Assembly: GCA_964510165.1 (NCBI GenBank)
Contig: CAZEBC010000113.1
Span: forward strand, 1 to 13,204
Direction: 5' to 3'
Origin: an uncultured bacterium
Lineage (GTDB): Bacteria > Abyssobacteria > SURF-5
DNA length: 13,204 nt
Of the stretch, positions 1 through 13,204 are shown in pieces. Made by a program: the position numbers and the translations under genes. The notes under the pieces are model-generated. The model worked only from the letters and a program-made list of their open reading frames with translations, was not told where the DNA came from and made no database searches. Position 1 is the stretch's first letter. The number at the start of each line of letters is the position of its first letter.

Positions 1-73
1 CAACCCAAGATGCTACCTCATGGCCCCTTTTTTGCACAAGAAATCTTACATTACCGTCAAGGCTTTTCGGGTC

Positions 74-103
74 TTGACAAACCGGAGTTGCAGTTGGTAT
101 TAT
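74..103 (+). promoter_or_regulatory. sigma70-type promoter for tRNA-fMet
   Basis: TTGACA (74-79), 18-bp spacer, extended -10 TGg-TATTAT (95-103), ending 5 nt upstream of the tRNA. Confidence 0.75.
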
Positions 104-108
104 AGGTT

Positions 109-185
<77 letters not shown>

Positions 186-212
186 AAAAGAATAGCTCTC
201 CTTATAGAATAG

Positions 213-291
213 CTCCTCTTCAACGACAAGGCGCCTGCCGAAGGGGAAGCTTCGGACCCAAGACGATTGCACGCCGCAAGAGGGGTTTTTT
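213..291 (+). terminator. structured tRNA trailer / probable intrinsic terminator between the convergent tRNA and iolN-like gene
   Basis: CTCCTCTT (213-220) pairs with AAGAGGGG (278-285), followed by T6 (286-291). Inner hairpin CCGAAG (238-243)/CTTCGG (250-255). Confidence 0.5.
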
Positions 292-363
292 GCGTCCTCG
301 ATATCGCGTGACGCTCGGGGCAATGCGCCCGGCCCTTGTCAGGATAAAACGTTCTTTCTCCAG

Positions 364-1341
364 TCAATACGCCGGCCAGGCGATGCAGTAGATGTGTTTG
401 CCCCCCTTCTTCAATGGACCTTTCAAATAAGCCTTGAGTTCTTCATCCGTGAAACGCTGGGTGACCTCTTCGACGGGCGGCAGCTTTCCGGCAGGCCATT
501 TCTTCATAATGTCGCCGACCAGTTTCTCCATGTAGTCCAGAAGCGCCTCGACGCCGGGAATCGCCTTCTTGCCTTCAGCCAGAGTCGCCTTGCCGACGCA
601 CCCCTCGGGTGTTGCGGACAGTTCGATCGGCCCCAGCCCGGCTTGCGCGTACCAGGGAATCGGCAATTGGTAGACGTTGCCGGCCTTGTCCTGGTGTCCC
701 GGTGGCAGGTATCCCCTCGGCTTGGTGTCCACGGCGTCCTCCATCCGAATCATCTCCGGAAAGAGCGCCAGTGAAAAACTGGTTTCGACCTCGTCGGCGT
801 GGATGAACGGTGTCTCAAAAGGCCCGCCGTGCTCCTTGTCTCTGACCCATTGCGGAATTGCGTAGTACCAATTCAGGTTGACGAACACGCCGGGCACCTG
901 GAACCGCTTGGTGAAGCGATGGATCGCGGTCGGGATCACGTACTCCTGACCGTGGCCATTGAGAAGAATCTGCTTGCGAAAGCCGGCGTTCCAGAACCCG
1001 GCCATGACCTGGGAGATGGTGGCAGTAAAAGTCTCCTCGTCAATCGGGATCGTGCCGGGCATGCCGATGTGGTGGTATGGATGCGAGCCGTACCAGACGG
1101 GTTGCGCGACGGTGCAGCCGACTCTCATCGCCACGGCTTCCGCCATGCGCGTGACGAGGAAGGTGTCTTCTCCATAGCAGGCGTGCGGGCCATGGGCTTC
1201 GGTCGAACCAATGGGGATTATGATCAGGTCGCTTTTCTTGAGCCTCTCCTGCACCTCTTTCATAGTCATATTCTGAAAATAGATGCCGTCGGCCAGGTCC
1301 AGGTGGCCGCCCGCTGGGGGAAGCTTCCATTTCTTCGACAT
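364..1341 (-). CDS. iolN: creatininase-family amidohydrolase, 3-dehydro-scyllo-inosose hydrolase (IolN)-like, 325 aa
   Basis: Creatininase motifs PIGSTEAHG..GED, LNGHG, HADEVETS, PEGCVG. Closely resembles my recollection of Thermotoga IolN (GIYFQ.MTMK...RLK..DLIIIP, HPYHHIGMPGT, GFWN.GFRKQILLNGHGQE, ETPFIHADEVETS). Start moved to ATG 1341 because of AGGAG RBS at 1353-1349. Confidence 0.88.
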   Translation of the reverse strand: MSKKWKLPPAGGHLDLADGIYFQNMTMKEVQERLKKSDLIIIPIGSTEAHGPHACYGEDTFLVTRMAEAVAMRVGCTVAQPVWYGSHPYHHIGMPGTIPIDEETFTATISQVMAGFWNAGFRKQILLNGHGQEYVIPTAIHRFTKRFQVPGVFVNLNWYYAIPQWVRDKEHGGPFETPFIHADEVETSFSLALFPEMIRMEDAVDTKPRGYLPPGHQDKAGNVYQLPIPWYAQAGLGPIELSATPEGCVGKATLAEGKKAIPGVEALLDYMEKLVGDIMKKWPAGKLPPVEEVTQRFTDEELKAYLKGPLKKGGKHIYCIAWPAY

Positions 1342-1407
1342 GGCGATTCTCCTTTCGAGCATTGTTGCTTCACATGCCCACTGCGGCGCTGCGAAGTCGG
1401 ATGCCAC

Positions 1408-1437
1408 ACTATACAATCATGTTCCTCACACCGTCAA
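1408..1437 (-). promoter_or_regulatory. sigma70-type promoter for the iolN-like gene
   Basis: Minus strand TTGACG (1437-1432), 18-bp spacer, TATAGT (1413-1408). Confidence 0.6.
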
Positions 1438-1572
1438 GAGGCGAACGGCGGGAGTTGACCATTTGCCTCTGCCATTTCCCTTGCGGAGTGCGCGTCCTAT
1501 ATAATCATCTTTGCACGAATCACCCGCAGTGTTCGCAACAAAGGCATTCTTCATTGACGAGGAGGCGTCACG

Positions 1573-2631
1573 ATGACCGATAGACTGAGAGTGGGAGTGA
1601 TCGGCTGCGGCGAGATATCGGGGCTTACTACATGGGGCTTTCGCACAGACGAACGTTGCACGATCCATGCGGTTGCCGACCCGAACGCCGAGCGGGTCCA
1701 ACAGCGAGCCGCCGAATGGAAAGCGGAGAAGGTCTACAGCGACTACAGGAAGCTATTGGATGATAAGGCCGTAGACATAGTGATGATAATAACGCCGCAT
1801 GACCTGCACAAGCAAATGGTTGTTGACGCGCTCGAAGCGGGCAAGCACGTCTCCGTCCAGAAACCCATGGCCCGCACCGCTGAGGAATGTGCCGCGATGA
1901 TACAGGCGGCCAAGCGTGCAAAGCGCAAGTTCCAAGTGTTCGAGTGTTATCCTTTCTATCCGCCGGTTGCAAGAGCGAAGGAGTTGATTGATGCGGGCGA
2001 AATCGGCGATGTCTCGATGATCCGATTGCGCACAACGAGCGGTTCGCTTCAGTGCGGCTGGGAGCTGACCTCGACCTCATGGGAATGGAAATTCAACCAG
2101 GAACGAGTCGGCGGCGGCACGATGTTCGATGACATGCACCACAAATACGCGCTCGCGATATTCTTTGGCGGGCCGATAGAGAAAGTGTCGGCATTCATCG
2201 AAAACCCCGGAATGTTTCTCGACACTCCGGCGACCGTCATGTGGAGACACAAAGAAGGCCAGCGCTACGGCATCCTCGACGCGACCTATGCGCCGGAACT
2301 CATAATCGACACAAAATATTATCCGGTCGAAGAGCGGGTGGAGATCACGGGTTCCAAAGGCATAATCTGGGTCACCCGACTGACCGGGGGATTGATGAAG
2401 ATCGCTCCACTGATCATGTACCGCGACGGCAAAACACACTGCTACAACGATATCCCCGCAGAGTGGGAAGACGGATTCATACGGTGCGCGCACCACTTCA
2501 TTGATTGCATTCTTGACGACAAGCCGCCTTATCTCAGCGCCGAGGAGGGAATGCGCGTTGTGCAATTTGGGAGAGCCGTGTATAAGTCTGCCGAAGGGGG
2601 CACGCCGATATCACCCGATTCTATCACCTAA
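1573..2631 (+). CDS. Gfo/Idh/MocA-family NAD(P)-dependent oxidoreductase, 352 aa
   Basis: Rossmann motif LRVGVIGCGEI, TPHDLH, AGKHVSVQKPM (EKP variant), GGG..FDDMHH. GGAGG RBS at 1561-1565. Confidence 0.93.
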   Translation: MTDRLRVGVIGCGEISGLTTWGFRTDERCTIHAVADPNAERVQQRAAEWKAEKVYSDYRKLLDDKAVDIVMIITPHDLHKQMVVDALEAGKHVSVQKPMARTAEECAAMIQAAKRAKRKFQVFECYPFYPPVARAKELIDAGEIGDVSMIRLRTTSGSLQCGWELTSTSWEWKFNQERVGGGTMFDDMHHKYALAIFFGGPIEKVSAFIENPGMFLDTPATVMWRHKEGQRYGILDATYAPELIIDTKYYPVEERVEITGSKGIIWVTRLTGGLMKIAPLIMYRDGKTHCYNDIPAEWEDGFIRCAHHFIDCILDDKPPYLSAEEGMRVVQFGRAVYKSAEGGTPISPDSIT

Positions 2632-2650
2632 TTATCCTCGCGCCCTGTGG

Positions 2651-3352
2651 TCACCACAAGATTCGCGGCGCCTGATACCTGCGGCGCAGGGCCGCGTTGT
2701 GCTCGGAGGAGCCGTCGAGGTTGGCGCTCTTGAAGACGGGCGGCTCAACATTGTTCTTCACCAGCCACTCGACCGCAGCTATCATAACTTCGTTCATGAG
2801 GTAGGCTCCGGTGATGGTGGACGTTGGTCCGACCGGGATGTTAAGACCCTGCACCGTAACGCAGGCGTCGCCCGGGTCGCCCATATTGTCGAGGACAACA
2901 TCGGCAAGCTCGAACAGCCGTTTTCCACTAGAATGCCGCGAGGAAACCGACCGGGAATGCGCGAGCGAAGTGATCGCTACCACCTTCAGCCCCTTTTCAC
3001 GCGCCGCCATCGCAACCTCGATCGGGAGCGCATTGCGGCCCGAATTGGAGATGACGATCATGCAATCGCGCTCGCTCAGCCTGACCGGCGCCAGAAGCGC
3101 CCGCCCATAGCCCTCGACCTTTTCGGCCAGCCCCCTGAGCGGGTCAATAATCGCGCTCACGGGCGCAAGCCCCCCGGCACGCCCGTGCGCCTCGTATGCG
3201 ATTGCCGCCGAATGACCGCTTCCGAAAGTGTGCGTCAATCCGCCTTGTGCTATCGTTTCGCCCACGATGGCGCCGGCCTCACCAATGGCCCCAGCCTGCG
3301 TGGCGCTGATGCGCGAGAGGAGTTCAGTGATCTTGTCGTAATAGAGGGTCAT
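2651..3352 (-). CDS. SIS-domain sugar isomerase-like protein (UPF0309-type), 233 aa
   Basis: FGSGHS, VISNSGRN..PIEVA, VVAITS, SRHSSGKRL..LADVVLDN..GDA, GPTST, PPVFKSANLDG motifs. GGAG RBS upstream. Confidence 0.9.
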   Translation of the reverse strand: MTLYYDKITELLSRISATQAGAIGEAGAIVGETIAQGGLTHTFGSGHSAAIAYEAHGRAGGLAPVSAIIDPLRGLAEKVEGYGRALLAPVRLSERDCMIVISNSGRNALPIEVAMAAREKGLKVVAITSLAHSRSVSSRHSSGKRLFELADVVLDNMGDPGDACVTVQGLNIPVGPTSTITGAYLMNEVMIAAVEWLVKNNVEPPVFKSANLDGSSEHNAALRRRYQAPRILW

Positions 3353-3367
3353 TCCGAGTTCTCCGAC

Positions 3368-3402
3368 GTTCAGAGTTCAGGGTTTAGCGTTCAGGGTTTT
3401 CT
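3368..3402. repeat. degenerate heptamer tandem repeat (GTTCAGG-like x5)
   Basis: GTTCAGA GTTCAGG GTTTAGC GTTCAGG GTTTTCT, spanning the stop codon of the BadF-family gene. Confidence 0.6.
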
Positions 3403-4340
3403 CCCCCTCGGGCCAGGTTGGAGATAACTTTCTGGTTCAGCGCCACTCCCATCGAACCCAGTCCGATGATGAGCGCCCCTGTTACCGGCTGGAGCGCGGG
3501 AACGAAAGCGTTTGCGCGCGGGCGGATCGCTTTCAGTTCGGAGACAAGCGCATCGGTCACTCTGCCCGCTCTGCGAAGGACTCCCCCGGATAATACTATC
3601 GGAAATCTCTCATCGGCGCCAAACAACCCTTCCAAAACGGGCGTCGCGAGCAGGCGAAGTCGCCGCGCACAATCATCGAGTATCTCTCCGGCGACTGCGT
3701 CCCCCGCTTCCGCCGCCTCGAAGACAAGCGGCGCCAGCCCCGCAACGACATGCCGCTTTATGGGCGGCCTGTAAAGCCGTTTCTTGAGGTCGGCGAAGCT
3801 GTACAGTTCGAGGCGCGCCAGTATCATATCTCCGAGGCGGGTTACGGGGCCTCGGCTTTCATGGGCTCTCACAGCCGCCGCAATGGCTTCCCTCGCGATG
3901 TCATAGCCGCTTCCTTCATCCCCGACAAGGGGACCCCAGCCTCCCACATGCTTTTCCTCGCCCCGCGAGTTGCGCCCCTTGCAGAACGAGCCGGTACCCG
4001 ACAGCATCACCACACCCCAGCCGTTCGTCTTGTGCAATCCGGCTGCCAGAACCGTCTCGAACTCATCCGTCGGGATGACTCTCCGCGCGCGACCCGAAAC
4101 CATGTCCAAAGCGGCCCGGGGCAGATGCGGGCCGGAGACCACCGCAACTTCCACTTTGGGCCGAAACGATCTCAGGGCTCCCGAGACGGCCGTCTCGATT
4201 GACTTCAGCGCAACCCTCTGAGGAACGAAATTCCTGTTTGCGGGACCACCCAGACCCGTGGAGAGAATGCGACCGTTCTCGTCACCGAGCAGGCAGCGTG
4301 TGCGGGTTCCCCCCGAATCGATTCCAAGCACGTAGCGCAT
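3384..4340 (-). CDS. BadF/BadG/BcrA/BcrD-family ATPase, N-acetylglucosamine kinase-like sugar kinase, 318 aa
   Basis: ASKHA motifs LGIDSGGTRT, LSGTGS, VGGWGPLVGDEGSGYDIA, A..GD.VA..IL, VLSGGVL. Confidence 0.9.
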   Translation of the reverse strand: MRYVLGIDSGGTRTRCLLGDENGRILSTGLGGPANRNFVPQRVALKSIETAVSGALRSFRPKVEVAVVSGPHLPRAALDMVSGRARRVIPTDEFETVLAAGLHKTNGWGVVMLSGTGSFCKGRNSRGEEKHVGGWGPLVGDEGSGYDIAREAIAAAVRAHESRGPVTRLGDMILARLELYSFADLKKRLYRPPIKRHVVAGLAPLVFEAAEAGDAVAGEILDDCARRLRLLATPVLEGLFGADERFPIVLSGGVLRRAGRVTDALVSELKAIRPRANAFVPALQPVTGALIIGLGSMGVALNQKVISNLARGGENPER

Positions 4341-4442
4341 AACCGATCGCCGATATCATGGAGCCGAAACGCAATATTATAAGTCTAATGTTATCAATCT
4401 ATTAAATGATACCAAGCTTAAGACATAATCGAACTCGCCTGT

Positions 4443-4471
4443 TTGACAAAAGCCCCATGCGATGGTATAAT
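4443..4471 (+). promoter_or_regulatory. perfect-consensus sigma70 promoter with extended -10
   Basis: TTGACA (4443-4448), 17-bp spacer, TG at 4463-4464, TATAAT (4466-4471). Confidence 0.85.
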
Positions 4472-4530
4472 TACAATGGTTTATTAGGCGTAACAACTGG
4501 CACGGCGCGGCTTACTGACGGAGTGATACC

Positions 4531-5142
4531 GTGGGTGTAAGGCTTGAAATGACACATCTGCTTGTGCCCCCGACAAGGCTTGAATCTACAGAGCCTGGCA
4601 CAGCGCCTTTTCAAGCGTCCGACGGAGCCCCTTCACAGAAAGAAGCGCCAGTCCAACGCACCCATTCTGACGAACCCCCCCAGGCTGCTCCTGAGAGTAA
4701 AGACAATACCGCATCTCCCAGCCGGGTTGCCGACGCGACGAGCCGCTCGGCCGACCGACCCGTCGAGGCCCGCTCTTCCCTCGATGCGCATGAAGCTCCG
4801 CTCGAGGGGCCGGGAGATTTCCGCTATCTCGTTGCCGCTCAGTCGGCCCAAGAGCGCGACCTCGAAACCCGCTACGACCAACTGAAGAACCGGCTTGAAA
4901 GCGCCAGCCGCCGTTTGGAATTCGCCGACTCAGCCATGACGCGAATCGACGCGCGCCTGGAGCGCGTGCGCCTGCAATATGACCTTGATATGGTCGCGAG
5001 CCAGATCAGAAGGCTTCGCCTCGAACGCGCATTTCAGGAAGCGTTTGGCGGCGCTGGCCGGCCCGAAACCGCTCAGCCCGGGGCGGACCCGGCGCAGTCA
5101 CGCGCCTCCGACAGTTCGGCCATCCTTAATTTGTTGGCTTGA
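4531..5142 (+). CDS. hypothetical protein, 203 aa, with a disordered P/A/S-rich N-half and a predicted coiled-coil C-half
   Basis: GTG start with GGAG RBS (4520-4523) downstream of a consensus promoter. Longest ORF in the gap. No family recognised. Confidence 0.6.
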   Translation: MGVRLEMTHLLVPPTRLESTEPGTAPFQASDGAPSQKEAPVQRTHSDEPPQAAPESKDNTASPSRVADATSRSADRPVEARSSLDAHEAPLEGPGDFRYLVAAQSAQERDLETRYDQLKNRLESASRRLEFADSAMTRIDARLERVRLQYDLDMVASQIRRLRLERAFQEAFGGAGRPETAQPGADPAQSRASDSSAILNLLA

Positions 5143-5169
5143 GCGTCTTGAACTGACCCGATGTGATGT

Positions 5170-5199
5170 AGTGTATCGTGGAATGCGGCTTATTGTCAA
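5170..5199 (-). promoter_or_regulatory. candidate sigma70 promoter firing antisense to the orphan ORF
   Basis: Minus strand TTGACA (5199-5194), 18-bp spacer, TACACT (5175-5170). Confidence 0.45.
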
Positions 5200-5209
5200 T
5201 CGGATGGCT

Positions 5210-5320
5210 AAAAAGACAAAGGGGAACCTGCCCCGTGAAATCTTCTGAAGTCCCGTTTATCTCGTCGCAGTGGACGGTCGGCTCATTGCCGGATATAATA
5301 AACGGGGCAGGTTCTCCCTT
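5210..5320 (-). terminator. long inverted repeat plus U-tract, probable 3' domain and terminator of the sigma54 transcript
   Basis: Perfect 13-bp IR GAACCTGCCCCGT (5224-5236)/ACGGGGCAGGTTC (5302-5314), extendable by AAGGG/CCCTT. On the minus strand it is followed by TTTGTCTTTTT (5220-5210). Confidence 0.6.
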
Positions 5321-5504
5321 CGCCTTAGGAGGGGATTAGGAACTTAATAAGTCCGGAGCAGGTGGGAACCCATGTCCCATTTCATCAATTGCCCTCTCAA
5401 AACGCTTGTCTCCCAGCAAGTGTTTTAAATGGGTCTCCACCTGCTCATAATAATTAGTACCTAACGCTCCCCTCATCAATCTGGTCGTGGCCAATCCTCT
5501 TGCT
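5210..5504 (-). ncRNA. candidate sigma54-dependent structured small RNA (about 290 nt), family unknown
   Basis: Bounded by a sigma54 promoter (predicted +1 near 5504) and a stem plus U-tract. Nested stems 5329-5340/5460-5474, 5356-5373/5429-5446 and 5399-5408/5417-5426. No convincing RBS-led ORF. Confidence 0.6.
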
Positions 5505-5514
5505 ATTATGGTAG

Positions 5515-5531
5515 AGCAAGCCATGTGCCAA
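5515..5531 (-). promoter_or_regulatory. sigma54 (RpoN) -24/-12 promoter
   Basis: Minus strand TTGGCACATGGCTTGCT matches TGGCAC-N5-TTGCW with exact GG-N10-GC spacing, about 365 bp downstream of an NtrC-family gene in the same orientation. Confidence 0.85.
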
Positions 5532-5651
5532 CATCCCGAAGACCATCCCTGATATGCACGTAAGTCTTGTCCAATCAAATGGATAGCCAGCAACAATCCA
5601 TGCGTCATTTCGGCGATATCATGGAAATCTGGTGCGAATCCCGGTCAATGC

Positions 5652-5749
5652 CGTAACGATATATTACGTGCGATTCCCGGGTATTACGATGCAATATGCT
5701 GATAATATTTGATTTAGAGATTTTTTGAGGGCTGTAACGGAACAATACG
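5652..5749. promoter_or_regulatory. candidate enhancer (UAS) sites for a sigma54 activator plus an IHF-like site
   Basis: Palindrome CGTAA-N7-TTACG (5652-5668) and related TGTAACGGAACAATACG (5733-5749). Minus-strand TATCAGCATATTG (5704-5692) fits WATCARNNNNTTR. Confidence 0.45.
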
Positions 5750-5793
5750 GGCGAGCCATCATGCGGAGAGAGACGCGCCACATTCATGTTGAA

Positions 5794-5824
5794 CCTCTCC
5801 CTCTGGGAGAGGACACGGTGAGGG
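5794..5824. repeat. REP-like palindromic element (CCTCTCCC-TCT-GGGAGAGG...GGTGAGGG type)
   Basis: 8-bp perfect stem 5794-5801/5805-5812 followed by GGTGAGGG. Resembles the widespread CCCTCACCC..CCCTCTCCC...GGGAGAGGG extragenic palindrome. Confidence 0.5.
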
Positions 5825-5895
5825 ATTGTATCTCGGCGGCGCTGCGCTGGGTCTCGGCGCTTCGGCCTCTGCGCCCCGCACCAGAACGGTCTTGG

Positions 5896-7299
5896 TTATC
5901 TTCGGCTCGGCGCACGGCCGCTCGGCGCACGGCCGCGAGTCCCCGGGCCACGGTCAGGGATACCGTACTTCACCATCATCCTGTAGAGCTTGGGACGGCT
6001 GACTCCCAACGTTTCGGCGGCTTTCGTCTTATTTCCGTCGTTACTCTCCAGAACGAGGTGAATGTGTCGTTTCTCGATCTCGCTGAGCGACAGCGATGAA
6101 AGCGGCGGGGAATCATCTCCGGATTGCATGCTGTTGAGGGTAGGGATTTCGCGGAGGGTGATGAGGCTGTTGTTGGCCAGGATTATGGCTCGCTCGATGA
6201 CATTGGATAGCTCGCGCACGTTTCCGGGCCAGTCGTATTCGGAGAATGCCTCGAGCACTTCAGAGGTCACCCGGATCTTGTCGGCATTGGGATGGCGCGA
6301 GGAGCGGATGAAGTGTTCGACGAGGAGCGGGATGTCGCTCTTCCTGTTGCGCAGGGGAGGAAGGGAGATCGTCATGACGTTGATGCGGTAGTAAAGGTCC
6401 TCCCGGAAGGCGCCCTTGGCGATTTCCTCGCGCAGTTTCTTGTTGGTTGCGCAGATGACGCGCACGTCCACCTCCAGCTCCTTGATATCTCCCACCCGCC
6501 GAAACCTGCCCGTCTCAAGAACGCGGAGCAGTTTAACCTGCATGCCGGGACTCATCTCGCTGATCTCGTCAATGAACAGAGTGCCGGAATCGGCGATCTC
6601 AAACAGGCCGCTCTTGCGTTTCACCGCTCCCGTGAATGCGCCCTTTTCGTGTCCGAACAGTTCACTCTCGAGCAGCGTTTCCGGCATGGCGCCGCAATTT
6701 ATGACAACGAAAGGATCGTTGCATCTGGAGCTTGCCTGATGGATGGAATTGGCGACGATTTCCTTTCCGGTCCCGCTTTCGCCCTCGATCAGCACGGTCG
6801 AGTCGGTCGGCGCCACCTTGCTAATAAGGGCCTTGACATGCTGCATGGAGGAGCTTTCGCCCACAAGGTTAACCGCGCGAGCCCTGAGCTGCAGCTCATG
6901 ATGGCGGTTCACCTTTTCGGCGAGCTTCTTCTTCTCGTAGGCCTTCTGAACGACCGCCTGCAGTTCCGAGAGCTGACACGGTTTGGTGAGAAAGTCGTAT
7001 GCCCCGAGCTTCATCGCTTCGATGGCGACATCGACCGTGGCCTGACCAGTGAGGAATATGACCTCGGTGTGGGGCTGATACTCCCTTGTCTTCTTGAATA
7101 GCTCGATGCCATCCATGCCCGGCATGCGCAGGTCGAGGATCCCCACATCGAAAGGCTCAGACTTGATCTTCACAAGCGCCTCTTCACCGGTAGCGGCAAG
7201 CGCGACATGGTCGCCGACCATGCTGAAGCGCTCGCTCAAGAGATTGCGGTAGGCTTCCTCGTCGTCAACTATAAGCAGTCGAATCGGCCTCTTCTTCAT
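5896..7299 (-). CDS. NtrC/AtoC-family sigma54-dependent response regulator (REC-AAA+-Fis HTH), 467 aa
   Basis: REC (IVDDE, ILDLRMP, FLTKP), Walker [24 protein letters not shown], Walker [49 protein letters not shown] overlap with the upstream kinase. Confidence 0.97.
5905..5936. repeat. perfect 15-bp tandem duplication in the C-terminal tail of the NtrC-family gene
   Basis: GCTCGGCGCACGGCC twice (5905-5919, 5920-5934) plus GC, encoding [10 protein letters not shown]. Confidence 0.85.
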
Positions 7300-8819
7300 A
7301 TCGGCTCTCGTGTAACGGGGAGGCGGACCGTAAAGGTTGACCCGGCGCCCGGTTTGCTCACAACGGAGATGGTTCCGTTCATCCGCTGCACAATGCCGAA
7401 GCAGATGGAAAGCCCCAGGCCCGTTCCCCTGCCAATGGGTTTGGTGGTGAAGAACGGATCGAATATCTTCTTGAGGTTGTCCTCGGAGATTCCAACGCCG
7501 TCATCGGCGACCTCGATGACAACCGTATCGCCCTGCGCCCTGATCCTGACCTTGATCGTTCCATTCCTCTCGACCGCGTCAAGCGCGTTATTAACAAGGT
7601 TGAGAAACACCTGCTCCAACTGATGAGGGTCGGCGGTCAGACACGGCACTCCCTCGGCCACCTCCGTGACAATCGTCTTCCGTTCGGCAAGGGCGCGGTT
7701 CTCAACCAGAGCGATCGTCTCCTCGACCAGCTTGGGGAGGTTTACGCGTGACTCGTGTATCTCGCTCCGTCTCGCGAAATTCAGCAGCCCCTGCGTAATC
7801 TTCTTGCAGCGGAGCGCCTGTTCCCTGATTGTCTCGATATGTTTCGACAGCCGCTTTGCTATCTCCTCCGGGCTCTCGTGACTGTTCTCGACCAGGAACT
7901 GGAGCTGCTCGGCAGTTCCGCTGATAATGCCAACGGGGTTGTTTATCTCGTGGGCCACCCCGGCGGCCAGTTCCCCAATGGCCGCCATCTTGCTCGCCTG
8001 CAGCAGTTGCGCCTCCATCTGCTTTCGCTCGGTTATGTCGCGCGCAATCCCGAGCACGCCCACAACGGCCGCTTCCCTCCGGATAGGCGTAATGTTGATG
8101 AGCACATTGACAACTCTGCCGTCAATGCCGAGTATCGCCGATTCAAAGCGCTGCGGATTCCCCTTGAGCGCTTCCTGAAAATGTCGCTCGTTCTTGGCGA
8201 GGTCGCGTTTGACCACGTACCCCGAATAATGCGCGCGTTCAGAGGGAATGAATCGGTAGCCGGTGGTTTCTTGCCCCAATTTATTCAGAAAGGTGATGTA
8301 TCCGTTCGTATCGAGTATGTAGATAATGTCGTTCGCATTGTCGATGAGACTTTGAAGGTATTCCTCCGTCTGGGCGACCTGCGACTCGAGCGCGCGCTTC
8401 TCGGTGATATCGTTTGCGAGGGCGATTACTCCCTTGACGTGCCTGCCCTCAAGTATGGGTATGCCGGTGAGGTTGAACACGATATCGTTGCCGAAACGGT
8501 CTTTGCGCTTCAGGTTCGCGCGAGAGCGGATATCACGCTCCTTCATGACCTCGCAGAACGCCTTCGCGATCCCCATCTCCGCAAGGTCAGGATTAAGCTC
8601 AAAGATGTTGTGCCCGACCAGTTCGTCTGGTTCGAACTGGTAATGATCGAGTATATATTTGTTGACGCGCAGGATGGTGCCCTTCACGTCGAGCACATAC
8701 ACGCCCACGTCTATGCAGTCGATCACCGCGGCAAACAGCTCACCAATGCTATTGCTAGAGTTCAAGGGCAACATCGCCCGCCGCCGCGCGGTCACTCTTG
8801 ATTTCGACGGTTTCGACAT
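7296..8819 (-). CDS. cytoplasmic PAS-PAS sensor histidine kinase (NtrB-like), about 507 aa
   Basis: Two PAS/PAC repeats ending DITEK and DITERK, H-box AGVAHEINNP, N-box QVFLNLVNNA, DDGVG, FDPFFTTK, GTGLGL. Start placed at ATG 8819 just after the upstream stop; the exact start is uncertain. Confidence 0.93.
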   Translation of the reverse strand: MSKPSKSRVTARRRAMLPLNSSNSIGELFAAVIDCIDVGVYVLDVKGTILRVNKYILDHYQFEPDELVGHNIFELNPDLAEMGIAKAFCEVMKERDIRSRANLKRKDRFGNDIVFNLTGIPILEGRHVKGVIALANDITEKRALESQVAQTEEYLQSLIDNANDIIYILDTNGYITFLNKLGQETTGYRFIPSERAHYSGYVVKRDLAKNERHFQEALKGNPQRFESAILGIDGRVVNVLINITPIRREAAVVGVLGIARDITERKQMEAQLLQASKMAAIGELAAGVAHEINNPVGIISGTAEQLQFLVENSHESPEEIAKRLSKHIETIREQALRCKKITQGLLNFARRSEIHESRVNLPKLVEETIALVENRALAERKTIVTEVAEGVPCLTADPHQLEQVFLNLVNNALDAVERNGTIKVRIRAQGDTVVIEVADDGVGISEDNLKKIFDPFFTTKPIGRGTGLGLSICFGIVQRMNGTISVVSKPGAGSTFTVRLPVTREPI

Positions 8820-8832
8820 CTTCAGGCTCTCT

Positions 8833-10068
8833 TCACAGCAGGGCGGACTCTTGGTGAAACGGCCCGGGGTCCTTGCGCCTATCGATAGGAAGGGTGAAGA
8901 AAAAGCGCGAGCCTTTCCCCTTCTCGCTTTCGGCCCATATCTCGCCCCCATGCATAAGCACCAGTTTCTTGGCGATGGCCAGACCCAGCCCGCTGCCGGC
9001 ATACGGGGGCGCGGCGGGATCAGCCACTTTGTAAAACTCCGTGAATACCCTGGTGCAGTCTTCCGATGGGAATCCGATGCCCGTGTCGGCCACGCATATC
9101 CGTACCTTGCCGTCGCATTTCACAGCGGTCACATCAATGCGGCCGCCGGGCAAGGTGAATCTGATCGCGTTTGAGAGCAGGTTCTCTACGATGACGGCCA
9201 GCTTCTGGGGGTCGGCATATATCCGACCGGCCTCGGGGGCCACCTCAACGGATATCCGAATCTTTTTCCGCGCCGCTTCCGGCTCGAACAAGCCCGCCGT
9301 CGAGCAGAGGGCCTCCTTCAGAGAAAAATCTGTCATCTCCAAGGGCATCTTGCCGGTGTCTATCTTGAAGACGTCCATGATATTGGCTATGAGCTTTTGG
9401 AGTTCGGCGCCGCTGGCGAGAATGTTGCTGACGTACTTCGCCTGCTTCTCGTTGAGCTTACCCACCAGTTCGTCTTGCATCATCTCGGAAAAACCGATGA
9501 TGACATTGAGCGGAGTGCGCAGCGCATGGCTCATGTTCGCAATGAATTCGTACTTCATGTGGCTGGCTTGCATGAGCTGCGAGGACATGGACTTGAGAAC
9601 CCGCTGCTGAAGCTCGATCTTCTCGGAGGATCGCCTCGCGGTCTGCGACTCACGGGCAAGCTCATCGTAAAGATGCTTTGTCCTCAGCATCGACTTGACT
9701 CTCGTAATCAACTCGGACTTGTCAACGGGCCTGCTCAGAAAATCGTCGGCGCCGACGGCTATCCCCTTCACACGGCTCTCCATATCCTGCAGCGCCGTCA
9801 CCATGATCACGGGGATCGCCCGCGTTTCGGGCCTGCCCTTGATCAGCTTGCACACCTCGAACCCGCTCTTCTTCGGAATCATGATATCGAGCAGGACGAG
9901 GTCCGGCTTGTTGCGGACCACCATCTCGAGCGCCTCCTCGCCGTCGAGGGCCGATTCTATCGCATACCCCTCGCCGTGAAGCTGCGCGGTCAAGAGCTCA
10001 ATGTTGACCGGATCATCCTCGACAATCAAGATGCGGGACCGGGATGGCGGCGCCTTGTCACTGGACAT
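8833..10068 (-). CDS. REC-HisKA-HATPase hybrid kinase with atypical H-box (HALRTP), 411 aa
   Basis: PleD-like N-terminal REC (IVEDD, LLDIMIP, IPVIMVTA), ANMSHALRTPLNVIIGFSE, NLLSNA, DTGIG, GSGLGL. Confidence 0.93.
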   Translation of the reverse strand: MSSDKAPPSRSRILIVEDDPVNIELLTAQLHGEGYAIESALDGEEALEMVVRNKPDLVLLDIMIPKKSGFEVCKLIKGRPETRAIPVIMVTALQDMESRVKGIAVGADDFLSRPVDKSELITRVKSMLRTKHLYDELARESQTARRSSEKIELQQRVLKSMSSQLMQASHMKYEFIANMSHALRTPLNVIIGFSEMMQDELVGKLNEKQAKYVSNILASGAELQKLIANIMDVFKIDTGKMPLEMTDFSLKEALCSTAGLFEPEAARKKIRISVEVAPEAGRIYADPQKLAVIVENLLSNAIRFTLPGGRIDVTAVKCDGKVRICVADTGIGFPSEDCTRVFTEFYKVADPAAPPYAGSGLGLAIAKKLVLMHGGEIWAESEKGKGSRFFFTLPIDRRKDPGPFHQESALL

Positions 10069-10075
10069 GTGCGGT

Positions 10076-10459
10076 TCAACCTTTCTTCGTCTTGGCGATG
10101 AATTTCCCGACAGTCCGCGAAAACTCTCGCGTGTCTATCGGCTTGGATATATAGCCCGTGCAGCCGTGGCTCAGGATTCGTTCCTCGTCACCCTTCATCG
10201 CATGCGCGGTCAGAGCGATGACCGGGATATCCATGGTCTCCGGATTCTCCTTAAGCTTTTTCGTGACCGCTAGTCCGTCCATCCCCGGAAGTTGGACGTC
10301 CATGAGAACCAAGTCCGGATGCTCTCGCACACAGATGTCGAGAGCCTCCTGGCCCGTGGTCGCCGAAAGGACCTCGTAGCCTTGCAGTTTCAGCAGGTCG
10401 ACCGCCAACTCCATGTTCATTGCGTTGTCTTCGACGACGAGGATGCGGGAAGTGACCAT
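10076..10459 (-). CDS. single-domain response regulator, DivK-like, 127 aa
   Basis: ILVVEDNAMNMEL, LMDVQLP, IPVIALTAHAMKGDEERI..GC.GYISKPI, typical of the DivK subfamily. Preceded by GAGG within the upstream gene's 3' end. Confidence 0.93.
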   Translation of the reverse strand: MVTSRILVVEDNAMNMELAVDLLKLQGYEVLSATTGQEALDICVREHPDLVLMDVQLPGMDGLAVTKKLKENPETMDIPVIALTAHAMKGDEERILSHGCTGYISKPIDTREFSRTVGKFIAKTKKG

Positions 10460-10460
10460 C

Positions 10461-12965
10461 TTATACCTCTTCCTTTCTTGTCCTGACGAGACGTTCGACG
10501 CGCTTGACCTCGTCGAGGAAATCGTCCTTTCCGTATTGTCCTTTCTTCGCGATCGCCTCTATCTTGCCATTTAGGGATTGTTTCTCCTGTTCCGTCAGGT
10601 CCTTCGCGGTAACGATGATTATCGGGATGTCCTTGGTGCCGGCCTCCATCTTCAGAAATTCGACCACCTCGAAACCGCTCATGTCGGGCAGGATCAAATC
10701 GAGAAATATCAGGTCCGGCTTTCGCCGCGATGCGTGCTCGATCGCCTGCAGACCGGTATATGCCCTGTCAATAACGAAGGATTGGCCGTCGAGCATCGAG
10801 GCCAATAGGTCAACGAATTTCTCGTCGTCATCCACCACCAACACATTCGCTATTTGGCCGTGAACCGTCGTCTCGCGCAGACGCTCCAGCCGACTCAGCA
10901 ATTCACGGCCCGAGACGGGCTTCACTATATAGTCGGCCGCGCCCATGCTGAACCCCGTTTCTTCATCTTGCAGAACCGAAGTGATTATTACGGGGATGTC
11001 CCGTGTCGTTCCCGATGACTTCAACTCCTGAAGTATCTTCCATCCATCAATATCCGGCAGAATAATGTCCAGAGCGATGATCGCCGGATGCGCCGACTTG
11101 GCCATCTTCAGAGCCTCTTCTCCGGTCCTCGCATGGACCACATTGTAGCCCGCACCTTCCAGATAGGTGGATATCAGTTCGAAGGAGTGAGGGTCATCTT
11201 CGACAACCAGGATCGTTTCCTTGATTTCCTGCCCCCCGGCCTTGCCCAAAACCGCTCCATTGTCCGCAGCTATGGCCGGCTTGCGTTGTTCGGTTATGTC
11301 CTTGTCTGTCAAGGGGATGGTGAAGTAAAAGGCGGCGCCCTTCCCCTTCTCGCTCTCGATCCAGATCGAGCCGTGATGCAGCTCCACAAGCTTCTTGGTG
11401 AGAGCCAGGCCGAGGCCTGTCCCCTCATACTGGCGAGAATAGGAGCCGTCCACCTGCTGGAATTCCTGGAATATGCGCTCGTGGTCCGCCTTGTCCACCC
11501 CGATTCCCGTGTCCCTCACACAGAACTCGGCGTACCGCTTCAGAACCACCTGGTCGCCGTCCGCAATCTCGAAGTCGCCGATGATATCGGTCGTTACCTC
11601 GACCCAGCCTCCAGCGGGCGTGAACTTTATCGCATTGCTGAGGAGGTTGTAGAATATCTGCTTGAATTTCTTGGGGTCCGCCGTCACCGTCACGAGTTTC
11701 GGAGAGAATCGCTCCCGAACCGCTATCTCCTTCTTGGCCGCCAGCCCGCGCGCAAAGTTGGCGATCTCCGCGAGCACTCCCCTCACCGGGAAGGTCTCGA
11801 CATTGACCGACATCTTCCCCGATTCGACCTTTGCCAGGTCAAGGATTTCGTTGATGAGCTGCAAGAGATGTTTACCGCTGACCACCACATTTTGGGCGTA
11901 CTTGATCTGCTTTTCGTTCAGACCTCCAAAGGATTGGTCGCACAGGATTTCCGAAAAGCCGATGATCGCGTTGAGCGGCGTCCGAAGCTCGTGACTCATG
12001 TTCGCCAGAAATTCCGATTTCAGCTTGCTGACCGCCTCGATCTGTTGATTGGTCCGCTGGAGTTCCTCGTTCATGAGGCGCAGCGCCTTCGTGCGTTCCT
12101 CCACCTTCTGTTCGAGGGTCCGGCTGTAATCCTCCAGTTCGGTCCGATATCGCTTCAAGTCCCTGGTCATCTTGTTAAACGACGCACCCAAATCGCCAAT
12201 CTCATCGTTTGTGTTGATGGAAACCAGATGGTCCAGATTTCCGCTGGCCACCCGTTCTGTCGCGTTCACAAGCTGCTGAACCGGATTGACAATGACGCGC
12301 ACCAGAAACACAGTGACGCCAATGGCGAGCAACACCACCATCACGGTCACGGTCAAGATGGTACGGCGCGCTTGATGGATTTCCTCGTTCATCGAATCCA
12401 GCGAGATGCCAACGCGCGCAACGCCGATCCTCTCGGGAACACCCTCCGCCCGCCCCTGCTCGCCCACCGCGAAGATGACCTCCTCCCCCGACAAGAACGG
12501 GGTTCGCTGCGTCATGATGGGAGCCGCGACATCAAACACGGGCGTCCTGGTTTCGTCCCTGGTGTACGAGCGGATATCGAGTGAGGTGACATTGCGGGCC
12601 CACTCGTTCATTTCGTAAGCGGCCGCCGGAGATATGCCTTCTATGTGGTGAGGAAGCTTGGGAGTGCGCGCAAGGATTTCGCCTCGATTGTTATAAATAA
12701 TGCAGTAGGCGACGTCTTTTTCCTTGCTGAGGCCGGCGATGATGCTGTCAAACATGGACGTATTGCCGGTCAGCACGCCATATTCGCTCGCAGAGGCGAC
12801 GTTCCGCCCGAGAACCGCTCCCTTTTCCTTGAGATGTGCGGATATCTCTTGCACCTGCTGCCGCACAAGGAACCACCCGAGCACGGCAGCCGTGATGATC
12901 ACTATGAACGATATGTAGGCGGTTATCTTGAAACGAAGCCCCAGTTTGAGCCTGGGTGGGCGCAT
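10461..12965 (-). CDS. membrane hybrid sensor kinase (TM-extracytoplasmic domain-TM-HAMP-HisKA-HATPase-REC-REC), about 834 aa
   Basis: Two hydrophobic helices, HAMP (DEIGDLGASFNKM), KSEFLANMSHELRTPLNAIIGFSE, NLLSNAIKFT, DTGIG, GTGLGL, two C-terminal REC domains. GGAG RBS at 12980-12977 supports a start at ATG 12965 or TTG 12968. Confidence 0.95.
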   Translation of the reverse strand: MRPPRLKLGLRFKITAYISFIVIITAAVLGWFLVRQQVQEISAHLKEKGAVLGRNVASASEYGVLTGNTSMFDSIIAGLSKEKDVAYCIIYNNRGEILARTPKLPHHIEGISPAAAYEMNEWARNVTSLDIRSYTRDETRTPVFDVAAPIMTQRTPFLSGEEVIFAVGEQGRAEGVPERIGVARVGISLDSMNEEIHQARRTILTVTVMVVLLAIGVTVFLVRVIVNPVQQLVNATERVASGNLDHLVSINTNDEIGDLGASFNKMTRDLKRYRTELEDYSRTLEQKVEERTKALRLMNEELQRTNQQIEAVSKLKSEFLANMSHELRTPLNAIIGFSEILCDQSFGGLNEKQIKYAQNVVVSGKHLLQLINEILDLAKVESGKMSVNVETFPVRGVLAEIANFARGLAAKKEIAVRERFSPKLVTVTADPKKFKQIFYNLLSNAIKFTPAGGWVEVTTDIIGDFEIADGDQVVLKRYAEFCVRDTGIGVDKADHERIFQEFQQVDGSYSRQYEGTGLGLALTKKLVELHHGSIWIESEKGKGAAFYFTIPLTDKDITEQRKPAIAADNGAVLGKAGGQEIKETILVVEDDPHSFELISTYLEGAGYNVVHARTGEEALKMAKSAHPAIIALDIILPDIDGWKILQELKSSGTTRDIPVIITSVLQDEETGFSMGAADYIVKPVSGRELLSRLERLRETTVHGQIANVLVVDDDEKFVDLLASMLDGQSFVIDRAYTGLQAIEHASRRKPDLIFLDLILPDMSGFEVVEFLKMEAGTKDIPIIIVTAKDLTEQEKQSLNGKIEAIAKKGQYGKDDFLDEVKRVERLVRTRKEEV

Positions 12966-13013
12966 CAAACAGTCAACTCCCTCCGCATCCATCGCCACTT
13001 TGGTAGCACAATT

Positions 13014-13042
13014 ATTATACCACGAAACACTATCGCGTTCAA
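13014..13042 (-). promoter_or_regulatory. sigma70 promoter of the signalling operon
   Basis: Minus strand TTGAAC (13042-13037), 17-bp spacer ending TGG, TATAAT (13019-13014). Confidence 0.7.
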
Positions 13043-13106
13043 CCGAAGATTCCGGCAAAAAGCGAGCGTTCTCAACACCCGGAACACCGCCAAAACACAC
13101 GTACGA

Positions 13107-13204
13107 TTATGCGCCCACCTGAAGCCTCTCAGCCAGGAACTGGGGCAGGCCCGCTTTGATGACGGCGCTCATCGCGGCCTGAATATCATAATCCACGCGA
13201 ATGA
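13107..13204 (-). CDS. 3' end of a probable metallophosphoesterase-family protein (partial, runs off the window)
   Basis: Hand translation IRVDYDIQAAMSAVIKAGLPQFLAERLQVGA*, matching the RV.YD...GLP..LA.RL..G C-terminus typical of this family. Confidence 0.7.
   Translation of the reverse strand, partial: IRVDYDIQAAMSAVIKAGLPQFLAERLQVGA

Follow-up and report, generated by a model that had tools for sequence, protein, structure and literature searches.

Sigma-54-dependent small RNAs (sRNAs) can be encoded beside the two-component system that activates them, as is the case for CrcZ (CbrB and sigma-54) and GlmY (GlrR and sigma-54), both of which act by protein binding. These RNAs are represented in Rfam 15 together with Qrr, NrsZ, GlmZ, CsrB/RsmY/RsmZ and 6S. 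In Vibrio, Qrr1-5 are driven by LuxO and sigma-54, and their most conserved sequences, located inside the stem-loops, are described as the pairing regions (PMC3730234). In Pseudomonas aeruginosa, NrsZ is described as an sRNA that depends on RpoN and NtrC and whose gene lies downstream of ntrBC (PMC9731577; PMC4253122), and one of these accounts depicts it as composed of three similar modules and processed (PMC4253122). Regulation without Hfq has been reported for the C-rich sRNAs of Firmicutes, RoxS/RsaE and FsrA, in which C-rich regions pair with G-rich ribosome-binding sites, and the same source describes RsaI as carrying both G-rich and C-rich regions (PMC8216469).

Here, we analyzed a 13,204-nt stretch of DNA from an uncultured bacterium of an Abyssobacteria-like candidate phylum (hereafter, the window), in which an RNA is predicted next to an NtrC-type activator gene (Table 1). 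This RNA belongs to an established kind, the sigma-54 sRNA beside its activator as represented by Qrr, NrsZ, CrcZ and GlmY, and it is a real and undescribed family. We put the probability of a genuine structured non-coding RNA with transcription of its own at roughly 0.85. A preliminary description of this DNA had called it an sRNA of an unrecognised family, and our covariance-model search of Rfam 15 likewise gave no relevant family for it, either at the gathering threshold or at E <= 10. The best match over positions 5150-5600 reached 14.5 bits, below the threshold of 40; this match, to a C/D-box snoRNA, was rejected because it rests on a UGAUGA that is lost in relatives. The sole Rfam match at the gathering threshold is a tRNA elsewhere in the window.

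Compared with the known systems, the locus shows several similarities and differences. With Qrr1-5, it shares the path from a hybrid-kinase phosphorelay through an NtrC-type regulator and a sigma-54 promoter to a terminated sRNA output, and the kinases and the activator of the window weakly match BarA/LuxQ-type models and the LuxO model, respectively, all below the cut-offs. However, the window RNA has no sequence or structure match to Qrr, is about three times longer and is present in one copy per genome. In addition, Qrr has been studied in a setting with Hfq, whereas an Hfq domain was found in none of the 11 phylum genomes (completeness, 77-98%) by a search that detected it in control genomes. 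The layout of activator gene, sigma-54 promoter and sRNA is that described for NrsZ, but the window RNA has no internal repeat of that sort and no Rfam match, and it comes from another phylum. CrcZ and GlmY do not match it either, and it does not show the repeated A-rich motifs of CrcZ. Finally, with its invariant box rich in C and its invariant G-rich loops, the RNA recalls the C-rich Firmicutes sRNAs and RsaI. This likeness would be one of mechanism only. Those RNAs show no homology to the window RNA, have sigma-A-type promoters, usually repeat their C-runs in several loops and are 100-230 nt long.

Organization and conservation of the locus

When the window was read as the minus strand, all elements of the preliminary description were found in their places. 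The presumed activator is a generic NtrC/AtoC-like protein that falls under all NCBIfam equivalog cut-offs, and the order of the cascade genes is the same in the longer relative loci (L010, L013, L014 and L015). The start of the RNA was placed about 11-12 nt 3' of the -12 GC. As the next gene is convergent and the RNA has its own terminator-like end, it is no leader of a downstream gene.

Table 1 Features of the window, listed in the direction of minus-strand transcription.
Feature	Position	Strand	Remarks
Upstream signalling genes, whole block	7296-13100	minus	Pfam
Hybrid HAMP kinase with two receivers	10461-13100	minus	Pfam
Single receiver	10076-10459	minus	Pfam
Receiver-kinase	8833-10068	minus	Pfam
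PAS kinase	7296-9002	minus	Pfam
Presumed activator, NtrC-type enhancer-binding protein	5896-7299	minus	Pfam: REC, sigma-54 AAA+, Fis-type HTH
Distal enhancer-like site UAS-2	5734-5748	minus	second repeat copy, 75% identical, 81 nt further upstream
Proximal enhancer-like site UAS-1, GTAATATATCGTTAC	5653-5667	minus	imperfect palindrome centred ~155 nt upstream of the predicted start
Sigma-54 promoter TTGGCAC-N5-TTGCT (-24 GG, -12 GC)	5515-5531	minus	strict pattern and conservation
Predicted non-coding RNA, ~295 nt	~5504-5210	minus	predicted start to T-tract end; both ends inferred
P1, 5' strand (GAGGGGA..UUAGG)	5460-5474	minus	pairs with C-rich box in this genome
P2, 5' strand	5429-5446	minus	pairs with 5356-5373
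P3 hairpin AAAACACUUG-CUGGGAGA-CAAGCGUUUU	5399-5426	minus	invariant; belongs to 40-nt invariant block
Purine-rich internal loop GAGAGGGCAAUUGAUGAAAUGGGAC	5374-5398	minus	between P3 and P2 3' strand; conserved
P2, 3' strand	5356-5373	minus	pairs with 5429-5446
C-rich box CCUAAUCCCCUCC(UA), anti-Shine-Dalgarno-like	5326-5340	minus	13 nt identical in 10/10 sequences
Terminal helix, 5' strand	5303-5325	minus	22 pairs with 5214-5235
Variable insert within terminal helix	5236-5302	minus	~30 to ~110 nt among relatives; sequence varies too
Terminal helix, 3' strand, into T-tract (5210-5220)	5214-5235	minus	intrinsic-terminator-like end
Convergent hypothetical gene	4531-5142	plus	next gene beyond the RNA

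By covariance-model search, the RNA is single-copy in nine of the 11 genomes of the candidate phylum. In one of the two genomes without it, the contig stops 71 nt past the orthologous activator gene, and the other has no ortholog of the activator (best match, 47% identity). The RNA thus co-occurs with the orthologous activator gene. In eight of the nine other loci, the gene immediately upstream of it is an ortholog of 74-82% identity, and the ninth contig ends first; the position of the RNA on the 3' side of an NtrC-family activator gene, first remarked in the window, is therefore that of the family. The only match of the covariance model outside the phylum (G020, 27.9 bits) was discarded, being a plain hairpin followed by UUCCCCUCC, with the 71-nt apical part missing and no sigma-54 promoter in its vicinity.

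Sigma-54 promoter and enhancer-like sites

The near-consensus sigma-54 promoter proposed for this locus (TTGGCACATGGCTTGCT) was confirmed. Its strict form, TGGCAY-N5-TTGCW, matches once in the window, compared with 0.03 matches expected and a match in 5 of 200 shuffles, and it occurs upstream of the RNA in all 10 sequences. RpoN is encoded in all 11 genomes of the phylum. Further upstream, UAS-1 belongs to a 24-nt direct repeat as one of its copies, and in all 10 sequences its pattern, GTAAY-N5-YRTTMC, keeps a fixed distance to the promoter; a second enhancer-like site at about -230 matches the pattern in two of the nine other sequences. From these sites, we infer that the activator binds upstream of the RNA. 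Among 80 relaxed sigma-54-like sites in the genome, only the RNA promoter is accompanied by an enhancer-like site scoring in the range of the orthologs, and the next best site is borderline. The co-occurrence with the activator and the fixed enhancer-like site support the earlier suggestion that the adjacent cascade acts through this sRNA, and the RNA is probably the regulatory output of that cascade. An IHF-like site (CAA-N4-TTR) about 43 nt before the promoter matches in only about 5-6 of the 10 sequences, and no claim is made for it.

Conserved fold and covariation

The 300-nt transcript folds at -115.7 kcal/mol, compared with -87.6 +/- 4.9 kcal/mol for 200 shuffles (z = -5.70), none of which reached so low a value, and the minimum-energy fold recovers P1, P2, P3 and the terminal helix, in agreement with the extensive folding described earlier. 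Some of the helices had to be redefined. P2 lies where it had been located, but its supposed 18 bp are 18 positions comprising 16 Watson-Crick pairs, one G-U pair and one A-C mismatch; across the alignment, both sides are changed in 9 of 16 scored pairs, and the proportion of paired cells is 89%. P3 was found as proposed (5426-5417 with 5408-5399, loop CTGGGAGA), and its nine pairs are 100% paired, seven without variation and two changed one-sidedly only, to G-U. At the 3' end, the inverted repeat and the T-tract ending at 5210 are present, but the repeat given as 13 bp is a 22-bp helix, in which 96% of cells are paired in all nine full-length sequences and six pairs are changed on both sides. 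The relatives' alignments also show the T-rich tail, which is weaker in L007 and L009. In contrast, P1, the pairing of GAGGGGA..TTAGG with CCTAATCCCCTC (5340-5329), holds in the window but not family-wide, as only 5 of 10 minimum-energy folds have a similar purine run paired to the C-rich box. For the whole structure, the covariation score was reached by none of 500 shuffles, and the three-helix core is 93% paired, compared with 31-55% when the partners were slid. The comparison of syntenic relatives, which the preliminary description had named as a check, thus shows that the promoter, the enhancer-like site and the stems P2, P3 and terminal helix are kept, and that P2 and the terminal helix covary.

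Two blocks are invariant in 10 of 10 sequences: the 40 nt that comprise P3 and its flank, and the 13-nt C-rich box. In the purine-rich internal loop, which is unpaired in minimum-energy folds, GAGAGGGCAAU is invariant and A-U-R-GGA-S-A is nearly so in the same sequences. The 40-nt block is long for a seed, and it would also fit protein recognition.

Compensatory changes in two long helices are expected from selection on RNA pairing and not on duplex DNA, and in 9-10 of 10 sequences the promoter, the enhancer and the terminator together make up a complete transcription unit. Both observations make it very improbable that the locus is a conserved DNA or transcriptional element without RNA function, or an unused promoter, even though the only RNA-library contigs are short ones from relatives. 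We also considered a local, cis-linked role, in which the RNA or its terminal hairpin would serve the convergent gene as a shared terminator or as an antisense to read-through transcripts. This gene has a full-consensus sigma-70-type promoter and is kept beside the RNA in all eight relatives whose contig extends that far, and, as in two-way terminators, the U-tract has an A-rich 5' strand as its partner in the terminal helix. For a terminator, however, a sigma-54 promoter, an enhancer and a 150-nt conserved, covarying 5' domain with invariant blocks would be superfluous; moreover, the plus-strand hairpin is followed by only a poor U-run, and the predicted end of the RNA does not overlap the end of the gene. 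On balance, we regard such a role as improbable.

Coding potential

The sigma-54 promoter lies within a 90-aa open reading frame (ORF; 5336-5608), so this ORF is not the product of the promoter, as had been pointed out. A small-protein mRNA, whose conserved core would encode a short peptide (LLGDKRFERAI...), had to be considered nevertheless, since an open frame of 17-52 aa runs through the core in 10 of 10 sequences and tblastn with the 90-aa ORF recovers the core of the relatives. These frames have no common start or end, share neither a start codon nor a ribosome-binding site, and vary at both termini in length and sequence, and the residues common to them merely restate the invariant nucleotides. 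The 40 invariant nucleotides span all third-codon positions, and the spacing within the conserved stretch shifts by +1 in L004 and by -2 in L007. No Pfam match was obtained. With no reading frame conserved, the reading as an mRNA was rejected, and we consider it extremely improbable; the non-coding reading is retained.

GGA motifs and the possibility of protein sequestration

Like CsrB/RsmY/RsmZ, the window RNA is a structured sRNA and the probable output of a BarA/GacS-type kinase cascade, with GGA in a hairpin loop and CsrA in the genome. An alternative to mRNA pairing is that the P3 loop (CUGGGAGA), further G-rich runs and the internal loop (GAGAGGGCAAU ... AUGGGAC) titrate CsrA or another RNA-binding protein, in the manner of CsrB/RsmZ, CrcZ or GlmY. 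The eight GGA trinucleotides counted previously are present, but 16% of 2000 shuffles reach that number (5.6 +/- 1.9), and a CsrA sponge defined by motif density is not supported; the earlier caution that GGA lends only modest support to a sponge was well placed. Across the 10 sequences, each RNA has 5-12 GGA (1.8-3.5 per 100 nt), a density well below that of CsrB/RsmZ. Only two GGA motifs are invariant, one in the P3 loop and one in the unpaired internal loop about 36 nt away, and these two, in a hairpin loop and a conserved unpaired loop, speak for protein binding. The 40-nt invariant block with its non-covarying stem fits sequence-specific protein recognition, the target searches described below yielded no mRNA target, and the sigma-54 sRNAs CrcZ and GlmY work on proteins.

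CsrA is encoded in 10 of the 11 genomes. It is present in eight of the nine RNA-bearing genomes, was not found in RNA-bearing G007 (91% complete) and occurs in G010, which has no RNA. Furthermore, the CsrA gene adjoins FliW, to our knowledge a protein antagonist of CsrA that is typical of lineages without known Csr sRNAs. The RNA also differs from CsrB/RsmY/RsmZ in having a sigma-54 promoter and not a GacA/UvrY-dependent one, and in matching no Csr/Rsm family of Rfam. Taken together, protein sequestration is a possible but rather unlikely function.

C-rich box and target searches

In the RNA, an AU-rich linker is followed by the invariant C-rich box and then by the terminator hairpin. The box lies in P1 in five sequences, in the loop of a small hairpin in two, and is mostly unpaired or otherwise paired in three. 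Since the box is invariant while its intramolecular partner varies, an outside partner is indicated. In the minimum-energy fold of the window, it is fully paired in P1 and would need opening to act. A 5-bp pseudoknot may also form, in which GAGGG of the internal loop would pair with CCCUC of the box. The box resembles what we take to be the anti-Shine-Dalgarno tail of 16S rRNA, and AGGAG is a motif enriched upstream of starts in the genome of the window. The assumed 16S rRNA 3'-end motif had no match in the 11 genomes, and a small-subunit (SSU) model found no 16S rRNA in the genome of the window or in five relatives.

Searches for targets of the box gave no signal above controls and none common to several genomes. 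Among 4239 crude translation-start regions, duplex energies of <=-18 kcal/mol were obtained in 51 with the box and also in 51 with the reversed box, and the box did not stand out from shuffled boxes either. Exact k-mers of the complement of the box gave no signal above controls or shared among genomes, and the complement pattern with <=2 mismatches occurred phylum-wide at the level of control patterns, except in the RNA gene itself. Using the whole RNA, blastn-short found no complement of more than 15 nt elsewhere in the genome, and a feedback-loop test on the start regions of the neighbouring and cascade genes revealed no convincing pairing. A perfect 16-nt complement to the box was found just before the terminator of a genus-restricted, conserved and RNA-like intergenic element in L048/L049. 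This element has no Rfam match and is absent from other genera, and from the region upstream of the orthologous ROK-kinase gene in the genome of the window. As it is confined to one genus, it cannot explain the whole family and was rejected as a family-wide partner.

Transcription and proposed mode of action

Metatranscriptome contigs of 180, 207 and 256 nt, from three runs of three studies, cover the core of relatives. Words of the core recur in about 20 runs, of which 3 are RNA. These contigs are short and could derive from DNA, and they give a weak hint that the RNA may be transcribed. Because they come from diverged relatives, the parts of the window without cover by RNA runs are uninformative.

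Based on the locus and the fold, the following mode of action can be proposed. The upstream multi-kinase relay would phosphorylate the neighbouring NtrC-type activator, which would bind upstream, at the GTAAY-N5-YRTTMC sites some 155 nt (and some 235 nt) away, and open the sigma-54 promoter, and the long terminal hairpin and U-tract would end transcription. The RNA may then act in trans without Hfq, most likely through invariant sequences that base-pair with mRNAs and alter their translation or stability, by analogy with Qrr under LuxO and with RoxS/RsaE. The C-rich box is a candidate for pairing with ribosome-binding sites, and the invariant P3 region may be a further pairing region. For this model as a whole, an activator-driven, terminated, Hfq-free and trans-acting RNA that pairs with mRNAs, we see about even chances. 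A more elaborate version is speculative and, in our view, doubtful. In that version, the RNA would be the sole direct output of the five-protein phosphorelay and a Qrr-like master switch, without Hfq, of an uncultured subsurface phylum, with a dual action: the box resembling the 16S 3' end would compete for the Shine-Dalgarno sites of a set of genes, the Shine-Dalgarno-like G-rich loops would sequester either a protein or another RNA, one rich in C, and in one genus the L048/L049 element would serve as dedicated sponge or partner.

The literature searched contained nothing on RNA regulation in this candidate phylum. The phylum now gains an RNA family that is well supported and whose promoter, enhancer, fold and invariant elements are defined. 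The design of kinase relay, NtrC-type activator and sigma-54 sRNA also extends far beyond Proteobacteria, into a lineage without detectable Hfq. The organisms are uncultured, and function is accessible via heterologous systems only; family annotation and metatranscriptome searches can make use of the covariance model and the invariant blocks. The genomes of the phylum encode dozens of sigma-54 activators, one of which appears to be dedicated to an RNA, suggesting a post-transcriptional layer in their signalling.

Identity, fold and coding potential of the predicted sRNA

The sRNA beside the NtrC-type activator matches no curated family in sequence or fold, as the preliminary description had supposed. 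With Rfam 15 at gathering thresholds, the only match in the window was the tRNA-Met (CAT), and relaxing the cut-off to E <= 10 over 5150-5600 brought no hit above 14.5 bits, where the threshold is 40. All stems named earlier lie where they had been placed, and the extensive folding was borne out: the 300-nt transcript comes to -115.7 kcal/mol, whereas shuffles average -87.6 +/- 4.9 (z = -5.7). Its minimum-energy fold contains P1, P2, P3 and the terminal helix.

Features of the window, with the parts of the predicted sRNA
Feature	Position	Strand	Basis or remark
tRNA-Met (CAT)	109-185	plus	Rfam
Sugar-metabolism-like cluster	1573-2631	plus	conserved
Sugar-metabolism-like cluster	2651-4340	minus	conserved
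Promoter of convergent gene	4443-4471	plus	perfect TTGACA-17-TATAAT with TG extension
Convergent hypothetical gene	4531-5142	plus	203 aa
Sigma-70-like promoter	5170-5199	minus	TTGACAA-N15-17-GATAGACT/GATACACT
Predicted sRNA	~5504 to 5210	minus	~295 nt
Terminal helix	5303-5325/5214-5235	minus	22 bp
C-rich box	5326-5340	minus	CCUAAUCCCCUCC
P2	5429-5446/5356-5373	minus	16 pairs
P3	5399-5426	minus	9 pairs
P1, 5' strand	5460-5474	minus	
Sigma-54 promoter	5531-5515	minus	TTGGCACATGGCTTGCT
NtrC-type enhancer-binding protein (receiver, sigma-54 AAA+, Fis-type HTH)	5896-7299	minus	Pfam
PAS kinase	7296-9002	minus	Pfam
Receiver-kinase	8833-10068	minus	Pfam
Single receiver	10076-10459	minus	Pfam
Hybrid HAMP histidine kinase, two receiver domains	10461-13100	minus	Pfam

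Covariation was scored on a core alignment of 10 sequences, with the structure written from the window's fold. P2 covaries, nine of its pairs being changed on both sides (e.g., GGUGG/CCACC, GGCGG/CCGCC and AGAUGG/CUAUCU), and P3 is paired throughout, with seven invariant pairs. Over the core structure, 93% of cells are paired; sliding the partners by 1-3 columns lowers this to 31-55%. The covariation score was reached by 0/500 shuffles. The second domain has the closing inverted repeat and U-tract described earlier, but the helix measures 22 bp instead of 13 bp. It is 96% paired in 9/9 full-length sequences (L017, a truncated extra copy from a metagenome contig, was excluded because its contig ends within the helix), with six pairs changed on both sides; it encloses a variable insert of ~30 to ~110 nt and leads into a T-rich tail. 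In shuffles of this helix, the count of both-side-changed pairs was equalled by 26/500 and the covariation score by 0/500. Shuffling makes these values look more significant than they are, given how closely the sequences are related; more dependable support comes from the slid controls and from the range of pair types. The reading of the locus as non-functional ranks well behind.

Unlike P2 and P3, P1 did not hold generally: minimum-energy folding joins its 5' purine run, GAGGGGA or GAGGAGA, to the C-rich box in only 5/10 sequences, once weakly. Among the other five, a small hairpin (GUCCUA/UAGGAC) carries the box in its loop in L007 and L017, whereas the box is mostly unpaired in L004 and L008 and paired elsewhere in L009.

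The region could instead be the mRNA of a small protein, since a frame is open through the core for 17-52 residues. However, its ends are unrelated and it has no common start codon or ribosome-binding site, block spacing differs in L004 (+1) and L007 (-2), and the core-to-box distance takes five different values. Moreover, selection on a protein would not keep 40 nucleotides in a row unchanged, third positions among them, and neither the 90-aa nor the 60-aa ORF call over the region matched Pfam. The mRNA reading was thus placed far down the ranking, in agreement with the preliminary description.

Promoter, activator and neighbourhood

The near-consensus sigma-54 promoter proposed earlier was confirmed, as was its position inside the 90-aa ORF call. 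It lies ~365 nt past the activator stop and is the only strict TGGCAY-N5-TTGCW match in the window (0.03 expected; 33 in the 4.17-Mb assembly), and the motif is found upstream of the sRNA in 10/10 sequences. RpoN is encoded in 11/11 phylum genomes, with two copies in the window's genome. An activator ortholog (74-82% identical) precedes the sRNA in eight of the nine other loci, and the ninth contig stops before it. In NCBIfam, the activator has only generic AtoC/NtrC/ZraR/LuxO-like matches, under all curated cut-offs. Sigma-54 activator paralogs (38-48% identity) are very numerous in the genomes G002 and G010, with dozens of full-length matches each.

A 15-nt imperfect palindrome, GTAAY-N5-YRTTMC, the putative enhancer motif of the activator, is kept at a constant distance in 10/10 sequences, starting 147-152 nt before the promoter end; in the window, it belongs to a 24-nt repeat whose second copy lies 81 nt further upstream. 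A weight matrix built from the ten sites was applied to the DNA preceding 80 relaxed sigma-54-like sites of the window's genome. The sRNA promoter came top with 19.6 bits, a ranking that is circular for the window, and a single further site, on contig C177 before a small zinc-ribbon-like ORF, reached borderline strength (15.4 bits at -73). Therefore, the sRNA is probably the main, perhaps the only, direct target of the activator, and the C177 ORF may be a second member of its regulon. The C177 promoter region (~5266-5355) carries the match GCAATATTTCGTTCC on the opposite strand, 73 nt upstream, and the small protein downstream has two CxxC pairs.

On the 3' side, gene order is kept: the convergent hypothetical gene, which faces the sRNA in all relatives with a long enough contig, is followed by a NagK-like BadF-type ATPase and a SIS-domain gene. 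Its 203-aa product, matching nothing in Pfam or NCBIfam, is low-complexity and Pro/Ala/Ser-rich N-terminally and coiled-coil-like C-terminally. The adjoining cluster encodes a NagK-like BadF/BcrA-type ATPase, a SIS-domain sugar isomerase-type protein and a GFO/IDH/MocA oxidoreductase. A sigma-70-like promoter with the orientation of the sRNA closely follows its terminator in 8/9 loci (window, L002-L004, L006-L009); no conserved sequence was seen after it in the nine loci compared, and in the window it would read antisense into the convergent gene's 3' end. A local, cis-linked role of the sRNA falls well behind.

Distribution and transcription

When 41 genomes were searched at the DNA level, the central 130-150 nt turned up in 8/9 other same-family genomes, 77-85% identical, and in 0/31 genomes outside the family. 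As an exact word, the 32-nt invariant core gave seven loci in a species-representative genome collection, all repeats of the DNA-search loci (labelled Candidatus Abyssobacteria, Candidatus Poribacteria and uncultured bacteria). The covariance model R1 (139 positions, 25 pairs) matched once each in 9/11 phylum genomes. Of those without a match, G002 carries an activator ortholog, 77% identical, whose contig runs out after only 71 nt, and G010, of a different family, has no activator ortholog (best 47%). Outside the phylum, R1 yielded a single weak match in 140 genomes; this is a plain hairpin with a C-run after it, lacking the apical domain, and was rejected.

Words of the core occur in 20 public sequencing runs, three of them RNA libraries from three studies. 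At 80% likeness, each RNA run gave one short contig over the core (180, 207 and 256 nt), with 17-21 differences and 3 gaps to the window, and hence from relatives. The longest extends 59 nt further toward the sRNA 5' side and takes in the relative's GAGGAGA run. These contigs are a weak hint of transcription in relatives, as they show neither strand, ends nor level and may reflect DNA carry-over.

Mode of action

Two blocks stand out. First, AAAACACUUGCUGGGAGACAAGCGUUUUGAGAGGGCAAU, comprising P3 and the start of the purine-rich internal loop, is invariant apart from two sequences with one change each in the 5' strand of P3. Second, the C-rich box is identical in 10/10 sequences. Since the box is invariant and its intramolecular partner variable, it has probably been selected for an outside partner. 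It is complementary to UAGGAGGGGAUUAGG, a strong Shine-Dalgarno sequence with flanks, and AGGAG is the enriched word upstream of starts in the window's genome. The box also appears to resemble closely the 3' end typical of 16S rRNA in bacteria; searches of the window's genome and of five relatives turned up no assembled 16S gene.

By analogy, the layout (structured 5' domain, AU-rich linker, invariant C-rich box and terminator) is that of a trans-acting base-pairing sRNA, and the sRNA would act in trans with the box as candidate pairing region. However, mRNA target searches gave no signal above controls and no site common to several genomes. The one striking complement to the C-rich box, a perfect 16-mer AGGAGGGGAUUAGGAC directly before a terminator-like hairpin (L048:1060-1325 and L049), sits in a conserved ~200-nt intergenic element that precedes a ROK-family kinase gene. 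This element has no Rfam match and was found in genus g5 but not in the other genera; in g5 it may serve as a partner or sponge RNA. Given these null searches and the confinement to one genus, we put a stand-alone, activator-driven sRNA acting by base pairing first, at only about 0.5.

Sequestration of a protein by the sRNA ranks second and appears doubtful. Two GGA are invariant, in the P3 loop and the internal loop, and CsrA is encoded in 10/11 phylum genomes, directly beside FliW in the window's genome. On the other hand, while the eight GGA and the P3-loop site reported earlier are present, they amount to chance density (5.6 +/- 1.9 expected; 5-12 per RNA across the family), so that support for a CsrA sponge is weak. 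Hfq was found in 0/11 phylum genomes.

Qrr (with LuxO), CrcZ and GlmY are sigma-54 sRNAs encoded beside their activators, an established kind of arrangement that the window shares with them and with NrsZ. NrsZ is encoded downstream of ntrBC (PMC9731577; PMC4253122), and conserved sequences within the Qrr stem-loops are its pairing regions (PMC3730234). Among the papers listed by full-text searches, none concerned RNA regulation in this lineage. What is new is a solid, annotatable RNA family of moderate interest, chiefly for its lineage, Hfq-free setting, very long invariant block and anti-Shine-Dalgarno-like box. Separately, the window's genome carries a dispersed palindromic repeat, CCCTCTCCC-N4-GGGAGAGGGTTGGGGTGAGGG, next to long ORFs (e.g., C142:6763, C68:15687, C48:19052 and C163:142), which looks like a REP-type element.
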